In this document: positions 1-52,538 of the stretch, one piece after another
Numbering within the stretch: position 1 is the first letter of the stretch
Layout of the letters: every line of letters starts with the position of its first letter
Assembly (NCBI GenBank): GCA_005793215.1
Contig: SXPV01000071.1
Coordinates: 1-52,538 of the forward strand
DNA: 52,538 bases
Direction of reading: 5' to 3'
Source: Actinomycetota bacterium
GTDB lineage: Bacteria > Actinomycetota > Acidimicrobiia > Acidimicrobiales > Ilumatobacteraceae
The notes under the pieces: model-generated
Database searches by the model: none
Told to the model about the DNA's origin: nothing
What the model saw: the letters and a program-made list of their open reading frames with translations, nothing else
Program-made: the position numbers and the translations under genes

Positions 1-750
1 GACGTTGTCGCCGACGTTGTCGGCAAAAACGGCCGGGTTGCGCGGGTCGTCTTCTGGGATGCCTGCATCAACTTTGCCTACCAAGTCGGCACCGACGTCG
101 GCTGCCTTGGTGAAGATGCCGCCACCGACGCGCAGGAACAAGGCGATGAGCGAACCACCGAATCCGAAGCCGACAAGCATCGCTGACGAGGTGTTCTGGA
201 ACAGCGCGATGATGATCGTGGCACCGAGCAAACCGAGTCCCACGGTGAACATGCCGGCCACTCCACCGGTGCGGAACGCAACTTCGAGTGCTTCTCGCAT
301 CGACCCACGACGCGCAGCGGCAGCGGTACGGACGTTTCCGCGAGTCGCGAGTGTCATACCGATGTAGCCGGTGAGTCCCGACGCCACGCAGCCCAGCAAG
401 AAGGCGATGGTGCGGAAGATGCCCGACGACACGAAGCTCAGTGCGGTATCACCGTTCGGCTTCTCGATCGCCACGGAGGTGACGAACACGATGACTGCCA
501 CCGGTACGAGAATCATGCCGATGGTTCGGAACTGTCGCTTGAGGTAGGCCCATGCACCGACCTGAATCGCCGTGGCAATTTCCTTCATCTTCGGCGTGCC
601 TTCGTCCTGGGCCAGCACCGACTTCACGAGGAAGAGGCCAACGGCCAATGCCAAGAGCGATGCCGCTCCCGAGAGACCAAGGACAAGCCATTCTCCTCCG
701 CGGAGGGTGAAGTCCTGCCAGCCGCCTTCTGATGCCAAGAGAGCAGTCAC
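1..750 (-). CDS. hppA: Membrane-bound proton-translocating pyrophosphatase, N-terminal about 250 codons; the rest lies beyond the window edge
   Basis: Not in the ORF track because it is open at position 1. My translation of the minus strand from GTG at 750-748 gives VTALLASEGGWQDF..GTPKMKEIATAIQVGAWAYLKRQF..GGGIFTKAADVGADLVGKVDAGIPEDDPRNPAVFADNVGDNV with no stop. These are the signature motifs of membrane pyrophosphatases. Confidence 0.9.
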   Translation of the reverse strand, partial: MTALLASEGGWQDFTLRGGEWLVLGLSGAASLLALAVGLFLVKSVLAQDEGTPKMKEIATAIQVGAWAYLKRQFRTIGMILVPVAVIVFVTSVAIEKPNGDTALSFVSSGIFRTIAFLLGCVASGLTGYIGMTLATRGNVRTAAAARRGSMREALEVAFRTGGVAGMFTVGLGLLGATIIIALFQNTSSAMLVGFGFGGSLIALFLRVGGGIFTKAADVGADLVGKVDAGIPEDDPRNPAVFADNVGDNV

Positions 751-773
751 GATAAATATTCCTTGCTACGAGA

Positions 774-801
774 GGGGTCGCCTGAGGCGAACCCCGTTTT
801 A
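774..801 (+). promoter_or_regulatory. GC-rich hairpin followed by GTTTTA, terminator-like on the plus strand, in the hppA/sdhC divergent intergenic region
   Basis: ggggtcgcc tga ggcgaacccc gtttta read directly from the sequence: a 9-bp stem with one bulged A, a 3-nt loop and a short T-run. Confidence 0.35.
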
Positions 802-900
802 TGGGTCTCAAAGAGTGTAGAGAATGTAGAGGCAGGCCGCTTGATGTGGGTGAGACGGGCTTCACGCCCCGAACGCGGACGAGGAGTTCTGGGTGAGGCG

Positions 901-1701
901 ATGACAGAACTAGCGTCATCAACGGACTTACTGCTCATGGCCACTTCTTCAGCCCCCGTTCGCGAGCCGGTGACCGGCACTGCAACGGCGCCACGCGTGC
1001 GACGACCATTCTTGTTGGATTTGTACGCCACCGCAGTGGGCAAGAAGTACGCGATGGCCATCTCGGGAATCGCCCTCATGGGTTTCGTGCTGTTCCACAT
1101 GATCGGCAACCTGAAGATGTACTTCGGTGCAGCCGACCTCAACGAGTACGCCGAGTTCTTGAAGAAGTTGCTCTACCCATTGGCACCGAAGGAGTCCGTG
1201 TTGTGGATTCTTCGTCTGGGGCTCATCGGGATGTTGGTTCTCCATCTGCACGCTGCCTGGTCGCTCACCATGCTGAATCGTCGTGCGCGTCCGGTTCGCT
1301 ACCAAAGTGCGCGGGACTATCAGGAAGCGTCGTTGGCGAGTCGCTCCATGCGCCTGTCGGGAATCGTGGTGCTGGCATTCATCGTCTGGCACCTGCTCGA
1401 CCTCACCTTCGGTGTGGTGAACACCGTCGGTGCTGATGGCGAGTTCGTGCGGGCCGAGGTGTACGCCAACGTGGTGCGCAGCTTCGAGCGTTGGCCCGTT
1501 GCTCTGTTTTATGTGGTGGCGAATCTGCTCCTTGGTTTGCACCTCAGTCACGGCGTGTGGAGCATCTTCCAGTCGCTTGGTTGGAACAACCCCCGATTCA
1601 ATGCCTGGCGAACCGCGTTCGCCCGAGGTTTTGCCGCGGTCGTGGTGATTGGCAACGTGTCGTTTCCCATTGCAGTAACACTCGGAATCGTCAGCGTCTG
1701 A
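901..1701 (+). CDS. sdhC: Succinate dehydrogenase / fumarate reductase cytochrome b membrane anchor (b558-type, single large anchor subunit)
   Basis: Track ORF 763-1701. Multi-TM protein with His-bearing helices ([41 protein letters not shown]), immediately upstream of sdhA and sdhB. Start placed at ATG 901; TTG 763 and ATG 937 are alternatives. Confidence 0.75.
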
Positions 1702-1714
1702 ACGGGGTAGCCAC

Positions 1715-3664
1715 ATGACCATGCTCGAAGATCGTTCCACCACCAACGCAAAGCTCAATTCCAAGGTGCCCACAGGCGCATTGGCCGACAAGTGGGACAC
1801 GTTCAAGGCGAACGCCAAGTTGGTCAACCCCAACAACAAACGCAAGTTCAAGGTGATCGTCGTTGGTACGGGTTTGGCCGGTGCCTCGGCTGCGGCAACG
1901 CTTGCTGAACTCGGGTATCAGGTTGATGCCTTCACCTTCCACGACTCGGCACGACGCGCGCACTCCATTGCTGCTCAGGGCGGAATCAATGCGGCCAAAA
2001 ATTATCAGGGGGACGGCGACAGCGTGTCGCGTCTGTTCACCGACACCATCAAAGGTGGCGACTTCCGTTCGCGTGAAGGAAACGTGTATCGACTGGCGCA
2101 AGTATCGGTGAACATCATCGACCAGATGGTTGCCCAAGGTGTCCCATTTGCCCGTGAGTACGGCGGGCTCCTCGACAACCGAAGCTTTGGTGGTGCGCAG
2201 GTGAGCCGCACGTTCTACGCCCGCGGTCAGACGGGTCAGCAATTGCTCCTTGGTGCGTATCAGCAGCTGTCGCGACAAATCGGTTCGGGTGGCGTGCGGT
2301 TGTTCAATCGCTGTGAGTTGGTCGACATCGTCGTAATCGACGGACGCGCCGCCGGGATCGTGACGCGGGACTTGCTCACGGGTCAAGTCACCAGTCATGC
2401 TGCGCATGCCGTGGTGCTCGCCACCGGTGGATACGGCAACGTGTACTTCCTCTCCACCAACGCGATGAACTGCAACGTCACTGCCGCATGGCGAGCACAT
2501 CGTCGTGGCGCATATTTTGCCAACCCGTGTTATACGCAGATCCACCCCACATGCATTCCGCAGGCCGACGAAACACAGTCGAAGCTCACGTTGATGAGCG
2601 AATCGTTGCGGAACGATGGTCGCGTGTGGGTACCGAAGAACGCCGACGAAACTCGTCCTGCACACCAGATTCCGGACGAGGACCGCGACTACTACCTCGA
2701 GCGGCTTTATCCGTCCTACGGCAACTTGGCACCTCGAGATATCTCTTCGCGCGCCGCCAAGCGCTTGGTGGACAAGGGTCAGGGTGTCGGCCCGCTGAAA
2801 AACGGCGTGTATCTCGACTTCTCGGCTGCCATCAATCGTCTGGGCCGCAACGTCGTGGAAGAGCGTTACGGAAACTTGTTCGAGATGTATGAGCGCATCG
2901 CTGGCGAGAACCCTTACGAAGTACCCATGCGCATCTACCCTGCGACGCACTACACCATGGGTGGTTTGTGGGTGGACTACGAACTGCAAACCACGATTCC
3001 TGGTTTGTATGCGGCTGGTGAAGCCAACTTCTCCGACCACGGAGCAAACCGACTGGGTGCAAGTGCCTTGATGCAGGGTTTGGCCGACGGCTACTTCGTG
3101 CTTCCGTACACCATCAGCAACGGTTTGGCCCCACTGCTCAACAAGAGCGTGCCCGGCACCGATCACCCGGAGTTCAAGCGTGTGGAAGCCGAGGCGCGCG
3201 ACCGCTATCAGGCGTATCTCAACGTGAAGGGAACTCGGTCGCCCGACTACTTCCACCGCGAACTCGGCAAGATCATCTGGGACTACTGCGGTATGGAACG
3301 CGATCGCAACGGTTTGGAAAAGGCAATCAGCGAGATTCCGGCTCTGTACGACGAGTTCAAGAAGGACCTTCGAGTAACCGGTACGGGAGAGGGCGTGAAT
3401 CAAACACTGGAGAAGGCGGGTCGCGTGGACGACTTCTTCCAGTTGGGCATGCTCATGTGCAAGGATGCGCTCACACGCGAAGAGAGTGCCGGTGGCCACT
3501 TCCGCGTGGAGTATCAGACCGCCGAAGGTGAGGCACAGCGAGACGACGAGAACTTCTGTCATGTCGCCGCCTGGGAGTGGACCGGCGATGCGAACAATGC
3601 GACGCGTCACGAGGAGCAGTTGTCGTTCGAAACTCTGCAACTTGCCACGAGGAGCTACAAGTGA
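1715..3664 (+). CDS. sdhA: Succinate dehydrogenase / fumarate reductase flavoprotein subunit
   Basis: 649 aa. FAD Rossmann [14 protein letters not shown], covalent-FAD His context [36 protein letters not shown]. Lies between the anchor and Fe-S subunit genes. Confidence 0.95.
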
Positions 3665-4437
3665 GTCACACCCTGAAGAACCTCACCGTCAAGGTCTGGC
3701 GCCAGGACGGACCAACTGCCAAAGGCGATTTCGAAACCCACGTCATCGACTCCATCACCGATGAGGCGTCGTTCCTGGAGATGTTGGATGTGCTCAACGA
3801 GCGGCTCATTTCGCAGGGCAAGGAGGCAGTGGTATTCGACCACGACTGTCGTGAAGGCATCTGTGGAACCTGTTCGTTGATGATCAATGGTCAAGCACAT
3901 GGTCCGCAACGTGCCACCACGACGTGCCAGTTGCACATGCGTTCGTTCAAGAGCAACGACACGATCGTGATCGAGCCTTGGCGTGCCGGCGCATTCCCCA
4001 TCGTGAAGGACCTCATGGTGGATCGTTCGGCGTTCGACCGCATCGTGGAATCGGGCGGTTACATCACGTCGCCCACCGGTGGAGCACCGGACGCCAACCT
4101 CATTCCAGTGCCAAAGCCCGTGGCTGATGCAGCGATGGATTCCGCAGCTTGCATCGGTTGCGGGGCGTGTGTGGCAGCGTGTCCGAACGGTGCGGCCAAC
4201 TTGTTCGTCGGTGCCAAGATTGCGCACCTCAACTTGTTGCCCCAAGGTCAGGCCGAGCGCTACAAGCGCGCCGAGGCGATGGTCGACACGATGGACGAAC
4301 ACTTCGGCTCGTGCACTAATCATGGGGAGTGCTCTGCTGCGTGCCCGAAGGAGATTTCGCTCGACGTCATCGCGTTGATGAACAAGGACTATCGCTCAGC
4401 GAAATTCAAGAATCGCAAAGAGTTGTCGCGCAACTAG
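3661..4437 (+). CDS. sdhB: Succinate dehydrogenase / fumarate reductase iron-sulfur subunit
   Basis: Cys clusters [25 protein letters not shown] and [13 protein letters not shown]. Start taken at GTG 3661, which forms a GTGA overlap with the sdhA stop; the track maximum extent is 3577. Confidence 0.9.
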
Positions 4438-4528
4438 CAACATCGTTTGCTTCGCCGAGAAATTGGCGCACGTACGCGTATGCGGTACGGTCAGGGTCAG
4501 CCGTGTGGCTGAACTACGGTGAATATCC

Positions 4529-5143
4529 GTGCTGAACGACCTTGCTGGCTGGGTGCAGGATGTCATCGAGCAACTGGGTGCCCTTGGTGTGGCATTGCTG
4601 GTCATCCTGGAAAATGTGTTTCCGCCGATTCCATCGGAGATCGTGCTTCCCTTTGCCGGCTTTGTTGCACAACGTGGCGACGGGTCGGTCGTGGTGATGA
4701 TCCTTGCGGCTACGGCGGGAGCGGTCATTGGGGCACTCGTGTTGTATGCGATTGCTGCATTGATCGGCGATGTGCGACTTGCGGCTTTCATCGAAAGATT
4801 TGGAAAGTGGTTTGGCGTCAAACCCTCCGACCTTGCACGTGCCGAGGCATGGTTCGACCGCCATTCGGCTGCGGCTGTCTTGCTGGGTCGCTGCGTTCCG
4901 CTGATTCGTTCGGTGGTGTCGATTCCTGCTGGATTCCGACGCATGCGTTTGGTGCCTTTCGTGGCGTATACCGCCGTAGGCAGTGCCGCATGGAATACGG
5001 CACTCATTGGGGCCGGCGCAATTCTCGGTGACCAGTGGGACAAGGTTGAGCCGTACGTTGCCGTGCTGCAGTACGTGGTGATTGCGGTGATCGTGCTCTT
5101 CGTGGTTCGTTTTGGCGTGATGAAATGGCGCCGCCGCGTCTAG
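4529..5143 (+). CDS. DedA / SNARE-associated family inner membrane protein
   Basis: 204 aa, multi-TM. ENVFPPIPSEIVLPFAGF near the N-terminus and CVPLIRSVVSIPAG later match the DedA pattern as I remember it. Confidence 0.8.
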   Translation: MLNDLAGWVQDVIEQLGALGVALLVILENVFPPIPSEIVLPFAGFVAQRGDGSVVVMILAATAGAVIGALVLYAIAALIGDVRLAAFIERFGKWFGVKPSDLARAEAWFDRHSAAAVLLGRCVPLIRSVVSIPAGFRRMRLVPFVAYTAVGSAAWNTALIGAGAILGDQWDKVEPYVAVLQYVVIAVIVLFVVRFGVMKWRRRV

Positions 5144-5197
5144 CCGATTCTCGAGGACTTCGCACACGCGTCTAGTGTCGACGACGGAGGTTCAGTC

Positions 5198-5935
5198 GTG
5201 GGTGAACTCAGCGGGAAGGTCGCAATCGTTACTGGATCCTCGAGCGGAATCGGTGAATCCACGGCTCTTCGACTTGCCGAACTTGGTGCACACGTGGTGG
5301 TGAACTCCTCATCGTCGGTCGAAGCCGGCCAGAAGGTTGCGGCCTCGCTCGCGACCAAAGGTGCGTACGTGCAAGCCGACATTAGTGACCAAGCACAAGG
5401 CAAACGGCTGATCAAGGAAACGATCGACACCTTCGGCCGTCTCGACATCCTGGTGAACAACGCTGGTTGGACCACACTCGTGCCGCACAACGACCTGGAC
5501 GGCCTCACCGACGAGATCTTCGACAAAACATTCAAGGTGAACGTGTATGGAACATGGTGGCTCACCAAGGCGGCCATTCCACACCTGCAAAAGAGTGATG
5601 ACGGCAACGTGGTGAACATCACCTCAATTGCCGGGGTTCGCCCAGTTGGAAGTTCTATGGCGTACTCGATGACCAAAGCGGCACTTAACCACATGACGTT
5701 GTTGATGGCGAAGTCGTACGGACCAATTCGTTTCAATGCAGTGGCGCCAGGTTTGGTGCAGACCCCGTGGACGCAGGACTGGGGTGTCATGCATGATTTC
5801 GTTGCAAAGACCGCACCCATGAAGCGCTCGGCTTACGCCAGCGACTGCTCGGAGGCGGTGCTCGGCATCGTTCGCAACCCGCACATGACCGGGCAGGTGC
5901 TCGTGATTGACGGTGGGTTTACGCTCGTATCGTGA
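5198..5935 (+). CDS. Short-chain dehydrogenase/reductase (SDR) family oxidoreductase
   Basis: GKVAIVTGSSSGIG cofactor motif, NNAG, catalytic YSMTKAAL (YxxxK). GGAGG ribosome-binding site upstream of GTG 5198. Confidence 0.85.
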   Translation: MGELSGKVAIVTGSSSGIGESTALRLAELGAHVVVNSSSSVEAGQKVAASLATKGAYVQADISDQAQGKRLIKETIDTFGRLDILVNNAGWTTLVPHNDLDGLTDEIFDKTFKVNVYGTWWLTKAAIPHLQKSDDGNVVNITSIAGVRPVGSSMAYSMTKAALNHMTLLMAKSYGPIRFNAVAPGLVQTPWTQDWGVMHDFVAKTAPMKRSAYASDCSEAVLGIVRNPHMTGQVLVIDGGFTLVS

Positions 5936-7386
5936 CGACCGTACGTCAGTACAGCTCGAATCTGCCTGGAGCCGACGCTCACCCGTATCGAAGTGGCGCG
6001 TGGCGGCCCCAAACCAAAGAGCACACCACTCGTGACATGAAGGTGTCCGGCGAGATCCCGCGTGACTTGAACGGCGTGTATTTGCGCAACACCGAAAACC
6101 CACTCTTTGAATCAATTGGTCGTTACCACCCCTTCGACGGCGATGGAATGATCCACATGATGTCGTTCTGCGACGGTGAGGTGGAGTATCGCAATCGCTT
6201 CGTGCAAACTGATGGTCTGCGAGCCGAAGTCGATGTCGGACACGCATTGTGGGCAGGTCTTGCGGAGCCGCCGAGTAAGTCGCTGCGCGATGGCTCGTGC
6301 GCGCGTGGCCGAATGAAGGATGCCTCGAGCACCGACATCGTGGTGCACGCAGGTGTCGCGCTCTCGAGTTTTTATCAGTGTGGTGACCTGTACCGACTGG
6401 ATCCGCACACGTTGGACGGTCTCGGCAAGGAAACGTGGGGCGGTGAGTTTCCTGCTGCAGGAGTTTCGGCGCACACCAAAGTTGATGAACGCACCGGAGA
6501 ATTGTTGTTCTTCAACTATCAAACCACCGCACCGTTCCTGCACTACGGAGTGGTGTCGGCCGAGCGCCAATTGGTGCACTATGTTCCCATCGATTTGCCG
6601 GGTGCGCGCTTGCCACACGACATGGCCTTTACGCCGAACTACTCCATTCTCAATGACTGTCCGTTGTTCTGGGATCCCGACTTGATGGGGCGTGGTATCT
6701 ATGCCACCCGCTACTACCGCGACATGCCGATGCGCATCGGCATCATTCCGCGTTTTGGTGCGTCACAGGAGATTCGTTGGTTCGAGTGCGAATCCACGTT
6801 CGTATTGCACTGGATCAATGCGTGGGAGGAGGGCGACGACGTGGTGTTGGACGGCTACTTCGAAGACGACCCGTCACCGCGAGTCGCAACCGATTCCACC
6901 GTCGAAGCGAAGATGTTTCGCTATCTCGACCTGCACTCCATGAAGTCGCGACCGTACCGTTGGCGCTTCAACATGCGCACTGGGCAAGTGACGGAAGGGT
7001 ATTTGAGCGAGACCATCACCGAGTTCGGGATGATTGATCAAACCCGTGCGGGATTGCCCTATCGCTACGTGTATTCGGTGGTGCCGACGAAAGGAATGTT
7101 CACCTTCGATGGACTCATCAAACACGATGTGCGTACCGGGAGCGAAGAAGTGCTGATGTTCGGCAACGGTGTAGTCGGCAGCGAAACTGTCGTGGCGCGC
7201 AAACCAAATGCCACTGATGAAGATGACGCATGGCTTATCACTTTCACCTCCGATGTTCCCAACGATGTGTCGAACTGCCTGGTGTACGACGCAAAAGCAT
7301 TGAGTGCGGGGCCAGTAGCAACCGTGCAACTACCGGAACGAATCTCCAGCGGCACCCACGCTTGCTGGGCGGCAGCACGTAGTTGA
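5932..7386 (+). CDS. Carotenoid cleavage oxygenase (CCD / RPE65 / lignostilbene dioxygenase) family protein, copy 1
   Basis: 484 aa. YLRNTENPLFE..YHPFDGDGMIHMMSF, HDMAFTPNYSIL, FVLHWINAWEE and a C-terminal SSGTHACW are typical of the family. GTGA start/stop overlap with the SDR gene. Confidence 0.85.
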   Translation: MTTVRQYSSNLPGADAHPYRSGAWRPQTKEHTTRDMKVSGEIPRDLNGVYLRNTENPLFESIGRYHPFDGDGMIHMMSFCDGEVEYRNRFVQTDGLRAEVDVGHALWAGLAEPPSKSLRDGSCARGRMKDASSTDIVVHAGVALSSFYQCGDLYRLDPHTLDGLGKETWGGEFPAAGVSAHTKVDERTGELLFFNYQTTAPFLHYGVVSAERQLVHYVPIDLPGARLPHDMAFTPNYSILNDCPLFWDPDLMGRGIYATRYYRDMPMRIGIIPRFGASQEIRWFECESTFVLHWINAWEEGDDVVLDGYFEDDPSPRVATDSTVEAKMFRYLDLHSMKSRPYRWRFNMRTGQVTEGYLSETITEFGMIDQTRAGLPYRYVYSVVPTKGMFTFDGLIKHDVRTGSEEVLMFGNGVVGSETVVARKPNATDEDDAWLITFTSDVPNDVSNCLVYDAKALSAGPVATVQLPERISSGTHACWAAARS

Positions 7387-7401
7387 GTGAGAGCACTACC
7401 G

Positions 7402-8604
7402 CTACAAGTCGTTGAGTGAACGCAACGACACGATGGTTGCAGCCGTTAGCGCGAAAAGTCCCAAGACGATGCTGAACGTCGCGCGAAGTCCCAATGCTTC
7501 GATACCCCAGCCGACGAGGAGCTGTCCAACCGGCGGTGCTGCGTACACCAACGACATCTGCAAGCCATAAACGCGGCCTTGCAGGGCCGAATCGATTCGT
7601 TTCTGTACCACGGTGTTCCACAGTGGATTGAACGGACCCCACGCCATACCCGTCACGAGTGCCAGCACTGCAAACACCGAGGTGCCCGGGAGGAAGCCCA
7701 TTGGCAAGAGTGCTGCTGTCGACATCACGATGATCATTCGCAGCAGTGTGGAGGTTCGGATTCGTTCTGCAAGTCGCCCATAGGCAAACGCACCGATCAC
7801 CACTCCAAGAGCCACCGCTGACATCACAACGCCGAGACCAACTGCGTTGTCCTGCGATTCGAAGTGTGTCGGCCAAATCACGGTGTCAATCGGCATGTAC
7901 AGACCACTCATCACGGTGAGTCCGAGAGTGAACGCGAGCAGGGCTTTGTCGGATCGCAAGATGGAAAAACCACCATGGAGTGCCTTCCAAAACGGCTCGG
8001 CAGTTTCGTGGTGCTCACTGCGTTGTTCGCGCACTCGCATGGACCGAACGGCAAGTGCCGCAAGCAAAAAGAGCGCACTCGTGCTCGCAAACGCCAGAGT
8101 CGGTCCACCGAAGTTGATACACCAGGCCCCAGCCGCTGGGCCGAGCATCCAACCGATGGCAAAGAATCCCTCGTGTCGACCGTTCGCCTTCTCTACATTC
8201 ATGCCTGCAGAGACGGCTGCATTCGGAATGAGGGACTTTCGCGCGGTATAACCGGCAGGATCGAACACGGCACCGAGCACCGCAAACAATGCGATGAAGA
8301 CGAATTGCAGATCGGTGACTACTTCACCTACGACGAAGAGCAATGCCGAGAGACACGAGAGTACGTCGGAGAGTGCCGAGACGGCTCGCCGCCCCACACG
8401 GTCGATGAGCCCACCGACTACCGGCGACACGAAGATGCCCGGAAGACTCACCAATGCAGCAAGGAGACCGGCACGAGCCGGAGAACCCGTTCGCTCCAGT
8501 ACCAACCACGGCACGGTGATCATCACCACGCCGTTGGCGACACCCGACGAGAGGTTTGCTACTTGCAGTCGAACGAATGCCGACCGTTGTAAAACCTCGC
8601 TCAC
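7402..8604 (-). CDS. MFS transporter
   Basis: 400 aa, about 12 TM. GGLIDRVGRR loop motif between TM2 and TM3. 4-bp overlap with the upstream luciferase-like gene. Confidence 0.8.
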   Translation of the reverse strand: MSEVLQRSAFVRLQVANLSSGVANGVVMITVPWLVLERTGSPARAGLLAALVSLPGIFVSPVVGGLIDRVGRRAVSALSDVLSCLSALLFVVGEVVTDLQFVFIALFAVLGAVFDPAGYTARKSLIPNAAVSAGMNVEKANGRHEGFFAIGWMLGPAAGAWCINFGGPTLAFASTSALFLLAALAVRSMRVREQRSEHHETAEPFWKALHGGFSILRSDKALLAFTLGLTVMSGLYMPIDTVIWPTHFESQDNAVGLGVVMSAVALGVVIGAFAYGRLAERIRTSTLLRMIIVMSTAALLPMGFLPGTSVFAVLALVTGMAWGPFNPLWNTVVQKRIDSALQGRVYGLQMSLVYAAPPVGQLLVGWGIEALGLRATFSIVLGLFALTAATIVSLRSLNDL

Positions 8605-9353
8605 CGCGTAGAGGCTACGAACTTCTCCACTGCGCTGAGGTCATACGGCTTGCTCAACATCACGATCATGTGATCGGCACCGGCTGCTGCGTACTCGTCG
8701 ACTTTCTCCAACTCTTCCGGGCGTACGGCGACCGTTCGCTCGATGTCCTTGGGATTGCGACCGACCTTTGCGCACCACTCATTCAGAATGTCGTTCTTCT
8801 TCTTGAAGTTGTCGGGAGGACCGAATGTATTGAGTTGGTCGGCGTGCTGTGCGACAAGTCGCAAGGTGACTTTCTCGCCACTGCCACCGATCATGAGCGG
8901 AATCTTGCCGTTCACTGGACCGGGATTGAGTTTGGCCATGCGTTCCTTGATGACGGGGAGTCCGGACTCGAGAATCTTCAAGCGCCCTGGAGCGGTTCCG
9001 AATTCGTAGCCGTACTCGGTGTAGTCGCGCTCGAACCACCCGGAACCAATCCCGAGGATGAACCGGCCATTGCTGATGTGGTCGATGGTGCGTGCCATGT
9101 CGGCGAGCAATTGGGGGTTGCGGTACGAGTAGCACGTCACGAGTGCACCGATGGTTGCATGCTTGGTGTCGGCCGCCATCGCGGCAAGCAACGTGTAGCA
9201 CTCAAAGTGTTCAGCATCGGGGTCGCCGAACAACGGATAGAAGTGGTCCCATGTCCACAAACTGTCGACACCGAGGTCGTCGGCGCGCTTCCATGTGTCG
9301 CGCATGGCTTGAACGGTGGTCGCCTGGGGCTGGATTTGTACGCCGATCTTCAT
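8601..9353 (-). CDS. Luciferase-like monooxygenase (LLM) class oxidoreductase, probably F420-dependent
   Basis: 250 aa. MKIGVQIQPQ..DDLGVDSLWTWDHF..GRFILGIGSGWFERDYTEYGYEF resembles the short LLM-class F420-dependent oxidoreductases of Actinobacteria. Confidence 0.75.
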   Translation of the reverse strand: MKIGVQIQPQATTVQAMRDTWKRADDLGVDSLWTWDHFYPLFGDPDAEHFECYTLLAAMAADTKHATIGALVTCYSYRNPQLLADMARTIDHISNGRFILGIGSGWFERDYTEYGYEFGTAPGRLKILESGLPVIKERMAKLNPGPVNGKIPLMIGGSGEKVTLRLVAQHADQLNTFGPPDNFKKKNDILNEWCAKVGRNPKDIERTVAVRPEELEKVDEYAAAGADHMIVMLSKPYDLSAVEKFVASTR

Positions 9354-9375
9354 GCGCTCAACCTAGCCTGACCAG

Positions 9376-10290
9376 GTGCCGCAATCACCAGCGCTCGCAA
9401 TCCGTAACGTGACCAAGCGATTTGGTGACTTCGTTGCAGTAGACGATTTGTCGATTGAAGTGCAGCCGGGAACCTGCCTGGGGTTGCTGGGTCCGAATGG
9501 TGCGGGAAAGACAACCTTGATGAGAATGATCACGGGTCAAACGGGCTTGAACGGGGGATCCATCTCGGTGCTCGACTTTGACGTAGCGACGCAGAGCCGT
9601 GACGCACGTTCGGTTCTGGGAGTGTGTCCGCAGCAGGACAACATGGACGACCAGCAAACGGCACGCGAGAACCTTGCCCTGTGGGCGGCATTGTGCCGAG
9701 TGCCTCGCGCACGGCGCAAGGAGGCAGTGGCAAAGGCGCTGGCGACGGCGCAACTCACCGATCGTGCAAGTGAGCGAGTTACCAACTTGTCGGGTGGAAT
9801 GCGTCGGCGGCTTCTCCTCGGGCGGGCATTCATCAACTCACCCAAGGTGGTCTTGCTTGATGAGCCGACCGTTGGTCTGGATCCGCAGGTGCGGAGTGAC
9901 CTGTGGTTGATCATCGACGGAATGCGACGAAGTGGCGTCACCGTCGTGATGAGCACTCACTACATCGAGGAGGCTGAACGTCTTGCCGACGACATCGCCA
10001 TCGTGAATCATGGACGAGTAATTGCCCGTGGTACGCCGCAGCAACTACGCGAACAGTACGTCGGGTTGGAAGCTGTCGAATACTTCGGGCCTCCCGAGGT
10101 GCTGGACGAGATTGCGGCGAAGGCTGTACACGCTGGGCTGAAGTCGCGGCGTGCTGGCTTGAGTATCTCCGTGCTGGGAGTAGAGGGAACTGCGACGGAA
10201 TTGCTCGATTCGTGGGGTCGTCTATCGCGGCGACCAACGAACCTTGAGGACGTATTTGTGTTGCTGACGGGAGAGTCTCTCGATGGCTAG
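9376..10290 (+). CDS. ABC transporter ATP-binding protein (DrrA / ABC-2 exporter type)
   Basis: Walker A GPNGAGKTT, signature LSGGMRRRL, Walker B VVLLDEPTVGLD. Confidence 0.9.
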   Translation: MPQSPALAIRNVTKRFGDFVAVDDLSIEVQPGTCLGLLGPNGAGKTTLMRMITGQTGLNGGSISVLDFDVATQSRDARSVLGVCPQQDNMDDQQTARENLALWAALCRVPRARRKEAVAKALATAQLTDRASERVTNLSGGMRRRLLLGRAFINSPKVVLLDEPTVGLDPQVRSDLWLIIDGMRRSGVTVVMSTHYIEEAERLADDIAIVNHGRVIARGTPQQLREQYVGLEAVEYFGPPEVLDEIAAKAVHAGLKSRRAGLSISVLGVEGTATELLDSWGRLSRRPTNLEDVFVLLTGESLDG

Positions 10291-11050
10291 GTTCGATGCA
10301 CGTTCACTGCCAGCAATCTGGACGCGTGAGCTCATCATCTTCAAGCGGTATTGGCCCGGAACTACCTTTACGGCAATTCTGGAGCCACTGATTTTCCTGT
10401 TTGCCATCGGCCTTGGTGTCGGCGCCTTCGTCGACGAAATTGACGGCATGAAGTACGTGGTGTTCGTCGGTACTGGTGCGGTGGCTACCGCGGTGTTGTT
10501 CAGTTCGGTCTTTCCCGGCATGTACAACACCTTCATTGCCCGAGTGTTTCAGAAGGTGTACGACGGGATTCTTTCGACACCCACGACGACGGCGGAGCTG
10601 ATGGTGGGTGAAGCCACGTGGATCGCAACTCGTACAGCGGTGTACGGCTCCGTGCCGATGTTGGCGACGATTCCTTTCGGTCTCTCACCGCGCTGGAGCA
10701 TGCTCCTCGTGCCATTGATCTGCTTCATCTCGGCGCTGGGACTCACATTCTTGGGTCAGTACATCTCCGGGGTGGTGAAGGTGATTGATTCGTTCTCGTA
10801 CTTTCAGTCGGCGTTGTTGACGCCTCTTTTGTTCGTTTCGGGAACGTATTTCCCCATTGACGGTTTGCCACGATGGGTCGGGACGATCAGCAATGTGAAC
10901 CCGGTGTATCACTGCATCGAATTGGTGCGTGATGCATGCTTCGGCACACTTTCTCTGGCTTCACTATGGCATGTATTGGCACTGGTGGTGTTTGCCGCGA
11001 TCACGGGCAAGTTGAGTGTTCGCGTGATGACCAAGCGATTGATTACGTAG
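10283..11050 (+). CDS. ABC-2 type transporter permease
   Basis: 255 aa, 6 predicted TM. 8-bp overlap with the preceding ATPase gene. Confidence 0.8.
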   Translation: MARFDARSLPAIWTRELIIFKRYWPGTTFTAILEPLIFLFAIGLGVGAFVDEIDGMKYVVFVGTGAVATAVLFSSVFPGMYNTFIARVFQKVYDGILSTPTTTAELMVGEATWIATRTAVYGSVPMLATIPFGLSPRWSMLLVPLICFISALGLTFLGQYISGVVKVIDSFSYFQSALLTPLLFVSGTYFPIDGLPRWVGTISNVNPVYHCIELVRDACFGTLSLASLWHVLALVVFAAITGKLSVRVMTKRLIT

Positions 11051-11108
11051 GGCGCCTCGCGACGCACACTGTTTCTGAATTGCAGGAGGACTGTGCCAGA
11101 CTCGGCTC

Positions 11109-12644
11109 GTGCCGAGGGCATTGCTCAGCGTTTATGACAAAACCGGCATCGTGGAGTTTGCGCGGTCGCTGCACGAACTCGGCTGGGAATTGCTCGCCAG
11201 CGGCGGCACGGCTCAAGCATTGCGCGATGCTTCGCTGCCCGTCGTCGACATCGCCGATGTAACGGGGTACCCAGCGATCCTCGGGCATCGTGTGGTGACG
11301 CTGCACCCGTCGGTGCACGGCGGCATTCTGGCCGACACAACGGATGCAACGCACCGCGCAGAATTAGAACGACACAACATCTCGCCGATTGATTTGGTGG
11401 CAGTGAGCCTGTATCCATTCGATACCAAACCAAGCATCGAGTTGATTGATATTGGCGGCCCGTCGCTGGTGCGTGGGGCGGCGAAGAACCATGCGCGTGT
11501 CGCAGTGGTGACTGATCGCGCACAATACGGCGAGGTGCTCGCCGAGTTGCGCGCATCTGGCGCCTTGAGTGCGGGCACTCGCCAGCAACTTGCCGCGCGT
11601 GCGTTTGCCGTGACCGCGGCCTATGACGCACAAGTTGCTGCATGGTTTGCGCGGGCAACTGGTGAAGGTTCAACCCTCGCTGCACAGCAAAACGAACAGC
11701 CTGACGCCTTGCCCGAACGGCTGACCCTGCGGTTGGAGCGCGAGGCAACATTGCGTTATGGCGAAAACCCACATCAACGTGGCGCAAGATATCGAATCAT
11801 CGGCGAGCGGAGTTGGTGGAGCAATGCCGAACAACTTGGCGGCAAGGAGATGTCCTATCTCAACGTATTCGATGCCGACGCTGCGTGGTCACTCGTGCAT
11901 CGATTTTCCGAACCTGCCGCCGTGGTCGTGAAGCACGCCAACCCATGTGGGTTGGCAGTTGCGCCCGATATCGAAACTGCATATAAGCGGGCCCACGAGT
12001 GCGACCCGATGAGTGCATTCGGTGGCATCGTCGGGCTGAATCGCCCGATGACCAAAGCTGCAGCACTGGCTCTGGTGGAGGTGTTTACCGAGGTAGTAGT
12101 TGCACCCGACTTCGAGCCGGCTGCGCTCGAGGTTTTGCTCACAAAAAGGAACCTACGAATTTTGCGCGCGCAACCACCGTTCAGGGACGGTTGGTCGTGG
12201 CGTGGTGTGGATGGTGCCGTGCTCCTGCAAGACCACGATGCACCGTCGGCCGATAGATCACAGTGGCGGGTGGTGAGCACGAAGCAGCCGACTGCCGCAC
12301 AGTTGCGCGATGCCGCGGTGGCATGGGTGACCTGTGCCGCGGTGAGTTCAAATGCCATCGTGTTGGCACGTGACAACTGCGCGGTTGGCATCGGCGCGGG
12401 TCAACAGAATCGAGTTGATGCTGCACGCATTGCTTGCACAAGAGCAGGCGAACGGGCCCAGGGGGCTGTGGCGGCGAGCGATGCGTTCTTCCCGTTCCGC
12501 GATGGCCCCGATGCGCTGGCTGCTGCTGGCGTTGTGGCCATCGTGCAGCCAGGCGGCAGTCAGCGTGATGACGAATCCATCGCGGTAGCCAATGAACACG
12601 GGATTGCAATGGTGTTTACCGACATTCGCCACTTCCGCCACTGA
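11109..12644 (+). CDS. purH: Bifunctional AICAR formyltransferase / IMP cyclohydrolase
   Basis: 511 aa. ALLSVYDKTG..LASGGTA..GGILA..IDLVAVSLYPF..RYGENPHQ..VVKHANPCG..SDAFFPF..QPGGSQRD are canonical PurH motifs. Confidence 0.95.
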   Translation: MPRALLSVYDKTGIVEFARSLHELGWELLASGGTAQALRDASLPVVDIADVTGYPAILGHRVVTLHPSVHGGILADTTDATHRAELERHNISPIDLVAVSLYPFDTKPSIELIDIGGPSLVRGAAKNHARVAVVTDRAQYGEVLAELRASGALSAGTRQQLAARAFAVTAAYDAQVAAWFARATGEGSTLAAQQNEQPDALPERLTLRLEREATLRYGENPHQRGARYRIIGERSWWSNAEQLGGKEMSYLNVFDADAAWSLVHRFSEPAAVVVKHANPCGLAVAPDIETAYKRAHECDPMSAFGGIVGLNRPMTKAAALALVEVFTEVVVAPDFEPAALEVLLTKRNLRILRAQPPFRDGWSWRGVDGAVLLQDHDAPSADRSQWRVVSTKQPTAAQLRDAAVAWVTCAAVSSNAIVLARDNCAVGIGAGQQNRVDAARIACTRAGERAQGAVAASDAFFPFRDGPDALAAAGVVAIVQPGGSQRDDESIAVANEHGIAMVFTDIRHFRH

Positions 12645-12697
12645 CTTTTTGTCAAGAATCAAAAGAGACGTTGGCGCCGCGAGAGTAGCGTCTGCCT

Positions 12698-14185
12698 ATG
12701 GACGAACTCTTTAGTCGCTTCGAGGGACTCACGTTCGACGACGTGGTCTTGGTACCTGGGTTCAGTGACGTGCTTCCCGACCAAGCCGATACTTCTACGA
12801 CGTTTGCCCGCGACATTGAGTTGAGCGTTCCCTTGGTGTCGGCGGCAATGGATCGTGTTACCGAAGCACGTTTGGCGATTGGAATGGCACGTTGTGGTGG
12901 CTTGGGCGTAGTGCACCGGAACCTGTCGATCGAAGATCAGGCATCAGAAGTGCAAAAGGTGAAGCGTTCACAGTCGGGAATGATCAGTGATCCCATCACA
13001 TTGCCTGCCACCGCCACATTGGACGACGCCGAACATTTGATGAATCGTTACAAGATTTCTGGAGTACCCATCACCGATAGCGAGGGTGTGCTCGTTGGAA
13101 TTCTGACCAATCGCGATGTTCGATTCTGCTCCGCCGATGACTACCGACGCCCAGTAAGTGAATTCATGACCAGTAACGAGTTGGTGACTGCACCCGAGGG
13201 CACCACCTTGGAGCAGGCAAAGGTGCTGCTGCAGAAGCATCGCATCGAGAAATTGCCACTCGTCGATGACAAAGGTCGGTTGCGCGGACTCATCACCGTG
13301 AAAGACATCATGAAGCGACAAGAGTTTCCCAACGCCACTCGTGACTCAGCGGGTCGCTTGCGAGTGGCCGCAGCGGTGGGTGTGGGCGAGGACCTCGAGC
13401 ATCGTGTCGAAGCACTGGTGCGAGTTGACACCGATGCAGTCGTGATTGACACAGCACACGGGAACTCCATGGGTGTTGTGAAGGCAATCGAACGCATCAA
13501 AGCAAGTTGGCCGAACTTGTCCGTCGTTGCAGGAAACGTGGTGGACGAGAGCGGTGTTGACACGCTGCACTCCGCCGGCGCGGACGCCGTGAAGATTGGT
13601 GTCGGGGCAGGATCCATCTGCACGACCCGCGTCATTGCGGGTGCCGGAATGCCGCAGCTGTCGGCAATTTGGTTTGCGTCGCGTCGCGCGCAACAACTTG
13701 GGATTCCTACCATCGCCGATGGCGGAGTCACATACTCAGGCGATTTGGTGAAGGCATTGGCGGCGGGTGCCAGCGTGGTGATGCTCGGCAGTTTGTTCGC
13801 AGGTACCGATGAAGCGCCCGGCGAGGTGGAACTCTTCGAAGGTCGTCGCTACAAGAGTTATCGCGGTATGGGTTCGCTCGGTGCGATGCAGGGACTCGGT
13901 TCGGATCGTTACGGCTCGGCACAGGGCGTCGGTGGAGCCGGAGGTCGCAACAAGTTGGTGCCGGAGGGCATCGAGGGACGCGTGGCGTATGCCGGCTCAC
14001 TTGCCGACGTGGTGTATCAATTGGTGGGCGGACTGCGATCGGGAATGGGGTACGTGGGAGCTGCGACGCTGCCCGAGCTGCACCGCCGAGCAAAGTTCAT
14101 GCGAGTAACGACTGCCGGTCGCGAAGAGAGTCACCCACACGACGTAACCATCACGCACGAGTCACCCAACTACCACCGTTCGTAG
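12698..14185 (+). CDS. guaB: IMP dehydrogenase
   Basis: 495 aa. LTFDDVVLVPG, CBS pair region, catalytic loop GVGAGSICTTRV, GGVTYSGD, YRGMGS. Confidence 0.95.
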   Translation: MDELFSRFEGLTFDDVVLVPGFSDVLPDQADTSTTFARDIELSVPLVSAAMDRVTEARLAIGMARCGGLGVVHRNLSIEDQASEVQKVKRSQSGMISDPITLPATATLDDAEHLMNRYKISGVPITDSEGVLVGILTNRDVRFCSADDYRRPVSEFMTSNELVTAPEGTTLEQAKVLLQKHRIEKLPLVDDKGRLRGLITVKDIMKRQEFPNATRDSAGRLRVAAAVGVGEDLEHRVEALVRVDTDAVVIDTAHGNSMGVVKAIERIKASWPNLSVVAGNVVDESGVDTLHSAGADAVKIGVGAGSICTTRVIAGAGMPQLSAIWFASRRAQQLGIPTIADGGVTYSGDLVKALAAGASVVMLGSLFAGTDEAPGEVELFEGRRYKSYRGMGSLGAMQGLGSDRYGSAQGVGGAGGRNKLVPEGIEGRVAYAGSLADVVYQLVGGLRSGMGYVGAATLPELHRRAKFMRVTTAGREESHPHDVTITHESPNYHRS

Positions 14186-14192
14186 CCACCGG

Positions 14193-14546
14193 CTACTTGA
14201 GTAGCGAAATCACTACCGAGGCGATGCTCGATGCCGTTGATACCGCCAGGATGAGGAGGGTCTTGTTGGAGCGAAGTCGTTCGTCGAGGGCGTCGAACCG
14301 CGCGTCAATTCGATCAAATCGCTTGTCAACTTGCTCGAATCGCTTGTCAACTTGCTCAAATCGCTTGTCGACTTGCTCGAACCGTTGGTCAAACGTGTTG
14401 TGAATGGCCTCGATCCGAATCAGCACGTTTGCAAAGTGTGCGTCGGTGATGCGACGCTCACGCTCAAGTTCATAACGAAGGTCGCTGACGGTAACGAGCC
14501 GGTCGTCAGCGACTCCCGTGGTGATGGTGCTTTCTGCCATGATCAT
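14193..14546 (-). CDS. Hypothetical tail-anchored coiled-coil protein with tandem KRFEQVD heptads
   Basis: Track ORF 14193-14582. Start placed at ATG 14546, which has an AGGAG about 9 nt upstream. Sequence ..FDQRFEQVDKRFEQVDKRFEQVDKRFDRIDARFDALDERL.., then a single C-terminal TM segment LLILAVSTASSIASVVISLL. Confidence 0.55.
   Translation of the reverse strand: MIMAESTITTGVADDRLVTVSDLRYELERERRITDAHFANVLIRIEAIHNTFDQRFEQVDKRFEQVDKRFEQVDKRFDRIDARFDALDERLRSNKTLLILAVSTASSIASVVISLLK
14317..14379. repeat. Three near-identical contiguous copies of a 21-bp unit (aatcgcttgtcaacttgctcg), flanked by degenerate copies from about 14296 to 14400
   Basis: Read directly from the sequence. Copies at 14317-14337, 14338-14358 and 14359-14379 differ at 1-2 positions. 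They are in frame and encode the KRFEQVD heptads of the minus-strand CDS. Confidence 0.9.
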
Positions 14547-14694
14547 TGACGTATCACTCCTGTGGGGTTTGTCAAGCAGCAAGGCTGCGACTGGTCGTGT
14601 TCACCATGGTGTGTGCATCAACCGCAGGGAGATGGAAAAAGTCTTGGCGCAGCGGGGCATGGCGCAGCCATGGGAACTGCTGAGGCGGGGTGAC

Positions 14695-16053
14695 TTATCT
14701 GTTGTCGGGGATCCAGTTGCCGTGGAAGCCGTTCGGTACGCGAACCGGTAGGTGCACCACCGCAACCGGGTCATCGGTGATCGCTTGTGCATCGAAGATC
14801 GCGAGATCCGAGGTGTCGTTCTGGGTGTCGTGACGCAGGGTCATGACCCAGCCGTCATCCTCGGACTTCGCGCCATCGCGCGCGACGAACACCGGCTCGC
14901 CGTATCCGTAGCGCGGCTGGTCGGTGCGACGTTGTACTGACCCGTTGTCCACGTCGGTCTTGATCAAGGTGTCTTGGGCAAAGCCAGTCCCGATTCCTGA
15001 CGAGTATCCGAAGCGGTAGCGGTGACCGATCAGCGACTCGTTGACTCTCGGGAACTCTTGCGGGTGGCCGTCGATGACGTGTTCCGTGGATCGGCCAGTC
15101 CTGGCGTTGAGGCGCCAGCGTGTGAGTACGGGATCACCTTCGTTCGGCCCGCGACGGTCGCGGTCAAAGACTCGCGGGTGTCGCACTGCGTCGAGCACCA
15201 CTTCGTCGCCGTCGTCGTACGCGTTCATCGGATGGAAGAAGTAGCACGGGTCGATCGACACCCACTTCATGTCGCTGGCCGCACCGTCGCGCGGCAGCAG
15301 GCCGATGCGTGCTTCGTAGTTGTGGTCCCAGAAGTACGGGAAGCGCACGCCTTTCATCGCGGAGTCGAGGTTGAAGACGCAGGGAAGATCGAAGACGAGC
15401 GCGTACTTCTCGGTGATGGCCATGTCGTGCAGCATCGGGCCGCCCGGCAACGGAATGTCGACGTGCTTTCGAACACGTCCGTCGGTGCCGACCACGAGGT
15501 ACTGCACCTGATTGCCCCACGCCCAGTAGTACGCCATCACGTGCAACTCGCCAGTCTTCGGATCGCGCTTCGGGTGCGCCGAGAACGCGTGCGGAAGGGT
15601 GCCGCCGAAATTCGACACACGAACCGTGTCGAGTTCGTAACTCAGTTCGACGGGTGCAGAGCCGCCCTCGACAATCGCGTAGGTGCGCCCGGCGTGCCCA
15701 ATCACACTGGTGTTCGCCGAGAACGAAGCATGGCCGTCCGGCCAGTCCGACGGCGGGGGAGTTCCGCCGAGCACGTCGCACACGTCCTTGGTGCGGACCC
15801 AACGGTTGCGGTACCACGCAGCCCGACCATCATCGACTCGCACTCCGTGCACCATGCCGTGACCCAAGAACCAGTGATACGACTTTTCATCGACGGTTCC
15901 GGCCGGATTCGGCCCGTTGCGCAAGTAACGGCCGGTGAGTTCCGTGGGAATCGTGCCCGTCACGCGCAGGTCAGTGACGGTGACCTCTTCGTGCACCGGT
16001 GCGAGATTGTTGGCGAGATATGGATTCGACGAATTGCGCTCGATCGTTGTCAC
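14695..16053 (-). CDS. Carotenoid cleavage oxygenase (CCD / lignostilbene dioxygenase) family protein, copy 2
   Basis: 452 aa. YLRNGPNP..YHWFLGHGMVHGVR, HDMAITEKYALVFD, FFHPMNAYDD, C-terminal VPNGFHGNW. AGGAGG ribosome-binding site upstream of GTG 16053. Confidence 0.85.
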   Translation of the reverse strand: MTTIERNSSNPYLANNLAPVHEEVTVTDLRVTGTIPTELTGRYLRNGPNPAGTVDEKSYHWFLGHGMVHGVRVDDGRAAWYRNRWVRTKDVCDVLGGTPPPSDWPDGHASFSANTSVIGHAGRTYAIVEGGSAPVELSYELDTVRVSNFGGTLPHAFSAHPKRDPKTGELHVMAYYWAWGNQVQYLVVGTDGRVRKHVDIPLPGGPMLHDMAITEKYALVFDLPCVFNLDSAMKGVRFPYFWDHNYEARIGLLPRDGAASDMKWVSIDPCYFFHPMNAYDDGDEVVLDAVRHPRVFDRDRRGPNEGDPVLTRWRLNARTGRSTEHVIDGHPQEFPRVNESLIGHRYRFGYSSGIGTGFAQDTLIKTDVDNGSVQRRTDQPRYGYGEPVFVARDGAKSEDDGWVMTLRHDTQNDTSDLAIFDAQAITDDPVAVVHLPVRVPNGFHGNWIPDNR

Positions 16054-16095
16054 GATTGCCTCCTAGTAGACATATCGTGAGCGTACTTGACGATG

Positions 16096-17793
16096 TCAAG
16101 TACGAAAGCCGCGGTATCCGTTCAGGGCCACGTCGGCGCACTGCTGGGCGTACGCAGGGAAGCCCGGCAGCGGCATGAAGACTCGCGGTTTGCCCGGCAC
16201 GTTGGTGCCGAGATACCACGAACTGCACGACTGGTACAGCGTCATTCCTGCAACCGTGTTTACGTGCTGCACCCACCGATCCTGCGCATCGGCGTCGGCC
16301 TCGATGGTCGGCGAGTGATTCACCTTCATCCAACTGATGCAGTCGGCAATCCATTCCACGTGGTGCTGAATGGACACGATCATGTTGGTGAGTACCGACG
16401 GACTTCCTGGCCCGGTGATGGTGAACAGGTTGGGAAACCCATGTACGGACAGCCCGAGGTAGTTCACCGGACCCGCCGACCATGCGTCACTGAGAGTCCG
16501 ACCATCCCTACCTGTGATGTCGATCTTGGAGATTGCGCCGGTCATGGCGTCGAACCCGGTGGCAAAGACGATCGAATCAAACTCGTGCTCGACACGTCGA
16601 CTCGATCCAGAGGTGCTCGACTTGTCATGGCTGGTCCCAGCGGCATTCTGCACGACGATGCCCTTCGCCGTAAACCGCTCGACTGGTTGTTCACGCAAGT
16701 CGATGAGTGACACATTTGGGCGATTGAACGTGTCGTAATACTCGGTGTCAACACACAGACGTTTGCAGCCGATGATGCTGTCAGGAGTGAGCTTTCGTGC
16801 CGTGTCGGGATCGTGCACCGTTGATCGAATCTTGTCGCGTACGAAGTCGGCGATGAGACGATTGGACTCCGGGTTGGTGAGCGCATCATTGAATGCGCCG
16901 AGAAAGAGCAATCCACCCTTTTGCCAGCGTGCTTCGAGGGCAGCCCGACGTTCGTCTTCGCTCACTTCGCATGCACCATGTGGTCCCGTTGGGGTATCAC
17001 CCCCGAGGGCCGCACGAGTGAGACTGTTCTTTCGGCGAAACTCGGCGTAGTTGGCCTTGATGTCGGCCACATACTCGGGTGAGAGTTGCTGGTTTCGTGC
17101 AGGAATGGAATATGCGGGCGTGCGTTGCATCACCGTGAGATGTGCTGCCTGCTTTGCGATGAGGGGGATGGACTGAATCCCCGATGACCCTGTGCCGAAC
17201 ACTGCAACGCGTTGACCCGTGAAATCCACTCCCTCGTGGGGCCACGCCCCGGTGTGATACGTCCGGCCCGCAAAGAGATGGTCATCGGGAAAGCGCGGAA
17301 TGTTCGCCGATGACAAACAGCCGGTTGCGAGTACGACGAATCGAGCCGTCAGAGCAACGTCCTGCTGGTGGTCTGGATCATCACTTGATCGAGTGGTGAC
17401 CTCCCAGATATCGCCATGCCATTGCAGCGAAGCAACAGTGGTATTGAACGAGATGTCGCGACGCAAATTGAAGCGGTCGGCCACATGTTCCGCGTAACGC
17501 AGAATCTCGGGTTGCGTGGCGTACTTCTCCGACCATTCCCATTCCTGCTGCAATTCGTCGGAGAATTGGTACGAGTATTCGAGGCTGGGCACGTCGCAAC
17601 GCGCGCCCGGATAGCGGGTCCAATACCACGTGCCACCCACGCCGCCGCCACGCTCGAAGACTCGGGCGGTGAATCCTGTCTGTCGGGCCCGATGCAACAT
17701 GTAGAGGCCCGCAAAGCCGGCACCGACAATCGCAACGTCAACGTCTGGAGACGATGGGGTGCTACTCGCTGTGTTGATGGACGCGGCTCCCAT
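16096..17793 (-). CDS. Baeyer-Villiger (type I flavin-dependent) monooxygenase
   Basis: Two Rossmann motifs (VAIVGAGFAG, VAVFGTGSSG) and the BVMO fingerprint FxGxxxHxxxWP present as FAGRTYHTGAWP. Start taken at ATG 17793; the track maximum is 17871. Confidence 0.9.
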   Translation of the reverse strand: MGAASINTASSTPSSPDVDVAIVGAGFAGLYMLHRARQTGFTARVFERGGGVGGTWYWTRYPGARCDVPSLEYSYQFSDELQQEWEWSEKYATQPEILRYAEHVADRFNLRRDISFNTTVASLQWHGDIWEVTTRSSDDPDHQQDVALTARFVVLATGCLSSANIPRFPDDHLFAGRTYHTGAWPHEGVDFTGQRVAVFGTGSSGIQSIPLIAKQAAHLTVMQRTPAYSIPARNQQLSPEYVADIKANYAEFRRKNSLTRAALGGDTPTGPHGACEVSEDERRAALEARWQKGGLLFLGAFNDALTNPESNRLIADFVRDKIRSTVHDPDTARKLTPDSIIGCKRLCVDTEYYDTFNRPNVSLIDLREQPVERFTAKGIVVQNAAGTSHDKSSTSGSSRRVEHEFDSIVFATGFDAMTGAISKIDITGRDGRTLSDAWSAGPVNYLGLSVHGFPNLFTITGPGSPSVLTNMIVSIQHHVEWIADCISWMKVNHSPTIEADADAQDRWVQHVNTVAGMTLYQSCSSWYLGTNVPGKPRVFMPLPGFPAYAQQCADVALNGYRGFRT

Positions 17794-17861
17794 GCGTACA
17801 TTGTTGCCGATTCGCACTACGGTGATGCAGCAGAAACCACAATGCCCATGATTGGAGCACA

Positions 17862-18500
17862 ATGACGACATCGAAGGCCAGTGAGCGATTGATCGATCAC
17901 ATGCGAGGTGTTCGATATGGCGAGGTGCTGCCGATTTTCCAACGGGATGATGGCTTGCACGCCGAGGTGTACGGCACCCAACTGTTGAACGATTGTCCGC
18001 AGGAGTTGTGGGAGAAGCTCGACCCGAAGGCCATCGCCGCCGAGTTGGGTGCGATGTTCGTCAAGATGAACGGCCCACGTCATTGGGTGTTGGACGGATT
18101 TGGCACCAAGGTCGCCCCGATGGAGCCCGTGTTACGGGAATTCGGCGGAATCCAGTTTCGCCGAATTGCGACCCTACCGCTTGGCGACAAACTCGGCAGT
18201 GGCCCGTACTCCGAAGTCAGCGTGAATCGTGGTGCAGTATTTTTCTGGGATGCCGGTAAGCCGGTGTTCGAACTGGTGAACCCGTCTGGCAAGAACTACG
18301 TCATGCAAGCGCTATGCAAGGGCGTGGATCCGTCGATGTCGGAGGAGTCGCTCGCATCGCTCGGCGATCGACTCGCGTTACCAACCGGTTGGTCGTATCG
18401 CACCCGCATACTCACCGAGGAATTGGTGATCGACACCACCGCATCACTCGCAACAGTGTTGCAAGACGAGTTCGAGAACTCCTACACATTGCCCAACTAG
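17862..18500 (+). CDS. Hypothetical protein, 212 aa, no family recognised
   Basis: Clean ORF with ATG start and coding-like composition, no TM segment or signal peptide. Divergent from the BVMO gene (68-bp spacer). Confidence 0.6.
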   Translation: MTTSKASERLIDHMRGVRYGEVLPIFQRDDGLHAEVYGTQLLNDCPQELWEKLDPKAIAAELGAMFVKMNGPRHWVLDGFGTKVAPMEPVLREFGGIQFRRIATLPLGDKLGSGPYSEVSVNRGAVFFWDAGKPVFELVNPSGKNYVMQALCKGVDPSMSEESLASLGDRLALPTGWSYRTRILTEELVIDTTASLATVLQDEFENSYTLPN

Positions 18501-18534
18501 CGACACGAGCGTTCGCTCGGCTGGTGGGAATTCG

Positions 18535-19584
18535 TCAGTCAAATGCCACGATGTGGCCGAGGCTCGGGTCGACCTTGCCCGCCACGAGATCGTCGTACAC
18601 GCCTGCGACTGCTTCGGCACCGCGAGTGTGGCGCATCGTCATCCATCGTGCGCTGCTGTCGATGAAGATTGCAAGGGCGTCGGAGATTCGCCGGTTGATT
18701 TCCTCGCGTCCCCACTCCTTGCCTCGTTTTGCGAGCTGAGAAGGCGCAAAGAAGAATTCTGGTCGCGGGGCAGGAATCGGAGTATTGCTTCGCTCGGCGT
18801 TCCAATGGGTGGCGCCGACGCTTGCTGAATGGGCAATGAGATCAGGCAACAGTGAATGAATCTTTCCAACGATGTTTTGATTTCCAGCCATGTCTACGAC
18901 GATCGATGATGTCTTTTCGATTGTGTCCAGATTGTCGTACGTGACTACTTGGTCGTATTCTCCGAGGCTCTCGGTGAACGTGGCGTTGCCAACCGAGGTG
19001 ATGCCTACTACATGAAGATTCGAGGATCGCTGTACGCAATGGGCAAGAGCAATCGACGTCTTGCTCGATGCGCTGGTAATGATGATCTGTTTGGCTCCGA
19101 AGTTCTGACGTTCTCGAATGAAGTCCTCGATCAAAAACGAGGTGAGAAACAGTCCACGCAGGATGAGGATCGCATCATCCTGTGGCGTGGATTCTGCTTT
19201 GTCGAAGCTCCGATAGGCCATCGCGTGTTTCTCCCGCCAGGGTGCAGCATCGATGAATCCACCTCGGGACGCCTGGGCGTGAACCACGTGGTGATCGCCG
19301 AGCGGATAGAAGCCGAAGTACCGCCCGCCTACGGGGACATCGTCGCAGCTGGATGCAGTCACGACACCGAAGCCCATCACCGGAAGACGTCCCCAGCCAT
19401 TTTCGGTGGGGAAGAAGCCCCAGTAGTCGAGCATGTCGCCGCTCAGGGCGTAACTCACGTTGTTGGAAGTAAGCGCTGCACTTTCCAGTCGCATCACTAT
19501 ATGACTGGTCGGCAACTCCTTTGGTGCTGATGATGGCACCAGTCGTGTACGTCGGATGTCCCGACGATCGATCTCGAGGTGCAC
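18535..19584 (-). CDS. DUF2855-like protein (MDR/alcohol-dehydrogenase-like fold, function unknown)
   Basis: ALTSNNVSYALSGDMLDYWGFFP..GWGRLPVMGFGVV..GGRYFGFYP resembles DUF2855 as I remember it. Start set at GTG 19584, 1 nt after the upstream gene stop; the track maximum is 19617. Confidence 0.55.
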   Translation of the reverse strand: MHLEIDRRDIRRTRLVPSSAPKELPTSHIVMRLESAALTSNNVSYALSGDMLDYWGFFPTENGWGRLPVMGFGVVTASSCDDVPVGGRYFGFYPLGDHHVVHAQASRGGFIDAAPWREKHAMAYRSFDKAESTPQDDAILILRGLFLTSFLIEDFIRERQNFGAKQIIITSASSKTSIALAHCVQRSSNLHVVGITSVGNATFTESLGEYDQVVTYDNLDTIEKTSSIVVDMAGNQNIVGKIHSLLPDLIAHSASVGATHWNAERSNTPIPAPRPEFFFAPSQLAKRGKEWGREEINRRISDALAIFIDSSARWMTMRHTRGAEAVAGVYDDLVAGKVDPSLGHIVAFD

Positions 19585-19585
19585 G

Positions 19586-20302
19586 TCAGCCCTGAGTGAT
19601 GGCGTCCATCGAGGCACGAACCGTCATCACGTACATGTCGCCGTCGGTGGAGGCCGACATGGAGTTGGCCAATGATTCCACGTCGGTCGTCGAAGCCACC
19701 GGAACGAACTGAACGGTGTCCCACAGGCGGCCGTCGCCAATGATGGTTCCTTCGGCTGCAAGGTTGGTTGCACCCGGCAGGGCGTCGAATGTTGTAGCAC
19801 GATTTGCAGTTTGGCGAACCACCATTGCAACGAGCCGATCGTCGTCAGCCTTCGGTCGACCACGTGCATCGAGCGAGGCATCTTGCGGACGACAACACAC
19901 GATGATGGTGCGTTGCATCCCCGCGGCCTTGTGGACGTGTTTTTCGCCGAAGTCCTTGCGTGTCTGCATGTCGATGAAGGACTTACGAGTGGCGTAACGA
20001 ACGATGGCGATGCGATCCCAATCTTCGGAGCCAACGTGGTTGCCCACCACATCGCCGACAAACACGATGGTGGCACCGATCTTGGCCAGGATGGAAGTTG
20101 GGTTGTACCGATCGTCTGCCTCGCGCCCGCTGATGGGTTTGTCGACACCTGCATCGTCGGTGTATTGGGCGACTTCGTGGTACTTCATGAGGTTCACCAT
20201 GTAGATGGGGCCGTCGTCCTCGGGCGCACGCGTTGCGAGTGCCATCGCGTAGTCCTTGTCAATGCGTCCGTATTTGTGCTTCAGTCGCGGTGCGTCGTCC
20301 AT
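19586..20302 (-). CDS. DUF1330-like domain protein, possibly two tandem domains
   Basis: 238 aa. GPIYMVNLMKYHE..WDRIAIVRYATRKSFIDMQTRKDFGEKHVHKAAGMQRTIIV resembles the dimeric alpha-beta-barrel DUF1330 pattern. The C-terminal half looks like a degenerate second copy. Confidence 0.45.
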   Translation of the reverse strand: MDDAPRLKHKYGRIDKDYAMALATRAPEDDGPIYMVNLMKYHEVAQYTDDAGVDKPISGREADDRYNPTSILAKIGATIVFVGDVVGNHVGSEDWDRIAIVRYATRKSFIDMQTRKDFGEKHVHKAAGMQRTIIVCCRPQDASLDARGRPKADDDRLVAMVVRQTANRATTFDALPGATNLAAEGTIIGDGRLWDTVQFVPVASTTDVESLANSMSASTDGDMYVMTVRASMDAITQG

Positions 20303-20352
20303 GGGGTGCCTTCCTCTGCGGCGAGCGTAGTTGGTGACTCACTCACGCCTGT

Positions 20353-20374
20353 TAGTGAAGGAACTCCGTTACTA
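20353..20374. promoter_or_regulatory. Imperfect 10-2-10 palindrome (TAGTGAAGGA ac TCCGTTACTA), candidate operator upstream of the alpha/beta hydrolase gene
   Basis: Read directly from the sequence. 8 of 10 positions are symmetric. It lies 11-32 nt upstream of ATG 20385 in the divergent intergenic region. Confidence 0.3.
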
Positions 20375-20384
20375 GGGTTTAGCC

Positions 20385-21227
20385 ATGGTCAATGTTTTCC
20401 AGCGGCCCTTGTCGGCCGCCGAGCGCGTGATCACCACCGACGACGGAACCCGATTGAGCACCGTCGCGATGGGGTCCGGAACTCCTGTCGTGCTTGCTCA
20501 CGGCTTTGCCGTCGACATGCACGAGTGGAACGTGATTGCGGAGGATCTGGTTCGTTGCGGCTTCAAGGTGATTGCTTTTGATCAGCGTGGGCATGGGCGA
20601 AGTGACATCGGAAGTCAGGGAGTCGGCTCTCGCCAAATGGTGGATGACTATCTGGCAGTACTCCGTGGCTATGACGTGACGGGTGGGATTTTGGTCGGCC
20701 ACAGTATGGGTGGATTTCTTGCAATCCGTGCCCTCGTTGAGCAACCAACGGCGATGGCTCGGCACCTTCGCGGGTGTGTCTTGATGGCAACATTTGCAGG
20801 CGATGTGAATCGAAAAAACCTGCAGAATCGCGTCCAGATTCCCATGATTCAGTCGGGCTTGATGGGCAAGATGATTCGCAGCGATGCAACGGCGGCGTTC
20901 TTTGCAAAGTCGGTCATGGGGGACGAAAAGCACCCGCAGATGATGGATGCATTCATCGACACCTTCCGACGAACTGACTTGCAGCAATTGGTACCTATTT
21001 TGACTGCGTTCGTGAAGGAGGATCGCTACGGAGAACTTGGCAACATCTCGTTGCCGTGCCGCATCGTGGTGGGAGAAAAAGACAAGACCACTCCGCCCTT
21101 CCATACTGACTGGCTCCACAAGGGAATCAAAGGCTCTACGTTGAGGCGGATTCCAGGCAAGGGACATATGTTGAACTGGGAAGCGCCAGAGATTCTCGTA
21201 GAAGAAATCGTCGCTCTCACAAAGTGA
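20385..21227 (+). CDS. Alpha/beta hydrolase fold protein
   Basis: VVLAHGFAVD, FDQRGHGRS, nucleophile elbow GHSMGG, C-terminal GKGHMLNWE. Confidence 0.85.
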   Translation: MVNVFQRPLSAAERVITTDDGTRLSTVAMGSGTPVVLAHGFAVDMHEWNVIAEDLVRCGFKVIAFDQRGHGRSDIGSQGVGSRQMVDDYLAVLRGYDVTGGILVGHSMGGFLAIRALVEQPTAMARHLRGCVLMATFAGDVNRKNLQNRVQIPMIQSGLMGKMIRSDATAAFFAKSVMGDEKHPQMMDAFIDTFRRTDLQQLVPILTAFVKEDRYGELGNISLPCRIVVGEKDKTTPPFHTDWLHKGIKGSTLRRIPGKGHMLNWEAPEILVEEIVALTK

Positions 21228-21236
21228 CGGTCACCA

Positions 21237-21313
21237 GCTCCCGTAGCTCAGTTGGATAGAGCGACGGTTTCCTAAACCGTAGGCCGCAAGTTCGATTCTT
21301 GCCGGGAGCGCCA
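21237..21313 (+). tRNA. tRNA-Arg, anticodon CCT, with encoded CCA end
   Basis: Folded manually. Acceptor gctcccg/cgggagc, D arm gctc-agttggata-gagc, anticodon arm acggt-ttCCTaa-accgt, variable loop aggcc, T arm gcaag-ttcgatt-cttgc, discriminator g, CCA at 21311-21313. Confidence 0.9.
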
Positions 21314-21375
21314 AAGACCCTTCAGTCGCGGGAGTAACGAGTGAGGCCCGCAGCAATCTGACGTGACTGCAGATT

Positions 21376-22122
21376 TCAGGCAGAGTTCAGCGCATCGGCG
21401 AAGGCGCGCAGCGTGGGGAACTCCCAGTGTGGTGTGACTGGTGCCGCCGCAGGTGTGGCACCTGCCGACTTTGCTGCTGCGCGCTTGGCCCCGTAGCGAT
21501 TGATCCACACGGTCTTCAACCCCACGGCCTGGGCGGGCACGTGATCGTGAAAGAGGCTCTGGGCAACATGCAGGTGTTGATTGGGTGCGATTCCCATGTC
21601 GCGAACGTGCTGCTGTAGCACGTGAAAGTTGTGGAGATCGGGTTTGTACGAGCCGATGTCTTGTGCGGTGAGTATCGCGTCAAACGTGATTCCGAGTTTG
21701 GTATTTGATCCCGCGAAGCTCTGATTGTCCACGTTGGAGAGAATCACCAGCTTGCACTGGCGTTGTAGGTCGAGCAATGCCTCGTGACTATCGGCGAACG
21801 CCGGCCACTCGGGTACGGACGATGCGAATGCTCGTGCGTCGAGTTCGCACTGGTCCCTGTCACTCAACGGGTCGGGCAGGCCCATGCTCGTTGCCATGCG
21901 TCGCCATGTTTCCGCAAGTATCACCGGATAGGTCCACGTGGGATTTGCGTCCTGTACGTGGGTCTCATGCGAGGCGAACAAGGCGAGAATGTCTGCCTCC
22001 GTTGGATGCATACCGTGTGGTGCTGCGAGGCGAGACACCGTCTCGGTGATGCCGAACTCCCAGTCGATGAGCGTTCCGTAGCAGTCGAAACTGAGTAGTC
22101 GTGCGTCAGAGAGGTTCATCAC
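21376..22122 (-). CDS. Haloacid dehalogenase type II / HAD superfamily hydrolase
   Basis: N-terminal nucleophile motif LLSFDCYGTLIDWE, LSNVDN, YKPD, later HVAQSLFHD. Confidence 0.8.
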   Translation of the reverse strand: MMNLSDARLLSFDCYGTLIDWEFGITETVSRLAAPHGMHPTEADILALFASHETHVQDANPTWTYPVILAETWRRMATSMGLPDPLSDRDQCELDARAFASSVPEWPAFADSHEALLDLQRQCKLVILSNVDNQSFAGSNTKLGITFDAILTAQDIGSYKPDLHNFHVLQQHVRDMGIAPNQHLHVAQSLFHDHVPAQAVGLKTVWINRYGAKRAAAKSAGATPAAAPVTPHWEFPTLRAFADALNSA

Positions 22123-22137
22123 TCGGTACGTGTGGCC

Positions 22138-22578
22138 CTAAGAGTTCCAGTTTTTCGATTTCCAGGCAAGGAGCGCACTCTCGACTTCGTCAAAGGACCG
22201 TGCCAACACGTTCAACGAGCACTGCATCATCAGGTTCACTACCTCGAGTTGTGCCGGGAATCGTGCCCGCCAGTCGGTGAACAATCCGATGCCGTACTTT
22301 CCCGACGCGAATGCATAACCGAGTTCCCACGCCGTGCCATCGTCGGTAGTGATGCCGTTCAGATTCGCAACGATCACATCACAGCGGTCGATCGCACCTT
22401 TGTCGTTGTCGAAGATGAGTCGAACGTTGTGTTCGGTCTTCGGGGGATTGTCGCGGTGCGGGAGGAACGTGTCGAATCCCAGAGCGGCCACCCGAGCCTC
22501 GAGGGCTTCGATGAACCAACGTTCGCCTTCATCGAACAGGGGACCGGCGATATAGGCATATGGCTGTTGTTCACTCAC
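22138..22578 (-). CDS. Nucleoside 2-deoxyribosyltransferase-like (NDT / Rcl-DNPH1-like) protein
   Basis: 146 aa. YIAGPLF near the N-terminus and DDGTAWELGYA (conserved Glu context of the family). Directly upstream of the HAD gene on the same strand. Confidence 0.7.
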   Translation of the reverse strand: MSEQQPYAYIAGPLFDEGERWFIEALEARVAALGFDTFLPHRDNPPKTEHNVRLIFDNDKGAIDRCDVIVANLNGITTDDGTAWELGYAFASGKYGIGLFTDWRARFPAQLEVVNLMMQCSLNVLARSFDEVESALLAWKSKNWNS

Positions 22579-22617
22579 CAGAGTGAGACTAGAACGAGTT
22601 GTGAGGGTTGCATCTCA

Positions 22618-23064
22618 TTAGCGCTTGCATCGAGCGCAGAGACCGAGTGCATCCAGGCGGTGCCCCGACACGGTGAACTTGGCCGATCGTGCGGCCCGAG
22701 CAAGTGCGGCATCCAGTGCGTGCTCCGTATCAGAAGTTACGACAAAGTCATCGATCGCGCCGCAGCGCACACAAATGAGGTGGTGGTGATGGCCGATAAA
22801 TTCCTCGGTGAGTTCGTATCGTGCATGATCATCGTTTCCCGAGACCTTGTGGATGATCTTCATCTCCTCCAAATCGGCAAGGTTTCGATACATCGAACTT
22901 TGCGTCAGTCGAGATCCACGCTTCAGAAGTTCCGGAACGGTTGCAGGGCGCCCGAACTGCAGGAGCAGGTCGACCAACTGACGTCGGCCAGCGGTATACA
23001 CCAGACCGGACTTTCGCAGTCGTTGAGACACCTGGTCGTGCACCGACTCGCTGTGTGCCTCCAT
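22618..23064 (-). CDS. Fur family transcriptional regulator (Fur/Zur/PerR subtype not resolved)
   Basis: 148 aa from ATG 23064. Winged-helix region LTQSSMYRNLADLEEMKII, then HHHHLICVRCG and a C-terminal CARCK metal-site pair. The track extension to 23343 is antisense to the neighbouring gene. Confidence 0.85.
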   Translation of the reverse strand: MEAHSESVHDQVSQRLRKSGLVYTAGRRQLVDLLLQFGRPATVPELLKRGSRLTQSSMYRNLADLEEMKIIHKVSGNDDHARYELTEEFIGHHHHLICVRCGAIDDFVVTSDTEHALDAALARAARSAKFTVSGHRLDALGLCARCKR

Positions 23065-23121
23065 TGTGACGAGCGTACCTAAGTAGATGTTGTGCGTCTC
23101 TCGTCCCCTAGGGTCGCAGCC

Positions 23122-24600
23122 ATGAGAGTCCTCGTCACCGGCGCAACTGGATACGTGGGTGGTCGCCTCGCGCCGCTGTTGGTGGAAGAAGGCTTCAATG
23201 TGCGTGTGTTGGTGCGATCGGCAGCGAAAGTTGCAAATACACCGTGGTTCGGTCAAGTCGAAGTCGTAGAGGGCGATGCGATGAGTGCTGCATCGTTGGG
23301 CCAGGCACTTACCGGCGTTGATGTGGCGTTCTACTTGCTGCACTCCATCAGCACCGGAGCGAAATTCGACGATCTCGAGTCGGCGATGGCCCGCACATTT
23401 GCCGAGGCTGCATCACGGGCAGGCGTGAAGCGCATCGTGTACCTCGGTGGCATCGCCAACGACGAAAATCTCAGCAAGCACCTGGAGTCGCGTCGCTCGG
23501 TCGGCAAGGTCTTGGCAAGCACCGGGGTGCCGGTGATCGAGCTACGCGCCGGAATCATCATCGGCAGTGGCTCGGCATCGTTCGAGATGCTTCGGTACCT
23601 CACGGAGCATCTCCCTGCGATGGTGACTCCTCGTTGGGTGGACAATCCAACGCAACCCATCGCGATAGTCAACATGCTTCACTTCTTGGTGGCTGCGGCT
23701 CGTGCACCCGAACACGTGCGTGGCGTATTCGACGTTGGCGGGGCAGAAACGCTGACGTATCGCAACATGATGGCTCGCTATGCAAAAGCAGCAGGGTTGC
23801 GACGACGAATCGTTGTACGTGTGCCTCTACTTACACCCCGAGTATCGAGTATGTGGGTGGGTCTCGTCACTCCAGTGCCCGCGTCGATTGCGCGGCCACT
23901 CATCGACTCGCTCATCAACAAAGTGGTGGTAGACCCTGCAAAGTCGGTGCTCAACGTACTTCCGCCACCTCCGGGTGGACTGCTCACGTTCGATCAAGCG
24001 GTGAAGCGCGCAATCGAACGGACGAATGCACCTACGCGGTGGACGGATGCATCGCGACCGTGGGTGGCATGGGACGTCGCAGTGACCGATCCAGCGTGGA
24101 CGGGTGGAACGCTGTTCGTCGATGAGCGAGAGCAGACCACTCCCGCATCGAAGGAACAGGTATGGAGCGTGCTCTCGTCATTGGGCGGCACCACTGGTTG
24201 GTATGGCTTCGAGTGGCTGTGGGCGTTGCGCGGACGAATCGACTCGGTGTTCGGTGGTGTGGGTATGCGCCGCGGGCGACGCGATCAGCACGTCTTGCGC
24301 GTGGGCGATCCACTCGACTTCTGGCGTATCGCTGATGTGAAGGACGGTGAAACATTGCTGTTGCGTGCCGAGATGCGTCTGCCCGGTCAAGCCTGGTTGG
24401 AGTTCCGATTGAGCGATGCACGGAGCAGTGGCGACAGCGGCACGGGCAACAATGTCGTCGGTACTCATGTGGTGCAACGCGCAATCTTCCGCCCGCGCGG
24501 TTTGGCGGGACGCCTGTACTGGTGGGTGCTCATCCCGTTCCACGCAATCATCTTTCCGGGGATGTTGCGCAACGCATTGGCACAGGCTGAGCGGCATTGA
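23122..24600 (+). CDS. NAD(P)-binding (NmrA/atypical SDR-like) domain fused to a DUF2867-like C-terminal domain
   Basis: MRVLVTGATGYVGGRL Rossmann start at ATG 23122. C-terminal half (WYGFEWLWALRGRIDSVFGGVGMRRGRR) resembles DUF2867. Confidence 0.7.
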   Translation: MRVLVTGATGYVGGRLAPLLVEEGFNVRVLVRSAAKVANTPWFGQVEVVEGDAMSAASLGQALTGVDVAFYLLHSISTGAKFDDLESAMARTFAEAASRAGVKRIVYLGGIANDENLSKHLESRRSVGKVLASTGVPVIELRAGIIIGSGSASFEMLRYLTEHLPAMVTPRWVDNPTQPIAIVNMLHFLVAAARAPEHVRGVFDVGGAETLTYRNMMARYAKAAGLRRRIVVRVPLLTPRVSSMWVGLVTPVPASIARPLIDSLINKVVVDPAKSVLNVLPPPPGGLLTFDQAVKRAIERTNAPTRWTDASRPWVAWDVAVTDPAWTGGTLFVDEREQTTPASKEQVWSVLSSLGGTTGWYGFEWLWALRGRIDSVFGGVGMRRGRRDQHVLRVGDPLDFWRIADVKDGETLLLRAEMRLPGQAWLEFRLSDARSSGDSGTGNNVVGTHVVQRAIFRPRGLAGRLYWWVLIPFHAIIFPGMLRNALAQAERH

Positions 24601-24665
24601 GGTCGGAAATCCAGACAGGTACCCAATTGTGCACCATCACGCTCGTGACCTGACAGACTTGGCTC

Positions 24666-25154
24666 GTGCCACAACTTGAGGGCAACTACATTCCCAGCAC
24701 CATGCAGTGGGTGCGAGATCAGGTGGATACCTATGAGCGAACCGGTGGTCGTGAGGCAGGCACACTGCGTGAAACGGGAATTCCAGTCATCATCGTGTCG
24801 ATGCGTGGAGCAACATCCGGAAGCATTCGCAAGATCGCTTTAATGCGCGTGGAACATGGGGGTGAGTATGCGCTCGTTGCGTCGTACGGCGGTGCACCGC
24901 AACATCCCGCGTGGTACCACAACTTGGTGGCCCACCCAACGGAAGTCACCGTGCAGGACGGTCCTGAACCATTCTTCGTTCACGTGCGTTTGGTGGAAGG
25001 CGCAGAGTACGACACGTGGTGGCAGAGAAGTGTGGCGGTGTTTCCGCCGTACGCGCAATACAAGGAAAAGACGTCTCGTCGCATACCTCTCTTCGTTGCG
25101 TCCAGGGTGACTGTCGAGCACCACCACGGTGGCACGGTTCGCGCCCAAGGATGA
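24666..25154 (+). CDS. Deazaflavin (F420H2)-dependent nitroreductase family protein (Ddn / DUF385-like)
   Basis: 162 aa. PVIIVSMRGATSGSIRKIALM..YALVASYGGAPQHPAWYHNLVAHP is the family pattern. Confidence 0.75.
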   Translation: MPQLEGNYIPSTMQWVRDQVDTYERTGGREAGTLRETGIPVIIVSMRGATSGSIRKIALMRVEHGGEYALVASYGGAPQHPAWYHNLVAHPTEVTVQDGPEPFFVHVRLVEGAEYDTWWQRSVAVFPPYAQYKEKTSRRIPLFVASRVTVEHHHGGTVRAQG

Positions 25155-25158
25155 CCTC

Positions 25159-25506
25159 GTGAACCTGCTCGGACGCTGGATCGTTCTGACGGTTGCGGTG
25201 TGGTTGTCGGATGTGTTGATTGGTGGCATCAGCATTGCTGATGGAGTGTGGAATCACCTCTGGGTTGCGGCGCTCTTTGGACTTGCGAATGCCATCGTTG
25301 GCAACATCATTCGCCTCGTGGCATTCCCCGCACTCATCTTGACCTTGGGAGTCTTCAGCATCGTCGTGAACGCGTGGATGCTCATGTGGGTTGGCGATCT
25401 CAGCGACGCACTTGATGTTTCTGGTTTCTGGCCCGCATTCGGTGCAGGTGTGATAATCAGTCTCGTATCGGCGATTCTCGGTCGACGGATTCGCGGTCGC
25501 GACTAG
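25159..25506 (+). CDS. Small 4-TM membrane protein (phage holin superfamily IV-like, PF04020-type)
   Basis: LLGRWIVLTVAVWLSDVLIGGISI..NAIVGNIIRLVAFPALILTLGVFSIVVNAWML. Start set at GTG 25159, just after the upstream stop; the track maximum is 25129. Confidence 0.55.
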   Translation: MNLLGRWIVLTVAVWLSDVLIGGISIADGVWNHLWVAALFGLANAIVGNIIRLVAFPALILTLGVFSIVVNAWMLMWVGDLSDALDVSGFWPAFGAGVIISLVSAILGRRIRGRD

Positions 25507-25516
25507 CTAGTCGCGG

Positions 25517-27001
25517 TCAACCGCGCGCGTCACTCATTTGAGATTCGGTTGGTTGCTTGAATATTGCCACCATGGCAATGCCAGCTGCCAGATAGATGAA
25601 GGCGTTCATCAGCCACGCACCATGTATCTCCGCCTTTGAAACATCGAGCACCGACGCGCCCGAGCCTCGAGCTGTTTCGATCCTCGCGAGGGCCGGAGCA
25701 GCAATGGCAAGCGACAGCGCAGCACCAAGTGCCGTGCCCACCTGCCGAAAGGTGTTGTTGAGTGCCGAACCCATCGCAAACTGCGTTGGCTTCAGGAATG
25801 CAGTGGCAGAACTCGACAGTGTCGAGATGCTCAGGCCTACGCCAACTCCGGTGATGAGCATCCACGGCAGATATCTCGTGAGATAGGCGGGGCTGTCGGG
25901 GATGGTGGCGTTCAACCCGAACGTACCGATTGCGAGCAGGAGCGCACCGATGAAGAGAACGCGGGAATGTCCGAGTCGATTGGCATACCGACCAGCAAAC
26001 GGAGCAACGAACGCCGCACTTGCCGGACCAGGCATGGTTGCCAAGCCCGATAGCGATACGCCGTATCCCCACACGGCTTGCAACCAGAACGTGTTGAGTA
26101 GCCACATGCCGATGAATCCCATGCTGAACAACACGCCAGCGATGTTCGCAGCCAGCACGAAACGCAGTCGGAACAGTTTCAGGTCGAGAATCGGAAACGC
26201 AGCGCGATGACACCGCAGCCCAAACGCGACGCACAACAGGAGGCCGGTGGCCAATGCGCCGAGCGTGCCTCGGTCGATCCACCCCCACACTTCGCTCTGA
26301 GAAATCCCCAAGACCACCAATGCAACGCCCGAGAAACCAAGTGCGGCACTCGGGTAGTCGACTTTGCGCTGTGCGTTGGGATCCTTGGACTCGCGCAGGA
26401 TCTTCTGCCCGAGCACGACGGTGAGCAATGTGAATGGGATGTTGACGAAGAACAATGATCGCCATCCAAGAGCTTCCACAAGAAGCCCTCCGATTGATGG
26501 CCCGAGCGCGGAGGCAAGTCCACCGGTGGCCCCCCAGATGGCTATGGCTTGTGTCCGCTTCTCCACCGGAAACTCCGGCAGCACGAGCGCCAGAGAAGCC
26601 GGCGACAATTGTGCGCCGCCGAAGGCTTGTACCACGCGTGCCAACACCAGGAACCACGTGGTTGGAGCGAGGCCACACAACAGCGAACCAAAACTGAACC
26701 ACAACACACCACGTAGAAAACTTCGCTTACGACCGAACACATCCGCGAATCGTCCCGCCGTGAGCAATGCTGCTGCATAGGCGATTGCATACGCCGAAAA
26801 CACCCACGTAAGCAAACTTCCACCACCGAGATCTTCTTCGATGGTGCGCTTTGCCACCACCACGATTGATAGGTCGAGCGATACGAGGAACACTGCGATG
26901 GACGTGAGCGCCAACACGCGGTACGCATGCTTCATTGATGGTGCAGATGAAGGTGGGGGTGACGACGCAGATGCTGTGATACGAGCGAGGCTAATCATCA
27001 T
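25517..27001 (-). CDS. MFS transporter, DHA2 (EmrB/QacA, 14-TM) type
   Basis: 494 aa. SLDLSIVVVA, GRFADVFGRKR, many TM segments. The start could instead be ATG 26935 (MKHAYRV). Confidence 0.85.
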   Translation of the reverse strand: MMISLARITASASSPPPSSAPSMKHAYRVLALTSIAVFLVSLDLSIVVVAKRTIEEDLGGGSLLTWVFSAYAIAYAAALLTAGRFADVFGRKRSFLRGVLWFSFGSLLCGLAPTTWFLVLARVVQAFGGAQLSPASLALVLPEFPVEKRTQAIAIWGATGGLASALGPSIGGLLVEALGWRSLFFVNIPFTLLTVVLGQKILRESKDPNAQRKVDYPSAALGFSGVALVVLGISQSEVWGWIDRGTLGALATGLLLCVAFGLRCHRAAFPILDLKLFRLRFVLAANIAGVLFSMGFIGMWLLNTFWLQAVWGYGVSLSGLATMPGPASAAFVAPFAGRYANRLGHSRVLFIGALLLAIGTFGLNATIPDSPAYLTRYLPWMLITGVGVGLSISTLSSSATAFLKPTQFAMGSALNNTFRQVGTALGAALSLAIAAPALARIETARGSGASVLDVSKAEIHGAWLMNAFIYLAAGIAMVAIFKQPTESQMSDARG

Positions 27002-27017
27002 CTAGCCTCATCCCATC

Positions 27018-27632
27018 ATGGGAGAAGTACAGCGCCATCCCGAACGTGGTAATTCCGAGCAGGAAGTGATTCGAGGAATTCTGGCTGAAGGCTTGGTCGC
27101 ACATGTTGGCATCATCGATGCACAGGGTGCACCAGTGGTCATTCCCATGGCGTATGCGCTCGATGGCGACAGCATTTTGATTCACGGATCGGTCGCCAGT
27201 CGATTGATGCGCACTGGAGGGCCAATTTGCATCACGGTCACATTGTTGGATGGACTTGTGGTTGCGCGATCGCTGTTCAACTCGTCAATGAACTATCGGA
27301 GCGTGGTCGTCACCGGTATTCCTGATGTGTTGGAGGGCGAGGAACGCGAGCGGGCACTCCTGGTGTTGAGCGACTTTCTCCTGCCGGGTCGGGTGGGTCA
27401 CGCACGCGAACCAAATCGACCAGAAATTCGACAAACCACGGTGTGGCGGCTCTCGCTCGTCGGGGCATCGGCAAAGATTCGTACGGGTCCACCCAAGGAA
27501 GACCCACCAAGCGACTACGAGCTGCCGTATTGGGGTGGAGTAGTGCCCGTACGAACGGTGTTCGGTCCAGCCGAATCGGATGGTGCTGGAGTCGACATTC
27601 CGCTGCCCGACCACATTCGACGTCTCAGCTGA
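27018..27632 (+). CDS. Pyridoxamine 5'-phosphate oxidase-like flavin/deazaflavin-binding split-barrel protein
   Basis: 204 aa. HPERGNSEQEVIRGILAEGLVAHVG..PVVIPMAYALDGDSILIHGS matches the PNPOx-family pattern as I remember it. Confidence 0.7.
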   Translation: MGEVQRHPERGNSEQEVIRGILAEGLVAHVGIIDAQGAPVVIPMAYALDGDSILIHGSVASRLMRTGGPICITVTLLDGLVVARSLFNSSMNYRSVVVTGIPDVLEGEERERALLVLSDFLLPGRVGHAREPNRPEIRQTTVWRLSLVGASAKIRTGPPKEDPPSDYELPYWGGVVPVRTVFGPAESDGAGVDIPLPDHIRRLS

Positions 27633-27680
27633 ACGCGGTGGTGCATTGAACTGATGCGACCAGGCGTCGCAGAGTGGGGT

Positions 27681-28049
27681 TTAGTTGGACAGTGCTTCGA
27701 TGTAATCGACGATGTCGGAGATCTGTTCGTCGGTGAGATTGTTGTACGGCATCACGACTGAGTAACCGACACGCTTTTTCATATCGGGATATTTGATCGA
27801 TTCGATGAGGTACTCGCGGTCAACGACTCCGGACCCACCACCCTTGAAGGCAACGGACTGACCGATGATGCCTTGCCACGTTGGGCCCGTTCCGCCACCG
27901 AAGTCGGAACCATGACACGACGCACAGCCGGATTGCTGGGACAGCTGCAGGCCGCGCTCGGCCGACGGCGACAAGTCGACGGCGAGCGGTTGTGCTGAAG
28001 CGCAACCAACCAGCGCCATTGCGAGTGCGCCGAGAAACAACTTTCGCAT
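27681..28049 (-). CDS. Class I c-type cytochrome, lipoprotein
   Basis: Lipobox LVGCAS after signal peptide MRKLFLGALAMA, haem-binding CASCHG, distal Met context VVMPYNNL. Start at ATG 28049; the track maximum is 28082. Confidence 0.8.
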   Translation of the reverse strand: MRKLFLGALAMALVGCASAQPLAVDLSPSAERGLQLSQQSGCASCHGSDFGGGTGPTWQGIIGQSVAFKGGGSGVVDREYLIESIKYPDMKKRVGYSVVMPYNNLTDEQISDIVDYIEALSN

Positions 28050-28239
28050 GTTGTTCAGGTTACTTGTTACGTCGGGGACCACCGTACGCCGGCATTGGAG
28101 TGGCAGTGAGAACGCGACATTGAAAATCGGAGTAAGTCAGGCGTATCAAACATTGCGAGGACAACCGTCACTTGCTGCGCGCACCAGGAGTTCCTACGGT
28201 GGGACCGAGCGCACGAGCGCTTCAAGAGACGGAGGGGTC

Positions 28240-28665
28240 ATGAGTGCCATGAAGAAGATTGCAGTGGGAACAGATGGATCGGAGAACTCAATCGCAGCAC
28301 TGCGTTGGGCACTTGCTGAGGCAAAAGTCCACGGTGCAACCGTTGATGTGGTGTACTCGTGGGAGTTTCCCCCCGTCATCGATCCACTAGGAGTCTCAAT
28401 GTTGCCGAGCACGGACGATATGAATGCTTCTGCATCTCGTTTACTGAAGGGTGTCATGGACAAAGTTGATGCGAATGGTGTGTCCGTCACGAGCCGTGTA
28501 GTTCGGGGAGCTCCCGCGGCGGCACTACTAACAGCCGGGGAGAGTGCCGACTTGTTGGTGTTAGGCCGACGTGGACACGGTGGTTTCCTGGGTCTCTTGC
28601 TCGGCTCGGTTGCCGAACAAGTGGCTCATCATGCCTCGTGCCCGGTGGTGCTCGTTCCAGCCTGA
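28240..28665 (+). CDS. Universal stress protein (UspA family)
   Basis: KKIAVGTDGSENSIAALRWA..LLVLGRRGHGGFLGLLLGSVAEQVAHHASCPVVLV. GGAGGGG ribosome-binding site before ATG 28240. Confidence 0.85.
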   Translation: MSAMKKIAVGTDGSENSIAALRWALAEAKVHGATVDVVYSWEFPPVIDPLGVSMLPSTDDMNASASRLLKGVMDKVDANGVSVTSRVVRGAPAAALLTAGESADLLVLGRRGHGGFLGLLLGSVAEQVAHHASCPVVLVPA

Positions 28666-28690
28666 CTCGCAGAGTCGCTAGGGTCGCGAC

Positions 28691-29923
28691 GTGCATGGTT
28701 GGACAGCTGAAGATGGTGGACCGCGTCGTCAGCAGTGGCTGGAGGGTGCGCAACTGAACCTCGCTGCAACGGAGACGTTGCAAGTAACGAGTCGAACGAT
28801 GATGGTGGTCACCATGGTGGTGATGCCATCACCTGATGACTTGTTCGTGCTCTGTCACACGGGCGGTGACGATGCAGTGTCATGGGTGGAGCAAGTACAT
28901 CCGGAGACACTGGAAACACTCGCAACGAGCGACAAGTTGCCGGGGGGTCGCGCGTGGCCTGGTGGCATTGCAGTTCACCCGAAAGGCGACCTCTACGTGG
29001 TATTCGGCAACCATGCGCACCGGCTCAATCGTCAGTTGCAAACCGTGGTTTCACGAGAGTTGCCAAGGCTGCGTCCGTACAACAGCTTCGTGTTGTTGCC
29101 GGACGGTCACTTGGTGACCAAGGACTTTTCTGGATCACGACCAGGAAACGAGGTTGCTGAACCCTTTGACTCCACCGAGCTCGTCGTGCTCGAGCCCGAC
29201 AACCTGCGAATCGTCTCTACGTTGGAGTTGCCAGAGGCTTCAATAGCACGGCTCTCCGCCGACGATGACGATGTGTACGTCATCGGAACTACGGCGTTGT
29301 GGCGCGTGCGATGGACTGGATCCGCACTCGAGCAGGAGGCGTTTCGGGCGCAGTACCGAAACTTGGAGGGTCAGACCTTTGGTTGGGATGCAGTGATTGC
29401 CGATGGCTGTGCCTGGTTCTTGGACAATGGGGAGTCCACCCACAAATTTGCCGGCACGCTACGTGGAGTCGGCACAGCCACCGCCCCGCTGCATCTGGTC
29501 CGAGTGTGGCTGGACTCGGGTCGAGTTCTCCTCACCGACATTTGCGGTGAGCCGGGAGGTGTAGTGGCAAACCCACCATTGGTTGACGCACAACGCAAAG
29601 TGGTCGTTGGTTTCGACAGCGGCAACGGTGTTCTGGCTGGATTTCGCTACGACGATGAATCGCTGACTCCATTGTGGTCGCACCCGCAGAATCACGGCTC
29701 GCACATGTTGCTCTATCCCGAGTCGGGCGAGTTCGTGAGCGCGCACCACGATGCAGAACGCGGTGTAGAGCAAGTGGTGGTGCGCGATGTCGTCACCGGC
29801 CGAGAGAAGGCCCGAGTGGACACGGGGTCACCAATTCAGTCGGTGGTCTTCCCGGCGTGCGGCATGCGCCGCGACTTTTACTGGTGCAGCATGCTGTCGC
29901 TGAACCGCGTCAGTGTGCAGTAA
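28691..29923 (+). CDS. Hypothetical protein, about 370-410 aa, possibly beta-propeller-like; no family recognised
   Basis: Long ORF with coding-like composition and repeated strand-like segments (GDLYVVFGN, DGHLVTKDF, VYVIGTTALWRV, VVVGFDSGNGVLAGF). No signal peptide. The start is uncertain anywhere from 28691 to 28823. Confidence 0.5.
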   Translation: MHGWTAEDGGPRRQQWLEGAQLNLAATETLQVTSRTMMVVTMVVMPSPDDLFVLCHTGGDDAVSWVEQVHPETLETLATSDKLPGGRAWPGGIAVHPKGDLYVVFGNHAHRLNRQLQTVVSRELPRLRPYNSFVLLPDGHLVTKDFSGSRPGNEVAEPFDSTELVVLEPDNLRIVSTLELPEASIARLSADDDDVYVIGTTALWRVRWTGSALEQEAFRAQYRNLEGQTFGWDAVIADGCAWFLDNGESTHKFAGTLRGVGTATAPLHLVRVWLDSGRVLLTDICGEPGGVVANPPLVDAQRKVVVGFDSGNGVLAGFRYDDESLTPLWSHPQNHGSHMLLYPESGEFVSAHHDAERGVEQVVVRDVVTGREKARVDTGSPIQSVVFPACGMRRDFYWCSMLSLNRVSVQ

Positions 29924-29958
29924 CTGCCCAGTGCCATTTACTTGCATGGTCCGGTGGG

Positions 29959-30525
29959 CTATGAGGTCATGCCCCGTAACCCGGTGAGGTGTCGGGCGTA
30001 CTCGATCTCGCCCATGTGGCGCAATGCATGTTGGTAGATCCAACACTCGAGGCCATCGAGCACGGTGATGCCAACATCGCCACCAACGCGTGCCGAAAAT
30101 GTGGTGGCAATTTGCGGTGGATACGGCTTGGGGAAGATCACTCGTGACACGTCATCGGGGGACAACTCGGCAGCCCAGTTCTCCACTCGAGTGAACACTT
30201 GACTCATGTAGTCCTTGAAAGCGTCATAATCGCCAATCTGCTGGTGCACCATTTCTTCCACCGTTCGGTGCTTGCCGTGGTCGCCGATGGTCGGAAGAAC
30301 CCGCACTGCCCAATCGTCGTTCCAGAGCGGAGGCTTGCCGTTCAGCAGCATGAGTGAGGCATCGATCATGTTGACGATGTGGAACAGGCTGAATGCGATG
30401 GGCAATACATCGTCGCGTTCCTTGTAATTGACGTGGTGAAGGTCCATGGTGGCCGTGGCGTCTTCGTAAAGCGAGAAGATTGCTCGAAGGCGACGACGCA
30501 GCGAGTCGAGCATTAGTTCGGACAT
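29959..30525 (-). CDS. DinB-like four-helix-bundle protein (tentative)
   Basis: His-bearing helices (LFHIVNMIDASL, YQHALRHMGEIEY) are reminiscent of the DinB/YfiT family. Start placed at ATG 30525 (MSELML); the track maximum is 30555. Confidence 0.4.
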   Translation of the reverse strand: MSELMLDSLRRRLRAIFSLYEDATATMDLHHVNYKERDDVLPIAFSLFHIVNMIDASLMLLNGKPPLWNDDWAVRVLPTIGDHGKHRTVEEMVHQQIGDYDAFKDYMSQVFTRVENWAAELSPDDVSRVIFPKPYPPQIATTFSARVGGDVGITVLDGLECWIYQHALRHMGEIEYARHLTGLRGMTS

Positions 30526-30547
30526 GTCGCGAGCGTACACTGGCCCC

Positions 30548-31483
30548 ATGTTCAACTACCAGCTCGGAGTGCAAGAGGTGAACGAAGGCTGTTTTGCATA
30601 CCTGCAACCAGACGGTGGTTGGGGTTACAGCAATGCCGGCTTGGTGGTTGGGGACGGTCGCTCGTTGTTGGTGGATACGTTGTTCGATTTGAAACTGACC
30701 GATGCGATGCTCACCTCGATGAAGCCGTTGACGGGCTCAGCACCCATCGACACCGTGGTGAACACCCATGCCAACGGCGACCACTGCTATGGCAATGAGC
30801 GAGTTACCAATGCCGAAATCATCTCGTCCACCTCGGCAGCACAGGAGATGCGCGAGGTTCCTCCTCAGTTGCTTGCATCGCTGAACGCAGCTCCCGGCGA
30901 AGTTGGTGACCTCTTCAGATCGTTCTTCGGTGATTTTGAGTTTGCGGGGATCACACTGACACCTCCTACTCGAACATTCGACGGGCGTCTCGATATCGAG
31001 GTTGGTGGTCGCGTGGTGGAACTGATGGAAGTGGGACCGGCTCACACCAACGGCGATGTCATCGTGCACGTACCCGATGCGAAAGTGGTGTACACCGGCG
31101 ACATCTTGTTCATCAACGGCACTCCGATCGTGTGGGCGGGGCCATTGGAAAACTGGATTGCGGCATGCGATCTGATCACCTCGCTCGGGGCCGATGTAGT
31201 GGTGCCTGGGCACGGGCCGATTACCGACAACACGGGGGTTGCAGAAGTTCGGGACTACTTGTCGTATGTCTTACGGGAAGCGTCGTCACGACAGGACTCC
31301 GGAATGGATGCGTTCGATGCTGCGCGCGATATTGCGCTTGATGCGTACGGAACCTGGGGTGAGTTTGGTCGCATCTGTGTCAATGTCGACACGGTGTACC
31401 GATCACGTAATCCGCAGCACCAGAGCCCCGATGTCGTGGAGCAGTTTCGTCGGATGGCGTCCCTGGAGCAGAGCCACGGTTGA
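30548..31483 (+). CDS. Metallo-beta-lactamase fold hydrolase
   Basis: AGLVVGDGRSLLVDT, metal motif region VVNTHANGDHCYGN, later GPAHTNGDV and VVPGHGP. The start is ATG 30548 or ATG 30524. Confidence 0.8.
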   Translation: MFNYQLGVQEVNEGCFAYLQPDGGWGYSNAGLVVGDGRSLLVDTLFDLKLTDAMLTSMKPLTGSAPIDTVVNTHANGDHCYGNERVTNAEIISSTSAAQEMREVPPQLLASLNAAPGEVGDLFRSFFGDFEFAGITLTPPTRTFDGRLDIEVGGRVVELMEVGPAHTNGDVIVHVPDAKVVYTGDILFINGTPIVWAGPLENWIAACDLITSLGADVVVPGHGPITDNTGVAEVRDYLSYVLREASSRQDSGMDAFDAARDIALDAYGTWGEFGRICVNVDTVYRSRNPQHQSPDVVEQFRRMASLEQSHG

Positions 31484-31503
31484 ACGTGGCGGCGCCGACA
31501 TGG

Positions 31504-32262
31504 CTAAGAGTGGTCGGGGAGAATCACCGAGCGACCATCCGTGGTCGCCGTTACTCGAATCTTCTGGTGGTAGACATCGGAAAGTAGTGCCTCGGTGAGC
31601 ACCGTACGTGGTTCGCCGCTTGCCACACATCGACCTTGGTGCAACACCACAACTTCGGTGGCAAATCGCATCGCCACGTTGAGATCGTGCAACACGGCGA
31701 TGACACCGCGTCCCTCGTCCACCAGCGATCGCGCAATCGCGAGGAATCGTTCTTGTTGCCCAATGTCGAGCACCGCAGTGGGTTCGTCGAGGAACAGCAA
31801 TGGTGTGTCCTGTGCCAGTACTCGCGCCATGGAGACACGTGCCTGTTCACCGACGGACAGCGTCTGATACGTACGCCCAGCCAACGCCATGACCTCCATA
31901 CGTTGCATTGCGGCGGTGATTCGTTCATCGTCTTGCTCGTTCAGCCACGGGCTACGACCCATCGTCACGATCTCGCGAACGGTGAATGGGAACGAAATGG
32001 CAATCTGCTGCGGTAGCACGGCGCGCACCCGTGCCAGATCCCGGGGTGCCAGGGTTGACAATTCGCGGCCATTGATGGATACCGAACCACCGGTGATCGG
32101 GAAGTCGCCGGCGATTGCACCAAGCAAGGTGGACTTTCCTGCACCATTGGGGCCGAGAACCGCCAGCAACTCGCCGGACTTCACGTTGAGCGACACATCT
32201 TCCAACAGCGTCGTGCCACCGCGCGACACCACGAGATGTGAAGCGCTGAGTGTCGCAGTCAT
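31504..32262 (-). CDS. hmuV: Haem (hemin) ABC importer ATP-binding protein
   Basis: GPNGAGKSTLL, RAVLPQQIAISFPFTVREIVTMGRSPW (HmuV-type pattern), LSVGEQARV, LLFLDEPTAVLD. ATGA overlap with the hmuU stop places the start at 32262. Confidence 0.8.
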   Translation of the reverse strand: MTATLSASHLVVSRGGTTLLEDVSLNVKSGELLAVLGPNGAGKSTLLGAIAGDFPITGGSVSINGRELSTLAPRDLARVRAVLPQQIAISFPFTVREIVTMGRSPWLNEQDDERITAAMQRMEVMALAGRTYQTLSVGEQARVSMARVLAQDTPLLFLDEPTAVLDIGQQERFLAIARSLVDEGRGVIAVLHDLNVAMRFATEVVVLHQGRCVASGEPRTVLTEALLSDVYHQKIRVTATTDGRSVILPDHS

Positions 32263-33290
32263 GCCCAACCGCCTTGACTGCGACGAGTGCTACGCAAGAG
32301 CAACAGGAAGAACGGTGCGCCAATCAATGCAGTCACCACGCCCAGTGGAAGTTCCGCCGGTGACAACAAGGAGCGTGCCGCGAGATCAGCCAGCAGAGTG
32401 ACACTTGCACCGAGCAGTGCGGCAGTCCACAACAGATGTTGGTGCCGCGGACCAAGCACGATTCGCATGATGTGTGGCACGAGCAAACCCACGAAGGCGA
32501 TCATTCCCGTGGCTGCCACGGCACTGGATGCGAGTAGTCCCACTACGGCAATTGCCTGCAGTCGAACCGGCTCCACTCGCACACCGAGATGGGTGGCAGG
32601 TCGATCACCAAGTGCAAGTGTGTCGAGCACTCGCGCAAACTTTGCACTCATCGCCATGCCCAGTAACGCGAGTGGAATGACGAGTCCAACCGCCTTCCAT
32701 GTTGCAAGTCCAAGGGTGCCAAGGCTCCAGAACGTGACAGAACGAATTTCGTCGTCATCTGCGACGAATACGGCGAATCCAATCACCGCACCGGCAAATG
32801 CATTGATGGCAATTCCGGTGAGAATGAGTGTGACCACCTCGGTTTTGCCGTCCGAGCGTGAGAGCACGTACACCAAGGCAGTGGAGAGAGTGCCGCCAAG
32901 GAATGCCGCCAACTGAACACCGAGCGGCAACTGATTGAGTCCGACGATGATGGCGATCACCGCGCCAACCGCGGCACCGGCAGAAACACCAACCGTCGCC
33001 GGTTCGGCCAGAGGATTTCGAAAGATTCCCTGCATGATCACACCAGCAACGGCAAGGCTCGCCCCAACGATGATGGCGAGCACGATGCGTGGGAGTCGAA
33101 CCTGCCAGAACACGTTGTGTGCAACGACTTCCGATGTGTCGCGAGAAGGGCCATCACCGATGATGCCGAAGAGATCCGACAACGAGATTCGAAACGCTCC
33201 AGTTGCCAGTGACAAGAGCGTGGTGACCGTGAGTAGTGCCACCAGGAAGATTGCAACTGCGGGAAGGCTGGTGCGGCGGGCGTTGGTCAT
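32259..33290 (-). CDS. hmuU: FecCD-family iron/haem ABC importer permease
   Basis: 343 aa, about 9-10 TM. RLPRIVLAIIVGASLAVAGVIMQGIFRNPLAEP is the FecCD signature region. ATGA overlap with the hmuT stop. Confidence 0.85.
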   Translation of the reverse strand: MTNARRTSLPAVAIFLVALLTVTTLLSLATGAFRISLSDLFGIIGDGPSRDTSEVVAHNVFWQVRLPRIVLAIIVGASLAVAGVIMQGIFRNPLAEPATVGVSAGAAVGAVIAIIVGLNQLPLGVQLAAFLGGTLSTALVYVLSRSDGKTEVVTLILTGIAINAFAGAVIGFAVFVADDDEIRSVTFWSLGTLGLATWKAVGLVIPLALLGMAMSAKFARVLDTLALGDRPATHLGVRVEPVRLQAIAVVGLLASSAVAATGMIAFVGLLVPHIMRIVLGPRHQHLLWTAALLGASVTLLADLAARSLLSPAELPLGVVTALIGAPFFLLLLRSTRRSQGGWA

Positions 33291-34276
33291 GTGTCGCTAC
33301 TAAAGGTGTCGAGAATTTCCGCCAACCGAGCGATGAGCGAACCGGTTCGCGGACCAAATGAGAGTAGTAGGTCATCATCCACCGCGATAACTGCACGTGC
33401 AGCTGCGGCTCGGGTACTCGACACGCCGGGTAGCGCCAGCAGCCCGTCGATTCCACCGACGGAATCCAAGCCGCGAGTCATCACCAGGAGAACGTCGGGA
33501 TCGGATTGCACGATGGCCTCGGCTGTGAGAGGAGTGAACGCTGACAGGCCGTTGAGCGCACCGACATCAATTGCCCCGGTTGCCGCGACGAGTTCGTCGG
33601 CTCCAGAACCAGAACCACCGAGCAAGTACACCGATGCAGTTCCTCGAACATAAAGGAAGGCAACACGAGGCGTGGACGCGTACGCACCGACATTCTTCAG
33701 TGCATCGTCGATGGCTCGTTGCGTGAGGTTCACGAGATCTTCGCCAGCTTGTGGAATGCCGAGTGCATTCGAGATCATCTCCACCCGCGACGGGAGTTCG
33801 GACAACGTCCATACCTCCGGTGCGATGAGTACCGCCACACCAGCTCCGCGCAGCTGCTGTAATGCCTCGGGTGGACCGGTTCGAGTGTCCCCGATGACCA
33901 CGCTTGGCCGGAGCGCAAGCACGCTTTCTGCGCTGATGTCGTGTCCATTGCTCACTTCCGTGACGTCAGCCAACGTGGCGAGGGTGGTGGTGGCATCACG
34001 ACCGATGATGGAATCCTTCATGCCAAGCGAGACGACAATCTCTGCAATCGCTTCGTTGAGAACGATGATTCGTGACGTGTCGGTGACCTCCACCACAACT
34101 CCGTCGGCACCGGTCGTCGTGGTGGGAAGTGCGGGAGTTTCAGGCTCGATCGTGGGAAGCGGGAAATCTTGCGACAGAATGAACCGTGCGCCGACCTCCG
34201 ATTGTTGGGTGCCGTCGCTGCAACCGACCAACGCCATGATGATCAACGAACCAACCACCAACGTTCGCCGCAACAT
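33287..34276 (-). CDS. hmuT: Haem/iron-complex ABC substrate-binding lipoprotein
   Basis: Signal peptide plus lipobox MLRRTLVVGSLIIMALVGCS from ATG 34276. Class III periplasmic binding-protein layout (RIIVLNEAIAEIVVSLG.., PSVVIGDTR, PDVLLVM). The track extension to 34591 is antisense to the Thr-rich linker of the divergent gene. Confidence 0.8.
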   Translation of the reverse strand: MLRRTLVVGSLIIMALVGCSDGTQQSEVGARFILSQDFPLPTIEPETPALPTTTTGADGVVVEVTDTSRIIVLNEAIAEIVVSLGMKDSIIGRDATTTLATLADVTEVSNGHDISAESVLALRPSVVIGDTRTGPPEALQQLRGAGVAVLIAPEVWTLSELPSRVEMISNALGIPQAGEDLVNLTQRAIDDALKNVGAYASTPRVAFLYVRGTASVYLLGGSGSGADELVAATGAIDVGALNGLSAFTPLTAEAIVQSDPDVLLVMTRGLDSVGGIDGLLALPGVSSTRAAAARAVIAVDDDLLLSFGPRTGSLIARLAEILDTFSSDT

Positions 34277-34289
34277 CGCCCTCAAGGGT

Positions 34290-34985
34290 ATGAGGACGGG
34301 GCGCAGGCGCCGAACTCCGACCGTGAGACGTTGGTTACCTGCAACTGCAGTGGTCCTCGTGCTGATGGGGTGTGGAACCAACGACAACGACGTTTCCGTG
34401 ACATCATCTCCCTCGGCAACCGTGGAATCAACGACCACCACCGTGACGGTCGCCGAGTCGACCACGACGGTGTCCGCGGCAGCGTCAACGTCGACCGCCG
34501 CCACCACGATTCCGCTTGTCGGCTCCACCTCCACAACGACCACCGTCACCACGACGCCGACAGTGGCAAAGCCGAAGCCGCGATTGACCATAAGTCAGAC
34601 CACGGGGTTGGATCCCAAGGGTTCCATCGTCTCTGTTCGTGGCTTTGGGTTTGATGTGACCAAGGGGATCTACGTGTTCGTGTGCAATCAGGCTGAGTGG
34701 AACGCCGCGCGACGATGTGTCGGCGGCGTGAACGTCGATGGCTCATCCCCGCTATCGCAGTGGGTGTCGTCGAATCCTCCTGGGTATGCCATAGGTCTCA
34801 CGGTTCCCTTCGTGGCCGACGGATCTTTTGTCGTACCTTTGCTCGTGAGAGCCACTGATGATTCGACCAACCTCATTGACTGCACCAAAGAGCGGTGTGG
34901 AATCGTTGCGTTTGCCGATCACACGAGGCGCGATGATCGTTCGCAAGACGTTTTCGTGCCGATAAGTTTCACCGCTGGTTCATAA
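34290..34985 (+). CDS. Secreted lipoprotein: Thr/Ser-rich linker plus C-terminal neocarzinostatin-fold-like domain
   Basis: MRTGRRRRTPTVRRWLPATAVVLVLMGCG (lipobox), then a linker rich in T, S and V. Domain TISQTTGLDPKGSIVSVRGFGF..VCx10C..IDCTKERCGIVAF..VPISF parallels the neocarzinostatin apoprotein (TPSSGLSDG..V.G.G, Cx9C, DCTTAAC, AISF). The ORF upstream of 34290 is antisense to hmuT. Confidence 0.6.
   Translation: MRTGRRRRTPTVRRWLPATAVVLVLMGCGTNDNDVSVTSSPSATVESTTTTVTVAESTTTVSAAASTSTAATTIPLVGSTSTTTTVTTTPTVAKPKPRLTISQTTGLDPKGSIVSVRGFGFDVTKGIYVFVCNQAEWNAARRCVGGVNVDGSSPLSQWVSSNPPGYAIGLTVPFVADGSFVVPLLVRATDDSTNLIDCTKERCGIVAFADHTRRDDRSQDVFVPISFTAGS
34392..34580 (+). other. Low-complexity Thr/Ser/Val-rich linker coding region
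   Basis: Encodes VSVTSSPSATVESTTTTVTVAESTTTVSAAASTSTAATTIPLVGSTSTTTTVTTTPTVAKPKP. The biased composition also creates a spurious open frame on the opposite strand. Confidence 0.8.
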
Positions 34986-35015
34986 GTACAACAGCATCTC
35001 ACCAAAGGAGCCGCA

Positions 35016-35813
35016 ATGAATAGGAAGTTCTTCCCGGGTCTGATCGTCGGTGCACTCATCGGTGTCGTTCCGTTGGTTCCCGTATCGCCAGTCTCGGCAG
35101 CAGTCGTGGTAACGCCGAGCAAATCGACCGGGCTCGTTGACGGCGAGCGGATCACATTGACATTGTCGGGGATTCCCGCCACCCAAGGTGTGTACATTCG
35201 CCAGTGCTACAAGCCAGTCACTGGTCAGCGTGAATCAACCGGTCTCAAGTGCAACGGCAGTTTGAAGCGAATCGACGAAATGATCTGGGCAACCATGTTC
35301 GGTGCGCGAGGTTCGCAGTCTGCATCCGGCACCTTGACGCTTCCATTGAAAGACAAAGTGGTGGTGTACGAGGCGGATGGAACCACGATCAAGGAAACCC
35401 TGAGTTGTGGATTTACCGACTGTGCAATCTTCGTGCACCGAGATCACCTCGGTTTGCAGGATGTTGCGCTGGATACGGTGGTGCCGTTGACGTTCCTTGG
35501 CAAGCAGGCAATCAAGGCCCGGGTGATTGGTCTTCCCAAGGTCGACGTCGCCCAGCAAGTCGGCGGCAGTGTCCAGCTGAAGAACTCCGCGCTGGTGACG
35601 GATCGCAAGTCGATCGTTCGTATAACCAGTCGAGCCTTTCAACAAACACCGGAGTCCGGCACCTCGCCTTCGAAGGTGTGCACCGTGTCGAAAGGTGCAA
35701 CCATCACGACCATTCGTTTCGTGAAGAAGGGAATTTGCGTACTGGAGTTGACGGCCAAGGCCACCGAGACGTACCAGCGATTCACTGCAACGTTCACGTA
35801 CACGGTGGGCTGA
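35016..35813 (+). CDS. Secreted protein: N-terminal neocarzinostatin-fold-like domain plus C-terminal Ig-like domain; paralogue of the 34290 domain
   Basis: AAGGAG ribosome-binding site and signal peptide MNRKFFPGLIVGALIGVVPLVPVSPVSA. Then VVVTPSKSTGLVDGERITLTLSGIP..QCx14C..LSCGFTDCAIFV..VVPLTF. C-terminal CTVSKGATITTIRFVKKGICVLELTA resembles a bacterial Ig-like module. Confidence 0.6.
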   Translation: MNRKFFPGLIVGALIGVVPLVPVSPVSAAVVVTPSKSTGLVDGERITLTLSGIPATQGVYIRQCYKPVTGQRESTGLKCNGSLKRIDEMIWATMFGARGSQSASGTLTLPLKDKVVVYEADGTTIKETLSCGFTDCAIFVHRDHLGLQDVALDTVVPLTFLGKQAIKARVIGLPKVDVAQQVGGSVQLKNSALVTDRKSIVRITSRAFQQTPESGTSPSKVCTVSKGATITTIRFVKKGICVLELTAKATETYQRFTATFTYTVG

Positions 35814-35873
35814 GCTCGTCATCCTCTTGGTGGGATGAACCCATCGTCAGCGTGGTGTGACGGTGACTCTCGG

Positions 35874-36818
35874 CTAGCCCTTTACGGCACCGGCGATGAG
35901 CCCTCGAACGAAATAGCGCTGCATCGAAAAGAACACGATCAGTGGCGCGGCAGTCTGAATGAACGCAGCAGCAGGTAGCAAGTGTTCGTTGGTGCCGAAG
36001 TCGCCGGCCAAGTTGGCGATGAGGATGGTGGTGGGGAGAGCATTCGGATTCGTTCCCGCCATCGTGTTGGCGATGAGATAGTCGTTCCAGGTCCAGAGGA
36101 ATTGGAAGATGGCAAACGCTGCCAGCACTGGAATGGACAACGGTACGACCAGCCGCCAGAAGATGGTGAAGTGATCAGCACCGTCAACGCGGGCAGACTC
36201 GAAGATTTCGCCCGGCAATCCAGCGATGTAGTTGTGAATGAGGAAGATCGCAAATGGCAGAGCAAAGCCCGTGTGGGTGAGCCACACAGCAGTCGTGGTG
36301 TTCACCAGGTCCAAGTCAGGGAACAGGGTGATGGTTCTTTCCATCCAAGGAATGGTGAAGTGAGCGCCACCTACGTACAACTGCAGGAGCGGAATCAGGG
36401 CAACTTGTAGGGGCAGCGCCAGGAGTGACACCGTGGCGATGAAGAGCGTCTTTCGACCCTTGAATTTCATCCAGGCAAAGGCGTACGCCGCAAACGCAGC
36501 AATGGCAATGGGAATGATCGTTGCAGGAACGCTGATGGCAATCGAATTGAGAAGCGACTTGCTGAGATTGGTATTGACGTTCGTTTCAAATATTTGTCGG
36601 TAATTGTCAAGGGTGAGCTGATCGGGTTGCACCGTCCACCAGCCACTTCCACGCTGATCATCACGAGAACGCCAGGAGTTGATGAAGAGACTCACGGTGG
36701 GCAGACTCCAGACCACCACGATGAACCAGAGCCCGGCTACGGGCAACCGACGAAGGCGACCGTAGAGCCACGCAATGGGGCCGGTTTCTGTTTCGCGCTC
36801 CTGATGTCGGACGGTCAT
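35874..36818 (-). CDS. Carbohydrate ABC importer permease (MalG-type)
   Basis: 314 aa, 6 TM. EAA-loop region ESARVDGADHFTIFWRLVVPL. Confidence 0.85.
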   Translation of the reverse strand: MTVRHQERETETGPIAWLYGRLRRLPVAGLWFIVVVWSLPTVSLFINSWRSRDDQRGSGWWTVQPDQLTLDNYRQIFETNVNTNLSKSLLNSIAISVPATIIPIAIAAFAAYAFAWMKFKGRKTLFIATVSLLALPLQVALIPLLQLYVGGAHFTIPWMERTITLFPDLDLVNTTTAVWLTHTGFALPFAIFLIHNYIAGLPGEIFESARVDGADHFTIFWRLVVPLSIPVLAAFAIFQFLWTWNDYLIANTMAGTNPNALPTTILIANLAGDFGTNEHLLPAAAFIQTAAPLIVFFSMQRYFVRGLIAGAVKG

Positions 36819-36819
36819 C

Positions 36820-38781
36820 TCAGGTGGTCCTATTCATGCGACGAATGTTGATGTACATGATGGGCAGCACCGAGACAAAGATGAGAACGGCGAGCGCAGC
36901 GCCGAGGCCAATATCCAAGTTGTAGAAGGCTTCTCGGTACATGTTGTTGGAAAGCACTTCGGTGCCGAAATTGCCGTTGGTCATCACCTTGACGATGTCG
37001 AACACCTTCATCACCAACACCATGATGGTGGTGGCAACCACGCCGATGGTGGGGCCGATTTGCGGCATGGTGACGCGCCAGAAAATCTGTTGAGTATCGG
37101 CACCGTCGATTGCCGCTGCCTCCGTAAGTTCGCGCGGCACCGCCCGAATAGCGGCGGAGAAGATGACCATGGCAAAGCCCGTTTCGGTCCATACGAGTAC
37201 GAGCATGAGCCAGAAGTTGTTGAACGGCGGTTCCTGCAAGAAGTTGATGGGGTCGGCAATAATTTCGCCGGACTTTCCGACCCGTTGGCCACCCAGTCCC
37301 GTGCCGACCAACTGCCAATATCGCAGTGAGAACCACACTCCGCCGCTCACGATCACTGCGGGGAGTGCGACTTTTGTCCACTGACGACGAACAATCGAGC
37401 GAGTCGCAGCGAGCAGAGCCAAGACCGTCGGTACCAGCACGAGAACACCTAGGAACAATCTGGCGAGGCCATCCCCGGTGCTCAGGCTGCCAAGGCCGAC
37501 CCACAGCGCGTTGAGCGTTCCGGATTGAGGTTTGGATGCATCACGCGAAATGTAGACGAGACGGAAAATGACGGATGCGCCAACCATCGAGACGGCGAGC
37601 GGCATGAAGATGATTGCTTTGGCGGTGCGCTCGAAGCGCACTCCGTCGGCCAATACTGCGATGAGTAGGCCGAGTCCGGTCGAGAGTGCCGTAACGACGA
37701 AGACCCACCACAAATTGTTGACCAGCGTCCCGCGCAACGTGGAAAACACGGCAAATCCGGCGAACGTTATGGCAAGAACAAGTGGCGGAGCGCTTGCGCT
37801 ACCGAACTCCACGAAGTGCCCCGAACGACGGCGATTGCGAATGGCCAGTAAGACGAATAGGAAAAAGCACGCTCCGGCCACCATCGTGAGGCGACTCGTC
37901 CATAGTGATCCGATACGTGACATGTCCCAAGCTTTTGGATCGCGAAAGATCGAGATGTAGTTGTCGATTCCAACGAATGTCTTCGCTTTCCGATCGAGCA
38001 GTGACAAGTAGATGGTTCTTAGTGATGGAATCACCAATGCGATGGCAACGAACCCAAGCGCAGGAGCCAGGAACACTGCGGCGCGTGCGCGACGCTCGGT
38101 GGCGACGCGGCGCTCACTACTGACTGGTGACACCAAAGCCCAACGCGTGCCGATGAGAGAGCCAATGACGGCACACAATGCAATGCCCGAATATCTCGAC
38201 GTCGATCCGAGATCGCCGAACCCCCAGGCACCGAGCACCAGACCCGCACTGGTGCCCAATAGCGCGAGACGAACCACCACGAGGTTGCGTATCGATTGGT
38301 GTATTGCTGCCCCGATTGCGGCGAAGAGTAAGGAGGAAATCGCGGCACTCAGTGCCAGTTCATCAATTATCGGCTTGGGCTGAGCAGCATCCACGAGGAG
38401 TGCTCCGAGTAGTCCTCCAACTGTTCCGATGAACAGCACGTTGACGATCACTCGTTGCGCAAGTCGACTCTGCTGCTCAGCCACCCAGCTAGAAATGCCG
38501 ACGGCGAATGCGGTAGCAGTCGGCAGCCACACCCACTGGGCAAAGGATTGGACAAAGGAGTCACCGGATGCCGCGGTGGAGTACTGCGTGAGGCGGTTAC
38601 CGCTCAAGAGCCCTGCCACGAGAAAACCCGCAAGGGCGCGAGCGAAGTAGGTGGCACGAGACGAGGTGTCTCGCAGGCGATTGACGAATTGATTGGCGAG
38701 CACCCACAGTGCGCCACTTAGGCCTACGGCGATTGCCACGGTGATGAAGGTGGAGAGAATTTGTTCGATGAAGTCCCTCAT
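36820..38781 (-). CDS. Carbohydrate ABC importer permease (MalF-type) with an extra N-terminal multi-TM extension of about 225 aa
   Basis: 653 aa. The canonical permease core starts near RARAAVFLAPALGFVAIALVIPSLRTIYLSL, with EAA loop EAAAIDGADTQQIFWRVTMPQ. The preceding region has about 7 hydrophobic segments and no motif I recognise. Confidence 0.8.
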   Translation of the reverse strand: MRDFIEQILSTFITVAIAVGLSGALWVLANQFVNRLRDTSSRATYFARALAGFLVAGLLSGNRLTQYSTAASGDSFVQSFAQWVWLPTATAFAVGISSWVAEQQSRLAQRVIVNVLFIGTVGGLLGALLVDAAQPKPIIDELALSAAISSLLFAAIGAAIHQSIRNLVVVRLALLGTSAGLVLGAWGFGDLGSTSRYSGIALCAVIGSLIGTRWALVSPVSSERRVATERRARAAVFLAPALGFVAIALVIPSLRTIYLSLLDRKAKTFVGIDNYISIFRDPKAWDMSRIGSLWTSRLTMVAGACFFLFVLLAIRNRRRSGHFVEFGSASAPPLVLAITFAGFAVFSTLRGTLVNNLWWVFVVTALSTGLGLLIAVLADGVRFERTAKAIIFMPLAVSMVGASVIFRLVYISRDASKPQSGTLNALWVGLGSLSTGDGLARLFLGVLVLVPTVLALLAATRSIVRRQWTKVALPAVIVSGGVWFSLRYWQLVGTGLGGQRVGKSGEIIADPINFLQEPPFNNFWLMLVLVWTETGFAMVIFSAAIRAVPRELTEAAAIDGADTQQIFWRVTMPQIGPTIGVVATTIMVLVMKVFDIVKVMTNGNFGTEVLSNNMYREAFYNLDIGLGAALAVLIFVSVLPIMYINIRRMNRTT

Positions 38782-38823
38782 GTCAACTTTCCATCACGCG
38801 AGTGAAGCCCTCCATTGTGGTTC

Positions 38824-38853
38824 GGGGCACCGACACTTGCGTGCCGGTGCCCC
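38824..38853. promoter_or_regulatory. Perfect 9-bp-stem hairpin (ggggcaccg, 12-nt loop, cggtgcccc) between the binding-protein and permease genes
   Basis: Read directly from the sequence. No U-tract follows it on the transcribed (minus) strand, so it is more likely an mRNA-stability or processing element than a terminator. Confidence 0.4.
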
Positions 38854-38874
38854 GATACCTATTACGTATTTCTT

Positions 38875-38892
38875 CGTAGTCCGGAGACTACG
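38875..38892. promoter_or_regulatory. Perfect 7-bp-stem hairpin (cgtagtc cgga gactacg) just downstream of the binding-protein stop codon
   Basis: Read directly from the sequence. It lies in the same intercistronic gap as the 38824 hairpin. Confidence 0.4.
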
Positions 38893-38904
38893 TCGTTATG
38901 TTCC

Positions 38905-40245
38905 TCAGCCGGGCCAGGACGCTTCAATTGCGTCCGCAGCTTCTTGAGCGGTGAGATCACCGTTCACTGCCGAGGTTCCGTCCGTCCAGAACGTTCCTGC
39001 ACCGACATCGGCCGGCATGAGGTCTGAAGCGTCGAATCGCACGATCGCAGCAGTCTCAAGGATCTTGAGGAACGACTGTTCGAGTGGGGTGTACACCGAC
39101 GGATCCTGACCGATAGCCGCCGAGAGGAATCCCGACAACGCACCGTTGCCGCCCTTGCGGGTGGCTTGGGCCTTCTGGCGCTCCATTGCGTACTGAGCCG
39201 AACCCAGGTACGACATGAGCTTCATCACGTTTGGATCGTCGTTGAACGCAGCGGCCAACACACCAGCACCAAGCACGGGCTTGTCACCGTTGATGTCGGG
39301 GAAGTAGAACACGTTCACTTCGCCCGGGCCGTCACCAAACACGGTGCCAGCAGGAATGAAGGCGGAGTAGAACGAGGCCTGGCGGTGCATGTAGCAATCG
39401 CCATCCACGAGTGGTTGTCCGTTGTCCTGGAACGCAGTGGCCGCGATGGTGCCGCCGGAGGCGTACACATTGTCTTCGGTCCACAGGTCGAGCACTGACT
39501 GCATCGACTCCACGATTCGTGGGTCGTTGAATGGGATTTCGTGTGTGACCCACTGGTCATACACCTCAGCGCCGTGCTGACGCAGCACCATCTCCTCCAC
39601 CCAGTCGGTGTAGGTCCAGCCAGTTGCAGTACCGGACTCGATGCCGACGCACAGCGGCTTTGGTCCGCCGTCGGCAGCCATCTTGTCGACCAATGCGGTG
39701 AACTCACCGAAGGTGGTCGGTACTTCGTAGCCAGCTTCAGCAAATCGCGATGGCTGGTACCAGACAAGGGACTTGAGGTCACTCTTCATTGGTACGCCAT
39801 ACTGCTGACCATCGACCAATCCGAACTGCTTCCATGCATCCGACCACTCGATCGAAGCATTCACTTCGTCGGTGAGCGGGACGAGGTAGCCAGCGCGCGC
39901 GAAGTCGGCCAGTTTGCCTGGTTGCGGAAAGATGGAGATGTCAGGCGCGTTGCCGGCCTGCACCTGTGTATTGATGTTGGATTCCCAGTCGGCATCACCC
40001 AGGTAGGTGACGGTTACGCCATTGGCGTCGCCCCACACATTGAGTGCGTCCTGAAGGGCGCCAGCTTCTTCGTCGGAGCGCTCTGGACCGGTGACGGTGA
40101 TTTCCGTCTTGCCGGCGGGAGCCTCTTCTACTGCTTCTTCCTCGGTGGCTTCGGTGTCCGCTGCCTCATCGCTGCTTCCACCGCATGCGGTGGCTACGAG
40201 CGCGAGAGCAAACAGTGCACCGAACGCTCTACGTGAACGTTTCAT
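38905..40245 (-). CDS. Carbohydrate ABC importer substrate-binding lipoprotein (solute-binding family 1)
   Basis: MKRSRRAFGALFALALVATACGG lipoprotein signal from ATG 40245, acidic linker, then a typical sugar-binding-protein body. The track maximum is 40296. Confidence 0.85.
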   Translation of the reverse strand: MKRSRRAFGALFALALVATACGGSSDEAADTEATEEEAVEEAPAGKTEITVTGPERSDEEAGALQDALNVWGDANGVTVTYLGDADWESNINTQVQAGNAPDISIFPQPGKLADFARAGYLVPLTDEVNASIEWSDAWKQFGLVDGQQYGVPMKSDLKSLVWYQPSRFAEAGYEVPTTFGEFTALVDKMAADGGPKPLCVGIESGTATGWTYTDWVEEMVLRQHGAEVYDQWVTHEIPFNDPRIVESMQSVLDLWTEDNVYASGGTIAATAFQDNGQPLVDGDCYMHRQASFYSAFIPAGTVFGDGPGEVNVFYFPDINGDKPVLGAGVLAAAFNDDPNVMKLMSYLGSAQYAMERQKAQATRKGGNGALSGFLSAAIGQDPSVYTPLEQSFLKILETAAIVRFDASDLMPADVGAGTFWTDGTSAVNGDLTAQEAADAIEASWPG

Positions 40246-40330
40246 GTTTCCCCTTTGGTAGTTGGTTAGGTACACCCACGGTGATGGGTACGTCACAACC
40301 AGATGGCAGGTTCGGTGGCTGACGCGCTCT

Positions 40331-42157
40331 TTAGGTTAGGGGTTGCTCAACCGCACGAACAAGCCAAACAGCCGAGTTCTCGGCCAGGGTTCCCGGGCTC
40401 CTCGGTGCTTGGGATGGCGTGGTTGTTGGAGTTTTTTGGACCAAGGTGCTGGCATCGGGGGCAGGCACGGCGGCGCTGATTGAGGAGAATGCTCCTGGGC
40501 GTGAGGCGAGCACCATCGAGTAACCCTGCATGGGGCTGTCCGTTGGCCCGAATGACGTCGGAAGCTCGGTGGCTCGTGAACCGAAGTTCACGACAGCGAG
40601 CGTGGACCCGCGATGGAGGAACAACACGTCGTGGTGTCGCGAGATTTCCATGTGATCGCCCGCCGCCACGAAAAGCGAACGAAGTCGAAGTGCTGCACGA
40701 TACAAGTTCAACATGGAGTTGGGATCCTGGTCTTGGTGATTGACGGCATAGTTGCCCCACTCAGGGGGCTGGGGCAGCCAAGATGGAACATCGTTGTTAC
40801 CGAAACCAAATGAATTGATGGGAGATTGAGTCCACGGCATTGGCACACGACAGCCGTCCCGACCAAGTTGTTGGCCACCCGAGCGACGGAACAGTGGATC
40901 TTGCCGGCGATCATTCGGAAGATCAAGGACTTCCGGAAGTCCGAGTTCCTCCCCCATGTAGAGGTACGTACAGCCGGGGAGTGCGAGCATCATCATGAGT
41001 GCAGCACGCGCACGGTCTTCTCCAAGTTGCAAGTCGATGGGTGCCGATGAATTGAGAAGATTGTTTCCGCTGTAGAACTCGTGAGCGTCGACACGTCCAA
41101 AGCGTGTAACCACCCGATGCGTGTCGTGGTTGTTGAGAGTCCACGTGTACGACTGTCCCGCGCGACGCAACGTGTCGTAATTGGAGCGAATGGCATGTTC
41201 CATGGCTGACGCGTTCCATGGCTCGAGAAGCAAGTCGAATGTGAACGATTGGTGGAAGGAGTCGTTCCCGACGTATCGCAACAAGTTCCCTGGTGTGCGC
41301 GGCGTGTATGCCTCGGACACCGACACCAAGACACGCGAGTGCTCACGCTGATAGTCATCGAAGACTTTTCGCCATTGGGTCACGATGGGAAACAGCGATG
41401 GGTGGTTGATGGTATGCGTATTGAAACGCCACGTGTCGTCCGGTGGCGTGCCGTTGGGTGCGGGAGTGGCATCGGGGAGTCCTGGCTCTTTCCCCATGAC
41501 GATGATGGCGTCGACCCGGAAACCATCGACACCACGATCGAACCAGAAACGAAACATGTCTTGAAAGTGGGCAACCACGTCGGGATGATTGGCGCGAAGG
41601 TCGGGCTGATGCGAGTCGAACGTGTGGAGGTACCACTGTCCCGGGGATCCGTCCGGCTCGCTGATGCGCGTCCACGCGCTGCCACAAAAGACGGATTTCC
41701 AGTCGTTTGGAGGCTCGCTTCCGTCGTCGCCTTTGCCATCAGCAAAGTAGAAACGCTCGCGCGCAGCACTTCCCGGCCCTGCGGCCAATGCCTCCCTGAA
41801 CCACGCGTGTTCGCTGCTGCAATGGTTGGGAACGACATCCATCATCACTCGAATTCCTCGTGAATTCGCCTGCTTCACGAACTCGTTGAAGACCGCCAGT
41901 GACCCGTAAGCAGGTTCGATGTCGAAGTAGTTCGACACGTCGTAGCCGTGGTCGTGCTGTGGCGATGGATAACACGGATTGAGCCAGACACCGTCGACAC
42001 CGAGTTGCTCGAGATAGTCGAGGCGGTCGAGGATTCCTTGCAAGTCTCCCGCACCGTCACCGTTGCTGTCAGAAAACGAGCGAATGTACAACTGATAAAT
42101 GACGGCATTTCGCCACCATTCGTTACCTGGTGTGGTGTCGTCTACAACCCCGCGCAT
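40331..42157 (-). CDS. GH13 alpha-glucosidase / oligo-1,6-glucosidase family enzyme
   Basis: WWRNAVIYQLYIRSFSDSNGDGAGDLQGILDRLDYLEQLGVDGVWLNPCY, VMMDVVPNHCS, GFRVDA, MGEELG, NHDTHR are GH13 conserved regions I-IV. Confidence 0.9.
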   Translation of the reverse strand: MRGVVDDTTPGNEWWRNAVIYQLYIRSFSDSNGDGAGDLQGILDRLDYLEQLGVDGVWLNPCYPSPQHDHGYDVSNYFDIEPAYGSLAVFNEFVKQANSRGIRVMMDVVPNHCSSEHAWFREALAAGPGSAARERFYFADGKGDDGSEPPNDWKSVFCGSAWTRISEPDGSPGQWYLHTFDSHQPDLRANHPDVVAHFQDMFRFWFDRGVDGFRVDAIIVMGKEPGLPDATPAPNGTPPDDTWRFNTHTINHPSLFPIVTQWRKVFDDYQREHSRVLVSVSEAYTPRTPGNLLRYVGNDSFHQSFTFDLLLEPWNASAMEHAIRSNYDTLRRAGQSYTWTLNNHDTHRVVTRFGRVDAHEFYSGNNLLNSSAPIDLQLGEDRARAALMMMLALPGCTYLYMGEELGLPEVLDLPNDRRQDPLFRRSGGQQLGRDGCRVPMPWTQSPINSFGFGNNDVPSWLPQPPEWGNYAVNHQDQDPNSMLNLYRAALRLRSLFVAAGDHMEISRHHDVLFLHRGSTLAVVNFGSRATELPTSFGPTDSPMQGYSMVLASRPGAFSSISAAVPAPDASTLVQKTPTTTPSQAPRSPGTLAENSAVWLVRAVEQPLT

Positions 42158-43710
42158 GACCCGACGATGCTACGACTATCGGCGCCGCCGGCCAACGCCC
42201 CGTCGTCGCGTACGACGATGCAATGCGCATGGCCAAAGCCCGAATCAAATCTCGGACGACGTTCGACCGCATGACCGCGATCGGCCAGCCCAGCCGCCCA
42301 CGTGTCGGGTGCATGTCCTTCCACTTGCACGGTGGGTGGGCGACCCGAAGTCCACGAGTCGAATCCTGTGATCGGTCCGCGTAGAGCGAAACGCCCGGCG
42401 TCGACTACTTGCCACGGAAACTGGGACTGTTGGTGGCGCAACAATCGCGTGATGACTTGCAACATGATTTGAGGCTGAGCGTCGCCCCCCATGGTGCCGA
42501 GCACCGAATGCAACGACCCGTCGGAACGCGTGATGAGCGCGGGGCACAGGGTGTGCGGGGGTTTGCGTCCCGGAGCAACTTCTGCGGGATGCCCCGGCGT
42601 GAGGTTGAAGCCAAGACCACGATTGTGCAGATTGATTCCGGTGTTGGGTTCGACCATCAGCGAGCCGAATCCCGACGCATTGGAATTGATGAGCGACACA
42701 CCCATGCCGTTGCGATCTGCAGTACATAAATACGTCGTATCGCCGTCGTTGCCCGGGGTTGGTCGAACGGATGCCAGCGATGGATCCACCAGGGCGACAC
42801 GGTCAATCAGCTCGGGAAGCAATGCTGCAAGATCTGCACGATCATGCAGCATTGCTGGACGGTCATGGCTTACTGCGGTGGTGGCTTCGATGAGGAGATG
42901 CGCCCACTGCGGATCGTCGGGATCGTCGGGAAGATCCAACACTTCGCTGGCTCCAAGTGCGGCAAGAAATAGATATCCCTGCGACGGTGCGGCGATCGAC
43001 CACACTCGATGACCGTAAACCGACAGAGAAAGAGGAGTCACCCAGTCCGCGTTCGCAGATTCCAGGTCGCTGCGCGAATACACGCCGTTGCCGAGAGCCA
43101 GCAGGCCCTCGCCAAACTCGCCGAGGTAGAACGCCGCCGTGCCGCCCGTCGCAATCGCGCGCAAGGTTCGACCGACTCCTTCACGACGCACGCTGACACC
43201 AGCACTCGTTGCCTGCTGCTTGAGGTGAGAAAAGTTCTGGGCAAATTGTTGCTTCATCAACGACAGTGACCCAACGAGAAGCGGTGAGGCAGCAAACCCC
43301 TCTTCGGCGAGACGAATTGCCGGCGCAAACACCGTGGCGAGGGGGAGCGTGCCGAATCGTTCGTGTAGCGCCACCAATCCAGCCACTGCGCCGGGCACCG
43401 TCGCAGTGCGTAGGTCGCCGTGAAACGGCATCTCGCGGTGTCCCTCGCTTCGGAGTTGTGCTGCGCTGACGCCCGAACCTGCCCGGCCTGCAGCATCGAG
43501 TGCATGCACCTTGCCATTCACATGTACGAGTGCGAAGAGATCGCCGCCGAGTCCACACAAATGTGGTGCAACAACGGCCATAGCTGCGCACGTGGCAATC
43601 GCGGCGTCGGCTGCGTTTCCGCCGAGTGCAAGAACATGTGCACCCGCTTGGGTTGCGGCACCATCGGCGCTGGCCACCATGCCGAAGCGTGAGTGAGCGC
43701 CAGAAGTCAT
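42142..43710 (-). CDS. Gamma-glutamyltransferase family protein, no signal peptide
   Basis: 522 aa. GGNAADAAIA, GLGGD, autoprocessing-site context GDTTYLCTADRNG, TMGGDAQPQ. Confidence 0.85.
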   Translation of the reverse strand: MTSGAHSRFGMVASADGAATQAGAHVLALGGNAADAAIATCAAMAVVAPHLCGLGGDLFALVHVNGKVHALDAAGRAGSGVSAAQLRSEGHREMPFHGDLRTATVPGAVAGLVALHERFGTLPLATVFAPAIRLAEEGFAASPLLVGSLSLMKQQFAQNFSHLKQQATSAGVSVRREGVGRTLRAIATGGTAAFYLGEFGEGLLALGNGVYSRSDLESANADWVTPLSLSVYGHRVWSIAAPSQGYLFLAALGASEVLDLPDDPDDPQWAHLLIEATTAVSHDRPAMLHDRADLAALLPELIDRVALVDPSLASVRPTPGNDGDTTYLCTADRNGMGVSLINSNASGFGSLMVEPNTGINLHNRGLGFNLTPGHPAEVAPGRKPPHTLCPALITRSDGSLHSVLGTMGGDAQPQIMLQVITRLLRHQQSQFPWQVVDAGRFALRGPITGFDSWTSGRPPTVQVEGHAPDTWAAGLADRGHAVERRPRFDSGFGHAHCIVVRDDGALAGGADSRSIVGSCAGL

Positions 43711-43755
43711 TGCAAGCGGCCAGCAGGCGTCATGGTGTGAGAGTAGCCGTAGATG

Positions 43756-44742
43756 TCATGCGATTTCGTCGACTGCGTATCGCACACCGAGTTGACGCCT
43801 GATGTCGTCCATGCTTTGAGCGTAGGCAAGTGTTTCGGAGTGCGTCAGACGCGGGCTTTCGATGAAGCCGTTGTCGATGCATCGATGAACTTCGTGTACT
43901 TGATGGCGAAGTCCCTGGCCTACTTCGTCGTGCCGGTGGTAACGCTCGGCTTCGCCATGAAGCTGCACGCGAAATCCTGGGGGATTGTGCATACGCGACT
44001 CCACATGAATGACTCCACGTTCACCCGTGATGGTGGCGGTGCAGGGGGTGGCGTGCTTGGTGGTACTGCGCAGTGTTGCCGTTGCACCGGACCTGTAGGT
44101 GAGTGTGTAGGTGGCATCGACGTCGACCCCCTGATCGTTCAACTCGCCGTGGGCGACAACGGAGTCGTGGCCGCCGAGCACGAACCGCGCAAAATGTAGA
44201 CAATAGATACCGAGGTCGAGCAACGCGCCACCGCCGAGTGCCGGGTCGTTGAGACGATGTGCGCGCTGGGTAGGCGCGACGAAGCCGAAGTCGGCGGCAA
44301 CATGCGAGATTCGTCCGAGTGGCTGCGTTGCCAGGACTTCACCGAGTGCAACGTAGACGGGAAGGAAGCGACTCCAGATTGCCTCCATGATGAACCGCCG
44401 TTCGGATTGGGCCGTGGCAATCATCGCTGCCGCTTGGACGGCATTCAGCGCGAAGGGTTTTTCACACAGCACATGCTTGCTGGCATGCAAGAACATCTCC
44501 GAGTCGCTTCGGTGTCGCGAGTTTGGTGTAGCGACATACACGATGTCCACGTTCGGGTCCGAGGCCAGCGCTTCGTAACTGGAATGGGCGGTCGGGATGT
44601 TTCGATGTGTCGCGAACTTCTGGGCGGTGTCGGCACTACGCGAGCAGACTGCAACAACCTCGGCGTCGGGCAGTTGTCGAAGCCCGTCGACAAAGTCGCT
44701 CGCAATGCGACCTGTTCCAGCGATACCCCAGCGATAGGTCAT
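43756..44742 (-). CDS. Gfo/Idh/MocA family NAD(P)-dependent oxidoreductase
   Basis: From ATG 44742: MTYRWGIAGTGRIASDF Rossmann start, VLCEKPFAL motif. The track maximum is 44898. Confidence 0.85.
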   Translation of the reverse strand: MTYRWGIAGTGRIASDFVDGLRQLPDAEVVAVCSRSADTAQKFATHRNIPTAHSSYEALASDPNVDIVYVATPNSRHRSDSEMFLHASKHVLCEKPFALNAVQAAAMIATAQSERRFIMEAIWSRFLPVYVALGEVLATQPLGRISHVAADFGFVAPTQRAHRLNDPALGGGALLDLGIYCLHFARFVLGGHDSVVAHGELNDQGVDVDATYTLTYRSGATATLRSTTKHATPCTATITGERGVIHVESRMHNPPGFRVQLHGEAERYHRHDEVGQGLRHQVHEVHRCIDNGFIESPRLTHSETLAYAQSMDDIRRQLGVRYAVDEIA

Positions 44743-44761
44743 ACCCCTAGCCTTGCCGAAC

Positions 44762-45856
44762 ATGTCGTCTGGTCCACAAGCTGACGGACGTTCCGAGCGC
44801 GTGCCGGAAAGTCGGCGCAAGCGCATGGTCGAACTTGCACGATTCTTCGCCTGGCTCGGCATCGTCGGCGTCGGTGGACCAGCTGCGCATATCGCCATGA
44901 TGCGTCGTCGCGTGGTGGATCAACGCGCCTGGGTAAGTGACGATGAATTCACGCGGATGGTGGGGGCATGTGCTTTGGTGCCCGGCCCGAATTCCACCGA
45001 GATGGCCATGTCGTTGGGTGCGCGCCGTGCTGGATGGCGTGGATTGATGGTGGGAGGCATCGCTTTCATCGCACCGGCATTCATCATCGTGTGTGCACTT
45101 TCGTTTCTCTACGAAGACCTCCTCACGAGCGACCTCATTGCAGACATGCGCCGTTGGATAGTGCCGATCGTCGTAGCAATCGTGCTTCATGCACTGTGGT
45201 CCTTGCGCTCCACCGCAGTTCGAGATGTTCGCGACGCGACAATCGTGGTTGCAACACTCGTTGGTGCGGCGCTCGGACTTCCCGAGTTGCTGGTGTTGTT
45301 ACTTGTCGGAATCGCCTCCGTGATGTTGCGCGTGCCATCGCGTGGAGTTGGATCGCTGCTGGTGATCCCGGCTACTTCACTCGTCACACCATCACTCATG
45401 AAGCTCTTTTTGGTGTTCCTTCAGATTGGTTCGGTGATCTACGGCAGTGGCTACGTGTTGTTGGTGTTCCTGGACAGTGAGGTGGTTGCGCGTGATTGGA
45501 TCACATCGGAAGTGTTGCTCGATGCCATCTCGGTCGGACAGTTCACGCCAGGGCCGGTATTCACCACGGCGACGTTCGTCGGATGGCACATCAGCGGTGT
45601 GGCTGGCGCACTGGTGGCGACACTCGGCATTTTCGGTCCGTCGTTCGTGTTCGCCGGATTGGTGGATCGCATCGTGGCATTGTCGCAACGATCGACAGCG
45701 TTTGCGGCATTTCTGCGTGGGGTGTCGAGTGGTTCGATCGCCCTGATGGCGGTGGTGTTGTGGCGGTTGGCAAGCGAAGCGTTCGACGATGCCCTCACGG
45801 TTGGCGTTTTTTCGGTGGCTCTGGTGGTGCTGGCGGGAAACTCCCGACGCAAGTAG
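44762..45856 (+). CDS. chrA: Chromate ion transporter (CHR) family protein, two-domain form
   Basis: FFAWLGIVGVGGPAAHIAMM..ALVPGPNSTEMAM, then a second repeat LDAISVGQFTPGPVFTTATFVG. Start options are TTG 44753, ATG 44762 and ATG 44825. Confidence 0.8.
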   Translation: MSSGPQADGRSERVPESRRKRMVELARFFAWLGIVGVGGPAAHIAMMRRRVVDQRAWVSDDEFTRMVGACALVPGPNSTEMAMSLGARRAGWRGLMVGGIAFIAPAFIIVCALSFLYEDLLTSDLIADMRRWIVPIVVAIVLHALWSLRSTAVRDVRDATIVVATLVGAALGLPELLVLLLVGIASVMLRVPSRGVGSLLVIPATSLVTPSLMKLFLVFLQIGSVIYGSGYVLLVFLDSEVVARDWITSEVLLDAISVGQFTPGPVFTTATFVGWHISGVAGALVATLGIFGPSFVFAGLVDRIVALSQRSTAFAAFLRGVSSGSIALMAVVLWRLASEAFDDALTVGVFSVALVVLAGNSRRK

Positions 45857-45870
45857 GTGGATGTGGGGTA

Positions 45871-47397
45871 TCAATTCGATACCGAACGCCACGGCACGCG
45901 ATCGGGCCATCTACCGATACCTCCAGCCTCGAGTCTTAATCCGCTCAGTTCGCGATGTGCATGTTGTGAACGCCACGTGAGCATGCGTTGAGCGAGCGGC
46001 AACACCAGTTCTGCATTCCGGATTGGGGTTCGCCACGTGGGGTCGGTGGCGAGATCGAACGCCAACCAATCGCCATTACCGAATTGCACGTAGGCACTGG
46101 AGTGGTCGCGTTGTACGCACAGATGTTGGCGTTCGAGTCGACGATCGTGCGGCCAATTGACTGCCGAACCGTCAGGTTGATCGGTGATGTACAACTGTCG
46201 CCAGTCGTATTCCCATGTTGCTGCATCGCGCCAGTCGGTAGGAGTGCTGCCATTCAGCCACGGCAGCAACGACCGACCATCGCATTGGGAGGGAACTGGC
46301 GCGCCAATCAAGTCGCACAAGGTGGGAAGAATGTCGACGTTCTCGGTGAATGCATCAACGACGCGTCCGTGGCCTGCGTTGAATTGTGGTGCGCGGACCA
46401 TTCCGACGATGTGGTAGCTCTGCTCGAAGAACCCGACCTTCTCGCGTAGACCATGGTCGCCGAGTTGCTCCCCATGGTCGGCGGTGATCACCACGATGGT
46501 GTTCTCCCAATCGCCTCGGTTGCGAAGTACGGAAAAAATCCGTCCGAGTTGAGAGTCCACTTCACCGATCATTCCGTAGTACTGCGCTCGCATTCGACGC
46601 ATTCCTGCTTCGGTTCTTGGCGCCCTCGTATCGGGAAGTTGCATGACGGCCTCATGGAAGCCGTGGCGATCGTCGCTCGGCGCAATGGGAAGATCGACCT
46701 TTGCTGGGTCGTACTCCTGTGACCACTTACCAGCTGCCGCATACGGCGGGTGCGGACGCAGGTACGACAGATGTGCGAACCACGGTGCGTCGGCGTGGTG
46801 ACCATTCGTGTTGGTTGCGGAGGCCGGGCGCGACTCGAGCCAGGTCAGAAAGTGGTCGGTGAGAAACGAGCTGATGCTGAGAGACTCGTCGCGGTCAGGC
46901 TCGGAAGTCAGCGCGGTGATGTGGTCGGCAATCGTGTGACCGTGATCGCGCAAATGAGCGAGCCATGGTGTGTACGGCTCGCTCAAGTCGAGCAGCCAAT
47001 CGAAACCCGGCAGGACTCCTTGATACGTAGAGAGCCGAGGATCTGCGGCGCTCTCGGTAACTCGCGGATCAACGCCTTGATCGGTGTATCCGAACAGTGC
47101 TGGTGCGTAGCCGTGTCGTCGCGCGACTCGCGCCACGTTGTCGAACGAGTGGTCGAGTGGAGAGCCGTTGAAGCACACACGGTGATTCATGAGGTACATG
47201 CCGGTGTACAGACTTGCCCTGCCCGGCGAACACGGTGCTGCCTGGCTGTAATGGCGAGAGAGCACCGTCGCCTCCCGCGCAAGTGCGTCGAGATGCGGAG
47301 TCCGCACCACGGGGTGACCGTGAAATGACAAGCAGTCGCCTCGGAACTGATCCAACGTGACGAGGAGAACGTTGGGACGCACGTCCACCAGGTTCAC
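45871..47397 (-). CDS. Formylglycine-dependent sulfatase family protein
   Basis: NVLLVTLDQFRGD and CxPxR maturation motif PCSPGRASLYTG, later ITADHGEQLGDHG. Start set at GTG 47397, which forms a GTGA overlap with the upstream arylsulfatase stop. The track extension to 47811 overlaps that gene. Confidence 0.85.
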   Translation of the reverse strand: MNLVDVRPNVLLVTLDQFRGDCLSFHGHPVVRTPHLDALAREATVLSRHYSQAAPCSPGRASLYTGMYLMNHRVCFNGSPLDHSFDNVARVARRHGYAPALFGYTDQGVDPRVTESAADPRLSTYQGVLPGFDWLLDLSEPYTPWLAHLRDHGHTIADHITALTSEPDRDESLSISSFLTDHFLTWLESRPASATNTNGHHADAPWFAHLSYLRPHPPYAAAGKWSQEYDPAKVDLPIAPSDDRHGFHEAVMQLPDTRAPRTEAGMRRMRAQYYGMIGEVDSQLGRIFSVLRNRGDWENTIVVITADHGEQLGDHGLREKVGFFEQSYHIVGMVRAPQFNAGHGRVVDAFTENVDILPTLCDLIGAPVPSQCDGRSLLPWLNGSTPTDWRDAATWEYDWRQLYITDQPDGSAVNWPHDRRLERQHLCVQRDHSSAYVQFGNGDWLAFDLATDPTWRTPIRNAELVLPLAQRMLTWRSQHAHRELSGLRLEAGGIGRWPDRVPWRSVSN

Positions 47398-49730
47398 TGG
47401 GTACCGAGGGCTGCGCGATCTTCGCGGGCCGGATCGCGCCACGTTCGACCTTCCGGTTCCACGATGACACGATGGAGGGCACCAGCAGTAAAGGAAAACG
47501 GTGCGTGCTCGTCGGCAATGACCGAGTGTCCACGCAGATAACCCACCGTAAAGCCAGCGACGCTGTAGGTGAACGGTACGGTCATCGGGATTTCCGCGGC
47601 GCCAACGGGCAGGTCGTCGTAGTACAACTCCACGTTGCCTTTGAACCGACCGGTCATGGTGAACTTCACCACCAGACGGTGTTGTCCAGCGGGAACCTCC
47701 ACGTTGGCGACGGCAACAAAGCGGTGCAGTCCGACGAAGTTGTGCTCGTAATGCAGTCTGTTGTTGCGCACGTAGACGGCGTATCCGGCAGATGCCGAAC
47801 CATGTGCACAAATCGTTCCGTTCACCGAGCCCGGTGAGTCGACCTCGGCGATGATGCGGAAGCCGCGATTGTGCAGGTTCGGTGCCACCGCTCGCGGCAA
47901 AGCACCGATGCCCGGCTTGTACTCGTAACGCTCGCGTCGAAGCCGACGGTCGCCAAACCTGCCCGGCTGGTTGTTGAGGGGCAGCACCTGGTGTTCCTCG
48001 GCTTCACGCCACCAGAGGGCGATGAGCTCTTGCAGTTTCTCCGGATGTTGGGATGCAACGTTTCGAGACTCGGATCGATCGTTTTCGATGTTGTACAACT
48101 CCCACGCGTCCTTGTCGAACGGCAAGTTGGGGTCGGATCCGTCATAGGCAAGATTGGCCATCGGATGAAACACCACGGCCTTCCAACCGTCGTGGTACAG
48201 CGCACGCGAACCGAACATCTCGAAATACTGCGTGACGTGTTTCGAGGGAACATCGGCCTTTGCAAGCGTGTGGGCAAAACTCACGCCCTCAATCGGAGAC
48301 TGCGGGACACCCGCAATCTCGTGCGGTGGTGCGATCTTCAGAACATCCAAGAGAGTTGGCATGAGATCCACGGCGTGGGTGTATTGGTGACGCACTTCGC
48401 CGCGTGCTGAGATTCCCTTCGGCCAATGCACGATGAGTGGATCCGTGACACCGCCCTCGTGGGTTTCGCGTTTCCAGCGCTTGAAGGGTGTGTTTCCCGC
48501 CCATGCCCAGCCCCACGGGTAGTGGTTGTGTGCGTCTGGCGTACCGAGCAAATCGATTCGCTTCAAGTTTTCTTCGAGACTCTCGGGAATGAAGTTGAAG
48601 AAGAACACTTCGTTGTAGGAACCCTTCGGTCCACCCTCCGCGGATGCGCCGTTGTCGCTCATGATGACGAAGATGGTGTTGTCGAATTCACCGAGTGACT
48701 TCACATGGTCGACGATGCGTCCTACTTGGGCATCGGTATGGGTCAGGAAACCAGCGAACACCTCCATCATTCGTGAGTACAGGCGACGCTCGTCCGCATT
48801 GAGCGAATCCCACGCCGGAATCCAATGTGGACGATCGCTTAACTGCGTACCTTCCGGCATGAGTCCGGCCGCGAGCTGGCGTGCGAATACGTCTTCGCGC
48901 CACGCGTCCCAACCCTTGTCGAATTGTCCGCCGTAGGCATCGATGAATTCCTTCGGCGCCTGATGAGGAGAGTGACAGGCCCCCGGTGCAAACCAGAGGA
49001 AGAAGGGTTTGTTGGGATTCGCCGCGCGCGCGTCGTTGATGAAGAGCACTGCTTTGTCGGCCATGTCCTCGGTGAGGTGGTATCCCTCCTCCGGTGATCG
49101 TGGCGGATCAACTTGATGGTTGTCGTACACGAGGTCGGGGTAGTACTGATCCGTCTCCCCGTCGAGGAATCCGTAGTAGCGCTCGAAGCCGCGTCCCAAC
49201 GGCCAGCGACCACGCGGTGCTCCCATTTGCTGCTCGTGCGGTGGTGTGAGATGCCACTTGCCCACGGCGAAGGTGGAGTATCCGTTTCGCACGAGAATTT
49301 CCGAGATCATTCCATCCTCGTGCGACATCTCGGCGTTGTATCCGGGAAATCCGGACGTGATGTTTGCGATGCGACCCATTCCGTTGGAGTGGTGGTTGCG
49401 TCCAGTCAGCAGTGCAGCGCGAGTCGGTGAGCACAACGCAGTGGTGTGGAAGTTGCTGTATCGAAGGCCGCCGGCGGCCAACGCATCAAACGTCGGAGTC
49501 GCAATGTCGCTGCCGTAGCAACCGAACTGGGCAAAGCCCACATCATCGAGCAACACCACGACGATGTTGGGTGATCCTGGCTGGGCCGACGGGAGGTCGG
49601 GCCACCATGGAGTGGAGTCGTCGAAGGTCTTCCCGATTGATCCACCGAATGGTGGGCGAGTGGATTGGACCATGTCCGCAACGGTAGTAAGAGGAGTGAT
49701 GTGTCGGCGAGGCGGGACTTCTGGTGCCAT
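47394..49730 (-). CDS. Arylsulfatase (large AtsA-type, about 760-778 aa)
   Basis: NIVVVLLDDVGFAQFGCYG, CxPxR motif LCSPTRAALLTGRNHH, MSDNGAS, plus a long C-terminal domain. The start is ATG 49730 or ATG 49673. Confidence 0.85.
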   Translation of the reverse strand: MAPEVPPRRHITPLTTVADMVQSTRPPFGGSIGKTFDDSTPWWPDLPSAQPGSPNIVVVLLDDVGFAQFGCYGSDIATPTFDALAAGGLRYSNFHTTALCSPTRAALLTGRNHHSNGMGRIANITSGFPGYNAEMSHEDGMISEILVRNGYSTFAVGKWHLTPPHEQQMGAPRGRWPLGRGFERYYGFLDGETDQYYPDLVYDNHQVDPPRSPEEGYHLTEDMADKAVLFINDARAANPNKPFFLWFAPGACHSPHQAPKEFIDAYGGQFDKGWDAWREDVFARQLAAGLMPEGTQLSDRPHWIPAWDSLNADERRLYSRMMEVFAGFLTHTDAQVGRIVDHVKSLGEFDNTIFVIMSDNGASAEGGPKGSYNEVFFFNFIPESLEENLKRIDLLGTPDAHNHYPWGWAWAGNTPFKRWKRETHEGGVTDPLIVHWPKGISARGEVRHQYTHAVDLMPTLLDVLKIAPPHEIAGVPQSPIEGVSFAHTLAKADVPSKHVTQYFEMFGSRALYHDGWKAVVFHPMANLAYDGSDPNLPFDKDAWELYNIENDRSESRNVASQHPEKLQELIALWWREAEEHQVLPLNNQPGRFGDRRLRRERYEYKPGIGALPRAVAPNLHNRGFRIIAEVDSPGSVNGTICAHGSASAGYAVYVRNNRLHYEHNFVGLHRFVAVANVEVPAGQHRLVVKFTMTGRFKGNVELYYDDLPVGAAEIPMTVPFTYSVAGFTVGYLRGHSVIADEHAPFSFTAGALHRVIVEPEGRTWRDPAREDRAALGTQ

Positions 49731-49822
49731 GCATTACCGAGGTGTGGAGCCACCAGCGAAGTGCGGTGCGTGTTGATGCGCCACTACCTTGGAGGGTTGA
49801 CAAGCGATAGGGGGAATACGGC

Positions 49823-50668
49823 ATGAGCCGCATAGTCAAAGCAGCGCTGTTGCAGACCGATTGGCCAGGCAGCAAGGACAAGATGATCGACAAGCACGAG
49901 GTTGCCGCCCGCGACGCAGCCAAGCAGGGTGCCCAGATCATGTGCTTCCAGGAGTTGTTCTACGGCCCGTACTTCTGCCAAGTACAGGACGCCAAGTACT
50001 ACGACTACACCGAGTACATCCCCGATGGCCCCACCACGAAGCGCTTCCAGAGCCTCGCCAAGGAGTTGGGAATGGTCCTGGTGCTTCCGATGTACGAAGT
50101 CGTGCAGCCGGGCTTGTATTACAACACCGCCGCGGTGATCGACGCCGACGGCCGCTATCTGGGCAAGTACCGCAAACAGCACATCCCGCAAGTGAAGGGT
50201 TTCTGGGAGAAGTTTTACTTCACGCCAGGCACCGATGGCTATCCCGTCTTCGAAACTGCCGTCGGCAAAGTTGGCGTGTACATCTGTTACGACCGACACT
50301 TCCCAGAAGGTTGGCGAGCACTCGGACTCAATGGTGCAGAGATCGTGTTCAATCCGTCGGCAACCAGCCGTGGATTGTCGGAATACATCTGGCGTCTCGA
50401 GCAGCCAGCGTCGGCCGTTGCCAACATGTACTACGTCGGTGCGATCAATCGCGTCGGCATCGAGAGTGAGTACGGCGACGACGACTTCTATGGCCAGAGT
50501 TACTTCGTCGACCCCGAAGGCAAATTCGTGGGTGAAGTTGGCGACCCGTACAAGCCGGAACTCATCGTTCGTGACTTGGATATGGACAAGATCAAGATGG
50601 TGCGCGACCGCTGGGCGTTCTACCGCGATCGTCGGCCCGACGCCTACCCGGAACTCGTTCGACGATAA
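49823..50668 (+). CDS. Carbon-nitrogen hydrolase family enzyme, beta-ureidopropionase-like (N-carbamoyl-beta-alanine amidohydrolase)
   Basis: Glu-Lys-Cys triad contexts CFQELF, YRKQHIP and VYICYDRHFPE. Directly upstream of the dihydropyrimidinase gene. AGGGGGA ribosome-binding site before ATG 49823. Confidence 0.75.
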   Translation: MSRIVKAALLQTDWPGSKDKMIDKHEVAARDAAKQGAQIMCFQELFYGPYFCQVQDAKYYDYTEYIPDGPTTKRFQSLAKELGMVLVLPMYEVVQPGLYYNTAAVIDADGRYLGKYRKQHIPQVKGFWEKFYFTPGTDGYPVFETAVGKVGVYICYDRHFPEGWRALGLNGAEIVFNPSATSRGLSEYIWRLEQPASAVANMYYVGAINRVGIESEYGDDDFYGQSYFVDPEGKFVGEVGDPYKPELIVRDLDMDKIKMVRDRWAFYRDRRPDAYPELVRR

Positions 50669-50680
50669 GGAGACATCAAC

Positions 50681-52105
50681 ATGGCCCGCACGCTCATCAA
50701 GAACGGCACCGTCATCAGCCCCACGGGGCGTCACGAACAAGACGTATTGATCGACGGTGAGATCATCGTCGCGTTGTACGCACGTGGTCAGGCCGACGCC
50801 ATGGGCGTTACTGCCGACAAGGTGATCGATGCCAAGGGTAAGTACGTGGTGCCTGGCGGCATCGATGTGCACACGCACATGGAGTTGCCGTTCGGTGGAA
50901 CCGCAGCAGTTGACACCTTCGAAACCGGAACCATTGCAGCTGCATGGGGTGGTGTGACCACCATCGTGGACATGGCGCTGCAGCGCTACAACGAGAACGT
51001 GCAGTTGGGCTTGGCGGAATGGCACCGCAAGGCCGGTGGCAATTGCGCCGTGGACTACGCGTTCCATCAAATCATTGGTGGCATCGATGACCAGGCCCTG
51101 AAGGACATGACGTATCTGGTCGACCACGAGGGCGTCACCAGCTTCAAGTTGTTCATGGCCTACCCGGGTGTGTTCTACAGCGACGACGGCCAGATTCTTC
51201 GCGCGATGCAGACGGCCGCGGAGAACGGCGCGATGATCATGATGCATGCCGAAAATGGCATCGCCATCGACGTACTCGTTCAGCAGTATCTGGCGCGCGG
51301 CGAAACCGATCCCAAGTACCACTCCTATTCACGCCCGAGCTTGCTCGAAGGTGAAGCAACGCACCGCGCCATCGTGCTCTCCAAAGTGGCCGGCAACGTG
51401 CCGTTGTACATCGTGCACATGTCGGCGTCGGATGCACTCAACGAAGTTGCGGCAGCGCAACACGAGGGCCTCAACGTGTTTGCCGAGACGTGCCCGCAAT
51501 ACCTCTACATGACGTTGGAAGACCACCTGGCCCGCCCCGGATTCGAAGGTGCCAAGTTCGTGTGCTCACCCCCGATTCGCTCGAAGCATGATCATCACGA
51601 TCACCACGCCGATCTCTGGAAAGGTTTGCGGATGAACGAGTTGGCAATCGTGTCCACCGACCATTGCCCGTTCTGCATGAAGGACCAGAAGGAACTGGGT
51701 CTCGGCAACTTCTCCAAGATCCCCAACGGCATGGGCGGTGTGGAGCACCGCATGGAGTTGATCTATCAAGGTGTGGTGCTCGGGGAGATCTCGCTCGAGC
51801 GTTGGGTGGAAACCTGCTCCACCACACCGGCGCGAATGTTCGGTATGTATCCGCAAAAGGGCATCATCGCCCCTGGGTCGGATGCAGACATCTTGGTGTG
51901 GGATCCAAACAAGAAGACCAAGATCGGTATCAACGACAAGCACCACATGAACATGGACCACTCGTCGTGGGAAGGCACCGAAATCGACGGAAAGGTCGAC
52001 ACCGTGTTGTCACGAGGAATGGTCGTTATCGAGAACGACAAGTTCCACGGTCGCAAGGGTCACGGCAAGTACATCAAGCGAGGCTTGAGCCAGTACCTGC
52101 ACTAA
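50681..52105 (+). CDS. Dihydropyrimidinase / D-hydantoinase
   Basis: 474 aa. GGIDVHTHMELPFGG (HxH), carbamylated-Lys context TSFKLFMAY, MMHAENG, VSTDHCPF. Confidence 0.9.
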   Translation: MARTLIKNGTVISPTGRHEQDVLIDGEIIVALYARGQADAMGVTADKVIDAKGKYVVPGGIDVHTHMELPFGGTAAVDTFETGTIAAAWGGVTTIVDMALQRYNENVQLGLAEWHRKAGGNCAVDYAFHQIIGGIDDQALKDMTYLVDHEGVTSFKLFMAYPGVFYSDDGQILRAMQTAAENGAMIMMHAENGIAIDVLVQQYLARGETDPKYHSYSRPSLLEGEATHRAIVLSKVAGNVPLYIVHMSASDALNEVAAAQHEGLNVFAETCPQYLYMTLEDHLARPGFEGAKFVCSPPIRSKHDHHDHHADLWKGLRMNELAIVSTDHCPFCMKDQKELGLGNFSKIPNGMGGVEHRMELIYQGVVLGEISLERWVETCSTTPARMFGMYPQKGIIAPGSDADILVWDPNKKTKIGINDKHHMNMDHSSWEGTEIDGKVDTVLSRGMVVIENDKFHGRKGHGKYIKRGLSQYLH

Positions 52106-52139
52106 ACCAATCGGGTCAACGAAGTCAAAGGAGCAGTAC

Positions 52140-52538
52140 GTGAATCGCATCGGTCATTGGGTCAACAACAAGGTGGTGCTCGGCACCTCCGGAAAATCTG
52201 GTGTGGTGTTCAACCCCGCCACGGGTGAGCAGCAAGCGGCGGTGGACTTCGCCAGCGTTGCCGAACTCGACGCAGTGGTCGCGGCATCCAAGGCGGCGTT
52301 CCCGGCGTGGCGATCCACATCGTTGTCACGCCGCGCAGAGATCATGTTCCGTATGCGCGAGTTGGTGGATGCCAACCGCAAGGAAATCGCCAACATCGTT
52401 TCGCTCGAGCACGGCAAGGTTCCAGCGGATGCAATGGGCGAGTTGGCACGTGGCTTGGAGAACATCGAGTTTGCGTGCGGTATCCCCGCGCTGCTGAAGG
52501 GCGGATACTCCGAACAAGCCGCAGGTGGGGTGGATGTA
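52140..52538 (+). CDS. mmsA: Aldehyde dehydrogenase, CoA-acylating methylmalonate/malonate-semialdehyde dehydrogenase-like; N-terminal 133 codons, continues past the window end
   Basis: Not in the ORF track because it is open at the edge. My translation from GTG 52140, with AAAGGAG upstream, gives VNRIGHWVNNKVVLGTSGKSGVVFNPATGEQQAAVDFASVAELDAVVAASKAAFPAWRSTSLSRRAEIMFRMRELV..LEHGKV. This matches the MmsA N-terminal pattern and fits the pyrimidine/beta-alanine context. Confidence 0.75.
   Translation, partial: MNRIGHWVNNKVVLGTSGKSGVVFNPATGEQQAAVDFASVAELDAVVAASKAAFPAWRSTSLSRRAEIMFRMRELVDANRKEIANIVSLEHGKVPADAMGELARGLENIEFACGIPALLKGGYSEQAAGGVDV

Follow-up and report, generated by a model that had tools for sequence, protein, structure and literature searches.

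The hmuTUV locus and its divergent gene pair

The window analyzed here, the whole stretch of 52,538 nucleotides, comes from a freshwater actinobacterium of the Ilumatobacteraceae. It carries a three-gene ABC importer operon and, read divergently from it, two genes for exported proteins, here called protA (A-type) and protB (B-type). The features of the locus are as follows.

31504..32262, minus strand: hmuV, haem ABC transporter ATPase (NF010068, ATGA overlap)
32259..33290, minus strand: hmuU, FecCD-type permease (Pfam FecCD, E 1.7e-92)
33287..34276, minus strand: hmuT, lipoprotein substrate-binding protein, predicted haem binder (Peripla_BP_2, E 6e-32)
34277..34339, no strand assigned: divergent start and control region (alignment with 18 related loci)
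34290..34985, plus strand: protA, lipoprotein (family alignment, AlphaFold, Foldseek)
35005..35011, plus strand: Shine-Dalgarno sequence of protB, AAAGGAG (sequence read)
35016..35813, plus strand: protB, secreted protein (family alignment, AlphaFold, Foldseek, PF00960, NF040680)

The hmuTUV operon encodes a haem-type ABC importer, predicted from its sequence to transport haem, in which a haem-type ATPase and a FecCD permease are combined with a class III substrate-binding protein that is akin to haem binders of known structure. A preliminary description of this DNA had proposed that the three genes are translationally coupled, and ATGA overlaps are indeed found at both junctions, hmuT/hmuU and hmuU/hmuV, the hmuV ATG lying over the hmuU stop. 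The HmuV-type pattern that it reported is present as RAVLPQQIAISFPFTVREIVTMGRSP, and HmuV passes NF010068, the NCBIfam equivalog for haem ABC ATPases, with 296 bits where 261 are required. HmuT starts at the ATG at 34276-34274, the longer upstream extension of the listed open reading frame being an artefact, and carries a signal peptide and lipobox (MLRRTLVVGSLIIMALVGC) as well as a retained Tyr-x-Arg motif, FLYVRGT. Every one of its best relatives in the PDB binds haem (E 2e-50 to 1e-22, versus 2.6e-8 for the best vitamin B12 binder), the seven nearest solved haem binders being 5gj3, 5az3 (Corynebacterium glutamicum HmuT), BhuT, Yersinia pestis HmuT, ShuT, PhuT, and HutB. When almost all ORFs of the window were scanned against Pfam, and by tblastn, no HtaA, NEAT, haem oxygenase, or DUF2470 genes were found in the window, in agreement with the earlier statement that the first three are missing. 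A sugar ABC transporter also neighbors protA and protB.

Both proteins are exported and genetically linked to the haem transporter, and the two genes form an operon, because the protB Shine-Dalgarno sequence lies inside the 30-nt spacer that follows the protA stop. The earlier view of a divergent two-gene unit encoding a lipoprotein and a signal-peptide protein thus stands, but not its protA start at 34290: the ATG there is not conserved in related loci, whereas a GTG at 34324 is and is likely to be the real start. ProtA has an anchor cysteine, Cys28, in a lipobox ending VLMGC (conserved at ≥90% in the family alignment), followed by a disordered Thr/Ser/Val-rich linker of ~65 residues and one neocarzinostatin-like (NCS-like) domain (residues ~95-228, nt 34572-34973); in the AlphaFold model the domain has a pLDDT of about 90 and the linker one below 50. 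ProtB has no anchor. Its Sec signal peptide (residues 1-28, ending VSA/A) is followed by an NCS-like domain at residues 30-162 (nt 35103-35501) and then, at residues 165-265 (nt 35508-35810), by an Ig-like C-terminal domain in which a Cys pair is conserved; the mean pLDDT of the protB model is 85.

When the window was aligned with 18 related loci, two DNA blocks in the divergent control region proved to be conserved at ≥90%, AGGGTA.GAG at 34284-34294 and TGAGACGT..GTTAC at 34325-34339. Neither an iron-regulator box of the IdeR/DtxR consensus nor a sigma-70 consensus promoter was found in this region.

A neocarzinostatin-like fold with its own signature

The cysteine spacings and terminal strand motifs on which a relationship to neocarzinostatin had been proposed are all present in the two sequences: the spacings of the first Cys pair are Cx10C and Cx14C, the second is Cx4C in both proteins, and the terminal strands read VPISF and VPLTF. 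When AlphaFold models were compared with the PDB by Foldseek, as the preliminary description had suggested, the best full-domain matches of both proteins were the macromomycin, neocarzinostatin, and C-1027 apoproteins (protA top three 2mcm, 1nco, and 2cbq, TM 0.73-0.77; protB matches 1j48, 2mcm, and 1nco, TM 0.70-0.74). The domain is a seven-stranded Ig-like sandwich in which both disulfides of the enediyne apoproteins are kept at their canonical positions. Profile evidence points the same way, with hhalign giving the family profile a probability of 90% against neocarzinostatin and 44 of 119 family representatives matching PF00960 at E<=1e-4 (best E 8e-28). ProtB itself matches more weakly (16.9 bits against a cut-off of 25 for PF00960, E 0.006; 32.3 bits against 86 for the enediyne chromoprotein family NF040680, E 8e-8), and protA has no match to either family at E<=1, so that neither protein reaches the curated cut-offs. 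The likeness first noticed in the sequence therefore holds by structure, profiles, and relatives, but not by Pfam alone. An HtaA/CR domain was rejected for both proteins (no PF04213 match at E<=1; hhalign probability 0.1% against the CR-domain profile), as was a NEAT domain, which did not appear among the Pfam matches at E<=1.

The family has a signature of its own, G-x-Y-x3-C…W…C-x4-C…D-H-x4-D-x3-D…P-x2-F. Across 419 distinct domain instances, C98 and C103 are conserved in 100%, Y32 and W61 in 96%, and H111 in 92%, and the conservation of the features shared by the protA and protB domains is far beyond chance. A structural role or Ca2+ binding is conceivable for the D-H-x4-D-x3-D motif. Alongside the apoprotein-like features (TM 0.70-0.77, both disulfide positions, and N- and C-terminal strand motifs), protA and protB differ from enediyne apoproteins in having extra loops, a lipoprotein stalk or second Ig-like domain, and the Y…W…DH…D…D signature.

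By sequence, the nearest PDB protein is ThiX of C. glutamicum (PDB 7QHM chain M; E 2.3e-12 with the protA profile and 3.3e-6 with the protB profile), which the protA family profile matches over residues 16-166. ThiX and protA share a plan of lipobox, Ser/Thr-rich linker, and homologous C-terminal domain, and the G-x-Y, W, Cx4C, and DH motifs of the family are all present in ThiX. It is known by cryo-EM alone as a lipoprotein subunit of the C. glutamicum cytochrome bcc-aa3 supercomplex, in which its soluble domain was not resolved (PMC8795186).

Genomic contexts across the Actinobacteria

The family comprises at least 1,293 representative clusters at 50% identity, whose proteins carry one to five copies of the domain with TM, WxL, or lipid anchors. 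Among Ilumatobacteraceae-type loci the divergent arrangement is identical in all 24 that have an upstream flank; since the whole 10-kb neighborhood is syntenic, linkage here reflects shared ancestry and the 24 loci amount to roughly one observation. The haem link of the domain is independent of this lineage. A survey of gene neighborhoods, proposed at the outset as a check on the association, showed that in distant Actinobacteria homologues share operons with hmuTUV, haem oxygenase, DUF2470, and HtaA. The NCS-like gene stands first in hmuTUV operons of Thermomonospora (followed by PBP, FecCD, ABC, DUF2470, and haem oxygenase genes), Nonomuraea (followed by hmuTUV, a sortase, and an HtaA protein), Actinomadura (followed by hmuTUV), and a metagenomic actinobacterium. 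In Streptosporangiales it shows start/stop overlaps with hmuT and takes the position of htaA, the first gene before hmuT.

In some proteins the domain is fused to HtaA, HmuT, or DUF2470. Locus L044 encodes a DUF2470-TM protein with two NCS-like domains, followed by hmuTUV and haem oxygenase and adjoined by two HtaA genes; at L043 NCS-like and HtaA domains share a single protein beside a Peripla_BP_2 gene; and in P0262 and P0360 NCS-like domains are fused to HmuT. The HtaA protein of Nonomuraea does contain a true CR domain, matching HtaA structures from C. glutamicum at E 3e-22, and in other genomes HtaA is accompanied, not replaced, by the NCS-like domain. Contexts of another kind also occur. 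In a freshwater Micrococcales-like lineage (7 loci) the A-B pair is kept with purine genes on one side and a TetR gene on the other, hmuTUV being absent from the surrounding 8-10 kb, and other NCS-like surface proteins are found in WxL/DUF916-like surface clusters and among sortase substrates.

Putative haem capture and relay

Because relatives lie in, or are fused to, haem-uptake genes across the Actinobacteria, protA and protB are probably haem receptors, and we consider them an undescribed class of candidate cell-surface receptors; a literature search found no publication describing neocarzinostatin-like haem-capture proteins. On the reading that we favor, with a probability of roughly 60%, both are putative extracytoplasmic haem-capture proteins that use a neocarzinostatin-like ligand-binding beta-sandwich to serve HmuTUV, through surface capture and a relay feeding HmuT. 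The three computational checks suggested in the preliminary description (HMM searches, comparison of AlphaFold models, and the neighborhood survey) each favored its interpretation. Enediyne apoproteins are carriers of a hydrophobic small ligand, and the nearly invariant Tyr, Trp, and Asp-His of the family include residue types that commonly ligate haem. The analysis shows the fold, the export signals, the operon structure, the haem type of the importer, and the recurring operons and fusions with haem-uptake genes in other Actinobacteria; from there we infer haem binding, its ligand residues, and an order of transfer. ProtB, secreted or wall-associated, would scavenge extracellular haem, whether free or released; protA, its domain held on a flexible Thr/Ser-rich stalk of ~65 residues reaching through the wall, would receive this haem or capture it directly and pass it on to the lipoprotein HmuT, which may then dock on HmuU2V2 so that haem is imported at the expense of ATP. 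Candidates for the haem ligand and its partner are the nearly invariant Tyr (G-x-Y) and the D-H motif. Counting against haem capture are the Micrococcales-like A-B pair without hmuTUV nearby, the fact that ThiX, the family's homologue in the PDB, has no known haem-uptake role, the possible structural or Ca2+-binding role of the D-H-x4-D-x3-D motif, and the lack of an iron-regulator box at the locus.

The same genomic linkage would also fit proteins that belong to the haem-uptake machinery without binding haem, either by binding haem sources such as cytochromes and other haemoproteins or by serving as a wall-spanning docking site or scaffold for HmuT, HtaA, or other receptors. Co-occurrence with genuine HtaA haem binders without their replacement agrees with such a role, as do the example of ThiX, a family member that is anchored by lipid and accessory to a membrane complex, and the frequency of the Ig-like fold in stalk and adhesin domains. 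We nevertheless judge it unlikely: protA consists of an anchor, a linker, and one domain and nothing else, so that the domain must carry the function; the window scans turned up no other haem binder to scaffold; and the nearest structural relatives are dedicated small-ligand carriers.

A general cell-envelope role with no haem link, whether in a surface structure, in handling another small molecule or metal, or as a ThiX-like respiratory accessory, would make adjacency to hmuTUV irrelevant to the function of the window proteins. It would accommodate the Micrococcales-like pair beside purine and TetR genes, the location of ThiX on the bcc-aa3 supercomplex, the relatives in WxL/DUF916-like clusters and sortase substrates, and the size and architectural diversity of the family, but repeated independent operon membership (the hmuT overlaps in Streptosporangiales and the fusions to HtaA, HmuT, and DUF2470) is hard to ascribe to chance, and we give this alternative little credence. 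A role of protA and protB as genuine apoproteins of enediyne chromoproteins, or as binders giving self-resistance to a secondary metabolite, is highly improbable despite the fold and the weak PF00960 and NCBIfam "enediyne antibiotic chromoprotein" matches, given that the scores lie far under the cut-offs (32 versus 86 bits and 16.9 versus 25), that the window ORFs scanned include no genes for polyketide or enediyne biosynthesis, and that neocarzinostatin has no lipoprotein anchor, no stalk, and no Y/W/DH signature, which is specific to the family.

Relays of haem at the cell surface are known from NEAT domains in Firmicutes and CR domains in Corynebacteria; to our knowledge, no extracellular haem receptor is known for most Actinobacteria, among them very abundant lineages of freshwater and marine plankton. 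Certain lineages of the plankton, acI for example, rely on external haem at picomolar levels (bioRxiv 10.1101/2021.01.11.426183). If haem capture is the correct reading, this receptor gap would be filled by a large uncharacterized domain family with repeated ties to hmuTUV, haem oxygenase, and HtaA loci, and the family's sequence signature could be used to annotate haem scavenging in metagenomic data. The enediyne apoprotein fold would then have an older, housekeeping role as a ligand carrier, and ThiX, whose presence in a much-studied respiratory supercomplex is so far unexplained, would gain a testable function. In its widest form, for which the odds seem to us about even, the NCS-like "Y…W…DH" domain would join NEAT and CR/HtaA as the third class of domain that binds haem at Gram-positive cell surfaces, one that evolved independently and is spread through the Actinomycetota, including abundant freshwater Acidimicrobiia living on picomolar haem, and by extension ThiX would be a haem-handling subunit.

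The putative receptors resemble HtaA, HtaB, and ChtA of Corynebacterium in being exported beta-rich proteins, membrane-anchored or released, that are encoded beside hmuTUV, and a conserved Tyr and His are common to the NCS-like and CR-domain families, which occur together or fused in one protein in several genomes. Unlike HtaA/CR, the NCS-like domain belongs to a fold class nearest to the enediyne apoproteins, has two disulfides, and shows no sequence or profile relation. The NEAT-based Isd relay of Firmicutes (IsdB/H/A/C to IsdE) and the IsdX hemophores likewise employ an Ig-like beta-sandwich in one to five copies per surface protein, with secreted and anchored members, and the proposed hand-over to a Peripla_BP_2 lipoprotein would be similar; the one to five NCS-like copies with varied anchors mirror both multi-NEAT and multi-CR haem receptors. 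The NCS-like domain differs from NEAT in lacking the YxxxY motif and in the phylum in which it occurs, and its anchors are a lipid, a C-terminal TM helix, or WxL, whereas those of NEAT proteins are mainly LPXTG.

The importer and its setting

The genes at issue form two divergent units, a haem-type ABC importer on the minus strand and a pair of exported proteins, protA and protB, on the plus strand:

31504-32262, minus strand: hmuV, passing the NCBIfam haem ABC ATPase equivalog (296 bits against a cut-off of 261)
32259-33290, minus strand: hmuU, FecCD family (E 2e-92)
33287-34276, minus strand: hmuT, Peripla_BP_2 family, true ATG at 34276-34274, a longer listed reading frame being an artefact
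34277-34339: control region, in which two DNA blocks, AGGGTA.GAG and TGAGACGT..GTTAC, show conservation of 90% or higher across 19 loci
to 34985, plus strand: protA, made up of a lipoprotein signal (…VLMGC), a linker rich in Thr, Ser and Val, and a single compact beta domain
35016-35813, plus strand: protB, with a Sec signal peptide, a beta domain homologous to that of protA (residues 30-162) and a second Ig-like domain (165-265)

The preliminary description had read hmuT-hmuU-hmuV as a haem importer coupled by ATGA overlaps, and the junction sequences, …ACATGACC… and …GCATGACT…, do show ATGA start/stop overlaps at both boundaries. All eleven of the best PDB matches to HmuT are haem-binding proteins (E 2e-50 to 1e-22), headed by a Roseiflexus protein (5gj3, E 2e-50) and C. 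glutamicum HmuT (5az3 and variants, E 5e-48) and including BhuT, Y. pestis HmuT, ShuT, PhuT and HutB. Vitamin B12 binders enter the ranking only at E 2.6e-8, which together with the HmuV equivalog makes a B12 or siderophore importer unlikely. The FLYVRGT segment of the window HmuT aligns with FLYARGT of C. glutamicum HmuT, which we take to contain the axial Tyr and the propionate-binding Arg; one deposited variant of the latter protein is altered at exactly this Arg. The His that serves C. glutamicum HmuT as its second ligand is replaced by Thr in the window protein, as it is in the Roseiflexus protein. The HmuV match, the haem-binding relatives of HmuT and the FLYVRGT segment thus point, within the limits of sequence evidence, to a haem importer, in agreement with the original reading.

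As had been remarked, haem oxygenase and HtaA are missing from the window, where tblastn and Pfam searches of nearly all ORFs returned no haem oxygenase, DUF2470 or HtaA; the absence of a haem oxygenase is compatible with use of haem as a cofactor or with a degrading enzyme encoded elsewhere. Three genes located 3.5-7 kb from hmuV, and syntenic with it in most related loci, encode an F420H2-dependent quinone reductase family protein (24666-25154, plus strand), a Pyridox_ox_2 split-barrel protein (27018-27632, plus strand) and a small cytochrome c (27681-28082, minus strand). Since the split-barrel superfamily includes haem- and biliverdin-handling enzymes, one of these products might substitute for the missing oxygenase. 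The window also carries two RPE65-type carotenoid cleavage oxygenase genes (5932-7386, plus strand; 14695-16053, minus strand) near a flavin monooxygenase gene (16096-17871), and, convergent with protB, a sugar-ABC permease gene (36820-38781, minus strand) whose 653-aa product is about twice the usual length and has a long extra N-terminal hydrophobic region.

Fold and family of the exported proteins

AlphaFold models the protA linker as disordered (residues 17-86, pLDDT <50) and its beta domain (residues ~95-228) with pLDDT of ~90; the mean for protB is 85. The two genes are separated by 30 nt containing the ribosome-binding site AAAGGAG. The cysteine spacings reported earlier (Cx10C or Cx14C, then Cx4C) are exact, as are the motifs of the N-terminal strand (T/S…GL.DG…V.V.G.G) and of the terminal strand (VP(I/L)(S/T)F).

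These landmarks had been likened to the neocarzinostatin family, for which the modelled structures provide clearer evidence than do Pfam and NCBIfam, where PF00960 matched protB alone and ‘enediyne antibiotic chromoprotein’ was also matched, both below threshold. In a Foldseek search, the only PDB matches to protA below E 1e-3 were macromomycin, neocarzinostatin and one neocarzinostatin variant (TM 0.73-0.77), and the first domain of protB was aligned structurally by C-1027, macromomycin and neocarzinostatin (TM 0.70-0.74). Profile comparison with a manually entered neocarzinostatin sequence gave an hhalign probability of 90%, and the proposed likeness is upheld on these grounds. HtaA identity, named at the outset as the alternative, was rejected: the HMM search gave no match to PF04213, and hhalign probability was 0.1% against an HtaA (CR) domain alignment built from solved structures and Nonomuraea HtaA. 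NEAT identity was rejected on a Pfam search of protA and protB.

When 1.84 billion representative proteins were searched exhaustively with a profile, 1,293 family clusters were recovered at E<=1e-3, 680 at E<=1e-10 and 298 at E<=1e-30. Among 197 fetched members, mainly the best representative matches, the domain occurs once in 130, twice in 51 and three to five times in 16. Nearly invariant positions across 419 distinct domain instances are G30, Y32 (96%), C36, C49, G51, W61 (96%), C98 and C103 (100%), D110-H111 (94% and 92%), D116, D120, P124 and F127. The conserved Tyr and His correspond to Y128 and H211 in protA and to Y60 and H144 in protB. Since enediyne apoproteins lack the Tyr, Trp and Asp-His, these residues define a separate subfamily that has a conserved site of its own. 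A structural or Ca2+-binding role is just as possible for the D-H-x4-D-x3-D motif. The same hhalign alignment, to the manually entered sequence, places the conserved Tyr opposite neocarzinostatin Asp33, presumably a residue of the chromophore cleft; for a pocket-facing Tyr this amounts to a hint and not to a test.

The closest PDB protein by sequence is C. glutamicum ThiX (7QHM chain M; E 2.3e-12 with the protA profile, 3.3e-6 with that of protB), a lipoprotein subunit of the bcc-aa3 respiratory supercomplex, of unknown function and with its soluble domain not resolved (PMC8795186). Since ThiX is a clear homologue of protA that keeps the Y, W, Cx4C and DH signature, this soluble domain is predicted to be neocarzinostatin-like.

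Linkage to haem genes and a candidate surface relay

In Ilumatobacteraceae-type MAGs from freshwater and estuarine sources, hmuVUT diverges from protA-protB in all 24 loci with upstream flank, which amount to roughly one observation because the whole 10-kb neighbourhood is syntenic. Independent evidence for a haem link is found in loci outside these genomes. In Thermomonospora echinospora, a Peripla_BP_2 gene begins within the end of the gene for a 209-aa neocarzinostatin-like protein that is anchored by a C-terminal TM segment; FecCD, ABC_tran, DUF2470 and Heme_oxygenase genes come next. Neocarzinostatin-like genes come first, before hmuTUV, in Actinomadura and in Nonomuraea, where a sortase and a 746-aa HtaA protein follow, the last being of true CR-domain type, with matches to C. 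glutamicum HtaA structures at E 3e-22. A metagenomic actinobacterial locus (L044) encodes a protein with DUF2470, a TM segment and two neocarzinostatin-like domains, followed by hmuTUV and a haem oxygenase gene, and two HtaA genes lie beside them; at locus L043, neocarzinostatin-like and HtaA domains share one 567-aa protein whose gene adjoins a Peripla_BP_2 gene. The association with haem genes that the preliminary description had suggested looking for is present in these loci. Single reading frames among the representative proteins also join neocarzinostatin-like domains to a cytoplasmic DUF2470 domain (P0253) or, in P0262 and P0360, to HmuT via a TM helix and then a lipobox; the two HmuT joins may be true fusions or may come from reading through one gene into its immediate neighbour.

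The three Streptosporangiales loci (Thermomonospora, Nonomuraea and Actinomadura) carry further neocarzinostatin-like paralogues on the other strand, together with DUF916-like surface proteins (L034 6118-9891 and 14249-16489; L036 3740-7899; L033 36-1956). One paralogue has a C-terminal TM helix, and one a WxL-type C-terminal domain that shares 49-53% identity with the C-terminal end of the Nonomuraea HtaA protein, so that both types of ligand domain are mounted on the same anchor. Together these genes resemble a surface cluster of WxL type, here actinobacterial and devoted to haem.

We give a probability of roughly 0.6 to a two-component surface relay into HmuUV in which protA and protB are predicted to bind haem. 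Unanchored protB would act as a hemophore-like or wall-associated haem catcher and the stalked lipoprotein protA as a membrane-proximal receptor, from which the lipoprotein HmuT would take haem to feed HmuUV. Such an arrangement resembles HtaA to HtaB to HmuT, and IsdB/IsdH to IsdA to IsdC to IsdE, but uses another domain. Surface relays that pass haem to an ABC importer are a known kind of system; their operation by a neocarzinostatin-like domain is not. Full-text searches of CC-licensed PMC and bioRxiv found no paper tying neocarzinostatin-like domains, PF00960/IPR002186 or ThiX to haem, a coverage that makes description elsewhere possible; the one surface protein mentioned there as having such a domain is an Actinoplanes sortase substrate, itself uncharacterised.

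An accessory role in the haem pathway without haem binding is unlikely, and an envelope role unrelated to haem somewhat more so. Some evidence does not fit a haem reading. A freshwater lineage (55-62% GC) with one member labelled Micrococcales keeps a pair of protA-protB architecture at a fixed site between pirin/purS-purQ-purL and TetR/purC-purD (L031, L032, L037, L038, L039, L041, L042), with no hmuTUV within 8-10 kb in these seven loci; the adjacent TetR gene might regulate the pair. Nor do the attachment of ThiX to a respiratory complex and the missing IdeR/DtxR box fit, the control region having no match to this operator with up to 3 mismatches allowed. An enediyne-type role, as apoprotein or in resistance, was rejected as highly improbable, with scores under cut-offs and no biosynthetic cluster among the window ORFs scanned.

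The divergent control region

protA had been described as a lipoprotein gene at 34290-34985; the end and lipoprotein signal stand, but at 34290, 8 of 18 related loci have TAC in place of the ATG, and the conserved candidate start in these 18 is (G/C/A)TG at 34324. The start codons of hmuT and protA are 13 nt apart if protA begins at 34290, and 13-47 nt over the start candidates. The TGAGACGT..GTTAC block contains AGA and TTA, rare codons in a genome of 58% GC, which suggests nucleotide-level constraint, as in a promoter or operator. A scan of the divergent region for inverted repeats and a sigma-70 promoter found none; TACCCT occurs on the minus strand 8 nt ahead of the hmuT ATG, so hmuT may be transcribed without a leader. 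In protA, the Thr/Val-rich linker generates long ‘shadow’ ORFs on the opposite strand and inflates the apparent hmuT and protA reading frames (33287-34591, minus strand; 33672-34985, plus strand). At a related locus (L040, 7146-7568), the gene caller apparently took such a shadow ORF, of 140 aa, in place of the protA-type gene.
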